Shown: in pieces, positions 1-35,063 of the stretch | Position numbering within the stretch: position 1 is the first letter of the stretch | How the letters are laid out: the number at the start of each line of letters is the position of its first letter | From: Chloroflexota bacterium | Lineage (GTDB): Bacteria > Chloroflexota > Limnocylindria > QHBO01 | Direction: 5' to 3' | DNA: 35,063 nt | Assembly (NCBI GenBank): GCA_031370085.1 | Contig: JANMPX010000190.1 | Coordinates: forward strand, 1-35,063 | The notes under the pieces: model-generated | Seen by the model: only the letters and a program-made list of their open reading frames with translations | Told to the model about the DNA's origin: nothing | Databases searched by the model: none | Translations under genes and position numbers: made by a program

Positions 1-237
1 GAGACCAAGCATCACATCGACGTGATGTGGCACGACTACTTCAAGCCCGAGCACCTCACCGCGTACCCCGACCTGCACGATGTCTGCTGGAAGGCCTCGA
101 AGGCCGCGTCCAAGGTGAAGCAGTCGACCGATCTCGAGGCAGCTCGCGAGCTCCTGGGGCTCATCGACAAGATCGACGAGATGTGGCAGGGGACCGGCGG
201 GCTGGCCAAGACCCGCGTCAACGGGCGACCCTCCTGA
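1..237 (+). CDS. hypothetical protein, C-terminal fragment (5' end lies outside the window)
   Basis: Frame 1 is open from base 1 (ETKHHIDVMWHDYFKPEHL...) to TGA 235-237, with G/C-rich third positions. No family motif recognised. Confidence 0.5.
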   Translation, partial: ETKHHIDVMWHDYFKPEHLTAYPDLHDVCWKASKAASKVKQSTDLEAARELLGLIDKIDEMWQGTGGLAKTRVNGRPS

Positions 238-632
238 GGCGTCCCGGGCGGCTGCTGGCGCTGCTCGGCGCTGCTGGCGGGATCACCGCAGGCGCCGCCG
301 CGAGGCGCTACCTGGACGTTGTCGAGGTGCAAGGTGACTCGATGGCTCCAACGCTGCTCCCAGGTGACCGGATCATCGTCGAGTCACGCACCTACGCCAG
401 CCGCGCTCCAAGGCCTGGCGAGGTCGTCCTGGCGTCTGATCCGCGAGAGCCCGAGCGGGAGCTGATCAAGCGGGTGGCATCGGTGGACGCGGAGCTGGGG
501 CAAGTGGCGCTGCTCGGCGATGCCCCCGGGGAAAGCACCGATTCACGCGCGTTCGGGAGCGTTCCGCTCGCCTCGATTCGGTGGCGCGCGGCGGTTCGCT
601 ACTGGCCTCCGGGGCGTGCGGGAACGCTCTGA
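183..632 (+). CDS. lepB: signal peptidase I (S26 family), short form
   Basis: Carries the catalytic Ser box GDSMAPTLLPGD, the Lys box ELIKRV and the C-terminal box GDAPGESTDSRAFG (GDNxxxSxDSR-like). A hydrophobic anchor LLALLGAAGGITAGAAA precedes them. The track start at 27 would overlap the upstream gene entirely. GTG 183 is the only canonical in-frame start upstream of the anchor, so the start is uncertain. Confidence 0.75.
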   Translation: MAGDRRAGQDPRQRATLLRRPGRLLALLGAAGGITAGAAARRYLDVVEVQGDSMAPTLLPGDRIIVESRTYASRAPRPGEVVLASDPREPERELIKRVASVDAELGQVALLGDAPGESTDSRAFGSVPLASIRWRAAVRYWPPGRAGTL

Positions 633-636
633 TCGA

Positions 637-1017
637 TCAGTCGACTCCGAGCAGGGCTGCCACTGCCGCGACGCATTCGTCCCGGTCGGCAGGAAGGAAG
701 TGTGCCGCCGCTCCCGCCTCTGCGCGGACCAGCCACTCGCTGGCGGTCGTGGGGCGCACCGCAATGCGCGCCTCCGGCGCGCGCTCGCGCAGGAACGCGA
801 CCACGGGGCCCAGGCCGGCGTCGCCGTACTCCTCCCTGATTGCGCCCACATCAACCAGCGCCACATCGGGACGGCGCAGGACGGTCGCCTGGTGCAGGCG
901 CGCGGCGTCGTTGTAGAAGAAGGCCAACGCGCCGCTCAGGCGTGCCTCGAGGGCATCGGCCAGCTCTCGGTCACGCGTGAGGCAGTAGACCAGCAGATCG
1001 TGCTCACCGCCTTCCAT
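637..1017 (-). CDS. stand-alone degenerate receiver-like (CheY-fold) protein
   Basis: 126 aa with receiver-like spacing: LLVYCLTRD / PDVALVDVG / IAVRPT / HFLPAD. The N-terminal acidic pair and the conserved Lys are missing. The assignment is by pattern only. Confidence 0.45.
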   Translation of the reverse strand: MEGGEHDLLVYCLTRDRELADALEARLSGALAFFYNDAARLHQATVLRRPDVALVDVGAIREEYGDAGLGPVVAFLRERAPEARIAVRPTTASEWLVRAEAGAAAHFLPADRDECVAAVAALLGVD

Positions 1018-1075
1018 CGGCGCGAGGGTACCACTCAGAGGAGGCGTCGTTGAGCAGCGTTACAATGGCGGGCCG

Positions 1076-2011
1076 ATGACGACCCGCACCGACCTGACCG
1101 CCGGCCACCAGGCACTGGGCAGCCTGCTGGGACGAGTCTGGGCGGTCGACCAGGTCGGCCTGGAGGAGCGCGCCGCCTCGCTCGCCAAACGCAGCATCAA
1201 GCGCGAGTCGAAGCTCTGGGCGCTCGATCTAGCGATCCGCATGATCGACCTCACCACGCTGGAGGGGAAGGACACGCCGGGCAAGATCCGCGCCCTGGCC
1301 GGCAAGGCGCGCCACCCCGATCCGACCGACCCCGCCATCCCTTCGGTGGCCGCCCTGTGCGTCTACCCCAACATGATCGCCGCGGCAAAGGCGGCGCTGG
1401 CCGGGTCGGCCGTCAAGGTGGCCGCGGTGGCCACCTACTTCCCGTCGGGCCAGGCGCCGCTGTCGGTGAAGCTCGACGACGTGCGCACCGCCATCGCCCT
1501 GGGGGCAGACGAGATCGACATGGTGATCGATCGTGGAGCCTTCCTCGCCGGCCGCTACGCGCAGGTCTTCGACGAGATCGTGGCCGTCAAGGAGGCCTGT
1601 GGCGCGACCCATCTCAAGGTGATCCTGGAGACCGGCGAGCTGGAGACCTACGACAACGTGCGCCGCGCATCGGTGCTGGCCATGGCGGCCGGAGCTGACT
1701 TCATCAAGACCTCCACCGGCAAGGTGCAGCCGGCGGCGACTCTTCCCGTCACGCTGGTCATGCTCGAGGCGATTCGCGACTTCCACGCGCAGACCGGGCG
1801 GGCGGTGGGGATGAAGCCTGCCGGCGGGATCCGCACCGCAAAAGAGGCGATCTCCTACCTGACCGTGCTGTACGAGACCCTGGGGCCAGACTGGATGACC
1901 CCCGATCGATTCCGCTTCGGCGCCTCGACTCTGCTCAACGACCTCCTGATGCAGATCCGCAAGGAGCGAACCGGCCGCTATTCGGGCGGCGACTATTTCA
2001 CGCTCGACTAG
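1076..2011 (+). CDS. deoC: deoxyribose-phosphate aldolase (long actinobacterial/eukaryote-like form)
   Basis: DERA motifs are collinear: DLTTLEG, CVYP, YFPSG, ADEIDMVI, LKVILETGEL, the Schiff-base Lys in FIKTSTGK, KPAGGIR and RFGASTLL. Confidence 0.9.
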   Translation: MTTRTDLTAGHQALGSLLGRVWAVDQVGLEERAASLAKRSIKRESKLWALDLAIRMIDLTTLEGKDTPGKIRALAGKARHPDPTDPAIPSVAALCVYPNMIAAAKAALAGSAVKVAAVATYFPSGQAPLSVKLDDVRTAIALGADEIDMVIDRGAFLAGRYAQVFDEIVAVKEACGATHLKVILETGELETYDNVRRASVLAMAAGADFIKTSTGKVQPAATLPVTLVMLEAIRDFHAQTGRAVGMKPAGGIRTAKEAISYLTVLYETLGPDWMTPDRFRFGASTLLNDLLMQIRKERTGRYSGGDYFTLD

Positions 2012-2015
2012 CCCG

Positions 2016-2702
2016 ATGCTCGAGGTCGCCCCCGGCACGATCGTGGTCTTCAGCGACATTGGCTGCCCGTGGGCGCACGTGGCTGTCTGGCGGCTGCACG
2101 ATGCGCGACGTCGCCTTGGCCTGGACGGGATCATCGCCTTCGACCACCGTGTCTTTCCGCTCGAGCTCTTCAACTCGCAGCCGACCCCCAAGGACGAGCT
2201 GGCGGTCGAATTCGATGCCTGCGCCGGCCTCGCTCCACGCGCCGGCTGGCAGCCATGGAACGCTCCGGAATGGAGCTGGCCGGCCACCATGCTGCCGCCC
2301 ATGGAGGCGGTGCAGGCCGCCAAGGAGCAGGGGCTGGCGGCCTCGGAGCAGCTGGACCGGGGCCTGCGTCGCGCCTTCTGGGGCGAGAGCCGCTGCGTCA
2401 GCCTGCGCCACGTCATCCTGGAGGTGGCCGCCGAATGCGACGCGGTGGAGATAGAGGCGCTGGCGTCGGCGATCGACTCCGGGCGTGCCCGCCACGCCAT
2501 CTTCGAGCAGTACGAGGTGGCCAAGACCGATGCCGTGGATGGCTCGCCGCACCTCTTCCTGGCCGATGGGACGAACCTCCAGAACCCTGGCATCGAGGCG
2601 ACCTGGGAAGAGGGTGGCGACGGCTTCTGGCGCCCCGCCATCGTGCGCGACGATCCAAACATCTACGACGACCTGCTGCGGCGCGCCGCCGCCAGCGGCT
2701 GA
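2016..2702 (+). CDS. DsbA-family (FrnE-like) thioredoxin-fold protein, monothiol variant
   Basis: The N-terminal strand-helix VVFSDIGCPWAHVAVWRL sits where DsbA/FrnE proteins carry CPWC, but here the second Cys is Ala. The C-terminal VDGSPHLFLADG resembles the cis-Pro loop region. Only 4 nt lie between it and deoC. Confidence 0.7.
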   Translation: MLEVAPGTIVVFSDIGCPWAHVAVWRLHDARRRLGLDGIIAFDHRVFPLELFNSQPTPKDELAVEFDACAGLAPRAGWQPWNAPEWSWPATMLPPMEAVQAAKEQGLAASEQLDRGLRRAFWGESRCVSLRHVILEVAAECDAVEIEALASAIDSGRARHAIFEQYEVAKTDAVDGSPHLFLADGTNLQNPGIEATWEEGGDGFWRPAIVRDDPNIYDDLLRRAAASG

Positions 2703-2714
2703 CCTCACGTTCCG

Positions 2715-3212
2715 GTGGCTCGTCACGTTTCAACCAGCGTGCACCTTCCCCCCTTTCAGCGCCTCGTTGACGACCACGCGACGGAGCTGCATCGGTTCCT
2801 GGTCGCTTCGGTGGGACCGACCGACGCGGAGGACTGCCTGCAGGAGACATTCCTCTCCGCGCTGCGGGCCTACCCGCGGCTGCGGCACGGCGACAACCTG
2901 CGCGCCTGGCTCTACCTGATCGCCCAGCGCAAGGCGACCGATCTCATTCGTCGCTTCAGCCGTCGCCCGGTCACCGATCTCGATGTTGTCTCGCCGGAAC
3001 GCCTGGCTGTCGCCGCCGTCGAGATTGGCGACGATGGGCTCTGGCTGGCAGTGCGCGGGCTGCCCGAGAAGCAGCGCGCGGCGGTAGTGCATCGATTTGT
3101 CTTCGACCTTGCCTATCGGGAGGTCGGGAATCGCATGGGGATCAGCGAGGAGGCAGCTCGTCAGAACGTCAGCGCGGGGCTGCGCCGGCTCCGCATGGAG
3201 GTGGAACGATGA
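2715..3212 (+). CDS. ECF-type RNA polymerase sigma factor (sigma-70 family)
   Basis: Region 2 reads DCLQETFLSALRAYPRLRHGDNLRAWLYLIAQRKATDLIRR. Region 4 reads LPEKQRAAVVHRFVFDLAYREVGNRMGISEEAARQNVSAGLRRLR. Start is GTG 2715, with an alternative GTG at 2739. Confidence 0.85.
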   Translation: MARHVSTSVHLPPFQRLVDDHATELHRFLVASVGPTDAEDCLQETFLSALRAYPRLRHGDNLRAWLYLIAQRKATDLIRRFSRRPVTDLDVVSPERLAVAAVEIGDDGLWLAVRGLPEKQRAAVVHRFVFDLAYREVGNRMGISEEAARQNVSAGLRRLRMEVER

Positions 3213-3817
3213 CCGATCTCGAGCAGCGCCTTGCCGGCTCGCCTGCCACGAACCTCGACCTCGAAGCCCTCAGCGCCGCCCTGGCTCGCCGGGCGAGCGA
3301 AGACGGGCTGCTGGATGTCGCCTTCGCGGCCCTCGATTCACCGATGGGCCAGCTGACCGTCTTCGTCACGCCTCGCGGTCTGGTTCGCCTCGCCTACCCC
3401 GATGAGCCGGTCGACGCGCTCCTTGACGACCTCGCAGCGCGAGTCTCCCCACGGATCCTGCACGCACCGGCACGCACGGATAGGGTGCGCCGCGAGTTAG
3501 ATGCCTACTTCGCCGGTGAGCGCCACGCCTTTGACCTGCCGGTCGACTGGTCGCTGATCCACGGCTTCGCGACCGAAGTGCTGCATGCCACCGCCGAGAT
3601 CCCGTTCGGACAGACCGCCACCTACGGCCAGGTTGCGACCAGTGCGGGCTCGCCGCGCGCCGCGCGCGCCGCCGGCAACGCTCTCGGCTCCAACCCGATC
3701 CCGATCGTGGTGCCGTGCCACCGGGTGCTGCACGCCGACGGCGGGTTGGGAGGTTATTCCGGAGGCCTCGACCGCAAGCGCTTCCTCCTTCGGCTGGAGG
3801 GTTCGCTGGAGGCGTAG
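3209..3817 (+). CDS. ogt: methylated-DNA--protein-cysteine S-methyltransferase with about 35-aa N-terminal extension
   Basis: The active site is IPIVVPCHRVLHADGGLGGYSGG (PCHR) and the HTH is TYGQVATSAGSPRAARAAGNALGSNP. Its ATG overlaps the sigma-factor stop (ATGA at 3209-3212). Confidence 0.9.
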   Translation: MTDLEQRLAGSPATNLDLEALSAALARRASEDGLLDVAFAALDSPMGQLTVFVTPRGLVRLAYPDEPVDALLDDLAARVSPRILHAPARTDRVRRELDAYFAGERHAFDLPVDWSLIHGFATEVLHATAEIPFGQTATYGQVATSAGSPRAARAAGNALGSNPIPIVVPCHRVLHADGGLGGYSGGLDRKRFLLRLEGSLEA

Positions 3818-3892
3818 CGCCACGACTCGGTTCGGGAGCGGAATGGCGTATTTCCCCGCAGTGGGCGCTTACGACAACCGGACCAGCGACAC

Positions 3893-3906
3893 CGAGACGT
3901 ACGTCT
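3893..3906. repeat. perfect 14-nt palindrome GAGACGTACGTCTC in an unassigned gap, followed by a small hairpin CCGACG-AGTTA-CGTCGG-TTT (3912-3931)
   Basis: Read directly from the sequence. Function unknown. Confidence 0.6.
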
Positions 3907-4167
3907 CACTGGCCGACGAGTTACGTCGGTTTCAGCCGCGATCGGCCCGGTCGCTCCGCCGCAAGCATCCATCGCTGAGAAATACGGCGCGCATGACCAC
4001 GGCAGTGGCGACGGCGCAATCGTGGCGAGTCGTCGAGAGCGCCAGGACGGCAACAGGCGTACGGCCCTCGCTGGGCGGACGGGGTTAGTTGCTGGGGACT
4101 ATCCGGGGCGCCTGAGCGCGGCCACCGGCCAGCGGGTCGGCAGGATGCCCGTGCGACAATCGTCAGC

Positions 4168-4563
4168 ATGAGGCGGTTCCGAGTGACATGGCTGATCGGC
4201 GTGCTCGCGGTCGCGGGTTGCGGAACCTCCGTCCCAACAACCAGCCAGCAGGCGCCGGTCTTCCAGCTGGATTCCGCGTCCGTGACCTGTCAGGACGAGA
4301 GGGTTGGTGTCGAGCTCGCGATAGAACATGCGCAGGCCCAGCCGGGCTACCTCGATTGCATCACCGGGGCGCTCCAGGTCGATCCCGATGGGACCATCTG
4401 GCTCTGCAGCATCGTGGCGGGCGCCGGCGCACCGCCCTGCGATGGCCTTCGACTGCGGGTCCAGGGCCTCGATGCGGGCATGGTGGATGTGATCTGGCAC
4501 GCGGCACCGGAGGTCCGCTGGTCGGATCCCATCAAGCTTCTCGGACGGGTGCGTTTTGGCTGA
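4168..4563 (+). CDS. small secreted lipoprotein, unknown function
   Basis: The signal peptide has a lipobox: MRRFRVTWLIGVLAVAGC-GTS. The mature part carries four further Cys. A -10-like GACAAT at 4155-4160 lies 7 nt before the ATG. Confidence 0.65.
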   Translation: MRRFRVTWLIGVLAVAGCGTSVPTTSQQAPVFQLDSASVTCQDERVGVELAIEHAQAQPGYLDCITGALQVDPDGTIWLCSIVAGAGAPPCDGLRLRVQGLDAGMVDVIWHAAPEVRWSDPIKLLGRVRFG

Positions 4564-4594
4564 TCGGCGGCGGCCCCGTGCGATAATCGGCCGC

Positions 4595-6118
4595 GTGACG
4601 CTCGTCAAGAAGCCGGAGAGCCGCCCGGCCCCTGCCTCGTGGGGCCTCTCCGCGCGCGGGATCCCCTGGGAATACGCCCCCGCCCCCGAGTCGACCGATC
4701 ACATCCAGATTCGGCCGCAGTACGGCCTGTTCATCGACAACGAGTTCTCCCCGAGCCGGCCCAAGGCAACCTTCGAGGTGATCAACCCGGCCACCGAGGA
4801 GCCGTTGGCTCGCGTGGCCAGGGCCTCCAAGGCCGATGTCAACCGGGCCGTCGTCGCCGCCCGCCGAGCCCACGACACCGTCTGGTCCCTGCTGCCCGGC
4901 AGCGAGCGGGCGAAGTACCTGTACCGCATCGCGCGGATCATCCAGGAGCGCTCCCGCGAGTTCGCGGTGGTCGAGACCATGAACTCCGGCAAGCCGATCA
5001 AGGAGAGCCGCGACGTCGACGTTCCGCTTGCCGCGGCGCACTTCTTCTACTACGCAGGCTGGGCCGACAAGCTCGACTACGCCTTCCCCGGCCGGCGCCC
5101 GAGATCGCTCGGCGTTGCCGCCCAGATCATTCCGTGGAACTTCCCGCTGCTGATGCTGGCCTGGAAGATCGCGCCGGCACTGGCGGCCGGCAATACGGTC
5201 GTGCTCAAGCCTGCCTCGACGACGCCGCTGACCGCGTATCTCTTCGCCGAGGTGGTGCGCCAGGCAGACCTGCCGGCGGGGGTGGTGAACATCATAACCG
5301 GGCCGGGCGAGATCGGTATGGAGCTGGTCCGACACCCGGACGTCAACAAGATCGCGTTCACCGGCTCGACCGCCGTTGGCAAGTTGCTCGCCCGCGCGGT
5401 CGCGGGAAGGCGCCAGACGCTGACACTGGAGCTCGGCGTCAAGGCGGCCCACATCGTCTTCGACGACGCGCCGCTCGACCAGGCGATCGAGGGGATCATC
5501 AACGGCATCTATTTCAACCAGGGCGAGGTGTGCTGCGCCGGGTCGCGCCTCTTCGTCCAGGAATCGATCTACGAGCCGCTCCTCGACAAGCTCAAGGCGC
5601 GCCTCTCCACCCTGCGAGTCGGCGACCCGCTCGATAAGAACACCGATGTCGGCGCGATCAACTCGGCCGGCCAGCTGGCCAAGATCGCGGAGCTGGTGGC
5701 CTCGGGGATCGAGGAGGGGGCGGAGATCTTCCAGCCCGACTGCGTCCTGCCGGACCGTGGCTTCTTCTTCCGGCCGACCCTCTTCACCGGGGTCAGCCAG
5801 AGCCATCGGATCGCCCAGGAGGAGATCTTCGGGCCGGTCCTGTCGGTCCTCACCTTCCGGACCCCCGAAGAGGCGGCTGAAAAGGCCAACAACACGCCCT
5901 ACGGGCTCTCAGCCGGGGTGTGGACCGAGAAGGGAAGCCGCATCTTCAAGATGGTGGGCGCCATGAAAGCCGGTGTGGTGTGGGCCAACACCTTCAACCG
6001 ATTCGACCCCACCTCCCCATTCGGCGGCTACAAGGAGTCCGGTTACGGCCGCGAGGGCGGAATCCACGGGCTGGGCGCCTATCTCGACCTGTCTGCCGAC
6101 GGGGCCAACGGCCGATGA
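4595..6118 (+). CDS. NAD(P)-dependent aldehyde dehydrogenase (full length)
   Basis: ALDH motifs are collinear: IIPWNFP, VLKPAS, FTGSTAVGK, LELGVKAA (general-base Glu), GEVCCAGSR (catalytic Cys), EEIFGPV and PFGGYKESGYGRE. The start is ambiguous between GTG 4595 and TTG 4556. Confidence 0.9.
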   Translation: MTLVKKPESRPAPASWGLSARGIPWEYAPAPESTDHIQIRPQYGLFIDNEFSPSRPKATFEVINPATEEPLARVARASKADVNRAVVAARRAHDTVWSLLPGSERAKYLYRIARIIQERSREFAVVETMNSGKPIKESRDVDVPLAAAHFFYYAGWADKLDYAFPGRRPRSLGVAAQIIPWNFPLLMLAWKIAPALAAGNTVVLKPASTTPLTAYLFAEVVRQADLPAGVVNIITGPGEIGMELVRHPDVNKIAFTGSTAVGKLLARAVAGRRQTLTLELGVKAAHIVFDDAPLDQAIEGIINGIYFNQGEVCCAGSRLFVQESIYEPLLDKLKARLSTLRVGDPLDKNTDVGAINSAGQLAKIAELVASGIEEGAEIFQPDCVLPDRGFFFRPTLFTGVSQSHRIAQEEIFGPVLSVLTFRTPEEAAEKANNTPYGLSAGVWTEKGSRIFKMVGAMKAGVVWANTFNRFDPTSPFGGYKESGYGREGGIHGLGAYLDLSADGANGR

Positions 6119-7098
6119 GCCCGCGCGCCCGTCCGGTCGCCACCCGAACGCCCGCCAGACGCCGTGTCGGCGTGCTCGACGCGCACGCAGCGCAGCCGCT
6201 CGCGACCGCGGCGCCCGGGGTCGAACGCCTCGGCGTGCGCAAGACCTACAAGCTGTACATTGGTGGGGAGTTCCCGCGCACCGAATCGGGGCGCGCCTAC
6301 GAGGTCTTGGGCGCGCGCGGCGAGTCACTGGCCAACGCCTGCCGCGGTACGCGCAAGGACATCCGTGATGCGGTCCGCGCCGCGCGCAAGGCGCAGCCGG
6401 GCTGGTCGTCGAAGACCGCCTACAACCGCAGCCAGATCCTGTACCGCATCGCGGAGCTGATGGAGGGACGGCGCGACCAGTTCATCGCCGAGGTGATGGC
6501 CAGCGAGGGGATCGGCCGCCAGCGCGCCAGCCGGCTGGTGAACGCCGCCATCGATCGCTGGGTCTGGTACGCAGGCTGGGCCGACAAGTACGGCCAGGTG
6601 GTCGGCACCGTCAACCCGGTGGCGGGAAGCTACTTCAACTTCAGCGTGCCGGAGCCGACCGGCGTGGTCGGCGTCATCGCGCCGGAGGGCTCGAGCCTGC
6701 TCGGCCTGGTCAGCCGCCTTGCCCCGGTGATCGTCTCGGGCAACTGCGCGGTGGTCCTTGCCTCGGAGTCGCGACCCCTGCCAGCCGTCACCCTGACCGA
6801 GGTGCTCGCGACCTCGGATGTGCCCGGTGGCGTGGTCAACCTGATCACCGGGCTTCGACGCGAGCTCGTCTCGCACCTGGCCGGGCACATGGACGTCAAC
6901 GCGCTCGACGCATTCGGCCTGGAACCCGGGCAGATCGCCGCCATCGAGGAGATCGCCACCGAGAACGTGAAGCGCGTGGCGCGCCCGCCGGTAGCGGGCC
7001 TCGAGGCCTTCGACTGGCTGTCATCGGCAGCGCAGTCGCCCTACCTGATCGGCGAATTCGTCGAGATCAAGACGGTCTGGCACCCGATCGGCGCGTAG
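6115..7098 (+). CDS. aldehyde-dehydrogenase-like protein lacking the catalytic domain
   Basis: ATG 6115 overlaps the upstream stop (ATGA). It aligns to the neighbouring ALDH through the NAD-binding half (YKLYIGGEF..., WYAGWADKYG, GGVVNLITG, MDVNALDAFG). It then jumps straight to the C-terminal strand (YLIGEFVEIKTVWHPIGA). No WNFP, ELGG or Cys motifs are present. Length is 327 aa against roughly 500 for a full ALDH. Confidence 0.75.
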   Translation: MSPRARPVATRTPARRRVGVLDAHAAQPLATAAPGVERLGVRKTYKLYIGGEFPRTESGRAYEVLGARGESLANACRGTRKDIRDAVRAARKAQPGWSSKTAYNRSQILYRIAELMEGRRDQFIAEVMASEGIGRQRASRLVNAAIDRWVWYAGWADKYGQVVGTVNPVAGSYFNFSVPEPTGVVGVIAPEGSSLLGLVSRLAPVIVSGNCAVVLASESRPLPAVTLTEVLATSDVPGGVVNLITGLRRELVSHLAGHMDVNALDAFGLEPGQIAAIEEIATENVKRVARPPVAGLEAFDWLSSAAQSPYLIGEFVEIKTVWHPIGA

Positions 7099-7912
7099 GC
7101 GGCCCCCGCTTTCGGGGCCGGAGATGGTCGACCTGGGGCCTGCCGGATACGGCCCGCTCGATCTCAGCTGCCACGAAATCAACATGCGGTCGAAGGTGGG
7201 CCTGAAGGTCGTCCGAGCGGTCCTGCGCCTCGCCGACGTAGACGGCTCGTGCCCGGGCAAAAACCGCGCGGTGCTCTTCGGGGAGACGCGGAAGGACCCA
7301 GTCCGCCGCGGCGTCCTTTGATCGGATCGCGCCGGTCGCGGCGGTGGTCCAGATTCGGGCGAGCGTGAGTACGACATTCACTGTATCGGGCTCAAGATCG
7401 TCGAGCAGACCAGGGATGCCGGCGGTGATGGCTCGGATCAGGTCATCGTGCGGGACGGGGTCAAGGACTTCGGCTGGTGGTGGTCCGAAGAGCGATCGGT
7501 CTCCGAGCAGCACCATCGTGATCAGCGGAGCGAGGTCCGGACTCTTGTCTGACGCGGATGGCATGCCGCCTCGCTCGATGCCGGTCCGCATCCACTCGCC
7601 GTACTGGAACTCAAGCCGGGGCGCATATCGCCATGGCTGCACGTCGGTCTGGACGACAATCGTCAGCTCAATCGGGCGTGGCGCCCCGGGCTGACCCCAA
7701 CGGCCCGAGATGAGGAGCAGCCCGTCGACGAGCGCTCGCCGCTCCTCGCGCGTCAGGCGGCGCTTGGAGACCACGAGGACGTCCGTGTCACTGCGAGGTC
7801 GCAGCCCGCCGAGCACCGCGGAGCCATGCTGATATGCGCCGATAACGTCCTTGCCAAGCACCTGGCGAACCAGGTTCACGATCTGATCGACCTGCTCCAG
7901 GCGCAAGCCCAT
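7067..7912 (-). CDS. AadA-like aminoglycoside nucleotidyltransferase family protein (ANT(3'')/ANT(9)-type, NTase + DUF4111)
   Basis: Similarity to AadA as I remember it is collinear: HGSAVLGGLRPRSDTDVLVV, PWRYAPRLEFQYGEW, LFGPPPAEVLDPVP and NVVLTLARIWTTAATGAIRSKDAAADW. The C-terminal roughly 27 aa is a run-on tail that overlaps the convergent ALDH-like gene by 32 nt. Confidence 0.85.
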   Translation of the reverse strand: MGLRLEQVDQIVNLVRQVLGKDVIGAYQHGSAVLGGLRPRSDTDVLVVSKRRLTREERRALVDGLLLISGRWGQPGAPRPIELTIVVQTDVQPWRYAPRLEFQYGEWMRTGIERGGMPSASDKSPDLAPLITMVLLGDRSLFGPPPAEVLDPVPHDDLIRAITAGIPGLLDDLEPDTVNVVLTLARIWTTAATGAIRSKDAAADWVLPRLPEEHRAVFARARAVYVGEAQDRSDDLQAHLRPHVDFVAAEIERAVSGRPQVDHLRPRKRGPPTRRSGARPS

Positions 7913-7916
7913 CGGC

Positions 7917-9230
7917 CTAGACTAAGCCCAGCCAGCCGGCAAGCGTGGACCCGAAGAGCACAAGGGTCAGCAGGATCACCAGCCCGGTGAGTCCCCAGGC
8001 CAGCACGTTCAACCAGGTCGGGTTGGTGTGGCGGCCCATGATCCGCGGGTTGTTCACCAGGCGCAGCATGAAGACCAGGATGATCGGCAGCAGGATCCCG
8101 TTCAGGTTCTGGCTGACGAGGATGACCCCGATCAGCGGCAGGCCCGGCACGAGCACCACCACGGCGCCGATGAGAATCAGGGCGGTGTAGAGGCCCATGA
8201 AGGCCGGCGCCTCGCTGAACTTGCGCGAGACGCCCGACTCCCAGCCGAACGACTCGCATACCGCGTAGCTGGTCGTCAGCGGCATGACGGTTGCCGCCAG
8301 GACCGATGCCCCGAACAGCCCGAACGCGAAGAGGGCCTTGGCGAAGTTGCCGGCAACCGGCGCCAGGGCGAGCGCGGCCTGGTCGGCGCTTTCGATATGG
8401 ATCCCGCGCGGGAAGATGGTCACCGCGGTGACGACCACGATGAAGAGGGCGATCGTGTTGGTCCAGATGCCGCCCAGGATCGCGTCGGTGCGCCCCAGCG
8501 GCAGCTCCTCTGGCCCCAGCCCCTTGTCGGCGACCGAGGACTGCAGGTAGAAGAACATGTACGGGGTGACGGTGGTGCCCACCGTGGCCACCATCAGCAG
8601 CAGCGCGCTTGGCGCCAGGTCGATCGATGGATTGACCAGCGCCCGCCCGACCTGTCCCCAGTCCGGTCCGGCCACGAAGGCGCTCACCACGTAGGCCCCG
8701 AAGACGACCGCCACCGACAGGAAGACCCGCTCCACGACCCGGTAGCTGGCGAACACGACCAGCGCCCAGATCCCGGCCGCTACGATCGGCACGGTGGCAT
8801 ACCGTGGGATTCCGAAGATCTCCAGCGCGGCCGCCGCGCCGGCGAACTCCGCCACGATGTTCGCCCCGTTCGCAAGCAGCAGCACGATCATGGCGAACAG
8901 GGTCCAGCGGATGCCGAAGTCGTCGCGGATGAGGTCGCCAAGTCCCTGCCCCGAGACGGCACCCATGCGCGCCGCCATCTCGAGCACCACCACCAGCAGG
9001 AGGGTGGTGATCGGGAAGATCCAGAGCAGCGAGAGGCCTGTCTCGGCGCCGAGGACGCTGTAGGTGGCGATGCCGCCGGCATCGTTGCCGGCCAGCCCCG
9101 CGATCAGGCCGGGGCCCATCACGCCCAGAAAGGCGAGCACCCCGGAGCGATGCACGCGGAAGTTCGGCAGCCGCTCGCGCAGCGAGCGCTGCGCGCGCCG
9201 GATCGGGCGGGGAATGGCCAGGCGGGTCAC
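7917..9230 (-). CDS. NRAMP/SLC11-family transporter with non-canonical metal site (NRMT-like, putative Mg2+ carrier)
   Basis: A polytopic protein with the Nramp N-terminus GVMGPGLIAGLAGNDAGGIATYSVLGAETGLSLLW. TM1 DPGN reads DAGG, and TM6 A-x-x-M-P-H reads GTTVTPY. The GTG start lies 3 nt after the upstream stop. Confidence 0.85.
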   Translation of the reverse strand: MTRLAIPRPIRRAQRSLRERLPNFRVHRSGVLAFLGVMGPGLIAGLAGNDAGGIATYSVLGAETGLSLLWIFPITTLLLVVVLEMAARMGAVSGQGLGDLIRDDFGIRWTLFAMIVLLLANGANIVAEFAGAAAALEIFGIPRYATVPIVAAGIWALVVFASYRVVERVFLSVAVVFGAYVVSAFVAGPDWGQVGRALVNPSIDLAPSALLLMVATVGTTVTPYMFFYLQSSVADKGLGPEELPLGRTDAILGGIWTNTIALFIVVVTAVTIFPRGIHIESADQAALALAPVAGNFAKALFAFGLFGASVLAATVMPLTTSYAVCESFGWESGVSRKFSEAPAFMGLYTALILIGAVVVLVPGLPLIGVILVSQNLNGILLPIILVFMLRLVNNPRIMGRHTNPTWLNVLAWGLTGLVILLTLVLFGSTLAGWLGLV

Positions 9231-9233
9231 GCC

Positions 9234-10502
9234 TCAGCGCTCCTCGGCCGACTCATAGATCTCGGGCAGGCGCTTGCGCCAGCCCTCACCGAGTGCGCGC
9301 TCGAAGGCGTCATCGACGGTGACGATCCCCTGCATGCGCCCGTCCGCGTCGACCACCGGCAGAGCCAGCAGGTTGTAGCGCGCGATCGCCGCGCCGACCT
9401 GCTCGGCATCCACGTTGAGCGCCACGCTGATCGGGTCATGACGCATGAACTCGCTGACCGGGGTCTCTGGGCGCGCCACGATCAGGCCCCGCAGGGTGAT
9501 GGTGCCGACCAGGATCCCGTCCGGATCGGTCACGTAGAGGTAGTAGATCTGGTCGGCGTCGGGATGCAGCTCGCGGAGCATGTCGATCACCCGCTCGGCG
9601 GTCTGGTCGGGCGTGATGGTGATGAAATCGGTGGTCATCAGGCCACCGGCCGTCTCCTCGCCGTAGGCCAGCAGCTCGCGCACGTCGGAGGCCTCCTCGG
9701 GCTCCATCAGGTTCAGCAGCTCCTCCTGTCGCGCCTCCGACAGATCGGCAACCAGGTCGGCCGCCTCGTCCGGCCCCATCTCTTCGAGGATGTCGGCGGC
9801 CTTCTCTGGCGACAGTGCCTCGAGAATGTCGACCTGGTCGTCGGCGGCCAGCTCCTCGAGCACGTCCGCCGCGCGCTCGTCGTCCAGCGAGGCGAGGATG
9901 CCGGCACGGTCGCGCGGGGCCAGCTGCTCGACGATATGCGCGACGTCGGCCGGGTGCAGCGTGCCGAGCGCCTGGTGGGGGACTCGCAGCTTCAGGCTCG
10001 AGACGCTCGACTCGACCGGATCGACGTCCTCCCACTCGATGTAGTTCTCGGCCTCGAGCCCCACCGCCTTTGCCAGCCGCTCTCCCGGCCCGGACAGGCC
10101 GAGCCTGCGCAGGATCCCGGCGAGGCCCACATCGACCGCCACGAGTCGGAGCCGCCCCTCGACGGGGGCCAGCTGGATATCGTTGACGCGCACGATCTTG
10201 CGGCCCTCGACATCGACGATCTGCTTGTCCTGCAGGTCGAGCCAGAGCCGGATCTCATCGGGGCGCTGCCGAAAGGTCGTGATGTCGATGCTCGAGGTGT
10301 GCAGCCGGGCGCCGGACTCGTCGATCTCCTCGACATCGGTCCAGGGCAGGAAGATCTCGCGTCCGCCCGCGACCCGCAGGACGAGCCCGGTGACCGGCGG
10401 GTACTGCTCGCCGAGGGCCACGATCAGGTCGCGGACCTTGCCGAATGGCTCGCCGTTGCGGTCCAGGACCGGACGGCCGATGAGCTGGCTCAGGAAGAGC
10501 AT
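9234..10502 (-). CDS. soluble PRC-barrel / MgtE N-domain / CBS-pair protein (MgtE sensor module without pore domain)
   Basis: The N-terminus has PRC-like repeats (LIGRPVLDRNGEPFGKVRDLIV..., IVDVEGRKIVRVNDIQL). The MgtE_N helices follow (DVLEELAADDQVDILEALSPEKAADILEEMGPDEAADLVADL) and then the linker ETAGGLMTTDFITI. Two CBS motifs follow. The ORF ends with no hydrophobic segments. Confidence 0.85.
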   Translation of the reverse strand: MLFLSQLIGRPVLDRNGEPFGKVRDLIVALGEQYPPVTGLVLRVAGGREIFLPWTDVEEIDESGARLHTSSIDITTFRQRPDEIRLWLDLQDKQIVDVEGRKIVRVNDIQLAPVEGRLRLVAVDVGLAGILRRLGLSGPGERLAKAVGLEAENYIEWEDVDPVESSVSSLKLRVPHQALGTLHPADVAHIVEQLAPRDRAGILASLDDERAADVLEELAADDQVDILEALSPEKAADILEEMGPDEAADLVADLSEARQEELLNLMEPEEASDVRELLAYGEETAGGLMTTDFITITPDQTAERVIDMLRELHPDADQIYYLYVTDPDGILVGTITLRGLIVARPETPVSEFMRHDPISVALNVDAEQVGAAIARYNLLALPVVDADGRMQGIVTVDDAFERALGEGWRKRLPEIYESAEER

Positions 10503-10738
10503 GGGACGACCACCTCGCCTTCGCGTCGGAGGAGCTGTGACGCGTGCGGGTGGCCGATGGGTCGCGAACGGGGGGCGCCGAGCGGAACGCTAGGCGGTCG
10601 CCCTCCCGTCGGCCGATGGCCGCGGGCACGCGCAGATTCGACTACCGGAACCGGCGTCCACGTTGGATCGCGCTTCGCCTCGATGTGGATTTGGTCGGGC
10701 CGATGCCACGGCGTGCTCGCCGTGAGGCCGCGCTGATT

Positions 10739-11386
10739 CTAGACCGGCGCGGCGCCCGCGTGAACCCCGGCGTCGACCTTGCCGCGGGCGCGGTGGCGAG
10801 CCACCTTGGCCTGGTTGCCGCAGGTCCGCATGTCGCACCAGCGACGTCGTCCGGTCGGGGAGCGATCGACGAAGACCCAGCGGCAGTTCGGGTTGCCGCA
10901 GACGCGCAGCCGGTGCGCGGCGTCATCGGCCAGGAATTGCGCAAACGAGCTGGCGATGATGGCGCGCGCCTGGTCGAGCCGGTCGCCGATCTGTGCGAAG
11001 GAGTAGCTCGTTTCCTGGGGGTCAAGGCGCAGCTGGTGGAAATGCAGCCCGTGGCGGAGGATGTGGTTGAGGTCGCGTAGCTGTCCTGCCGTTGGACGCC
11101 CGTGCTCGACCACGGCCTCGGCCAGGTCGTGGAGCAGGCCGCGGAGATGGTGGAAGCGCTCCAGGCGTCGGGCAGCCTCGGCCGGGTCGCGGTGCAATCG
11201 CCCCGCCTCTGCGGCCCGGGCTCGGTCGCTGATCAGACCGTGGCCGCGCAGCCAGGTGAGGAGGGCATCCACATCGGGCAGGTGGTCGGTGTCCCTGCTG
11301 CGGCTGTGCTGCAGCGTATTGGAGAAGGCCGCGAACAGATCATCAGCCTCGTCCGGCCCGAAGCGTATGGCCTGGGTGAGTGTCAT
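10739..11386 (-). CDS. CGNR zinc-finger (ABATE-domain) putative transcription regulator
   Basis: The C-terminus is RLRVCGNPNCRWVFVDRSPTGRRRWCDMRTCGNQAKVARHRAR, the zf-CGNR signature with a CGNQ variant. Confidence 0.85.
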   Translation of the reverse strand: MTLTQAIRFGPDEADDLFAAFSNTLQHSRSRDTDHLPDVDALLTWLRGHGLISDRARAAEAGRLHRDPAEAARRLERFHHLRGLLHDLAEAVVEHGRPTAGQLRDLNHILRHGLHFHQLRLDPQETSYSFAQIGDRLDQARAIIASSFAQFLADDAAHRLRVCGNPNCRWVFVDRSPTGRRRWCDMRTCGNQAKVARHRARGKVDAGVHAGAAPV

Positions 11387-11389
11387 CTT

Positions 11390-11474
11390 GTAACCACTAT
11401 ACAGCGGTTGACAAGTTACTCACCCGGCGCTACCATACCCAATGGTAACCGTTCATCACGTCCTTATTAGTTAC
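11390..11474. promoter_or_regulatory. two copies of an inverted repeat GTAAC-N20-GTTAC (11390-11419 and 11445-11474), candidate operators
   Basis: GTAAC occurs at 11390 and 11445, and GTTAC at 11415 and 11470. Internal spacing is an identical 20 nt and the copies are offset by 55 nt. They sit in the lowest-GC stretch of the window, between the CGNR gene and the small ORFs. Confidence 0.45.
11408..11436 (+). promoter_or_regulatory. sigma-70-type promoter candidate (TTGACA-17 nt-TACCAT)
   Basis: An exact -35 hexamer lies at 11408-11413, followed by a 17-nt spacer and a TAnnnT -10 at 11431-11436. It points towards the small ORFs. Confidence 0.35.
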
Positions 11475-11500
11475 ACGTTTCCGCGACGGGAGGCAAATGA

Positions 11501-11581
11501 ATGATTGGATTGGTGCTGATCGTGGCGGTGATGGTGGCCTTCGACCTCGCCGCCGTTCGTTGGGGAGCGGACAGCCGTTGA
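11501..11581 (+). CDS. 26-aa hydrophobic micropeptide candidate (MIGLVLIVAVMVAFDLAAVRWGADSR)
   Basis: GGGAGG at 11488-11493 lies 7 nt before the ATG. Third positions are G/C-rich in this frame but not in the overlapping ATG-11497 frame. It has a single TM-like segment. It is below the ORF-track length cutoff. Confidence 0.4.
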   Translation: MIGLVLIVAVMVAFDLAAVRWGADSR

Positions 11582-11670
11582 CCCTACGCGACAGCCGCAT
11601 CGAAGGCCTGATACCGACGACCACATAGGGATCGCTCGCGCGATACCCAGAAACCACTGAGAGGAATCCC

Positions 11671-11832
11671 ATGAGCCGAGGCGCAACCTATCTCGGGCTA
11701 CTCGCCGCGCTGAAGCAGGAAGAGATGCTGTACGAGGCACGACGCCGACAGCGTTCGACCGACGTGATCCGTCGCCGCCGCGGCCGATCGCTCGGCGCGA
11801 CCCTGCTGCGCGTGCTGCGCGGCAAGCGCTAG
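11671..11832 (+). CDS. 53-aa highly basic small protein candidate (MSRGATYLGLLAALKQEEMLYEARRRQRSTDVIRRRRGRSLGATLLRVLRGKR)
   Basis: GAGAGGA at 11659-11665 lies about 6 nt before the ATG. It ends at TAG 11830-11832 and is followed by a terminator-like hairpin. Confidence 0.4.
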   Translation: MSRGATYLGLLAALKQEEMLYEARRRQRSTDVIRRRRGRSLGATLLRVLRGKR

Positions 11833-11852
11833 TCGCAAGCCCACCATCGACA

Positions 11853-11886
11853 CGGCCCGGACCCCGAACAGGGACCGGGCCGTTTC
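11853..11886 (+). terminator. intrinsic-terminator-like hairpin
   Basis: CGGCCCGG (11853-11860) pairs with CCGGGCCG (11875-11882). Inner CCC/GGG pairs extend the stem, and TTT follows. Confidence 0.5.
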
Positions 11887-11901
11887 CATTGCCTGCGTAG
11901 A

Positions 11902-13662
11902 ATGGCCCGCATGCCGACCCCGCGCGCCGTCACTCGTTCAGCGGACCCTGTGATCTCGAACGCGGAGCTGGCACGTGTCTTCCGGGAGATCGGCGACATG
12001 CTCGAGATCCTGGGCGAAGTCGTGTTCAAGGCCGTTGCCTATCGACGGGTGGCCGATGCGGTGGAGCGATGGCCTGAAGACGTGGCGGCCCTCTACCGGC
12101 AGGGGACCCCGCCGAAGGTTCCCGGTGTCGGGGACGCGTTGACCGCGAAGCTCGCCGAACTGGCCGAAACCGGGCACCTTGCGTACCACGAGCGTTTGCG
12201 GCTGCAGGTGCCGAGCGGGCTGCTCGACCTGCTCCGCATTCCCGGCCTCGGACCACGGACGGTCAAGCTGCTGCATGGCGAGCTGGGGATCGACTCGCTC
12301 GAGTCGCTGCGGGCCGCCGCGGAAGTCGGCGCGCTCAGACCGCTGAAGGGACTCTCAGCGCGGACCGAGCAGAACATCCTTGCCGGGATATCCCGCCTCG
12401 CGACCCAGGGCAGCCGCCTGCTGCTCCACGACGCCGATCTGCTCGCCGCCGAGCTGGTCGAGCAGCTTCGAACCGCGCGCGGTCTGCGCCAGATCGCTCC
12501 GGCAGGTTCGTTGCGCCGCCGCTGCGCCAGCATCGGTGATCTCGACTTGCTGGCAGCCACCGACGACCCGGCCTCGCTCATCGCCGCCTTCGGCCGCCTG
12601 CCCCAGGTCGCTCGGATCCTGTCGGCGGGCACTGACAAGTCGAGCGTGTTGCTGGCCTCGGGCCGCCAGGTCGACCTGATGGTCTGTGCTCCCGTTGCAT
12701 GGGGGACGCACCTCGTGCATTTCACCGGCAGCCGGGACCATAACGTCGCGCTCCGCTCGCGGGCGCTGGAGCGCGGGCTGTCGCTCTCCGAGAAGGGGTT
12801 CAAGGTGGTCGACACCGGCGAGCTGGAACTGGTGGCCACCGAATCGGACGTGTACGCCCGCCTGGACCTGCCCTTGATCGCCCCGGAACTGCGCGAGGAT
12901 TCGGGGGAGATCCAGGCCGCGGCCGCGGATCAGCTGCCCGACCTGCTGCGCCTCGAGGACCTGCAGGGTGACACGCACGTCCACTCGGATTGGACCGACG
13001 GCGTCGACTCAATCGAGGCGATGGCGCGCGCGGCCCGCCAACGCGGGCATGGATGGATGGTCCTGACCGACCATTCACCATCGCTGGGGATCACCCGCGG
13101 CCTGTCTGCCGAGCGCGTCGCCGAGCAGCGGGCCGAGGTTGGTCGCATTAACCGCGAGCTGGCGCCGTTCCGCATCCTGCACGGAACCGAGATGGAGATC
13201 CGGGCTGACGGCAGCCTTGACTACCCCGATGAGCTGCTGGCCGGGTTCGACCTGGTCGTCGCCAGTGTCCACACCGCACGCGGGCAATCAAGCGACCAGC
13301 TGACGCGGAGAACGCTGGCCGCCATCGAGAATGAGCATGTCGACGCCATCGCGCACCCGACCGGCAGGATCGTGAATCGAAGGGACCCGGTGGTGCTCGA
13401 CTGGCCGCGGGTGTTCGAGGCCGCGGCCCGCACCGGCACCGCGCTCGAGCTCAACGGCAGTCCGCGCCTCGATCTCGATGACACCCTCGGGCGCGCGGCC
13501 GGCCGGGCCGGCGTGTGGCTCACGCTGGCGAGCGATGCCCACCGGACGGAAGAACTGGATCAGCTTCGCTATGCCGTCGATATGGCTCGCCGAGCCTGGC
13601 TGACCGCGCCGCAGGTGATCGGGGCTCGCTCGGCAGGTTCGCTGCTGGAGCTGGTTCGATGA
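11902..13662 (+). CDS. polX: family X DNA polymerase with C-terminal PHP phosphoesterase domain
   Basis: HhH regions are present (ELARVFREIGDMLEILGE..FKAVAYRR; IPGLGPRTVKLLH). The Pol-beta NTase motif is GSLRRRCASIGDLDLLA. The PHP motifs are GDTHVHSDWTDG, TDHS and ASVH. Confidence 0.9.
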   Translation: MARMPTPRAVTRSADPVISNAELARVFREIGDMLEILGEVVFKAVAYRRVADAVERWPEDVAALYRQGTPPKVPGVGDALTAKLAELAETGHLAYHERLRLQVPSGLLDLLRIPGLGPRTVKLLHGELGIDSLESLRAAAEVGALRPLKGLSARTEQNILAGISRLATQGSRLLLHDADLLAAELVEQLRTARGLRQIAPAGSLRRRCASIGDLDLLAATDDPASLIAAFGRLPQVARILSAGTDKSSVLLASGRQVDLMVCAPVAWGTHLVHFTGSRDHNVALRSRALERGLSLSEKGFKVVDTGELELVATESDVYARLDLPLIAPELREDSGEIQAAAADQLPDLLRLEDLQGDTHVHSDWTDGVDSIEAMARAARQRGHGWMVLTDHSPSLGITRGLSAERVAEQRAEVGRINRELAPFRILHGTEMEIRADGSLDYPDELLAGFDLVVASVHTARGQSSDQLTRRTLAAIENEHVDAIAHPTGRIVNRRDPVVLDWPRVFEAAARTGTALELNGSPRLDLDDTLGRAAGRAGVWLTLASDAHRTEELDQLRYAVDMARRAWLTAPQVIGARSAGSLLELVR

Positions 13663-14417
13663 TCGCCGGCCGGCTCGGCTTCCTGCGGCGGATCGAGCGA
13701 CCCGATGCGCTGCTGCTGGCAATCGGACTGGCCGTGCTCGCAGCGGTCGGCTGGTTCCTCTCGCCGTTTGGCGTGGCGCTGGTGATCGGCGCACAGCTGA
13801 TTGTCGGAGGCATCGGTGGCGTGTGGCTGGTCGGCCCGATCCGGCCTCGCTACGGCTTTGCGCGCTACGGAACACCGGCGGTGGCGAGCGTGGCTGCCAC
13901 CCTCGTGGGTCGGTTGCTTGGCGGACCGCTTCAGCTGGCGGCGATTCCGATCGTGGCGGGTCTGCTGCTCAGCGTCATCTGGGCCGAAATGCACCTTCCC
14001 ACGGACCGCGTGCCTCGGCTGGCAATCGACCTTGCGCTGGTTGGGATCGTCTTCGCGTCTGCGGCCGGATTGGCGGTCGCCCTGCCCAGGCTGTCCTGGC
14101 CGCCGTCCTTGATCCTCGTGGTGGTTGTGACCGCGCTGCCGGCGCTCCGGGCTGCCGAGCTGCGCGGACGCTTCGGCGTGGAAGCCGTCGGCCAGGCAGC
14201 CCTGCACCTGTTGGCGGTCGCGCAGCTTGGCGCCGCGCTGGCGTTGCTGCAGCTTCCCGGCGTGGTCGGGCCTGCGATCCTGGCATTGGGATTCCACGCC
14301 TGGTCGGGCGCAGCGGAGTCGCTCGACGCGGGGGCGCCGACGCGTGCCACGGTCGTCGAATTCGGGACGCTGGGTTTGCTCGGGATCCTGGTGGCCATCT
14401 TGCTGGCCGGTCGGTAA
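13659..14417 (+). CDS. polytopic integral membrane protein, unknown function
   Basis: ATG 13659 overlaps the polX stop (ATGA). The protein is 252 aa with about 7 hydrophobic helices. The track ORF starting at 13515 is an in-frame upstream extension inside polX. Confidence 0.7.
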   Translation: MIAGRLGFLRRIERPDALLLAIGLAVLAAVGWFLSPFGVALVIGAQLIVGGIGGVWLVGPIRPRYGFARYGTPAVASVAATLVGRLLGGPLQLAAIPIVAGLLLSVIWAEMHLPTDRVPRLAIDLALVGIVFASAAGLAVALPRLSWPPSLILVVVVTALPALRAAELRGRFGVEAVGQAALHLLAVAQLGAALALLQLPGVVGPAILALGFHAWSGAAESLDAGAPTRATVVEFGTLGLLGILVAILLAGR

Positions 14418-14448
14418 GCGGACCTTCGCCGCGCGAGCGCGCCTCGCG

Positions 14449-14477
14449 TTGACACCCTCCGCGGCCTCTGCTACAAC
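14449..14477 (+). promoter_or_regulatory. sigma-70-type promoter candidate (TTGACA-17 nt-TACAAC)
   Basis: An exact -35 lies at 14449-14454, followed by a 17-nt spacer and a -10 at 14472-14477. It sits about 70 nt upstream of the TPR gene. Confidence 0.4.
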
Positions 14478-14549
14478 AAGGCACCTTTCGGCCGGGGGAC
14501 CCCTCGGGCGGAGGGTCTTTCATGGCCGGGCACGCCTGCACGCGGGGAG

Positions 14550-15380
14550 ATGATGACGCTCGGAGAGACCGACAGCACGGGCCGCCAGCGACGCCATCTC
14601 TCGGAGTTGGCGATCATCCAGTCGACCCAGGGCGACTGGGAAGAGGCGGTCGCCACCAACCGCCAGCTGCTCGAGCTTGGCGCCGATACCGATACCTACA
14701 ACCGCCTCGGCAAGGCGCTTGCCGAGCTCGGCCGGAACGCCGAGGCGCTCGAAGCCTACGAAAAGGCGCTCGAGCGGGACGCCACGAACCGGATCGCCGA
14801 GCGGAACGTGGCGCGTATCCGCGTCATGATGGCGGGCGAGACTACCGCCGTCGGCGACGGCAAGCAGGAGAAGGCGACCGCTGCGCACTTCATCGAGGAG
14901 ATGGGCAAGACCGGGCACGCTCGCCTCATCAACTCTCCGCCGGCGAAGCAGCTTGCCTCGCTTTCGCCTGGCGACGCGGTAGAGCTGCAGCTCGACGGGG
15001 GCCTGCTCGGAGCCCGGGTCGGCGATCTCGAGATTGGCCAGGTCGAGCCGCGCGTCGGCACCCGCCTTGCCAAGCTGATCAAGGGCGGCAATCGCTACGA
15101 GGCGGCCATCACGACCGTCGATCGGGCTGAGGTGCGGATCATCATCCACGAGGTCTTTGCCGACCCGGAGAACATTGGCAAGGTGTCCTTCCCGGGGAAT
15201 TCGGGTACGCGGGCAGGTGACGTCAGGCCGTACATGAAGGGGACCCCGCTCCGCTACGATGACGAAGAGGAGTCCGAGGAGAATGAGGAGGAGTCCGAGG
15301 AGGTCGAGGAGCTCGACACCAGCCTCCCTGAATTCTCCGCCGAGCCGGACCTCGAGGAAGAGCTGCTCGAAGAACCGTAG
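14550..15380 (+). CDS. TPR-repeat protein with beta-rich middle domain and poly-acidic C-terminal tail
   Basis: TPR-like repeats are present (GDWEEAVATNRQLLELGADTDTYNRLGKALAELGRNAEALEAYEKALERD). The middle region is LSPGDAVELQLDGG...IGQVEPRVGTRLAKLIKGGNRYEAAITTV. The tail is DDEEESEENEEESEEVEELDTSLPEFSAEPDLEEELLEEP. Confidence 0.8.
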   Translation: MMTLGETDSTGRQRRHLSELAIIQSTQGDWEEAVATNRQLLELGADTDTYNRLGKALAELGRNAEALEAYEKALERDATNRIAERNVARIRVMMAGETTAVGDGKQEKATAAHFIEEMGKTGHARLINSPPAKQLASLSPGDAVELQLDGGLLGARVGDLEIGQVEPRVGTRLAKLIKGGNRYEAAITTVDRAEVRIIIHEVFADPENIGKVSFPGNSGTRAGDVRPYMKGTPLRYDDEEESEENEEESEEVEELDTSLPEFSAEPDLEEELLEEP

Positions 15381-15386
15381 GAGCCG

Positions 15387-18212
15387 ATGAACGAGGGCGA
15401 CCGGAAGCGACTGGATCACGTGGTCCTTCCCCGCCGCCTTCCCGGGCTCGCTCTGCTTGAGCGCTACTTCCCCTCGCCGGCGGACAACCAGCTGGATGCC
15501 GAGCTGGCCGCGTTTGCCCATGCGGGAGACATCGTGCTCGACCCTTGGGCGGGCACCGGCTGGACCGCGCGGCGCGCCATTGCGCAGGGGATGCGGGTGG
15601 TCGCCGCCGATCCGAGCCCGTTTGCGCAACTGGCCGCGCAGGCGTTCCTGCTCGCTCCCGACCCCGCGGCGCTGGATGCCGCCTTCAACCAGCTCGCCTC
15701 GTCCCGTCGGGTCGACGTGCCGCTGCGCCAGCACATCGAGGAGCTGTACGCGACGCGGTGCGCCGCATGCCGGCGGCCGGTGGTCGGCGATCAGTTCATC
15801 TGGCCGCGGGACGGGGACGCCCCCGGCCGCAAGATCTATCGGTGCTCGAATTGCGACGTCGCGGTCGGCGGACCCGAAGAACGGGTGGCCCCGGTCGACG
15901 ATGGCGACCTGGCCAAGCTCGGTATCGACCGTCCCGCCGCGACGCTGAGCGCAGAGGTGTCGGATCTGGCGCCTGACGCCGACGAGGATCTGCCGCCGGC
16001 ACCCATCGGCCTGACCCGGGCGCCCGAACCGGACGATGACCACGCCGCCACGCTTGGCGAGCCAGGAGGTCCGCCGCCGCCCCCGGTCAGCGCGCCGGAC
16101 CCGCCTGGCGGGGGGACTCGCGCCGCGCGACCGCGTTTCGCCTCGACCGTGCATCCGGATCCGGCGCCTGCGCCAAGCACCGACATACGCCAGAGCCTTC
16201 ACTACCAGCAGCTGCGCGACCGCTTCCCGGTGCTCGACGGGCACGACGACCTGCTCGATGAGCTGCTCGACCTGTACACGCCGCGGAACCTGTACGCGCT
16301 GCAGACGATCGCCAGCAAGATCGATGCCGAGTTCCGCGACCCGCCGCTGGCTGCCATCTTCCGACTGGCGCTGGCTGCCTGCCTGCTGCCCGGCAGCCGT
16401 CTGAACGGGTACCCCGGTCGCGTCGCGTCACTGCGCATCAGCGGAGGGCACGTCCGCCAGCCGGCGTCGCGGCATCAGCGCGAGGTGAACGTGTGGCGGC
16501 TCTTCGAGTCGGCCGTGACCGATGTGGGGATTGCGCTGGCGGCCATCGGGCGGGATCGACGGCAGGCCCGATTCGCTGCCGACCTCGAGGAGCTGACCGG
16601 GGTCGGAGCCGCCAACGTGCTCTGGATTCGCTGCCGGCCGGCCGTGGTGGGGCAGTACCTGCCGGCCGACGGGCTGGATTTTGTGCTCGGGTCGGTCGCG
16701 CCGCCGGCCAGCGTCGATGAGCTCAGCTTCGAGTACCTGGCGACCGCATGGCTGATCGGGCGCGAGGCGGCGGAGACGCTGCGCCTGGAACCGCTCTTCG
16801 GCGCCCAGCAGACACGGGCCGCGGCGGCCGAGGCGACCGCCCTCCGTCACGCGATGGCATCGGCGACCGGAACCCTGAAGCCCGGAGGCTGGTGCAGCGT
16901 GCTGATGGAGGGCTCCGACCCCGAGCGGATGCTGGCGGTGGCGGTGGCCGGTGCAGCAGCCGAACTGGTCCTGGTGGACGTCATCCTGCGCGAGTCGGTG
17001 CGCTCCGGCGACGGGGTGACGTTGCACTTTCGCAAGCCATCCGCCGTCGAGCGGACTTCGGAGGCTGCCGAGCTCGCGCCACTGCGTCTCGGCGAGGAAG
17101 ACGGCCGCCTCACCTACCCCGAGCTCGCCGATGCGATCGAGCGATCAGCGGTTGCCCTCCTCCGCGAGAGGGGCGAGCCGGCCGGGCTGCTGCGCATCGC
17201 CGCGGCGCTCCTGGTCGATCTGCAGCGCACCAGCCTCTTGCGCCGCGTGGCGACGGCGCGCGGCGCTTCCACGGAGGATTTGAGCGAATTGCCCGAAGAG
17301 AGCGCCGACGAGGCGGAGCGCCGGGATCGAAGCGGTGCCGCCCTCCTGTTGAGCCTGCTGCGCGAAGAGTTGGAGCGCGATGACCACCCTTCGCTCCTAC
17401 AGGTCGGCGAAGGCGAGCGACCCACCTGGTGGCTGCGACAGCCGGAGCTGATCGAGGCGCCGCTCGCCGATCGCGTGGAGTGGGCGGCCTTCTCGGTGCT
17501 CACCACGGCCGGCCGGCTCGACGAGGCCTCGTTCTTCGAGCGCATCTTCGCTCTCTTCCCGGGCACCGGATCACCTGACGAGGAGCTTGTGCGCGCCTGC
17601 CTTGCGGCATACGCGGCGGTCGGTGAACGCGGGCAGCTGCGGAGCGAGGAGACCCTGGCCGGGCGCCAGGAGGACCATGCACGGATGATCGGCACCCTGG
17701 TCGACTATGCCCATCGGCTCGGTCTGCGGGCGTGGGTGGCCCGCAACGAGCAGGACCGGGTCGATCGTGGCGCGCCGCTCGGTCACCGGCTGGGTGAAGA
17801 CGAGCGACGGGCGTATCTGCCGCTGGTGGTCCGCGCGCCGGCAGAGGCGCTGAACGCCGTCGACGCCATCTGGTACCTGCGCGGCCGACTCGCCTTCCTA
17901 TTCGAGGTCGAATGGACCGCGATGCTGGGTGAACCGATCCTGCGCAACGGCCGACGCATCGATCCCACCGAGCAGCAGGCGAGATTCATCGTCTTCCCCG
18001 CGGAACGCGCGGACCTCCTTCGACTCAAGCTCGAGCGCTCACCGTGGCTCCGCGACGAGGTGGCACGCCAGAACTGGCATTTCCTGAAGTGGCAGCATCT
18101 GGACACGCTTGTCGCGCGTGATGGAGCGAGCCTTGAGTGGCTCGAGCCGGTGCTTGGCCTCAACCCGCTCATCGAGCGCGGCGGTCAGCAGCTGACCATC
18201 TTCGGCGAGTGA
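15387..18212 (+). CDS. large Zn-ribbon SAM-methyltransferase-like protein (COG1743-like layout, degenerate DPPY motif) with C-terminal nuclease-like domain
   Basis: Motif I is DIVLDPWAGTGWT, followed by VVAADPSPFA. A CxxC...CxxC ribbon spans C125-C156. Further elements are LYTPRNLYAL, DFVLGSVAPPASVDELSFEYLATAWL at the DPPY position, and LKPGGW. The C-terminus is VDAIWYLRGRLAFLFEVEW. The gene starts 6 nt after the TPR gene. The reading frame is secure; the function is not. Confidence 0.8.
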   Translation: MNEGDRKRLDHVVLPRRLPGLALLERYFPSPADNQLDAELAAFAHAGDIVLDPWAGTGWTARRAIAQGMRVVAADPSPFAQLAAQAFLLAPDPAALDAAFNQLASSRRVDVPLRQHIEELYATRCAACRRPVVGDQFIWPRDGDAPGRKIYRCSNCDVAVGGPEERVAPVDDGDLAKLGIDRPAATLSAEVSDLAPDADEDLPPAPIGLTRAPEPDDDHAATLGEPGGPPPPPVSAPDPPGGGTRAARPRFASTVHPDPAPAPSTDIRQSLHYQQLRDRFPVLDGHDDLLDELLDLYTPRNLYALQTIASKIDAEFRDPPLAAIFRLALAACLLPGSRLNGYPGRVASLRISGGHVRQPASRHQREVNVWRLFESAVTDVGIALAAIGRDRRQARFAADLEELTGVGAANVLWIRCRPAVVGQYLPADGLDFVLGSVAPPASVDELSFEYLATAWLIGREAAETLRLEPLFGAQQTRAAAAEATALRHAMASATGTLKPGGWCSVLMEGSDPERMLAVAVAGAAAELVLVDVILRESVRSGDGVTLHFRKPSAVERTSEAAELAPLRLGEEDGRLTYPELADAIERSAVALLRERGEPAGLLRIAAALLVDLQRTSLLRRVATARGASTEDLSELPEESADEAERRDRSGAALLLSLLREELERDDHPSLLQVGEGERPTWWLRQPELIEAPLADRVEWAAFSVLTTAGRLDEASFFERIFALFPGTGSPDEELVRACLAAYAAVGERGQLRSEETLAGRQEDHARMIGTLVDYAHRLGLRAWVARNEQDRVDRGAPLGHRLGEDERRAYLPLVVRAPAEALNAVDAIWYLRGRLAFLFEVEWTAMLGEPILRNGRRIDPTEQQARFIVFPAERADLLRLKLERSPWLRDEVARQNWHFLKWQHLDTLVARDGASLEWLEPVLGLNPLIERGGQQLTIFGE

Positions 18213-18262
18213 GGTCGACGACGCTGGGGAAACGCATTGACCACCCGGCGTAGACTCCTCGC

Positions 18263-18295
18263 GGGAGTGCCGTGGCTCCCCCCTGCGGCACTCCC
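18263..18295. terminator. 10-bp perfect stem-loop between convergent genes (bidirectional terminator candidate)
   Basis: GGGAGTGCCG (18263-18272) pairs with CGGCACTCCC (18286-18295), leaving a 13-nt loop. There is no clear U-tract. Confidence 0.5.
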
Positions 18296-18304
18296 AATTG
18301 CCGC

Positions 18305-18643
18305 CTAGGGGCGCGGCGAGGCCTTCGGCCTGCTCGCTCGACGACCGAGCGCGCGGCGCACCACCGACATCACCTCTCCGACGTACGGCTCGCCCTGACC
18401 GGTCTCGATGGCATGCGTCAGACAACCGTCGATGTGATCCTCGAGCAGCAGGAGCGCCACCTCGTCTGCGGCGGCGGTCAGGGAGTCGACCTGCTGAAGG
18501 ATCTCGAGGCAATAGGCCTCCTCTTCGACCAGGCGCTGGACTCCACGCGCCTGCCCCTCGATCCGCCGCAGCCGATTGAGCAGCTCGCGACGGTCCTTGG
18601 TGTAGGAATGGCGGAAGTGGGCCGCCTCCGGATCGGTGCTCAT
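18305..18643 (-). CDS. csoR: CsoR/RcnR-family metal-sensing transcriptional repressor (x-C-H-C type)
   Basis: 112 aa, starting MSTDPEAAHFRHSYTKDRRELLNRLRRIEGQARGVQRLVEEEAYCLEILQQ...LEDHIDGC. Ligand positions are Cys45, His70 and Cys74. The 400-aa track ORF is an upstream extension antisense to the next gene. Confidence 0.85.
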   Translation of the reverse strand: MSTDPEAAHFRHSYTKDRRELLNRLRRIEGQARGVQRLVEEEAYCLEILQQVDSLTAAADEVALLLLEDHIDGCLTHAIETGQGEPYVGEVMSVVRRALGRRASRPKASPRP

Positions 18644-18658
18644 ACTCGGGGGTAGTAT
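18642..18658. promoter_or_regulatory. CsoR-type operator candidate ATACT-CGGGGGT-AGTAT
   Basis: A 5-bp inverted repeat flanks a G-tract, which is the general shape of known CsoR boxes. It lies in the 27-nt divergent gap and overlaps the repressor start codon. Confidence 0.4.
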
Positions 18659-18670
18659 GCCTGCGCTACC

Positions 18671-19411
18671 ATGCCGCGAGCAATGCCCGAGCTTGAGCGT
18701 CATGAGCTGATCTCCCCGATTGACCGCGTCCTGGTCGTCTTCAGCCACCCCGACGACGCGGAGTTCGGCGCGGCGGCCACCATCGCCACGCTCGCCGCCG
18801 GCGGCGCCCGGGTCGACTACCTCGTTACCACCGATGGCGGGAAGGGCACCGAGGACCCCGAGATCACCTCCGCGCAGCTGGCCTCCACGCGCGTGGAGGA
18901 GCAGCGCTCCGCCGCTGACCTGCTGGGCGTCTCCGAGATCGTCCACCTCGGCTACCCCGACGGTTACCTCACGGCCAGCCTCGAGCTGCGGCGCGACATC
19001 GTTCGCCAGATCCGCCGGCTGCAGCCCGACCTTGTCATCGCCCAGAACCCCGTGCGGCGGATGGATGGCAACCCGTTCATCGGCCATCCTGATCATCTCG
19101 CCACCGGCGAAGCGACCCTTGCGGCGGTCTACCCCGCCGCGCGCGATCGTCTCAACTTCCCGGAGCTGTTGACCGAGGGACTCGAGCCCTGGAAGGTGCG
19201 CCAGGTGCTGGTCAGCGGCGTCGAGCGGGCGAACCTGTACCTGGACGTGTCGGGCCAGTTCGAACGCGGGATGCAGGCGTTGCTCTGCCACGCCAGCCAG
19301 ATCGCCGACCCGGTCGCGGTCGAGGAGCGCGTCCGGCTGCGAGCGGCCGAGGCTGGCCAACCGGTCGGCCTGCCGCTGGCCAACGCCTTCCTCTCGATCC
19401 TGCTCACCTGA
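18671..19411 (+). CDS. PIG-L/LmbE-family deacetylase
   Basis: Motifs VLVVFSHPDDAEFG and GHPDHLATGEA, matching the zinc-dependent GlcNAc-deacetylase family. Confidence 0.85.
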   Translation: MPRAMPELERHELISPIDRVLVVFSHPDDAEFGAAATIATLAAGGARVDYLVTTDGGKGTEDPEITSAQLASTRVEEQRSAADLLGVSEIVHLGYPDGYLTASLELRRDIVRQIRRLQPDLVIAQNPVRRMDGNPFIGHPDHLATGEATLAAVYPAARDRLNFPELLTEGLEPWKVRQVLVSGVERANLYLDVSGQFERGMQALLCHASQIADPVAVEERVRLRAAEAGQPVGLPLANAFLSILLT

Positions 19412-19424
19412 TGAGGATCGACGC

Positions 19425-21296
19425 ATGATGCGCGGACATTGGGGAGGCGGCGAGGGACCGAACCTGCGCGCCCGCCCCGGCAGCGGGCCGGCGACCTTCC
19501 GCCGCATCGTCGGCTTCTTCCGTCCCTACCAACGCCGGCTGAGCCTGATCGGCGTGCTGATCGTGCTCACGGTCAGCATCGGTGTCGTCAACCCGATCCT
19601 CCTCAAGCTGATCATCGACAACCTGACCGGTCCGCAGGACCTGGCACTCCTCTACCTCCAGGCCGGGCTGATGATCGGGCTGCCGGTGGTCACCAGCCTG
19701 CTCGGCGTGTGGCAGAGCTACCTGTCGAACGTGGTCGGTCAGAACGTGATGAACGACCTGCGCGAAGCTCTCTACACCCATCTGCAGTGGATGCCGCTGC
19801 GCTTCTTCACCGAGACCAGGACCGGCGAGATCCAGAGTCGCATCGGCAACGACGTCAGTGGCGTGCAGTCGGTGGTGACCGATACCGCCGCGTCGCTGCT
19901 CTCGAACTTCGCGACGGTGGCCACCACGGTGATCGCGATGCTGATCATCGATTGGCGACTGACCGCGCTCAGCCTGGGGATGCTGCCGATCTTCGCCTAC
20001 ATCACCTACCGGGTCGGCAAGGTGCGGCGCGAGGTGAGCGGGCTGACCCAGCGATCACTGGCCGAGGTGAGTGCCATCACCCAGGAGTCGCTCTCGGTGT
20101 CGGGGATCCTGCTCTCCAAGACCTTTGGCCAGCAGCAGGCCAGCATCGAGAAGTTCCGTGGCGAGTCCCGCCGCCTTGGCGCCCTGCAGATCCGCCAGCA
20201 GATGATCGGCCGCTGGTTCTTTGCGCTGATCGGCACCTTCTTCTCGATCGCGCCGGCCTTCGTCTACCTGCTGGCGGGGTCGCTGATCATCGGCGGCGAC
20301 ACCCACGTCAGCATCGGCACCATCGTCGCCTTCACCACCCTGCAGAGCCGCCTCTTCTTCCCGCTCGGCCAGCTGCTCGGCGTGCAGGTCGAGATCCAGG
20401 GCGCCCTCGCACTCTTCGACCGGATCTTCGAGTACCTGGAGATGCAACCGGAGATTACCGACGCCCCCGACGCGGTGGCCCTCGACCCGGCCGCGCTCCG
20501 CGGGCAGGTGCGCTTCCGGCAGGTGAGCTTCCAGTACGCCAAGGCGCCGGCGCCGGCGCAGGCGGCCGAATCCGATGACGCGGCGGCTCTGCCGCCAACC
20601 GAGCCGTTCGGACTGACCGATGTCGACTTCGAGGCCTCTCCGGGGCAGCTCGTTGCGCTGGTCGGGCCGTCAGGGGCCGGCAAGACGACCACCACCTACC
20701 TCATCCCGCGGCTCTACGACGCGCTGAGCGGCTCGGTCGAGATCGACGGCATCGACGTTCGCCGGATCCGCCTCGAGTCGCTCGGCCTCGAGGTGGGGGT
20801 GGTGACGCAGGAGACCTACCTGTTCCACGCATCGGTGCTCGACAACCTGCGCTACGCCAAGCCGCACGCGACCATGGAAGAGATCGAGGCGGCCGGACGG
20901 GCCGCCGCCATTCATGACCGCGTCATGCAGCTCCCCGAGGGCTACGACACGATCGTCGGGGAACGCGGCTACAAGCTCTCCGGTGGCGAGAAACAACGGG
21001 TCGCCATCGCGCGCGTGCTCCTCAAGGATCCGCGAATCCTGGTCCTCGACGAGGCGACCAGCGCGCTCGACACCGTGAGCGAGCGGCTCATCCAGGGTGC
21101 GCTCGCAAGGCTCATGGAGGGGCGCACCACGATTGCGATAGCGCATCGCCTGTCGACCATCCTGCGCGCCGATCTGATCCTGGTTTTCGACCGTGGGCGG
21201 ATCGTTGAGCGTGGCACCCACGCCGAGCTGCTGCGCCACGAGGGCATCTACGCGCACCTCTACGCCGAGCAATTTGCAAGTGAGCGGCCCGTCTGA
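19425..21296 (+). CDS. ABC exporter, fused permease/ATPase (MsbA/multidrug type)
   Basis: A six-helix TMD is followed by Walker A GPSGAGKTT, signature LSGGEKQR, Walker B ILVLDEATSALD and the H-loop AHRLST. Confidence 0.9.
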   Translation: MMRGHWGGGEGPNLRARPGSGPATFRRIVGFFRPYQRRLSLIGVLIVLTVSIGVVNPILLKLIIDNLTGPQDLALLYLQAGLMIGLPVVTSLLGVWQSYLSNVVGQNVMNDLREALYTHLQWMPLRFFTETRTGEIQSRIGNDVSGVQSVVTDTAASLLSNFATVATTVIAMLIIDWRLTALSLGMLPIFAYITYRVGKVRREVSGLTQRSLAEVSAITQESLSVSGILLSKTFGQQQASIEKFRGESRRLGALQIRQQMIGRWFFALIGTFFSIAPAFVYLLAGSLIIGGDTHVSIGTIVAFTTLQSRLFFPLGQLLGVQVEIQGALALFDRIFEYLEMQPEITDAPDAVALDPAALRGQVRFRQVSFQYAKAPAPAQAAESDDAAALPPTEPFGLTDVDFEASPGQLVALVGPSGAGKTTTTYLIPRLYDALSGSVEIDGIDVRRIRLESLGLEVGVVTQETYLFHASVLDNLRYAKPHATMEEIEAAGRAAAIHDRVMQLPEGYDTIVGERGYKLSGGEKQRVAIARVLLKDPRILVLDEATSALDTVSERLIQGALARLMEGRTTIAIAHRLSTILRADLILVFDRGRIVERGTHAELLRHEGIYAHLYAEQFASERPV

Positions 21297-21351
21297 CGCC
21301 GGACGCAAGCGTGGAATTCAACGTTTCGGCGCCTCCCTGCGTCGGAAGGGC

Positions 21352-21906
21352 ATGATCACGAGCACGACCTTGGATCCGTTGACACAGGTGCTCCCGGAGT
21401 CGTCGGCCGAGGCCGATCCCCATCGTATTGGCATCGTCGGTCTGCAGGCGGATCGCGGCGCCGAGCTGTGGGGCCTGGCCCGTCATCTCGGCCTCTCACC
21501 CGACGAGGCGGATGACGCCGTGCAGGAGACGCTCGTTCGTCTCTGGACGGCGCTCCGCGGCGGAGCCAGCATCGAGAGACTGGACGCCTGGGCCTTCCGG
21601 GCGATCTACCGGCTGGCGATGGATCGTCATCGCTGGCGTCGCCGCGTTCGACTCCTGGCCGATCGGCTCGGCGCGCAGCCAGAGCGACGGTCCACCGTCG
21701 ACGTGGCCGATCGGTTGGCTATCTGGGATGCCGTCGAGAGCCTGCCGCAACGCCAGCGCCTCGCGGTCTATCTGCGCTATCGAGCAGACCTGCCATACGA
21801 GGAGATCGGCGCGATCCTGGGGATTGCAGCTCCTTCGGCGCGCAGTCATGTAAGCCGTGCTCTCGACGCCCTGCGCGTCGCGCTCGGCGAGGAGGCACCA
21901 CGATGA
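21352..21906 (+). CDS. ECF-type RNA polymerase sigma factor
   Basis: Region 2 reads DEADDAVQETLVRLWTAL...AWAFRAIYRLAMDRHR. Region 4 reads LPQRQRLAVYLRYRADLPYEEIGAILGIAAPSARSHVSRALDALR. ATG 21352 follows GGAAGGG. The track ORF from 21193 overlaps the ABC gene. Confidence 0.85.
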   Translation: MITSTTLDPLTQVLPESSAEADPHRIGIVGLQADRGAELWGLARHLGLSPDEADDAVQETLVRLWTALRGGASIERLDAWAFRAIYRLAMDRHRWRRRVRLLADRLGAQPERRSTVDVADRLAIWDAVESLPQRQRLAVYLRYRADLPYEEIGAILGIAAPSARSHVSRALDALRVALGEEAPR

Positions 21907-22607
21907 ATGATCAGGATCTGGAACGGCAGCTTCGATCGCAGCAAGGGCCGCGCGAAGAGGGATACGTGGCGGCTCGGCTGCCCGGGACGCTTGATGAGGC
22001 GCCGGTTGCCAGCCGACGACCCTCGCGCCTGCAACGGTCAGCGATGTTCGTGGCTGCGGGCGTGGCCGGTGCCCTGGCAGTCGCCGTCGCTGCGGGCGCA
22101 TTCTCTGGCCTTGGCCTTGGCCCAGGCGTCGGAGCGACGGGATCGAGTTCGCCGTCGGCCGAGGCCTCGACGCCGGCTTCGGGTAGCGGCGCATGCGGCC
22201 CGCAGGACGTGAGCCTCGCGGCGGAGCCATGGGGCGGCGCGGCCGGGTCACGCGGCACGGTCGTGATGGTGACCCTGGCGGCCGGACGCGGCACCTGCAC
22301 ACTCGGCAAGGGGCTGACAGCCGAGACTAGGGATGCCAACGAAACCGTGCTTGCTACGACCGGAACGGCCGAGTCGGGGGAGCCGGTAACGCTAGCGCCA
22401 GGAGTCTCGTTTACCATCGGGATGGCTTGGAGCAACTGGTGCGGAGCAACTCCGGCGGCGCCGGTAAGTCTCGCGCTGAAGATGTCCGGCTGGGAGTCGT
22501 TCGCAGCGGTACCCGTCCCGACCGGTGGCGTGGACCCGGTGCCACCCTGCATGGGGAGCACTGAGCCGACCGCCCTCAGCTGGACGGGTCTCGAGCCGCA
22601 GCAGTAG
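21903..22607 (+). CDS. single-pass anti-sigma-like membrane protein with DUF4232-like extracytoplasmic domain
   Basis: An ATGA overlap joins it to the sigma gene. It has a TM segment FVAAGVAGALAVAVAAGAF. The C-terminus follows the pattern C..QDVSL...GAAGS....V.L...G.C.L.G....PG.SF.I.MAWSNWC. Confidence 0.6.
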   Translation: MNDQDLERQLRSQQGPREEGYVAARLPGTLDEAPVASRRPSRLQRSAMFVAAGVAGALAVAVAAGAFSGLGLGPGVGATGSSSPSAEASTPASGSGACGPQDVSLAAEPWGGAAGSRGTVVMVTLAAGRGTCTLGKGLTAETRDANETVLATTGTAESGEPVTLAPGVSFTIGMAWSNWCGATPAAPVSLALKMSGWESFAAVPVPTGGVDPVPPCMGSTEPTALSWTGLEPQQ

Positions 22608-22651
22608 CGGTGAAGGCGACGGGCTTGTCGAGGTGACACACTTGGTCAGCC

Positions 22652-24685
22652 GTGACCAACCGACTTGCCGCCGAGACGAGCCCGTACCTGCTCCAGCATG
22701 CGCACAACCCGGTCGACTGGTATCCGTGGGGTCCCGAGGCGCTCGAGCGGGCGCGCATCGAGGATCGGCCGATCTTCCTCTCGATCGGTTATTCGGCCTG
22801 TCACTGGTGCCACGTCATGGCGCACGAGTCGTTCGAGAACCAGGCGATCGCCGCGCAGCTGAATCGGGACTTCGTGGCGATCAAGGTCGATCGCGAGGAA
22901 CGCCCCGACCTCGATGACGTGTACATGGCCGCCGTCCAGGCCATGACCGGGGGTGGCGGATGGCCGATGAGCGTCTTCCTGACACCCGACCTGGAGCCGT
23001 TCTTCGGGGGCACCTACTTCCCGCCGGAGGATCGGCACGGGCTGCCGGGCTTCCCGCGCGTTTTGAGCGGGGTCGCCGATGCCTACCGGACGCGACGTGA
23101 CGAGGTGACCGCGCAGGGCCGCCAGCTGGCCACGCACCTGCGCGAGCAGCTCGACGTGTCGGCCGGGATACGCGACCCGGATCGCGGACAGCTTGACCTG
23201 GCGGTGGCTCGCCTGAAGCAGTCGTTCGACCCGGTCCACGGCGGGTTCGGCGGCGCTCCGAAGTTTCCGGCGCCGATGACGTTGGAGTTCCTCCTCCGCG
23301 CGTGGCGGCGCAGCGCGGACCCCGAGACGCTGCGCATGGTGACGGTGACCCTCGACCGTATGGCCGATGGCGGCATCCATGACCAGGTCGGGGGCGGCTT
23401 CGCCCGCTACAGCACCGATGCGCACTGGCTGGTGCCGCACTTCGAGAAGATGCTGTACGACAACGCGCTCCTGGCGCATTGCTACCTCGAGGCCTTTCGG
23501 GCCACGGGCCGATCGCGCTACGCGGCCGCGGCGCGCGACACGCTCGACTTCCTGCTGCGCGAGCTCGCCACGCGGGAGGGGGGATTCGCCTCGGCACTCG
23601 ACGCTGACAGCGAGGGCGAGGAGGGGCGCTTTTACGTCTGGACAGCGGACGAATTCCGCTCCGTTCTCGAGGAAGGTGGCCTGGGACCCGCGGAGATCGC
23701 CGACGTGGCGCGGTACTGGGATGTCGCGGCGGGAGGCAACTGGGAAGGCCGTTCGATCCTGCACGTGGCTGTCGATGCGGAGCCGCCCGGAGCGCTGGAC
23801 CGCGCGCGCGCTGCCCTCCTGGCAGCCCGGGAGCGCCGCGTGCGGCCGGGCCGGGATGCCAAGCAGCTCGCCGCCTGGAACGGACTGGCGCTGCGGGCGC
23901 TGTCGGTCGGAGCAATGGTGCTCGGTGAGGACCGATACGCCGAGGCAGCCGGCCAGCTGGTGACCTTCGTGCGGGGGCAGCTGCTTCGCGAGGGGGATCG
24001 GCTCTGGCGCACCGCGCGCGATGGAGCGGCCCACACCCCCGCCTTCGCAGAGGACTACGCCTGCCTCGCCGATGGGCTGCTGCTCGCCTACGCGGCAAAC
24101 GGCGAGCCGAACGATCTGCGCCTGGCGGAAGCGCTGGTGGCGCGCTTGGTGGCGGACTTCTGGGACCCGGAAAGCGGAACGCTGTTCGACACCGGGCCGG
24201 AGCACGAGCGTGTCGTTGCGCGGCCTCGATCGCTGCTTGATGGGGCAACGCCGGCAGCCAACTCCGTCGCGGCCGATGTCTTGCTGCGACTGGCGCTGCT
24301 CACCGGAGATGCCGATCACGATCGCCGGGCTCGCAGCATCCTGCGGGCCGCGGGACCGGCCCTCGAGCGTCAGCCGACCGCCTTCGGGAGGATGCTCGCC
24401 GCGGCGGATCGAGCGCTCGGCCAGCCGGTCGATGCGGTGATCGCCGGGGCCTCCGACGACCCGCGGGCCGTGGCCTTGCGCCGGGCCGCGGCGAGCCCAT
24501 ACGCCCCCGATCTCGTCATCGCACCACTGCCGAAGGAGAGCGGCCTGGCGGACCTGCCGCTCTTCGTTGGCAAGGGAGCGCCGGCCGGCGTGCCGACCGC
24601 TTACCTGTGTCGGGGCTACGCCTGCAACGAGCCCACGGACGAGCCAGCGCGGCTGGTCGCCCAGGTGGTCGCAGCCGCCGGCTGA
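22652..24685 (+). CDS. thioredoxin-domain protein, DUF255/YyaL (SPATA20-like) family
   Basis: The N-terminus is [53 protein letters not shown] long alpha/alpha-toroid-like C-terminal region follows. The start is GTG. Confidence 0.9.
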
Positions 24686-24721
24686 GGTGCCCAACGCCGC
24701 TGGGTTCTATCATCGAACGCG

Positions 24722-25675
24722 ATGATCCATCCCTCGCGGGCCGTGCTGGCCCTGTCTCTGGCTGCGCTCGTCCTGTCAGCCTGCGCCAGCGCGACGCCGT
24801 CGCCAAGTATCGAGCCGACCCCCAGCGCCACACAACAGGCGACGATCGAGCCGACTCCGACCCTCCAACCGACGCTGGCACCGATCCCCGTCGACCAAAA
24901 AATGCTCAGCCATCGCCTCACCATCCTGGTGGTCGGCTCGGATGCCAGCCAGGCGCGACGACGCAGCGGCCTGCTGACCTGGCGCACCGACGCGTTGATG
25001 GTTGTCAGCATCAGTGCCGATCAGTCGCAGATCTCGATGCTGTCGCTTCCGCGCGACACCGTCGACGTGCCGCTGGGGAACGGGCGCATCTATGGCGGCA
25101 AAGTGAACGGCATTGCCCAGCTGTACGGCCTGGATGGGCTTCGCAGGGCGATGTCTGCGCTACTCGGTGTGCCGATCGATCGATACCTGATGATCAACAT
25201 GGACGACTTCGGCTGGATCGTGGACGCGGTTGGCGGGATCGATGTCGAGGTCAAGACCCGGATCTCCGACGGCGAGATCCACCTGCGCCTCGATCCTGGT
25301 CCAGTCCACCTGAACGGCGCCAGGGCGCTGCTCTTCTCGCGCACCCGGGCAGACTCCGACTACGCGCGCGGTGCGCGCCACCAGCAGGTGGTGCTGGCCC
25401 TGCTGCAGCGCTGGCTCGACCCGGCCACTCCGGTCGCCCTGCTGACAGGCATGCGCCTGCTGGCTTCATTGGAGACCGACATCGTCCTCACCGAGCTGCC
25501 CACGCTGGTCGAGATCGGTCGCCGCTCGATGACCGCCAGGGTGATGGGCGCGGTGCTGCAACCACCGCGCTTCTCCTATTTCGTGGGGGTCGAACCCGGC
25601 ACCAATCGCGGCTGGGTGATGATCCCCAACCTGACCGCCATGCGCTCGTACGCGCGCTCGCTGATGGGAGCCTGA
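24722..25675 (+). CDS. LytR-CpsA-Psr (LCP) family cell-envelope phosphotransferase
   Basis: Lipoprotein-type signal (LAALVLSAC). LCP motifs are ILVVGSD, RTDALMVVSI, LSLPRDTVDVP and LLFSRTR. Confidence 0.85.
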   Translation: MIHPSRAVLALSLAALVLSACASATPSPSIEPTPSATQQATIEPTPTLQPTLAPIPVDQKMLSHRLTILVVGSDASQARRRSGLLTWRTDALMVVSISADQSQISMLSLPRDTVDVPLGNGRIYGGKVNGIAQLYGLDGLRRAMSALLGVPIDRYLMINMDDFGWIVDAVGGIDVEVKTRISDGEIHLRLDPGPVHLNGARALLFSRTRADSDYARGARHQQVVLALLQRWLDPATPVALLTGMRLLASLETDIVLTELPTLVEIGRRSMTARVMGAVLQPPRFSYFVGVEPGTNRGWVMIPNLTAMRSYARSLMGA

Positions 25676-25682
25676 GCGAAGT

Positions 25683-26078
25683 TCAGTGCGATCCGGCGGT
25701 GATCATGGTGTCGTGGGTCCCGCATCGGTAGCACGACGCGTCGGCGGTGCGGATGGTCGCGGCGCAGTTCGCGCAGGTCACCAGCAGATCAGACTCGCAG
25801 GCCGGGCAGAAGCGTGCCCCGGCCGGGTACTGGAGCCCGTCGACCGGGCAGTACGGCACGCCGCGCGGCGCTTCGATGGCACCGTCGGGCGCGCGTGGCA
25901 GGAGGAGCACCGGCGCAGCCGTGGAGTCGATGCCGACCTGCGATACGTGCAGGTAGCCGATCACCAGCCACAGCAGGTAAAGGCCGAGCAGCCCGACCAT
26001 GGCAAACGGGAAGAGCGTGGCGGCCGACCCGCCGACCCCGGTCGAGACCCACTCGATGAGCTGTCTGATAGCGTCCAT
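25683..26078 (-). CDS. membrane-anchored double zinc-ribbon protein, unknown function
   Basis: It has one TM segment (LFPFAMVGLLGLYLLWLVIGYL). A Cys-rich C-terminus follows: YCPVDG...FCPACESDLLVTCANCAATIRTADASCYRCG. Confidence 0.6.
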   Translation of the reverse strand: MDAIRQLIEWVSTGVGGSAATLFPFAMVGLLGLYLLWLVIGYLHVSQVGIDSTAAPVLLLPRAPDGAIEAPRGVPYCPVDGLQYPAGARFCPACESDLLVTCANCAATIRTADASCYRCGTHDTMITAGSH

Positions 26079-26141
26079 GGCGCGGCGATTCTAGCATCGG
26101 GCCTGCGCTACACTCCGCGCAATCGCCGCGCCCCGAGGACC

Positions 26142-27185
26142 ATGCCCCGCCCCCGGCTTGACCCCCACACCCCGCTCACCGAACTGCACGTGCACCTCGG
26201 GGCGGCGGTCGCGCCAGCGGTGATGTGGGGCATCGCCCACGCCCAGGGGATCCGCCTTCCGACCAAGGACTATTGGGCCTTTCATGACCTGATCACCGTC
26301 GGCCGCCGGCGGCGTCACTCGTTCCAGGGCTACCTGGACCTGTTCCATTGGACCGAGCTGATCCAATCGAGCCCGATCGCGGTCGAGCGCAGCGTGTACG
26401 AGGTGATCGGCGGCGCCTATCGCAAGAGCAACATCACCCGCATCGAGCTTCGCTTCAATCCCATGAAGCGCAACCGCGGCGGGGAGCAGGATCTCGACCA
26501 CATCATCGCTGCGGCGGTGCGGGGCATGGACCGCGCGGTGCTCGAGTATCCCCCGGTGAGCGCCGGGCTGATCCTGTGTCTCGACCGGGGATTCAGTCGC
26601 GAGCTGAACGAGATCATCGCCGCCAAGGCGATCGCCTGGCGCAATCGGGGCGTGGTGGCGATCGACATCGCCGGTCCCGTTGAGCCCACCTTCCGCTTCG
26701 CCGACTACAGGGAGCTTTCGGCCGAGGTTCGCCGAGCGGGGCTCGGGGTCACCGTTCATGCCGGCGAGACCGGCGGGGCGGATGAGGTGCGCGAGGCGGT
26801 CGAGGCGTTGGAGCCGACCCGCATCGGTCACGGTGTCAACAGCGCCTCCAGCCCGTCGGTCATGGCGCTGCTGCGTGAGCGCCAGGTCGTGCTGGAGGTG
26901 TGCCCGACCTCCAACCTCAACACACGGGTCGTTCGGGACATCGCAGAGCTGCGGACTGTCCTCCGCCGGCTGATTGAGCACGAGGTGCCGTTCACGCTGT
27001 CGACCGATGGGCCGGAGATGCTGCGCTCCCACCTCCGTGACGAGATTGCGCTCCTCCTGCGCCATGAGATCATGAGCCTCGACGAGATCCACCGGGCCAT
27101 TGAGACGGCCCACCGGGCCAGCTTCATCGATGGCGCCGCGATCTCCATCGGCCCTGCGCCGATCAGCGCCGAGGTCGAGGTCTAG
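26142..27185 (+). CDS. add: adenosine-deaminase-family amidohydrolase (variant active-site motifs)
   Basis: Motifs are ELHVHLG, VHAGETGG, IGHG, EVCPTSN and LSTDGPE (the canonical form is TDDP). ATG 26142 follows GAGGAC. The track ORF from 25686 is antisense to the previous gene. Confidence 0.8.
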   Translation: MPRPRLDPHTPLTELHVHLGAAVAPAVMWGIAHAQGIRLPTKDYWAFHDLITVGRRRRHSFQGYLDLFHWTELIQSSPIAVERSVYEVIGGAYRKSNITRIELRFNPMKRNRGGEQDLDHIIAAAVRGMDRAVLEYPPVSAGLILCLDRGFSRELNEIIAAKAIAWRNRGVVAIDIAGPVEPTFRFADYRELSAEVRRAGLGVTVHAGETGGADEVREAVEALEPTRIGHGVNSASSPSVMALLRERQVVLEVCPTSNLNTRVVRDIAELRTVLRRLIEHEVPFTLSTDGPEMLRSHLRDEIALLLRHEIMSLDEIHRAIETAHRASFIDGAAISIGPAPISAEVEV

Positions 27186-27203
27186 GCTGATAGACTGCCG
27201 GCC

Positions 27204-28070
27204 GTGTCCTCGATCTGGCGGCCGGTGCGTGAGCGGAATCCCGTCCGCAGCCTGATGGTCGTCGTCGCTCACCCCGGCGACGAGTCGTTCGGATTTGGCG
27301 GAGCGATCGCCCAGGCTGCCGCCTCCGGAGCCTATGTCGCGGTGGTGTGTGCAACGCGAGGTCACTTCGACCGACGCCTGCTGGATCGCGCTCCCGCTCC
27401 GGGAGGTCGCAGCCGCGCCCTGGATCGCCCTGCCGTGTGGCGCAACCTCGACACCGTCCGCGAGGATGAGATGCGCCGCTCGGTGGGGATGCTCGGCGTC
27501 CGCGTGCTGCGCATGCTCGATTACGCCGAGGAGGGGCTATCTGCCGTCGACCCCGATGAGCTGGTCGAACGAATCGTCGAGACCATCAGGATGCATCGAC
27601 CCGAGGTCGTGCTGACCTTCGGGCCCGAGGGGATCAGCGGCGATGCGGATCACGTCGCCGTGGGCCGCGCCACCGGGTCCGCCTTCGAGCGGGCAGGCGA
27701 GCCGCTGGCCTACGAGGACGACCTCGAGGAGGACCAGGTCGCATGGCGCGCGGCCAAGCTCTATCACCTGGTCGTCTCGGAAGAGGATCTTTCCGGGCTG
27801 GGGGGCGAGGCTCCCAGCGGTTATGGCTCTCCGGCCGGCTCCGAGAGCCTGACGCTCGAGCTGGGCGACCTCGCCGAGGTCAAGCTGCAGGCGATTGCGC
27901 AGAACGTCTCACAGACCGGTTCAGACGGACCGTTCCGGCACTGGTCGACAGAGGCTCGCGATCGGTTCCTGGGCGTCGAGCGCTACCGGCTGGCACGCTC
28001 TAACCTGCCGGTGGTGGCCGGTACTGCGGCCGGAACCGGTGAATCGTCGCTGTGGGACGGTCTCGCCTAG
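27204..28070 (+). CDS. PIG-L/LmbE-family deacetylase (second copy)
   Basis: Motifs LMVVVAHPGDESFGFGG and GDADHVAVGRA. The start is GTG. Confidence 0.8.
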   Translation: MSSIWRPVRERNPVRSLMVVVAHPGDESFGFGGAIAQAAASGAYVAVVCATRGHFDRRLLDRAPAPGGRSRALDRPAVWRNLDTVREDEMRRSVGMLGVRVLRMLDYAEEGLSAVDPDELVERIVETIRMHRPEVVLTFGPEGISGDADHVAVGRATGSAFERAGEPLAYEDDLEEDQVAWRAAKLYHLVVSEEDLSGLGGEAPSGYGSPAGSESLTLELGDLAEVKLQAIAQNVSQTGSDGPFRHWSTEARDRFLGVERYRLARSNLPVVAGTAAGTGESSLWDGLA

Positions 28071-28176
28071 CGTCGCCGGTGGCGCCAGACGCAACATAGG
28101 TAGCATTGAAGACCGTCTCCGCTCTGCTACCCTCGGGGCGTTCGCCATCGGTCAATCGAAAGGGAGCCCACCGCGC

Positions 28177-29274
28177 ATGTCCGACCAGCTCACCGACGAA
28201 AAGATCATGGCTGCCCTCTCCCTGGTCAAGGACCCGGAGATTGGCCGTGACCTGGTCAGCCTCGGAATGGTCAAGTCGATCGAGATCACCGGCACCGTCG
28301 TCGACCTCACGGTCGAGCTGACCACGCCCGCCTGTCCGTTGAAGGCCAAGATCGAATCGGACATCGTGGACGGCCTCGAGGCACTCGGCGCGACCGCCGT
28401 GCGGGTTGACTGGGCGAGCAACGTGAAGCGCTCCTTCGGGGGCCCGGCCGCCGACCTGATCCCCGGCGTCAAGAATACGATCGCGGTCGCGTCGGGCAAG
28501 GGCGGCGTGGGCAAGACCACGGTGGCGGTCAACCTGGCCGTCAGCCTGGCGCGCGACGGAGCACGGGTCGGCCTGCTCGACGCAGACATCACCGGGCCGA
28601 ACGTGCCGCTCATGATGGGGACGACCGGCTCCCACGTCACCGGCGTTGGTGGCCGGGTCAACCCGGTGGTGGCCCATGGCGTCAAGATGATGAGCATCCA
28701 GTACTTCCTGACCGGGGACGCGCCGGTGATCTGGCGGGGGCCCTTGATTCATTCGGCGATCCAGCAGTTCCTGCGCGACGTTGAATGGGGCGACCTCGAC
28801 TACCTGGTGGTCGACCTGCCGCCGGGGACCGGAGACGCCGTGCTCAGCCTCAGCCAGCTCATTCCGCTCTCCGGCGCGGTGATCGTCACCACGCCCCAGG
28901 AGGTGAGCCTGGTCGACGCCCGCAAGGCGATCGGCATGTTCAACAAGGTCAACGTGCGGACCCTTGGCGTGGTCGAGAACATGAGCGGCTTCATCTGCCC
29001 CGACTGCGGCGCCGAGCACGACATCTTCGGCAGCGGCGGAGCGGCTTCGCTGGCGCGTGAGCTCGGGCTGGAGGTCCTGGCCCGGATCCCGCTCGAGCCG
29101 GGCGTGCGCAGCGGTGGCGACGCCGGAGCACCGATCACCTCCAGCCAGCACCCCGGCAGCGACGACTCGCGGGCGGCGGCCGTCCTGCGCGAGCTGGCAC
29201 GCACCGTTGCCGGTCGAATCAGCGTGATCGCCGCGCCATTCGTGGGCGCCGCTGCCGAGGTTCGCGCGAACTGA
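28177..29274 (+). CDS. mrp: Mrp/NBP35/ApbC Fe-S cluster carrier ATPase with N-terminal DUF59 domain
   Basis: The DUF59 part is LSLVKDPEIGRDLVSLGMVKSI...TTPACPL. The deviant Walker A is IAVASGKGGVGKTT. Also present are DLPPGTGD and CPDCG. ATG 28177 follows AAGGGAG. Confidence 0.9.
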   Translation: MSDQLTDEKIMAALSLVKDPEIGRDLVSLGMVKSIEITGTVVDLTVELTTPACPLKAKIESDIVDGLEALGATAVRVDWASNVKRSFGGPAADLIPGVKNTIAVASGKGGVGKTTVAVNLAVSLARDGARVGLLDADITGPNVPLMMGTTGSHVTGVGGRVNPVVAHGVKMMSIQYFLTGDAPVIWRGPLIHSAIQQFLRDVEWGDLDYLVVDLPPGTGDAVLSLSQLIPLSGAVIVTTPQEVSLVDARKAIGMFNKVNVRTLGVVENMSGFICPDCGAEHDIFGSGGAASLARELGLEVLARIPLEPGVRSGGDAGAPITSSQHPGSDDSRAAAVLRELARTVAGRISVIAAPFVGAAAEVRAN

Positions 29275-29280
29275 AGTCCT

Positions 29281-29303
29281 GCCCGGGGGTGATTCCCCCC
29301 GGC
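29281..29303 (+). terminator. weak GC hairpin downstream of mrp
   Basis: GCC(C)GGGGG-tgattc-CCCCCGGC forms 8 bp with one bulge. No U-tract follows. Confidence 0.3.
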
Positions 29304-29328
29304 ATCGCAGCCGCCGGACAATCGGCGA

Positions 29329-30084
29329 ATGCGAGTAGCAGTGCTGGCCGACATCCACGCTAACCTGCCGGCGCTGCGCGCCGTGCTCGACGATGCCGTG
29401 TCACTTCGCTGCGCCACCGTCTGGTGCCTCGGCGACGTGGTCGGGCGGGGCCCTTACCCGGACCAGGTCGTGACCGAGATACGCGCGCTCGGCGTCCCGA
29501 CGGTCCAGGGCAACTGGGACGAGGCGGTGGGCATGAACCGCGAGCAGCCCGGCTCGATCTGGGCATCGCCCGAGGCCGAGGCCCAGGGGATCGCCTCGCT
29601 GCAATGGACGATCGCGCATGTCAGCGACGAGAATCGAAGCTGGCTGCGGCAGCTGCCGCCGACACTCAGGCTGGAGATCGGCGAACGCTCGGCACTCCTC
29701 TTCCACGGCTCGCCGCTGCGACAGAACGAGTACCTCTGGAGCGACCGGCCGAGTCGCATGCTGACCCGCATCGCGTCCGACGAGGCCGATGACCTGTTCT
29801 GCTTCGGGCACACCCACGAGACCTTCCAGCGGGTGGTCGGCGCCAGCCAGTTCGTCGCCGCCGGCTCCGTTGGCTGCGGCTCCGAGAGCGACCCGCGCGC
29901 GCAATACGCAGTGATCGACACGACGGCGACTGACCTCGACGTTCGCTTCCGCTCGGTGCGCTATGACCGGCAACCGGTGGAGCGCGCCCTGGAGGCGGCC
30001 GGCCTTTCGGTCGACCTGCTGCGCGTCGGTCCGGTTCCGCATCCGCTGGTTGACGCGGGGATCGGCCCCATGGTCGAGGCCTAG
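29329..30084 (+). CDS. metallophosphoesterase (YfcE/MJ0936-like)
   Basis: Motifs LADIHAN, LGDVVGRG, GNWDE, FHGSP and FGHTHE. Confidence 0.85.
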   Translation: MRVAVLADIHANLPALRAVLDDAVSLRCATVWCLGDVVGRGPYPDQVVTEIRALGVPTVQGNWDEAVGMNREQPGSIWASPEAEAQGIASLQWTIAHVSDENRSWLRQLPPTLRLEIGERSALLFHGSPLRQNEYLWSDRPSRMLTRIASDEADDLFCFGHTHETFQRVVGASQFVAAGSVGCGSESDPRAQYAVIDTTATDLDVRFRSVRYDRQPVERALEAAGLSVDLLRVGPVPHPLVDAGIGPMVEA

Positions 30085-30118
30085 CTCCGCGGCGGCACGT
30101 GCTCGGCGCTGATCGCGC

Positions 30119-31198
30119 TTAGCCCGCCCCTCCCTCACGCTCGTACGGCCGGCCGTCCGCGGCCGGCGGGGTCGAGCGGCCGACGACGCCGGCGAGGATG
30201 ATGATCGTGACGAGGTATGGCAGGGCATCCCATGTCTGCGGCGGCAGCGTCGACAGGATGTCGCCGAGGCTGCCGCTAGGCGGATTGAAGCCGATGACCT
30301 GTCCGAGCGCCAGGAAGCTGGAGAACAGTATGGCCGCCCCGAATGCGCCGACCGGCGTCCACCGTCCGACGATCATCGCCGCAAGCGCGATGAAGCCTCG
30401 GCCGCCGCTCATGCCCGCCTGAAACTGATTGGTCGCCTCCATGCTCAGAAACGCCCCGCCCAGGCCGGCGAGCAGCCCGCCAGCCATTACGTTGCGATAC
30501 CGCAGGCGGATGACATCGATGCCCGCGGTCTCGACCGCACGCGGGTGTTCCCCGACCGCGCGGGTTCGAAGGCCCCAGCGCGACCGGAACAGCAGGATCT
30601 GGATGACCACGACCAGCACGATCAGCGACATCGCGATCGGACCCTGGTTCAGGAACATTGCGAAGATCCAGCCCACGACCGGGAGGTCGGTGACGGCCTT
30701 GGGTGGCACGAACGCGCTGAAGTTCCCGGCGGTCGTCGGCGAGAGGGGCGCCAGGATCGTGTTGAGGTAGCCGGTCAAGCCGAACGCCGCGATGTTGATG
30801 ATCGTGCCGCTGATGATCTGATCCGCCCGCAAGGTGATCGACAGCCAGGCGTGGACACCCGAGATCAGCAACGCGACCAGCAGGGCGGCCGCAAGCGCGA
30901 TCAAGAGCGCCGGCGTGATGCCGAATGGAAGGCCCGCACTTTCCCCGAGATACGGCGCGAGAGCGACGCCCACCACCCAACCCGTGAAGGCGCTTGCCAG
31001 CATCGTTCCCTCGATCGCGATATTGACGACGCCGGATCGCTCGCACATGACGCCGCACAGGGCCCCCAGGGCGATCGGCGTACCGGCACGCATGATCAGC
31101 GGCGCGATCGGCGGAACGACCTCGATGATGTAGCCGATGAGCTGGAACAGAAGCCCCATGACTGGGATCCCGTAGAGCGTCTTGATGAGCTCGTCCAT
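30119..31198 (-). CDS. BMP-family (nucleoside-type) ABC transporter permease
   Basis: A polytopic protein starting MDELIKTLYGIPVMGLLF..., with CERSGVVNIAIEGTML typical of this permease family. Its start overlaps the upstream stop (TGATG). The 726-aa track ORF is an out-of-frame upstream extension. Confidence 0.85.
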   Translation of the reverse strand: MDELIKTLYGIPVMGLLFQLIGYIIEVVPPIAPLIMRAGTPIALGALCGVMCERSGVVNIAIEGTMLASAFTGWVVGVALAPYLGESAGLPFGITPALLIALAAALLVALLISGVHAWLSITLRADQIISGTIINIAAFGLTGYLNTILAPLSPTTAGNFSAFVPPKAVTDLPVVGWIFAMFLNQGPIAMSLIVLVVVIQILLFRSRWGLRTRAVGEHPRAVETAGIDVIRLRYRNVMAGGLLAGLGGAFLSMEATNQFQAGMSGGRGFIALAAMIVGRWTPVGAFGAAILFSSFLALGQVIGFNPPSGSLGDILSTLPPQTWDALPYLVTIIILAGVVGRSTPPAADGRPYEREGGAG

Positions 31199-32334
31199 CA
31201 GACCGTTGCCTCCCCGTGGACCGCTGGCGCGACGGTCCCCGGGCCGCCGAGATCCGCGTGGGCGGCGGTGATGCGGAACAACCGCTGGACTGCGGGGCCG
31301 GCCACGAGGAACAGCAGGATCAGGGCCTGCAGGACGTCGATGAGCTCGACCGGGATGCCGGCCCTGATCTGCATGAGCCCGGAGCCGGCCCGCATCGCGC
31401 CGAAGAGGAGCGCGGCGAACGGGATAGCCAGCGGATTCGAACGGGCGAGGAGCGCGACGGCGATGGAGTCGAAGCCGACCGTCGTCGCGAAGGTCGAGTT
31501 CATCTGGTGGTTGATACCGAGGATGACACCGGCCCCGGCGGTGCCGGCGAGCAGGCCCGCCATGGTCATCGTCAGCATGATCAGCAGGCGGGGCCGCATC
31601 CCGGCGTAGCGTGCCGCATCCGGGTTCGCCCCGACCGTGCGGATCTCGAAGCCAAGGGTCGTCCGGTAGAGCAGCCACCAGATGACGAACACAGCGGCAG
31701 CCGCGATCAGGATTCCGAGATGGCCGTTCCGGCCGATCAGGATCGGGTATGCCGCGTTGCCCACGTTGTATGTCACCGGTGTCGGCGATTGCGGCACGCC
31801 CAGGGGGCCGGATACCGCCCATGCCAGGACCGAGCCGGCGACGTAGTTGAGCATGATCGTCGTCACGACTTCGTGTGCCCCGGAGATAGCCTTGAGAAAT
31901 CCGGGGATGAATCCCCAGGCGGCGCCGGCGAGCATGCCGCCTGCGAGCGCAACCGGAATGGCGACGATCGGCGGTGCCTCGTTGACCGCAACGCCGACGG
32001 CAACCGCGCCCAGCGCCCCCATCAGGAACTGCCCCTGCGCCCCAATGTTGAAGAGCCCGGCCTTGAAGCCGATCGCGACCGCGAGGCCGCCAAGGAGGAG
32101 CGGGGTGGTTGACACGAGGGTGTTGACGATCGCTGACTCGCGCCCGAACGAGCCGTTTAGCAGGGCCAGGTACGCGGTGATCGGGAGAAAGGGATCGAAG
32201 GCGTGATTCGGAAGGAGAAGCTCCGACGCGAGAATGATCACGCTGCCGACCACCAGGGCAAGAAGGATCGACAGGACGGGGAGGGCGCCCACCAGCCAAG
32301 CCTGTCGGGCGATCCGGGCAAGGGTGTCGGTCAC
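31198..32334 (-). CDS. BMP-family (nucleoside-type) ABC transporter permease
   Basis: 378-aa polytopic protein with FKAGLFNIGAQGQFLMG typical of the partner permease. An ATGA overlap joins it to the ATPase gene. Confidence 0.85.
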   Translation of the reverse strand: MTDTLARIARQAWLVGALPVLSILLALVVGSVIILASELLLPNHAFDPFLPITAYLALLNGSFGRESAIVNTLVSTTPLLLGGLAVAIGFKAGLFNIGAQGQFLMGALGAVAVGVAVNEAPPIVAIPVALAGGMLAGAAWGFIPGFLKAISGAHEVVTTIMLNYVAGSVLAWAVSGPLGVPQSPTPVTYNVGNAAYPILIGRNGHLGILIAAAAVFVIWWLLYRTTLGFEIRTVGANPDAARYAGMRPRLLIMLTMTMAGLLAGTAGAGVILGINHQMNSTFATTVGFDSIAVALLARSNPLAIPFAALLFGAMRAGSGLMQIRAGIPVELIDVLQALILLFLVAGPAVQRLFRITAAHADLGGPGTVAPAVHGEATV

Positions 32335-33914
32335 GACGTCACGCTGGCGGCGCCCGCCTGGGGCGCGGCGTGGCCGCCCGTGGCCATGAGCAGGCCGACA
32401 TCGTTCTTGTCGGCGGTCCGACCGTCCATCACCGCGACGATCGCGCCGCGGTACATCACCGCGATCCGGTCTGCCATCTCGAGCACTTCGTCGAGCTCGG
32501 CCGACACGAGCAGCACCGCGACGCCGGCATCTCGCTTTGCGATGACCTGCCGGTGAATGAACTCGACGCTGCCAACGTCCAACCCACGCGTCGGCTGATC
32601 GAGGATGAGGAGCGAGAGATCGCGCCCGAACTCTCGCGCGACCACGACCTTCTGCTGGTTCCCGCCCGACAGGGTGTGGACGGAGGCGTCTGCCGAGCGC
32701 GTCCGCACGTCGAACTCCGCAATGCTGCGGGCGGCGGCCTCCAGGATCGCATCGTCGTTTCGCAGGATGCCGCGCGCAAACGGGGCACGGTAGTAGGAGG
32801 TGAGCACGATGTTGTCGGCGACGGGAAACGGCAGGACGAGGCCGAACCTTTGCCGGTCCGCCGGAACGAAACCGACGCCGGCCTCGTTCATGCCGCGAGG
32901 CGAGCGACCGGTGACGTTGGTATCGCGAAGCATTACCGATCCGCCCGATGGCCGCCGCAGACCATAGAGGGCCTCGACGAGCTCGTCCTGGCCGTTGCCG
33001 GCGACGCCGGCGATGCCGAGAATCTCGCCGCCGCGGATCTCCAGGCTGACGCCACGGACGACCTCAGTCCCCCGGTCGTCCTTGACCCGGAGCCCTTCCA
33101 CTCCCAGGACCACGGGGCCGGGATGCGACGTTCCCCGGTCGACCGTGAGCTCGACCCCGCGACCGACCATGAGCTCAGCCAGGTCTTCCTCGTTCGTCTC
33201 GGCCGGCACGCGCTCGCCGACGACTCGGCCCCGGCGGATGACCGTGATCCGATCAGCGATCTCGAGGACCTCGTACAGCTTGTGAGAGATAAAGACGATG
33301 CTGTGCCCCGCCGCGGCGAGGTTCCGCAGGACTGCGAAGATCTCTCCGGTCTCCTGGGGGGTCAGGACGGCGGTCGGTTCGTCGAGGACGAGGATCCGCG
33401 CCTTGCGGTAGAGCGCCTTCAGGATCTCGACGCGCTGCTGCCAGCCGACCGACAGGCTGCCCACTCGTGCATCGGGATCGATCTCGAACCCAAACCGGCG
33501 GCCGAGCTCAACGATCCTGCGCCGCGCCTCCTTTCGGTCGATGAAGATCGGCCCGGCCATGGTCTCCTCGCCGAGGAGGATGTTTTCGGCGACGGTCAGC
33601 ACCGGCACGAGCATGAAGTGCTGATGGACCATGTCGATACCGCGGCTGATCGCATCGGCCGGTCCGCTGATCCGAACCGGATGGCCGTTCAGCAGAATCT
33701 GGCCCTCGTCGGGCGTGGCGAGCCCGTAGAGGACGTTCATCAACGTCGTCTTTCCGGCGCCGTTCTCCCCGAGCAGCGCATGGATCTCACCGGGATGAAC
33801 GATGAGGTCGATCTGATCGTTCGCGACCACACCCGGATAGCGCTTCGTGATGCCGCGCATCTCGATCGCGGGAGCGACGACGACGTCAGGTGGCTTGATC
33901 ATCGGTGCGCTCAT
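32331..33914 (-). CDS. ABC transporter ATP-binding protein with duplicated ATPase domains
   Basis: Domain 1 has GENGAGKTT, LSVGWQQRVEI and ILVLDEPT. Domain 2 has a degenerate P-loop GVAGNGQ, then LSGGNQQK and LLILDQPTRG. Start is ATG 33914 (MSAPMIKPP). The track ORF extends further upstream without support. Confidence 0.9.
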   Translation of the reverse strand: MSAPMIKPPDVVVAPAIEMRGITKRYPGVVANDQIDLIVHPGEIHALLGENGAGKTTLMNVLYGLATPDEGQILLNGHPVRISGPADAISRGIDMVHQHFMLVPVLTVAENILLGEETMAGPIFIDRKEARRRIVELGRRFGFEIDPDARVGSLSVGWQQRVEILKALYRKARILVLDEPTAVLTPQETGEIFAVLRNLAAAGHSIVFISHKLYEVLEIADRITVIRRGRVVGERVPAETNEEDLAELMVGRGVELTVDRGTSHPGPVVLGVEGLRVKDDRGTEVVRGVSLEIRGGEILGIAGVAGNGQDELVEALYGLRRPSGGSVMLRDTNVTGRSPRGMNEAGVGFVPADRQRFGLVLPFPVADNIVLTSYYRAPFARGILRNDDAILEAAARSIAEFDVRTRSADASVHTLSGGNQQKVVVAREFGRDLSLLILDQPTRGLDVGSVEFIHRQVIAKRDAGVAVLLVSAELDEVLEMADRIAVMYRGAIVAVMDGRTADKNDVGLLMATGGHAAPQAGAASVTS

Positions 33915-33933
33915 GTTCAGCGGAGGGAAAGGG

Positions 33934-33967
33934 GAGAGCGGGTCTGCATTGCTGCCGACCCGCTCTC
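33934..33967 (-). terminator. 11-bp perfect intercistronic stem-loop (partial terminator or mRNA stabiliser after the binding-protein gene)
   Basis: GAGAGCGGGTC (33934-33944) pairs with GACCCGCTCTC (33957-33967). It lies between the binding-protein and ATPase genes. Confidence 0.5.
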
Positions 33968-33988
33968 GGTTACAACGAGATTCGCGAA

Positions 33989-35063
33989 CTACTTCGGCGG
34001 AGCGCCGCAATCTGCGGGACAGGTTGTCAGCGTGCCGTCCTTCATCGCCGCGAGAGCCGCGTCCAGCTTCGCCTTCAGGTCGGCCGATACGGCGCCGGAA
34101 TTCGTGTGGAAGTCGGAGACGCCGACCCCGTCGTTCGTCGCATCGAAGGTCAGCGGCCCAGCGGCCACCGGTCCGGCGTTGAGCGCCGTGAGAGCCTGCA
34201 CCACCGCCGATGCGAGGTGCTTCTCCGCGCTGGTCAGGATGCACTTGGAGTCGGCGGCGTATGAAACGAACTGGTCGACGTCGACGCCGATGCCCCAGAT
34301 GTTCTTGTCGCACGCTGCATCAAGGGCGCCGTTGCCGGTGAGGCCGCCCACCGCGAAGAGGACGTCCAGCGTCGGGTTAGCGGCCATGAAGTTCTGGGCG
34401 AAGAGCTTGCCGCCCGGCTGGTCGCCGAAGGACTTCACCGGATCGAACGACTTCGTGACATACGCCGACTTGACGACGGCATTGGGGTTGACTGACTTGG
34501 CGCCCAGCTCGTAGCCCTGGATGTAGCGCACGCACGGTCCGCAGAATGTCAATCCGCCGATGGCGCCGATGACGCCGCTCTTGCTGGCCGACGCCGCGAC
34601 CATGCCGGCCAGGTAGCCTGCCTGGTCTTCCTTGAAGACGAGCTGGATGTACTTCGGCAGGAGCTTCGTCGCGTCGCCCTTGCAGGCGTAGGTCGAGTCG
34701 ACGTTGCCCTGCTCGTCAACGCAGATGTCCTTGCCCGGGCCGACCTGCTGGTCGACGCCGACGAACCAGATGTTCGGGTTCGCCTTGGCCGCGGCAATGG
34801 TGGGCCCGGCGAGGTTGAACCCGACGGTCACGATGATGTCGAGCTTCTCGTCGACCATCGATTGGATCGCCGTGGCGTACTCGGTCTGGTCCTTCGGGAC
34901 GATGACTTTCGGGGCAGCCGCCCCGATTTCGGTCGCGCCCTGCTGAGCACCCTTGTAGGCGTACTCGTTGAACCCCTTGTCGTTGATCCCGGCAGAGTCA
35001 ACGACGACGCCGATCTTCAGGTCGCTGTGCGGCGCCATCGAGGCCGACGCCGCCGCCGAGGCC
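33989..35063 (-). CDS. BMP-family ABC substrate-binding (lipo)protein, N-terminus outside window
   Basis: Motifs are KIGVVVDSAGINDKGFNEYAYKG, IIVTVGFNL and GVIGAIGG. The frame stays open upstream of the track Met to the window edge (ASAAAASASMAPH...). Confidence 0.85.
   Translation of the reverse strand, partial: ASAAASASMAPHSDLKIGVVVDSAGINDKGFNEYAYKGAQQGATEIGAAAPKVIVPKDQTEYATAIQSMVDEKLDIIVTVGFNLAGPTIAAAKANPNIWFVGVDQQVGPGKDICVDEQGNVDSTYACKGDATKLLPKYIQLVFKEDQAGYLAGMVAASASKSGVIGAIGGLTFCGPCVRYIQGYELGAKSVNPNAVVKSAYVTKSFDPVKSFGDQPGGKLFAQNFMAANPTLDVLFAVGGLTGNGALDAACDKNIWGIGVDVDQFVSYAADSKCILTSAEKHLASAVVQALTALNAGPVAAGPLTFDATNDGVGVSDFHTNSGAVSADLKAKLDAALAAMKDGTLTTCPADCGAPPK

Follow-up and report, generated by a model that had tools for sequence, protein, structure and literature searches.

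An MgtE-like soluble protein encoded directly upstream of an NRMT-clade transporter in a soil Chloroflexota bacterium

Given that an apparent Mg2+ sensor and a transporter of unrelated fold are encoded side by side in a Chloroflexota bacterium from soil, we asked whether the first might regulate the second. In the stretch of DNA analysed (35,063 nt, hereafter the window), three co-directional minus-strand genes are separated by gaps of only 3 nt (9231-9233) and 4 nt (7913-7916). A first-pass annotation had reported this layout, with which the ORF coordinates agree, and had read the first two genes as a previously undescribed pairing. The pairing had, however, already been described: according to Shin et al. 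2014 (PLoS Genet, PMC4072509), a gene for a homologue of the MgtE cytoplasmic domain adjoins most NrmT genes. These authors advance the same regulatory hypothesis, with speculation on cytoplasmic feedback regulation or a chaperone function. The window therefore contains another copy of a published gene pair, and the locus does not represent a new type of system, since the NRMT class and its MgtE-like companion have both been published. What the present analysis adds is the fixed four-part build of the partner protein (two PRC barrels, MgtE_N, CBS pair and basic tail), its coupling to an NRMT gene at about 90-96% of the loci from many phyla, the retention of the interdomain Mg2+ ligands of MgtE together with loss of the ATP-stacking residue, and the second PRC barrel as the most conserved part and an obvious candidate docking surface.

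The partner gene (9234-10502, minus strand, 422 aa) lies upstream of the NRMT gene (7917-9230, minus strand, 437 aa). By direct reading of the minus strand, the junction between them (9228..9245) consists of GAGGAG, the TGA stop of the partner gene (9234-9236), GGC and GTG (9228-9230), the last being the NRMT start codon. The Shine-Dalgarno-like GAGGAG (9240-9245) falls within the 3′ end of the partner gene, and the two genes share one reading frame with a single TGA between them. Our best explanation, to which as a whole we assign a probability of roughly 0.55, is a two-gene operon in which translation of the NRMT would be coupled to that of the upstream partner, the transporter would import Mg2+ and probably Mn2+ too, and the partner would serve as its cytosolic negative-feedback regulator.

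The transporter and its metal site

The 437-aa transporter is, as judged by profile and structure-sequence matches, a clear member of the SLC11-related NRMT clade. It matches Pfam Nramp (PF01566, E 3.5e-87) over profile positions 1-355 of 357, and its match to EleNRMT (7qia; E 2e-110, 47.1% identical in 395 residues aligned without gaps) reaches 373 bits, compared with at most 91 bits for canonical Nramp/MntH structures. The NCBIfam MntH model NF001923 gives 122 bits against a cutoff of 430. The earlier assignment to a Met-less NRMT-type transporter outside canonical MntH is thus upheld. Alignment to DraNramp shows helix 1 changed from D-P-G-N to D50-A-G-G53 (D55-A-G-G58 in EleNRMT) and helix 6 from G-A-T-V-M-P-H to G218-T-T-V-T222-P-Y224, the same DAGG and GTTVTPY motifs that had been noted in this Nramp homologue at first pass. 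The metal-site set (D50-A-G-G53 and T219-T-V-T222, plus Y224, L229, E128 and Q374) fits the published NRMT signature, DxxG-TxxA/T (PMC8806188), exactly, with Asn replaced by Gly on helix 1 and both Ala and Met replaced by Thr on helix 6. Canonical MntH/Nramp proteins (DraNramp, ScaDMT, EcoDMT) share PF01566, the LeuT fold and the helix-1 Asp with the window protein, whereas their DPGN and A-x-x-M-P-H read DAGG and TTVTPY in the latter.

Among 80 genome loci, the Met position is occupied by Thr in 45 and by Ala in 35; the TxxA and TxxT variants each account for about half of the NRMT clade, and both lie inside the published TxxA/T. The window transporter belongs to the TxxT variant, whereas EleNRMT (PDB 7QIA, 7QIC, 7QJI, 7QJJ; Ramanadane et al., eLife 2022) has Ala at this position (TxxA) and carries Trp instead of Tyr at the first His position. 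The two are otherwise alike in DAGG on helix 1, in the Thr that provides an extra oxygen ligand (T224 in EleNRMT, T219 in the window), in the retained helix-10 Gln and helix-3 Glu, and in the loss of the proton-pathway His. The first-pass statement that the Asn, Met and His ligands are replaced is right as to the residues but not as to the role of the last one, because the TM6 His belongs to the proton pathway and is not a metal ligand (PMC8806188). In the window protein, neither of the two proton-pathway His positions holds a protonatable residue (Y224 and L229 occupy them), E128 and Q374 are retained, and the loss of the helix-6b histidines is consistent with uncoupled transport. EleNRMT carries Mg2+ and Mn2+ without H+ coupling (PMC8806188), and its Thr224, which is needed for the Mg2+ interaction (PMC8806188), has its equivalent in T219. 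The window NRMT is probably a uniporter without proton coupling, and we infer Mg2+ to be its physiological substrate in this organism.

The leader of the operon bears on the choice of metal. It extends over 236 nt 5′ of the partner gene and starts with a sigma-70-like promoter match (TTCACG-17-TAGAAT, 10736..10764, minus strand), which, at 9 of 12 positions in a consensus scan, is weak evidence. Rfam searches detected no M-box riboswitch in the whole window at the gathering threshold, and none in the leader region (10400-11900) even at E up to 10, so that nothing at the locus itself ties the pair to Mg2+. The M-box, which Shin et al. use as a marker of Mg2+ specificity, is present in a subset of NRMTs and does not define the clade (PMC4072509). 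In three Clostridia/Bacillota loci (L053, L071 and L078), all of the GTTITPY site subtype, the two genes do lie directly behind an M-box, which links homologues of the window's subtype to Mg2+ and supports Mg2+ transport indirectly.

The pair could accordingly be read as mainly a Mn2+ uptake system in this organism, with a partner that senses Mn2+, along the lines suggested for the pair Acp2976/Acp2977 of A. capsulatum. Acp2977, which has an adjacent partner and no M-box, is reported to rescue a Mn2+-transport mutant fully and Mg2+ transport only weakly (PMC4072509), EleNRMT also carries Mn2+, and the window shares the lack of an M-box. We nevertheless regard this reading as unlikely: the site subtype of the window (DAGG with GTT[IV]TPY) is the one found behind the M-box in the three Clostridia/Bacillota loci, there is no soft Met ligand to favour transition metals, and T219 is retained.

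Architecture and metal sites of the partner

From N- to C-terminus, the 422-aa partner comprises PRC barrel 1, PRC barrel 2, MgtE_N, a CBS pair and a basic tail, all encoded on the minus strand. PRC barrel 1 (residues 2-62; 10317..10499) matches Pfam PF05239 (E 3.3e-14, 53 bits), and PRC barrel 2 (about residues 80-135; 10098..10265) is a second stretch of the same kind. PF05239 scores 53-55 bits against a cutoff of 21.2 and returns both stretches in a scan limited to the N-terminus; barrel 2 scanned separately gives 19.5 bits, slightly under the Pfam cutoff. MgtE_N (residues 182-283; 9654..9959) is matched over the full profile, positions 1-102 (PF03448, E 1.7e-28), and the CBS pair (residues 288-402; 9297..9641) in two stretches (Pfam CBS, E 2.7e-19), followed by the C-terminal tail (residues 403-422; 9237..9296), which was placed by an alignment of 67 partners. 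Pfam gave no match to the MgtE pore domain PF01769 in the 422-aa protein, which has no Mg1 site, and no hydrophobic stretch indicative of a TM segment was found (KD19 maximum 1.33). The prediction of a pore-less PRC, MgtE_N and CBS protein with zero TM helices has thus been confirmed. The NCBIfam mgtE model (TIGR00400) is covered at positions 25-249 of 450 only (167 bits; cutoff 232.75), and residues 173-401 match the cytosolic domain of TtMgtE (2yvy, E 3.5e-41). On these alignments, the partner is homologous to the cytosolic domain of MgtE and stands alone as a protein of its own. To call it a "split MgtE" is misleading, since it belongs to an old, widespread and independent family with its own tandem PRC barrels and is not the product of a recent gene fission in this genome.

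Partners always begin with tandem PRC barrels and always finish with a conserved basic tail; 41/41 diverse family members match the PRC profile. The accessible text of Shin et al. 2014 (PMC4072509) refers to a small MgtE-like fragment and has no word on PRC barrels, whereas these make up 40% of the window partner. Within the protein, conservation is highest in PRC barrel 2, whose mean majority-residue frequency is 0.70 versus 0.65 for MgtE_N and 0.58 for CBS; it bears the near-invariant motif DKQIVD..G.K.VRVND...VDVG..G.LRRLG, and Q94, D97, R105, N107, D108, G129 and R132 are invariant in the 41 sequences. The tail reads W-R-K-R-L-P in the window and W-[KR]-[KR]-R-L-P in the family, and is also kept in partners that have no neighbouring NRMT. 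The PRC-barrel half and the tail motif of an NRMT partner were not found in the searchable literature, and a PDB profile search with the PRC region returned marginal matches only (MTH1895, E 0.13; reaction-centre H subunit, E 0.8). An AlphaFold2 model, built on 25 sequences that are 87-98% identical, has a mean pLDDT of 56, with values below 50 for residues 1-178 and of 80-94 in MgtE_N; because of this low confidence, the model is used here for the MgtE_N and CBS folds and nothing beyond them.

The Mg2+ sites were compared with those of T. thermophilus MgtE (PDB 2YVX, 2YVY), whose Mg4, Mg6 and Mg7 acidic ligands drive Mg2+-dependent closure and whose cytosolic domain senses Mg2+ with low (millimolar) affinity and undergoes a conformational change. 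The two proteins are homologous over the N domain and the CBS pair, and both have the Mg4, Mg6 and Mg7 acids: in the alignment to 2yvy, D213, D245 and D249 are the equivalents of E59 (Mg7), D91 (Mg4) and D95 (Mg6), and D398 and E401 in the CBS region correspond to D247 and D250 (Mg4 and Mg5 ligands). The Mg6 Asp is retained in 67/67 partners, the Mg7 position is acidic in 65/67, and the two Asp residues of Mg4 are found in about 50 of the 67 and in 35/35 loci of the Thr/Tyr subtype, to which the window belongs. The Mg5 site is half lost, with N377 in place of D226, a position that is Asn or Gly among the 67 partners. The five-helix pore and Mg1 site of MgtE have no counterpart in the window partner, which instead has the additional tandem PRC-barrel N-terminus, and any pore under its control would be a separate protein of LeuT fold. 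Where MgtE has the plug helix with the Mg2 and Mg3 ligands, the partner has its tail, and the acidic ligands are replaced by basic residues. At the ATP site, Y170 and R187 are retained (Y321 and R338), whereas D188, N203 and the adenine-stacking F227 are replaced by G339, R354 and L378, respectively. The position of F227 is aliphatic in 67/67 partners, and ATP recognition of the MgtE type is not conserved.

The partner is extremely acidic (83 D+E, net charge -43), which together with the several divalent-cation sites kept would suit a metal acceptor or chaperone that would accept Mg2+ or Mn2+ from the inward-open NRMT, for buffering or onward transfer, without controlling the transport rate. 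Chaperone activity is the alternative named by Shin et al. 2014, and the co-expression of A. capsulatum Acp2976 with Acp2977, described there as leaving Mg2+ rescue unchanged, fits such a non-gating role (PMC4072509). The homologous MgtE domain is, however, a millimolar conformational sensor and no carrier, a chaperone seems unnecessary where free cytosolic Mg2+ is abundant, and the strongly conserved PRC barrel 2 and basic tail look like a protein-docking surface. We thus rate this role as quite improbable, below the Mn2+ reading.

Conservation of the gene pair

The adjacency of partner and NRMT genes is far beyond chance. In NRMT-anchored genome loci, the partner lies directly upstream on the same strand in 74 of the 77 that could be evaluated, in Chloroflexota, Syntrophales, Clostridia, Actinomycetota and candidate phyla, usually with an intergenic gap of -4 to about +35 nt. 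An independent metagenome scan, anchored on the partner with a 7-sequence alignment as query, gave an adjacent NRMT in 68/76 loci, 66 directly downstream and 2 adjoining in another orientation. The expectation that an MgtE_N/CBS-only gene recurs beside a Met-less NRAMP in other genomes was thereby borne out; the counterpart is missing from the neighbourhood of about 10% of the partner genes and of about 4% of the NRMT genes. The NrmT operons described by Shin et al. 2014 (C. acetobutylicum Ca_c0685; A. capsulatum Acp2976/Acp2977) likewise have the MgtE-like gene immediately upstream of an NRMT-clade transporter. Of these, C. acetobutylicum has an M-box, unlike A. capsulatum and the window, and its partner is split in two, whereas that of the window is a single gene.

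Gene order of this kind could in principle be conserved and yet functionally meaningless, for which the one negative co-expression test (PMC4072509) may be cited. The order has been kept, however, across at least 7 phylum-level groups, with identities of 31-64% for the PRC part and 37-60% for the MgtE_N/CBS part, the stop and start codons overlap or almost touch, and the two genes stand as one unit behind a Mg2+ riboswitch in Clostridia. Incidental adjacency is therefore very improbable in our judgement.

We give equally little credence to the opposite extreme, an obligate two-subunit carrier whose transporter would lack activity or stability unless the soluble subunit is present. An adjacency that is nearly universal and the coupling of translation would agree with it, but it is already contradicted for two homologues. 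CabNRMT complements a Mg2+-transport-deficient B. subtilis strain without a partner (PMC4072509), and transport by EleNRMT was shown in proteoliposomes in a study (eLife 2022) that never mentions a partner gene. Furthermore, three NRMT loci (L037, L039 and L060) have no partner despite 6 kb of upstream flank. The term "two-component carrier", used in the first-pass annotation, is on these grounds an overstatement.

A possible feedback role and the third gene

Regulation in trans is the most plausible function of the partner. In the negative-feedback model, which we consider the likeliest mechanism, rising cytosolic Mg2+ would bind the retained acids at the N-domain/CBS interface (the Mg4, Mg6 and Mg7 equivalents) and compact the partner, as in MgtE. 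The compacted protein would then dock on the NRMT from the cytoplasmic side and restrain uptake. The contact would be made by parts that MgtE does not have, namely the highly conserved PRC barrel 2, the basic tail found in place of the plug helix, or both. Such a brake would be useful for an uncoupled carrier. The physical interaction, the direction of regulation and the docking surface are what we infer for this pair. A more specific version is offered tentatively, at less than even odds: the partner may be a dedicated trans-acting subunit, a portable MgtE Mg2+ sensor that brakes a LeuT-fold uniporter, in which the tandem PRC barrels and the W-[KR]-[KR]-R-L-P tail take the place of the covalent plug-helix link for docking.

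Several observations count against the feedback model. The only experiment on such a partner in the accessible literature, that with Acp2976/Acp2977, was negative, and CabNRMT and EleNRMT are described as working without one. The Mg5 site is half lost, the Mg2/Mg3 plug sites are gone and the F227 position is aliphatic; in addition, the window has no M-box, and some partner and NRMT genes are unpaired. If regulation of this kind is true, one Mg2+-sensing module would control two structurally unrelated transport machines, and the question of how a Mg2+ uniporter without coupling keeps from overloading the cell would have an answer.

The third co-directional gene, which encodes an ANT/AadA-like protein (7067-7912, minus strand, 281 aa), had been listed with the other two, from which it is spaced by 4 nt, but does not form part of their unit. 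We also considered whether its insertion had truncated a neighbouring aldehyde-dehydrogenase-like ORF, and ruled this out because relatives have an equally short ORF. The ANT/AadA-like gene is absent from 80/80 related loci, has an atypical GC3 and sits in a variable intergenic spot; it is a lineage-specific insert.

Locus organization and identity of the transporter

Three open reading frames (ORFs) lie close together on the minus strand, encoding a 422-aa PRC-MgtE_N-CBS protein (the partner; window 9234-10502), a 437-aa member of the Nramp-related Mg2+ transporter clade (NRMT; 7917-9230) and a 281-aa product (7067-7912). Intergenic spacing is 3 nt between the first two and 4 nt between the last two, and all positions are exactly those of the first-pass annotation. 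Direct reading of the sequence showed that the partner and NRMT genes are in one reading frame with TGA-GGC between them, and that a Shine-Dalgarno-like GAGGAG lies within the 3′ end of the partner gene. Since the frame relation differs among relatives, in which 4-nt overlaps are common, the in-frame arrangement is probably a coincidence. Read-through of the single TGA would give a fused sensor-transporter polypeptide (7917-10502, minus strand).

The 437-aa protein is a full-length Nramp family member (Pfam, E 3.5e-87). In alignment with DraNramp, it carries D50-A-G-G53 where the canonical motif is D-P-G-N, and G218-T-T-V-T222-P-Y224 where helix 6 canonically reads G-A-T-V-M-P-H. By far its best PDB match was the Eggerthella lenta transporter EleNRMT (7qia; 373 bits, E 2e-110; 47.1% identity over 395 residues, gapless), whereas canonical Nramp/MntH structures reached at most 91 bits, placing the protein much nearer to EleNRMT. 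It fits exactly the NRMT metal-site signature DxxG-TxxA/T defined in the 2022 eLife structure paper (PMC8806188), and retains the helix-10 Gln, the helix-3 Glu and the Thr equivalent to EleNRMT Thr224, mutation of which abolished the interaction with Mg2+ (PMC8806188). Both helix-6b His positions are occupied by non-protonatable residues. The replaced motifs DAGG and GTTVTPY were thus read correctly from the beginning, but the TM6 His had been wrongly counted as a metal ligand, as this residue belongs to the proton pathway of Nramp proteins (PMC8806188). The clade divides approximately evenly, both among the 80 NRMT loci recovered by scanning 185,579 species genomes and among 150 representatives at 50% identity, into an Ala/Trp subtype (GTTIAPW, as in EleNRMT) and a Thr/Tyr subtype (GTT[IV]TPY, to which the window protein belongs), which makes Thr in place of Met a standard variant within the NRMTs. 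Metagenome-assembled genomes (MAGs) of Chloroflexota/Candidatus Limnocylindria encode close relatives of both window proteins.

The partner protein and conservation of the pairing

Pfam searches identified PRC (3.3e-14), the full MgtE_N profile (1.7e-28) and two CBS domains in the partner. NCBIfam mgtE matched only over profile positions 25-249 of 450, below its cutoff; the domain profile search gave no match to the MgtE pore domain, and no hydrophobic segment was present (maximum 19-residue Kyte-Doolittle score 1.33; net charge -43). The protein is accordingly an MgtE N-domain plus CBS pair lacking the pore helices, as originally described. The PRC-barrel-like repeats are likewise real, because the N-terminal 172 residues scanned alone yielded two PRC stretches. 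This half is maintained across phyla (31-64% identity by tblastn, closest relatives excluded), and the PRC-barrel family was matched by all 41 sampled members of the partner family. Within the partner, conservation is highest in the second PRC barrel, which bears the near-invariant motif DKQIVD..G.K.VRVND ... VDVG..G.LRRLG. Residues 173-401 align to the cytosolic domain of Thermus thermophilus MgtE (TtMgtE; 2yvy, E 3.5e-41), and a conserved basic tail, W-[KR]-[KR]-R-L-P-x-[LIV]-[FY], occupies the place of the MgtE plug helix. The predicted structure was poor outside MgtE_N because the underlying alignment contained near-identical sequences only.

The pairing was assessed from both sides. In the transporter-anchored set (80 genome loci, 77 evaluable), which includes Chloroflexota, Syntrophales, Clostridia/Bacillota, Actinomycetota, Myxococcota, Margulisiibacteriota, Saganbacteria, Saccharimonadales and others, a PRC-MgtE_N-CBS ORF of approximately 418-425 aa lies directly upstream on the same strand in 74 of 77 loci, with junctions that typically lie between a 4-nt overlap and a gap of about 35 nt; none was found within the 6-kb upstream flank at L037, L039 and L060. 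In the partner-anchored set (80 metagenome loci, 76 evaluable), NRMT is directly downstream in 66 and adjacent in another orientation in 2, so that adjacency holds in 68 of 76. The remaining eight partner loci (L123, L126, L130, L141, L144, L145, L146 and L153) have no NRMT nearby, and their partners also carry the RLPRLF-type tail. Given these eight loci and the three partner-less NRMT loci, the association is strong in both directions but not absolute, that is, frequent rather than obligatory. The idea that the adjacency is meaningless synteny is contradicted by this conservation and is very improbable.

At the eight NRMT-less loci, the neighbours are thioredoxin-like, histidine-kinase-like and other unrelated genes. 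In two actinobacterial MAGs (L046:4060-5973 and L066:4114-5976), the NRMT partner is 620-637 aa long and has a hydrophobic region of about 200 aa after the CBS pair, which scored below threshold against PF01769 (24.9 bits, cutoff 27.6; E 2.6e-5). These long partners may represent a membrane-anchored or ancestral full-length PRC-MgtE form beside NRMT.

Although the initial reading was unaware of any account of the pairing, Shin et al. 2014 (PLoS Genet 10:e1004429, PMC4072509) already describe it: they name the NrmT group, place an MgtE-like gene beside most of its members, suggest feedback control from the cytoplasm or a chaperone role for the product, and note that C. acetobutylicum has the partner gene in two pieces. 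In the same paper, Mg2+ transport was rescued by Ca_c0685 and by Ca_c3329 with no partner present, which speaks against the "two-component" carrier framing. An obligate two-subunit carrier is contradicted by this published partner-free activity and is hardly credible. The partner is mentioned neither in the eLife 2022 structure paper (PMC8806188) nor in Cellier's 2022 review, and our literature search found no paper containing both "PRC-barrel" and "MgtE". The system as such is described, but its tandem PRC-barrel half and basic tail are, as far as can be told, not. Of the initial reading, an MgtE-derived sensor regulating a LeuT-fold carrier in trans, the identities and the probable role stand, while its novelty, the two-component framing and the three-gene unit do not; the remaining interest is in what a partner protein of such wide distribution does, together with the comparative data collected here.

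Putative magnesium sensing and a proposed regulatory model

Experimentally defined Mg2+ sites of MgtE (Maruyama et al. 2018, PMC5882242) were mapped onto 67 NRMT partners. Mg6 (TtMgtE D95, window D249) is Asp in 67/67 and Mg7 (E59, window D213) is acidic in 65/67. Mg4 (D91/D247, window D245/D398) is Asp in 50-51 of 67 and in all 35 partners of the Thr/Tyr subtype. At Mg5 (D226/D250, window N377/E401), the D250 position is acidic in 62/67 and the D226 position is mostly Asn or Gly. Mg2 and Mg3, at E258 and D259 of the plug helix, are lost, with the basic tail in their place. Among the ATP-site residues reported by Tomita et al. 2017 (PMC5529423), the Tyr and Arg that contact the phosphates are retained, but the adenine-stacking Phe227 is aliphatic in 67/67 partners (Leu in the window protein) and Asn203 is not conserved; judging from these residues, ATP modulation like that of MgtE cannot be assumed for the partners.

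M-box aptamers, Mg2+ riboswitches, were detected directly upstream of the pair at three Clostridia/Bacillota loci (L053:4335-4506, Clostridium puniceum; L078:4329-4495; L071:3479-3639) with 107-154 bits. All three transporters read GTTITPY and so share the Thr/Tyr subtype of the window protein, which ties this subtype, though not the window locus itself, to Mg2+-responsive expression. No M-box was found in the window at Rfam gathering thresholds, in its 236-nt leader by a permissive scan, or at L010, L017, L019 and L040, the four loci from Chloroflexota that were scanned. The only promoter-like signal in the leader is a sigma-70-like hexamer pair at 10736-10764.

Our preferred reading, at slightly better than even odds (about 0.55), is an operon for two products, a uniporter that carries Mg2+ (and Mn2+) uncoupled and a cytosolic sensor that acts on it in trans, docking to limit influx. 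The partner would bind Mg2+ at the retained N/CBS interface sites, and the Mg2+-loaded form would compact, dock on the carrier and restrict influx, with the PRC barrels and/or the basic tail replacing the covalent plug-helix link of MgtE. The analysis itself establishes what the two proteins are, their architecture, their conserved coupling, the retention of the ligands and, in relatives, the riboswitch association; that they interact physically, in which direction regulation runs, where docking occurs and which substrate is used by this organism are our inferences. A possible but distinctly less probable variant is an Mn2+-centred system as in A. capsulatum, where, in the work of Shin et al. 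(PMC4072509), the transporter acted mainly as an Mn2+ importer and co-expressing the partner did not improve rescue; because this variant differs in substrate, it overlaps the docking-sensor model. That the partner is instead a chaperone or buffer we consider unlikely.

The downstream resistance-type gene and other neighbours

The 281-aa product is an ANT(9)/AadA-type aminoglycoside nucleotidyltransferase (NF010309 above cutoff; AadA_C 1.8e-33). Its gene, initially grouped into a three-gene unit, is not part of the partner-NRMT unit, because none of the 80 related NRMT loci contains it, its GC3 deviates (0.75 vs 0.91-0.93 in neighbours), and in nucleotide alignments it forms an extra ~810 bp relative to relatives, in a variable intergenic spot that carries other inserts in L002, L003 and L005. 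At L001 and L027, only about 10 bp separate the NRMT stop from a convergent aldehyde-dehydrogenase-like gene. In this soil Chloroflexota genome, the resistance-type ANT gene has the appearance of a lineage-specific acquisition.

Two consecutive aldehyde-dehydrogenase-family ORFs occupy 4556-6118 and 5920-7098 (plus strand), with the Pfam match of the latter confined to profile positions 15-232 of 461, the N-terminal half. Truncation by the ANT insertion was considered and rejected: the short form is kept in L003, L005, L007 and L008 (74-91% identity), and this ORF is therefore a real truncated paralogue. An ABATE plus zf-CGNR gene, a putative stress-induced regulator (10739-11386, minus strand), lies 236 nt upstream of the partner gene; the ten closest relatives (L001-L009 and L027) have it in the same place and orientation, and more distant NRMT loci lack it, apart from one weak match in L067. 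Immediately behind a TPR-repeat gene (14550-15380), a 941-aa ORF at 15387-18212 (plus strand) shows gene-like codon statistics (GC3 0.84) and, at E up to 1e-4, matched nothing in Pfam.

What the first reader, a model, noticed from the sequence alone, without database searches (positions are those of the whole stretch)
14449..18212. Two-gene module: TPR/acidic-tail protein plus 941-aa Zn-ribbon methyltransferase-like protein, just downstream of PolX
Seen in the sequence:
- A good promoter candidate (TTGACA-17-TACAAC) precedes two genes separated by 6 nt.
- Gene 1 combines TPR repeats, a beta-rich middle domain and an extremely acidic 40-aa tail. The middle domain spacing (PGDAVELQLDG...IGQVEPRVGTRLAKLIKGGNRYEAAITTV) reminds me of HIRAN-type DNA-end-binding barrels, but this is tentative.
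- Gene 2 has the element order I associate with COG1743 'adenine-specific DNA methylase with Zn-ribbon' proteins: DPWAGTGWT, AADPSPFA, a CxxC/CxxC ribbon, LYTPRNLYAL, a [DPPY-position] element, ELSFEYLATAWL and LKPGGW.
- Gene 2 also carries a Pro-rich linker, roughly 250 aa of helical region and a nuclease-like C-terminus.

No helicase, ATPase or specificity partner typical of R-M or defence systems is adjacent. The neighbours are PolX and a membrane protein.

Inference: an uncharacterised DNA-directed module for repair, DNA-end processing or modification reading. The acidic tail could act as a DNA mimic or autoinhibitor.
Basis: partly seen in the sequence, partly recalled or inferred. Interest (0 to 1): 0.8.

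Follow-up and report, generated by a model that had tools for sequence, protein, structure and literature searches.

The report
Domesticated methylase-nuclease repair module beside PolX
A conserved two-gene operon next to DNA polymerase X in Chloroflexota encodes a DNA-end-binding-like adaptor and a large protein descended from a restriction-modification enzyme that has lost its methylase catalytic motif and ends in a sliding-clamp-binding-type peptide. It looks like an undescribed DNA-repair module, not a defence system.

Summary
Gene 1 (14553-15380) and gene 2 (15387-18212) lie 6 nt apart behind a promoter-like site (TTGACA-N14-TGc-TACAAC) found in 77/77 related loci.

Gene 1 has TPR repeats, a beta-barrel whose predicted fold matches HIRAN domains (fold level only), and an acidic tail with a conserved core.

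Gene 2 is a full-length homologue of N6_N4 methylase + NmeDI_C (restriction-endonuclease-type) fusion proteins (hhalign 99.9%). However, the DPPY catalytic motif is replaced by non-conserved S-V-A-P, and the DUF1156 domain is absent. Motif I survives only in this clade.

The C-terminal domain keeps a D...E-x-E triad. The disordered tail ends in Q-L-x-[LI]-F, the beta-clamp-binding consensus. This motif occurs in 51/68 full-length relatives versus 0.14% of other sequence windows.

The order polX-membrane gene-gene 1-gene 2 is conserved in two Chloroflexota clades only 37% identical (55/57 loci in the second clade). More distant relatives lack these partners; two sit head-to-head with recA.

Best reading: a vertically inherited, clamp-tethered DNA-repair or end-processing module built from a domesticated R-M enzyme. 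Its function is inferred, not shown.

The parts
14449..14477 (+). Promoter-like site with an extended -10: TTGACA (14449-14454), 14 nt, TGc (14469-14471), TACAAC (14472-14477)
   Evidence: Sequence read. TTGACA-N13-15-TGnTAnAAn is present in 77/77 related upstream regions, 58-99 nt before the start codon, within otherwise variable intergenic DNA. Promoter activity has not been shown.
14501..14521 (+). Short G+C hairpin with a weak T-run in the 5' leader (or a weak terminator after the membrane gene)
   Evidence: Terminator-like hit. The number of such hits is not above the shuffle expectation, and the sequence is not conserved in the alignment. Weak evidence.
14553..15380 (+). Gene 1: TPR + HIRAN-like barrel + acidic-tail protein (275 aa from the second ATG; the ORF also opens at 14550)
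   Evidence: It is 62-89% identical in clade A loci and 51% identical to the clade B orthologue L086:5420-6382.
14559..14831 (+). TPR region of gene 1 (residues ~4-94, five helices)
   Evidence: Pfam TPR_1 E 3e-10. AF2 pLDDT 83-95. Foldseek matches to consensus TPR and carboxylate-clamp-type TPRs (Hop, SGT).
14910..15155 (+). HIRAN-like beta-barrel of gene 1 (residues ~121-202)
   Evidence: AF2 pLDDT ~70-81. Foldseek: 3k2y E 5e-4, TMt 0.70; HLTF HIRAN bound to DNA (4s0n) E 3e-3, TMt 0.53-0.55. No sequence-profile support.
15252..15377 (+). Acidic C-terminal tail of gene 1 (23 D/E in 42 residues) with a conserved core EE[VI]E[ED]LD..LP
   Evidence: The final ~25 residues are invariant or nearly invariant in 21 clade A sequences. 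A tail with the same core and ~60% D/E is present in all clade B orthologues examined.
15387..18212 (+). Gene 2: 941-aa degenerate methylase + NmeDI_C-type protein
15435..17066 (+). Methylase-derived module (residues ~17-560). Motif I DPWAGTGWT (52-60) is kept. The motif IV position (436-439, S-V-A-P) is degenerate
   Evidence: PDB and Pfam matches cover only residues ~28-100. hhalign to a DUF1156-type methylase: Prob 99, E 4e-18. hhalign to the canonical relative P0333: Prob 99.9. Motif table.
15759..15854 (+). Zn ribbon CxxC...CxxC (C125, C128, C153, C156)
   Evidence: All four Cys are invariant in A1. In the distant alignment A3, C125 and C128 are invariant and C153 and C156 are at least 90% conserved. 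All 73 full-length members show both CxxC pairs apart from one alignment gap. Aligns with the Zn-ribbon insertion of the DUF1156-type methylase.
15924..16181 (+). Clade A-specific Pro-rich disordered insertion (residues 180-265) with conserved short motifs (DLPPAP.GL, GE.G.PP, PR[FYW]ASTV.P)
   Evidence: 21 P in 86 residues. pLDDT below 50. Conserved islands in A1. Absent from clades B and C.
17109..17654 (+). Mostly helical middle region (residues ~575-756) with invariant RGEP (595-598) and DRVEW (695-699)
   Evidence: AF2 pLDDT 80-94, apart from a disordered loop at 626-647. Conserved columns.
17655..18155 (+). C-terminal NmeDI_C-type alpha/beta domain (residues ~757-923) with D826, W829, E840-V-E842, R874 and K901
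   Evidence: Precomputed PF27126 on the window protein and relatives, named NmeDI_C, and a strong hit on the canonical relative P0333. AF2 pLDDT 81-93 with an alpha-beta-beta-beta-alpha-beta order. Residue conservation. No PDB or local Pfam match.
18189..18203 (+). C-terminal Q-L-T-I-F (residues 935-939), matching the beta-clamp-binding consensus QLxLF, in a disordered tail
   Evidence: pLDDT below 50 for 924-941. Q935 is conserved family-wide. The motif is in the last 15 residues of 51/68 full-length relatives versus 5/3645 other 15-residue windows. The QLxLF consensus, usually C-terminal, is taken from PMC4549789.
11902..13662 (+). polX (HhH, polymerase beta thumb, PHP), first gene of the conserved four-gene cluster
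   Evidence: Pfam. Conserved position in clade A and clade B loci.
13659..14417 (+). Multi-pass hydrophobic (membrane) protein, 252 aa; its start overlaps the polX stop (ATGA)
   Evidence: hydropathy segments, ATGA overlap. No Pfam family. The same position and the same 4-nt overlap occur in L086. Only weak similarity between clades.

Best explanation
Genes 1 and 2 form a vertically inherited operon with its own promoter. It sits inside a conserved Chloroflexota cluster: polX, membrane protein, gene 1, gene 2.

Shown:
- Gene 2 descends from a single-chain restriction-modification-type enzyme: a Zn-ribbon N6/N4 amino-methylase core of the DUF1156-associated type, fused to an NmeDI_C restriction-endonuclease-type domain.
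- In this lineage the methylase catalytic loop (DPPY) is gone.
- The SAM-binding motif I, the Zn ribbon, the acidic triad D826/E840/E842 of the C-terminal domain, and a disordered C-terminal Q-L-x-[LI]-F peptide are all kept.

Inferred:
- Gene 2 no longer methylates DNA. The methylase-like half serves as a DNA-binding or base-inspecting module, possibly SAM-binding in this clade.
- The C-terminal domain cuts or nicks DNA.
- The tail tethers the protein to the beta sliding clamp, at replication or repair intermediates.
- Gene 1 acts as an adaptor. Its HIRAN-like barrel holds a DNA 3' end or gap. Its TPR region and conserved acidic tail mediate protein contacts or autoinhibition.
- PolX then trims the gap with its PHP domain and fills it.

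Overall: a clamp-coupled excision or end-processing repair module, not a defence system.
For: Homology and architecture:
- hhalign of the close-family profile against the canonical relative P0333 gives Prob 99.9, E 5.5e-36 over 751 columns. P0333 has an intact DPFCGSGVT and TDPPYWD, with strong precomputed Pfam hits to N6_N4_Mtase and NmeDI_C.
- hhalign of distant family members against a genuine DUF1156/N6_N4 methylase gives Prob 99, E 4e-18.

Loss of the catalytic motif:
- The DPPY position is S-V-A-P and is variable in 30 close homologues.
- It is degenerate in 71 of 73 full-length members.

Retained features: motif I, four Cys, D826, W829, E840/E842 and R874.

Clamp-type tail:
- 51/68 relatives carry it versus 0.14% of background windows.
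- It lies in a low-confidence, disordered tail.
- The consensus is taken from PMC4549789.

Gene 1: TPR, a HIRAN-like fold, and a tail conserved in both clades.

Linkage:
- All clade A loci with enough upstream DNA show polX-membrane-gene 1-gene 2.
- 55/57 clade B loci have gene 1 upstream, although gene 2 is only 37% identical between clades and the outer flanks differ.

Promoter: conserved in 77/77 loci.

Housekeeping character:
- Single copy on long chromosomal contigs with stable synteny.
- 63-90% identity across 80 species-level genomes.
- PADLOC gives only generic methylase motif hits.

Other repair contexts: two clade C genes lie head-to-head with recA-recX. One of them has a perfect AGAAC-N4-GTTCT palindrome in the shared intergenic region.
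Against: - No biochemical or genetic data exist for any family member, and no paper was found.
- The C-terminal domain has no match to a solved nuclease. Its 'active site' has E where PD-(D/E)xK enzymes usually have K.
- In many clade C members the acidic residues are lost, so catalysis is not a family-wide requirement.
- The QLxLF-like tail also occurs in the canonical, probably R-M-type relatives (KQLNLINF and GQTFLF). It may therefore have another role.
- HIRAN assignment rests on a medium-confidence model and Foldseek E-values of 5e-4 to 3e-3 only.
- The N-terminal half of gene 2 was modelled poorly (pLDDT below 50).
- Gene 1 and polX are absent next to clade C genes.
- No LexA-box-like site lies near the module in the window.
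Confidence: 0.5

Rival explanations
1. Gene 2 is a pure pseudoenzyme. Both the methylase and the nuclease modules are catalytically dead relics, and the protein works only as a DNA-binding or clamp-binding scaffold or regulator, for example recruiting or restraining PolX or other factors. Gene 1 is its adaptor.
For: - Motif IV is lost family-wide, and motif I is lost outside clade A.
- The E-x-E pair is lost in many clade C members, while the Zn ribbon, D826/W829, R874, the helical region and the C-terminal tail persist.
- There is no structural match to an active nuclease.
Against: - Clades A and B keep D826 and an acidic pair at the E840-x-E842 positions throughout. D replaces E840 in some clade A members, and Q replaces E842 in one.
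- The canonical relatives with intact methylase motifs carry the same triad (FEVEN). This suggests an ancestral active site kept under selection.
- Motif I is invariant in clade A.
Confidence: 0.25
2. Gene 2 is still an active methyltransferase using a non-canonical catalytic arrangement. It would act on DNA (epigenetic or repair-strand marking) or on another substrate (RNA or protein). The C-terminal domain would serve target recognition.
For: - Motif I DPW[AS]GTGWT is strictly conserved. The following acidic residue (AAD75) is present in most clade A sequences but is replaced in a subclade (AAEAS).
- There is homology to the SAM-binding part of beta-class methylases.
- The block VDELSFEYLATAW right after the motif IV position is invariant.
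Against: - The (D/N/S)PP(Y/F/W) loop needed for exocyclic amino methylation is absent and not conserved.
- Sister clades have R or Q in place of the first Gly of motif I, so SAM binding is not required for the family's function.
- The Pfam N6_N4_Mtase score is below the cut-off (16.3 versus 26.7 bits).
Confidence: 0.1
3. Gene 2, with gene 1, is a restriction or anti-phage defence enzyme of the single-chain Type IIG-like kind.
For: - Ancestry from a methylase + restriction-endonuclease-domain fusion.
- Weak PADLOC hits to Type II methylase models and mad2.
- One clade C homologue lies beside an EcoO109I/DUF1156 R-M pair.
Against: - There is no self-protecting methylase activity expected (motif IV lost) and no cognate methylase nearby.
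- The locus is stable, syntenic and single-copy in about 80 species-level genomes with 63-88% identity. This is unlike mobile defence islands.
- The R-M pair in L084 is absent from the otherwise syntenic locus L167, so it is an insertion.
- The linkage is to polX, and in clade C to recA, not to defence genes.
Confidence: 0.05
4. The gene order reflects inherited synteny only. Genes 1 and 2 are functionally unrelated to polX and the membrane gene, and possibly to each other.
For: - Genes 1 and 2 have their own conserved promoter, and a 132-nt gap with a hairpin separates them from the membrane gene.
- Clade C homologues of gene 2 occur without gene 1 or polX.
- In some clade B loci 0.9-1.3 kb separate gene 1 from gene 2.
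Against: - The four-gene order survives between clades whose gene 2 products are 37% identical, while the outer flanks differ.
- 55/57 clade B loci keep gene 1 upstream.
- The 6-nt spacing in clade A suggests co-translation.
- All four products are compatible with DNA-end biology, except the membrane protein.
Confidence: 0.1

Closest known systems
DUF1156-associated (COG1743-type) Zn-ribbon N6/N4 DNA methylases (Pfam PF01555 core)
   Same: The order and spacing of elements match: motif X/I, D-x-N-P, the CxxC...CxxC ribbon, the F/Y-T-x-R-x-L helix, E-N-V-W, the motif IV position and LKxxG. hhalign gives Prob 99, E 4e-18 over 375 columns.
   Different: - There is no DUF1156 N-terminal domain; the alignment starts at methylase residue 75.
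- DPPY is replaced by S-V-A-P.
- A ~380-residue helical + NmeDI_C extension and a clamp-type tail are added.
- The context is chromosomal repair, not an R-M or defence operon.
Canonical N6_N4_Mtase + NmeDI_C fusion proteins (for example P0333 and P0344; precomputed Pfam PF01555 + PF27126)
   Same: Whole-length homology (hhalign Prob 99.9, E 5.5e-36, 751 columns). They share the Zn ribbon, the C-terminal D...E-V-E motif and a Q-containing hydrophobic C-terminal tail.
   Different: - Those proteins keep the GxG and TDPPY motifs and are probably active methylases.
- The window protein and nearly all Chloroflexota members have degenerate motifs.
- The window's clade has a Pro-rich insertion and the gene 1/polX linkage.
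R.NmeDI, a Type II restriction endonuclease of Neisseria meningitidis (PMC2095814)
   Same: The Pfam family that hits the C-terminal domain is named after its C-terminal part.
   Different: R.NmeDI is a 351-aa stand-alone endonuclease with a separate C5 methylase. Hits on the Chloroflexota proteins are marked weak or faint. I could not align the two directly because the model is not in the local Pfam copy.
NucS/EndoMS and MutH: restriction-endonuclease-fold nucleases domesticated for DNA repair (own knowledge, not tested here)
   Same: This is a working analogy. An R-M-type nuclease fold has been recruited to chromosomal repair. In NucS/EndoMS, the nuclease is tethered to the sliding clamp by a C-terminal peptide.
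   Different: - No sequence or structural relationship was detected.
- The window protein is three to four times larger and carries a methylase-derived half.
- No mismatch or lesion specificity is known.
HIRAN domains (HLTF; lp_0118, PDB 3k2y)
   Same: The predicted barrel of gene 1 superposes on 3k2y (TM 0.70) and on HLTF HIRAN bound to a DNA 3' end (TM 0.55).
   Different: - No Pfam HIRAN hit and no PDB sequence-profile hit.
- The barrel is fused to TPR repeats and an acidic tail, not to a helicase or nuclease.
- The 3'-end-binding residues were not checked.
Bacterial PolX repair genes (Bacillus, Thermus and Deinococcus PolX with a PHP domain; PMC3479172, PMC6616362 listed)
   Same: The cluster's first gene is a standard bacterial PolX with HhH, thumb and PHP domains. 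These enzymes are described as gap-filling polymerases with AP-endonuclease and 3'-5' exonuclease activities.
   Different: I found no description of a PolX operon containing a HIRAN-like or methylase-derived partner.

Membership tests
N6/N4 amino-methyltransferases (Pfam PF01555; DUF1156/COG1743 type) | SAM-binding motif I (F-x-G-x-G) preceded by motif X | tested here: met
   DPWAGTGWT at residues 52-60. D, P, W, both G, W and T are invariant in 30 close homologues. It aligns to motif I of M.RsrI and TTHA0409. It is lost in clades B and C.
N6/N4 amino-methyltransferases (Pfam PF01555; DUF1156/COG1743 type) | Catalytic motif IV (D/N/S)-P-P-(Y/F/W) | tested here: not met
   The position maps to S436-V-A-P439 through the hhalign register. 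The columns are variable (GSVAPPAS, GSVTDAAT, TAIGPPGS). Only 2 of 73 family members have DPPY.
N6/N4 amino-methyltransferases (Pfam PF01555; DUF1156/COG1743 type) | Score above the curated Pfam threshold | tested here: not met
   16.3 bits versus a cut-off of 26.7, covering residues 42-74 only.
N6/N4 amino-methyltransferases (Pfam PF01555; DUF1156/COG1743 type) | DUF1156 N-terminal domain | tested here: not met
   No Pfam hit. The hhalign alignment begins at residue 75 of the DUF1156 methylase, after that domain.
N6/N4 amino-methyltransferases (Pfam PF01555; DUF1156/COG1743 type) | Zn-ribbon insertion between motifs I-III and motif IV, and homology of the core fold | tested here: met
   Four conserved Cys. 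hhalign Prob 99, E 4e-18 over 375 columns.
Methylase + NmeDI_C fusion family (PF27126) | Full-length homology to members with confident PF01555 + PF27126 hits | tested here: met
   hhalign of A1 against P0333: Prob 99.9, E 5.5e-36, 751 columns. P0333 carries unmarked (strong) N6_N4_Mtase and NmeDI_C hits. PF27126 is also precomputed on the window's own protein cluster P0001.
PD-(D/E)xK restriction-endonuclease-like nucleases | Alpha-beta-beta-beta-alpha-beta core with D at the start of strand 2 and (D/E)-x-K in strand 3 | tested here: inconclusive
   - The AF2 secondary-structure order fits: H757-778, E781-784, E827-831, E835-841, H848-857, E864-870.
- D826 precedes strand 2, and E840-V-E842 ends strand 3.
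- K is replaced by E. A BamHI-like E-x-E is known from my own knowledge.
- No Foldseek, PDB or local Pfam match exists for this domain.
PD-(D/E)xK restriction-endonuclease-like nucleases | Metal-dependent DNA cleavage | not testable with these tools
   Needs biochemistry.
HIRAN domain (PF08797) | HIRAN beta-barrel fold | tested here: met
   Foldseek: 3k2y E 5e-4, TMt 0.70; 4s0n (HLTF HIRAN + DNA) E 3e-3, TMt 0.53-0.55. The model's domain pLDDT is ~70-81.
HIRAN domain (PF08797) | Sequence-profile membership | tested here: not met
   No HIRAN hit at E up to 1 for the whole protein, or up to 10 for the isolated barrel from two clades. The PDB profile search finds neither 3k2y nor 4s0n.
TPR repeat proteins | TPR helix pairs above the Pfam thresholds | tested here: met
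   TPR_1 39.9 bits (cut-off 27.8) and TPR_2 35.1 bits (cut-off 27). Five helices with pLDDT 83-95.
Beta-sliding-clamp-binding proteins | Q-L-x-L-F type pentapeptide, typically in a flexible C-terminal tail | tested here: met
   - Q935-L-T-I-F939 lies 2 residues from the C-terminus, in a tail with pLDDT below 50.
- It is conserved in 51/68 full-length relatives versus 5/3645 control windows.
- The consensus is taken from PMC4549789.
Beta-sliding-clamp-binding proteins | Physical binding to DnaN | not testable with these tools
Needs a peptide-DnaN binding assay.
Restriction-modification or anti-phage defence systems | Cognate active methylase, partner genes or island context, patchy distribution | tested here: not met
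   - Neighbours are polX, a membrane protein, CsoR, PIG-L and an ABC transporter.
- PADLOC gives only generic methylase motif hits.
- Synteny is stable in 80 species-level genomes.

The most novel reading that the evidence does not exclude
Chloroflexota possess a previously unrecognised, beta-clamp-coupled excision-repair route. In it, a domesticated restriction-modification enzyme acts as the sensor and nickase: a methylase-derived, non-methylating base-inspecting module plus an NmeDI-type nuclease. A TPR-HIRAN adaptor captures the resulting 3' end. PolX resynthesises the DNA. This would be a third solution to post-replicative mismatch or lesion repair, alongside MutS/MutL and NucS/EndoMS. 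In the window's clade, SAM binding might be retained as a regulatory input.
Probability: 0.15. Interest if true: 0.9.

Novelty: new variant of a known kind. Interest (0 to 1): 0.66.

Why it matters
- It would add a phylum-wide, uncharacterised partner set to bacterial PolX, whose cellular pathway is still poorly defined.
- It would give a clear example of a restriction-modification enzyme domesticated into a chromosomal maintenance factor. The stepwise decay of catalytic motifs is visible across clades.
- The predicted clamp-binding tail, the HIRAN-like end binder and the conserved acidic tail give direct, cheap experimental handles: peptide-DnaN binding, point mutants and pull-downs.
- The family has 1611 clusters at 50% identity with E up to 1e-3. 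All source-supplied names I saw were 'hypothetical protein'. Any functional assignment would therefore annotate many genomes.

Tried and rejected
1. Foldseek of the gene 2 model against the PDB and BFVD gave only weak hits to methylase fragments (best E 0.034) and nothing for the C-terminal domain. The N-terminal half of the model is unreliable (pLDDT below 50) because the alignment used was shallow.
2. Pfam and PDB sequence searches with isolated C-terminal domains from four family members gave nothing. PF27126 is not in the local Pfam copy, so I could not rescore it.
3. NCBIfam gave no meaningful family for either protein.
4. A Pfam and PDB profile search with the isolated barrel of gene 1 gave no HIRAN hit.
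5. The search for related loci with the most divergent alignment failed. The genome scan then returned only the 80 closest (clade A) loci of 211 relatives, so the taxonomic range outside Limnocylindria could not be read from organism names.
6. The word-index search with distant members returned only 21 proteins.
7. Rfam gave no RNA family in the window.
8. LexA-box-like GAAC-N4-GTTC: matches in the window are at chance level and none is near the module.
9. The apparent 'Rosetta-stone' protein P0274 (gene 2 N-terminus plus the gene 1 acidic tail) comes from one 1245-bp contig and is most likely a mis-assembly.
10. Literature searches for PF27126, HIRAN + PolX and DUF1156 found no description of this family.
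11. The defence or R-M reading was considered and rejected on context and motif loss.

Full report
**1. Observation**

The window is about 68-70% G+C. The two ORFs are present.

- Gene 1 is listed as 14550..15380. The second ATG at 14553 is the likely start. This matches the database protein P0121 (275 aa) and the spacing from the Shine-Dalgarno-like GGGGAGA seen in homologues.
- Gene 2 is 15387..18212 (941 aa). It is separated from gene 1 by TAG + 6 nt.
- The promoter-like site is TTGACA (14449-14454), 14 nt, TGc, TACAAC (14472-14477). The generic scanner skips it because the -10 hexamer ends in C.
- Phylogenetic footprinting is decisive. All 77 upstream regions from related loci contain TTGACA-N13-15-TGnTAnAAn, 58-99 nt before the start codon, in an intergenic region whose remaining sequence is poorly conserved.

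Neighbours:
- PolX (HhH, thumb and PHP domains) lies upstream.
- A 252-aa hydrophobic multi-pass protein follows. Its ATG overlaps the polX stop as ATGA.
- Downstream lie a CsoR-type repressor (minus strand), a PIG-L deacetylase and an ABC exporter.

**2. Gene 1**

- Pfam sees only TPR repeats, at residues 15-90.
- The AlphaFold2 model has five confident TPR helices (pLDDT 83-95). It also has a beta-barrel at 121-202 (pLDDT about 70-81) and disordered segments at 97-120 and from residue 204 to the C-terminus.
- Besides TPR proteins, Foldseek against the PDB finds 3k2y (lp_0118; E 5e-4, TM 0.70 on the target). It also finds the HLTF HIRAN domain bound to DNA (4s0n; E 3e-3, TM 0.53-0.55).
- Sequence profiles do not see HIRAN. 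I therefore call the barrel HIRAN-like at fold level only.
- The last 42 residues hold 23 D/E and one basic residue.
- The tail is not mere low complexity. EEVEELDTSLPEFSAEPDLEEELLEEP is nearly invariant in 21 clade A sequences.
- Clade B orthologues (51% identical overall) carry EEI[ET]DLDRVLPPE..T.EAF.EE.DELDE, which has the same core EE[VI]E[ED]LD..LP.
- A conserved hydrophobic core inside an acidic tail points to a specific docking peptide. The partner is unknown. It could be the protein's own TPR, a DNA-binding surface of PolX or gene 2, or something else.

**3. Gene 2: what it is**

*Direct searches are nearly blind.*
- Pfam N6_N4_Mtase scores 16.3 bits, below its cut-off, and covers residues 42-74 only.
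- PDB hits to the beta-class methylases TTHA0409 and M.RsrI cover motif X/I only.
- PADLOC gives only generic Type II methylase motif hits.

*The protein has many homologues.*
- The word-index search finds 468 proteins. The top 120 are full-length, 67-100% identical, and come from Chloroflexota / Ca. Limnocylindria MAGs. Every one that carries a source name is called 'hypothetical protein'.
- The exhaustive profile search finds 1611 clusters at 50% identity with E up to 1e-3, and 293 with E up to 1e-30. These include full-length proteins of 750-985 aa at 26-41% identity.

*Three groups emerge.*
- Clade A is the window's group (Limnocylindria).
- Clade B is about 37% identical. One member is labelled Chloroflexi/Chloroflexota.
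- Group C is a heterogeneous set at 26-34% identity. Its only named member is also labelled Chloroflexi.

*Two profile-profile comparisons settle the ancestry.*
- The B+C profile aligns to a genuine DUF1156/N6_N4 methylase (L084:5743-7938, with FMGGGT and TDPPY) at Prob 99, E 4e-18, over 375 columns. The alignment runs through motif I, D-x-N-P, the Zn ribbon, the F/Y-T-x-R-x-L helix, E-N-V-W, the motif IV position and LKxxG.
- The clade A profile aligns over 751 columns (residues 17-912) to P0333 at Prob 99.9, E 5.5e-36. P0333 is an 825-aa protein with intact DPFCGSGVT and TDPPYWD motifs and strong precomputed Pfam hits to N6_N4_Mtase and PF27126 'NmeDI_C'.

PF27126 is also precomputed on the window's own protein cluster. 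The family name refers to the Type II restriction endonuclease R.NmeDI (PMC2095814). Gene 2 is therefore a divergent member of a methylase + restriction-endonuclease-domain fusion family.

**4. Gene 2: what is kept and what is lost**

I tabulated motif states over 73 full-length members.

| Feature | State |
|---|---|
| Motif IV (DPPY) | Intact only in P0333 and P0344. Group C mostly x-x-P-P-x; clade B T-Q-P-P-x. In the window the register maps DPPY to S436-V-A-P439, and these columns vary even within clade A. |
| Motif I (GxG) | Canonical only in clade A (DPW[AS]GTGWT, invariant apart from A/S at the fourth position) and in the two canonical proteins. Clades B and C have R or Q at the first Gly. 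|
| Zn ribbon | The four-Cys ribbon is essentially invariant. |
| C-terminal domain | D826, W829 and R874 are nearly invariant. The acidic pair at E840-x-E842 is kept in clades A and B, part of group C, and the canonical relatives (FEVEN). It is lost in many group C members. |

The AF2 model is confident for residues 480-923. There it shows the last strands of a Rossmann-type fold, then a helical region, then an alpha-beta-beta-beta-alpha-beta domain. In that domain D826 heads one strand and E840/E842 end the next. This topology is compatible with the PD-(D/E)xK fold, with E in the K position. BamHI-like E-x-E sites are known to me but were not tested here. Foldseek gave no supporting nuclease hit.

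In summary, the window protein is very unlikely to be an amino-methyltransferase. It may still bind SAM. It has a plausibly intact nuclease-type acidic site.

**5. The C-terminal tail**

- The last 18 residues are predicted disordered.
- They end in Q935-L-T-I-F939-G-E.
- Across the family the tail reads EQLALF, EQLPLF, VQLSLF, AQIPLF, QLPLL and similar.
- Among 68 representatives of at least 700 aa, 51 have Q[LIM]x[LMIF][FLIW] in the last 15 residues. Only 5 of 3645 other 15-residue windows of the same proteins have it.
- Several of the 17 exceptions have the motif slightly further from the end, or are frameshifted gene calls.
- This matches the bacterial beta-clamp-binding consensus Q-L-x-L-F, which is typically C-terminal (PMC4549789).
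- Binding is inferred, not shown.
- One caveat: the canonical relatives also end in similar peptides (KQLNLINF and GQTFLF). The tail therefore predates the loss of methylase motifs.

**6. Genomic context**

*Clade A.* All loci with enough upstream DNA show polX, membrane gene, gene 1 and gene 2 on one strand, with 63-88% identity for gene 2. The 80 loci come from a collection holding one genome per species. Within such a close group this could be plain synteny.

*Clade B provides the informative test.*
- In L086 the same four genes occur in the same order, with the same 4-nt polX/membrane overlap, although the outer flanks are unrelated (GGDEF and DUF885 genes).
- Of 57 metagenomic clade B loci with more than 1.2 kb upstream of gene 2, 55 have the gene 1 orthologue upstream on the same strand.
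- Where sequence extends further, the membrane gene and polX are present as well.
- Spacing between gene 1 and gene 2 varies there from 37 to about 1300 nt.

*Group C homologues lack gene 1 and polX nearby.*
- Two are head-to-head with recA-recX-rny. One of these has a perfect AGAAC-N4-GTTCT palindrome in the shared intergenic region.
- Others sit among housekeeping genes.
- One has an EcoO109I/DUF1156 R-M pair inserted upstream, which the syntenic locus L167 lacks.

No locus resembles a defence island.

**7. Mechanism (inference)**

The simplest model that uses all conserved features is a clamp-tethered repair or end-processing module.
- The methylase-derived half, with the Zn ribbon and helical region, binds DNA and may inspect flipped bases. 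In clade A it may use SAM as a ligand.
- The NmeDI_C-type domain incises.
- The QLxLF tail localises the protein to clamps left on DNA at replication or repair intermediates.
- The HIRAN-like barrel of gene 1 holds a 3' end or gap, while its TPR and acidic tail organise or gate the complex.
- PolX processes and fills the gap. The PHP nuclease and gap-filling roles of PolX come from established knowledge of bacterial PolX, for example PMC3479172 and PMC6616362 listed.
- The role of the co-translated membrane protein is unexplained.

My estimated probabilities for the separate steps are as follows.

| Claim | Probability |
|---|---|
| Ancestry and architecture | 0.95 |
| Not an amino-methylase | 0.8 |
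| Clamp binding | 0.6 |
| Functional link with gene 1 | 0.7 |
| Functional link with PolX | 0.55 |
| Active nuclease | 0.45 |

The main rival is a fully non-catalytic scaffold. The minor rivals are residual methyltransferase activity, a defence function, and meaningless synteny.

**8. Comparison with what is known, and novelty**

- All the parts are known kinds of domain: a Zn-ribbon amino-methylase core, an NmeDI_C restriction-type domain, TPR, a HIRAN-like barrel and a clamp-binding peptide.
- Domestication of restriction-type nucleases for repair has precedents in MutH and in clamp-tethered NucS/EndoMS. These are from my own knowledge; no relationship was detected here.
- I found nothing describing this family, its decay of methylase motifs, its clamp-type tail, or its conserved linkage to a TPR-HIRAN-like protein and PolX.
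- All source names seen are 'hypothetical protein'.
- I therefore rate it a new variant of a known kind. It has moderately high interest and rests entirely on computational inference.

Noticed in passing
window 11390-11436: In the divergent region between the ABATE/zf-CGNR regulator gene (10739-11386, minus strand) and polX there is a conserved block, CTTGTAACCACTATACAGCGGTTGACAAG. It is a near-palindrome overlapping a TTGACA-17-TACCAT promoter-like site, conserved at 70-90% or more in 63 related loci. It is possibly the operator of the ABATE-type regulator, controlling the small ORFs and polX downstream.
   Followed up: partly
window 11437-11901 (for example the ORF at 11671-11832): The 515-nt gap before polX holds small ORFs. 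The syntenic locus L001 has 37-aa and 52-aa gene calls there. The 53-codon ORF at 11671-11832 is patchily conserved. No Rfam family matches.
   Followed up: partly
window 13659-13662; L086 4492-4495: The start of the membrane-protein gene overlaps the polX stop by 4 nt (ATGA). The same overlap occurs in the 37%-distant clade B. This suggests translational coupling of a multi-pass membrane protein of unknown family with PolX.
   Followed up: partly
L168 5813-6000; L169 5859-6000: In two group C loci the gene 2 homologue is head-to-head with recA-recX-rny. L169 has a perfect AGAACCCATGTTCT palindrome (LexA-box-like) between the two genes. L168 instead has a 10-bp inverted repeat, GATGCAGGAT...ATCCTGCATC. 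Both have TGGTATACT as a likely extended -10.
   Followed up: partly
P0333 (L170 1145-3622) and P0344: These are low-G+C relatives with intact FxGxG and TDPPY motifs, the same Zn ribbon, the FEVEN motif and a Q-containing C-terminal tail. They are presumably active methylase + NmeDI_C enzymes and are useful as an outgroup and for biochemistry.
   Followed up: partly
L172 (1245-bp contig), protein P0274: This is a 207-aa predicted protein that joins the first ~170 residues of a gene 2 homologue to the acidic tail of gene 1. It sits directly after a gene 1 fragment. It is most likely a de Bruijn-graph mis-assembly, but a real fusion is not excluded.
   Followed up: partly
window 15924-16181 (gene 2 residues 180-265): The Pro-rich disordered insertion is specific to clade A. 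It contains short strictly conserved islands (D.DLPPAP.GL, GE.G.PP, PR[FYW]ASTV.P) that look like docking motifs. Their partner is unknown.
   Followed up: no
window 18305-18640 (minus strand); L085 11050-11364: A CsoR-type metal-sensing repressor gene lies just downstream of gene 2, on the opposite strand, in the window. It is also downstream of a 27%-identical group C homologue. This is possibly coincidence.
   Followed up: no
L156 and L161 (also L155, L157, L158): A small subgroup of clade B loci has no gene 1 orthologue. L156 and L161 have 3.0-3.8 kb of sequence upstream of gene 2 with none. The shorter loci show none in the sequence available. What replaces it was not examined.
   Followed up: no
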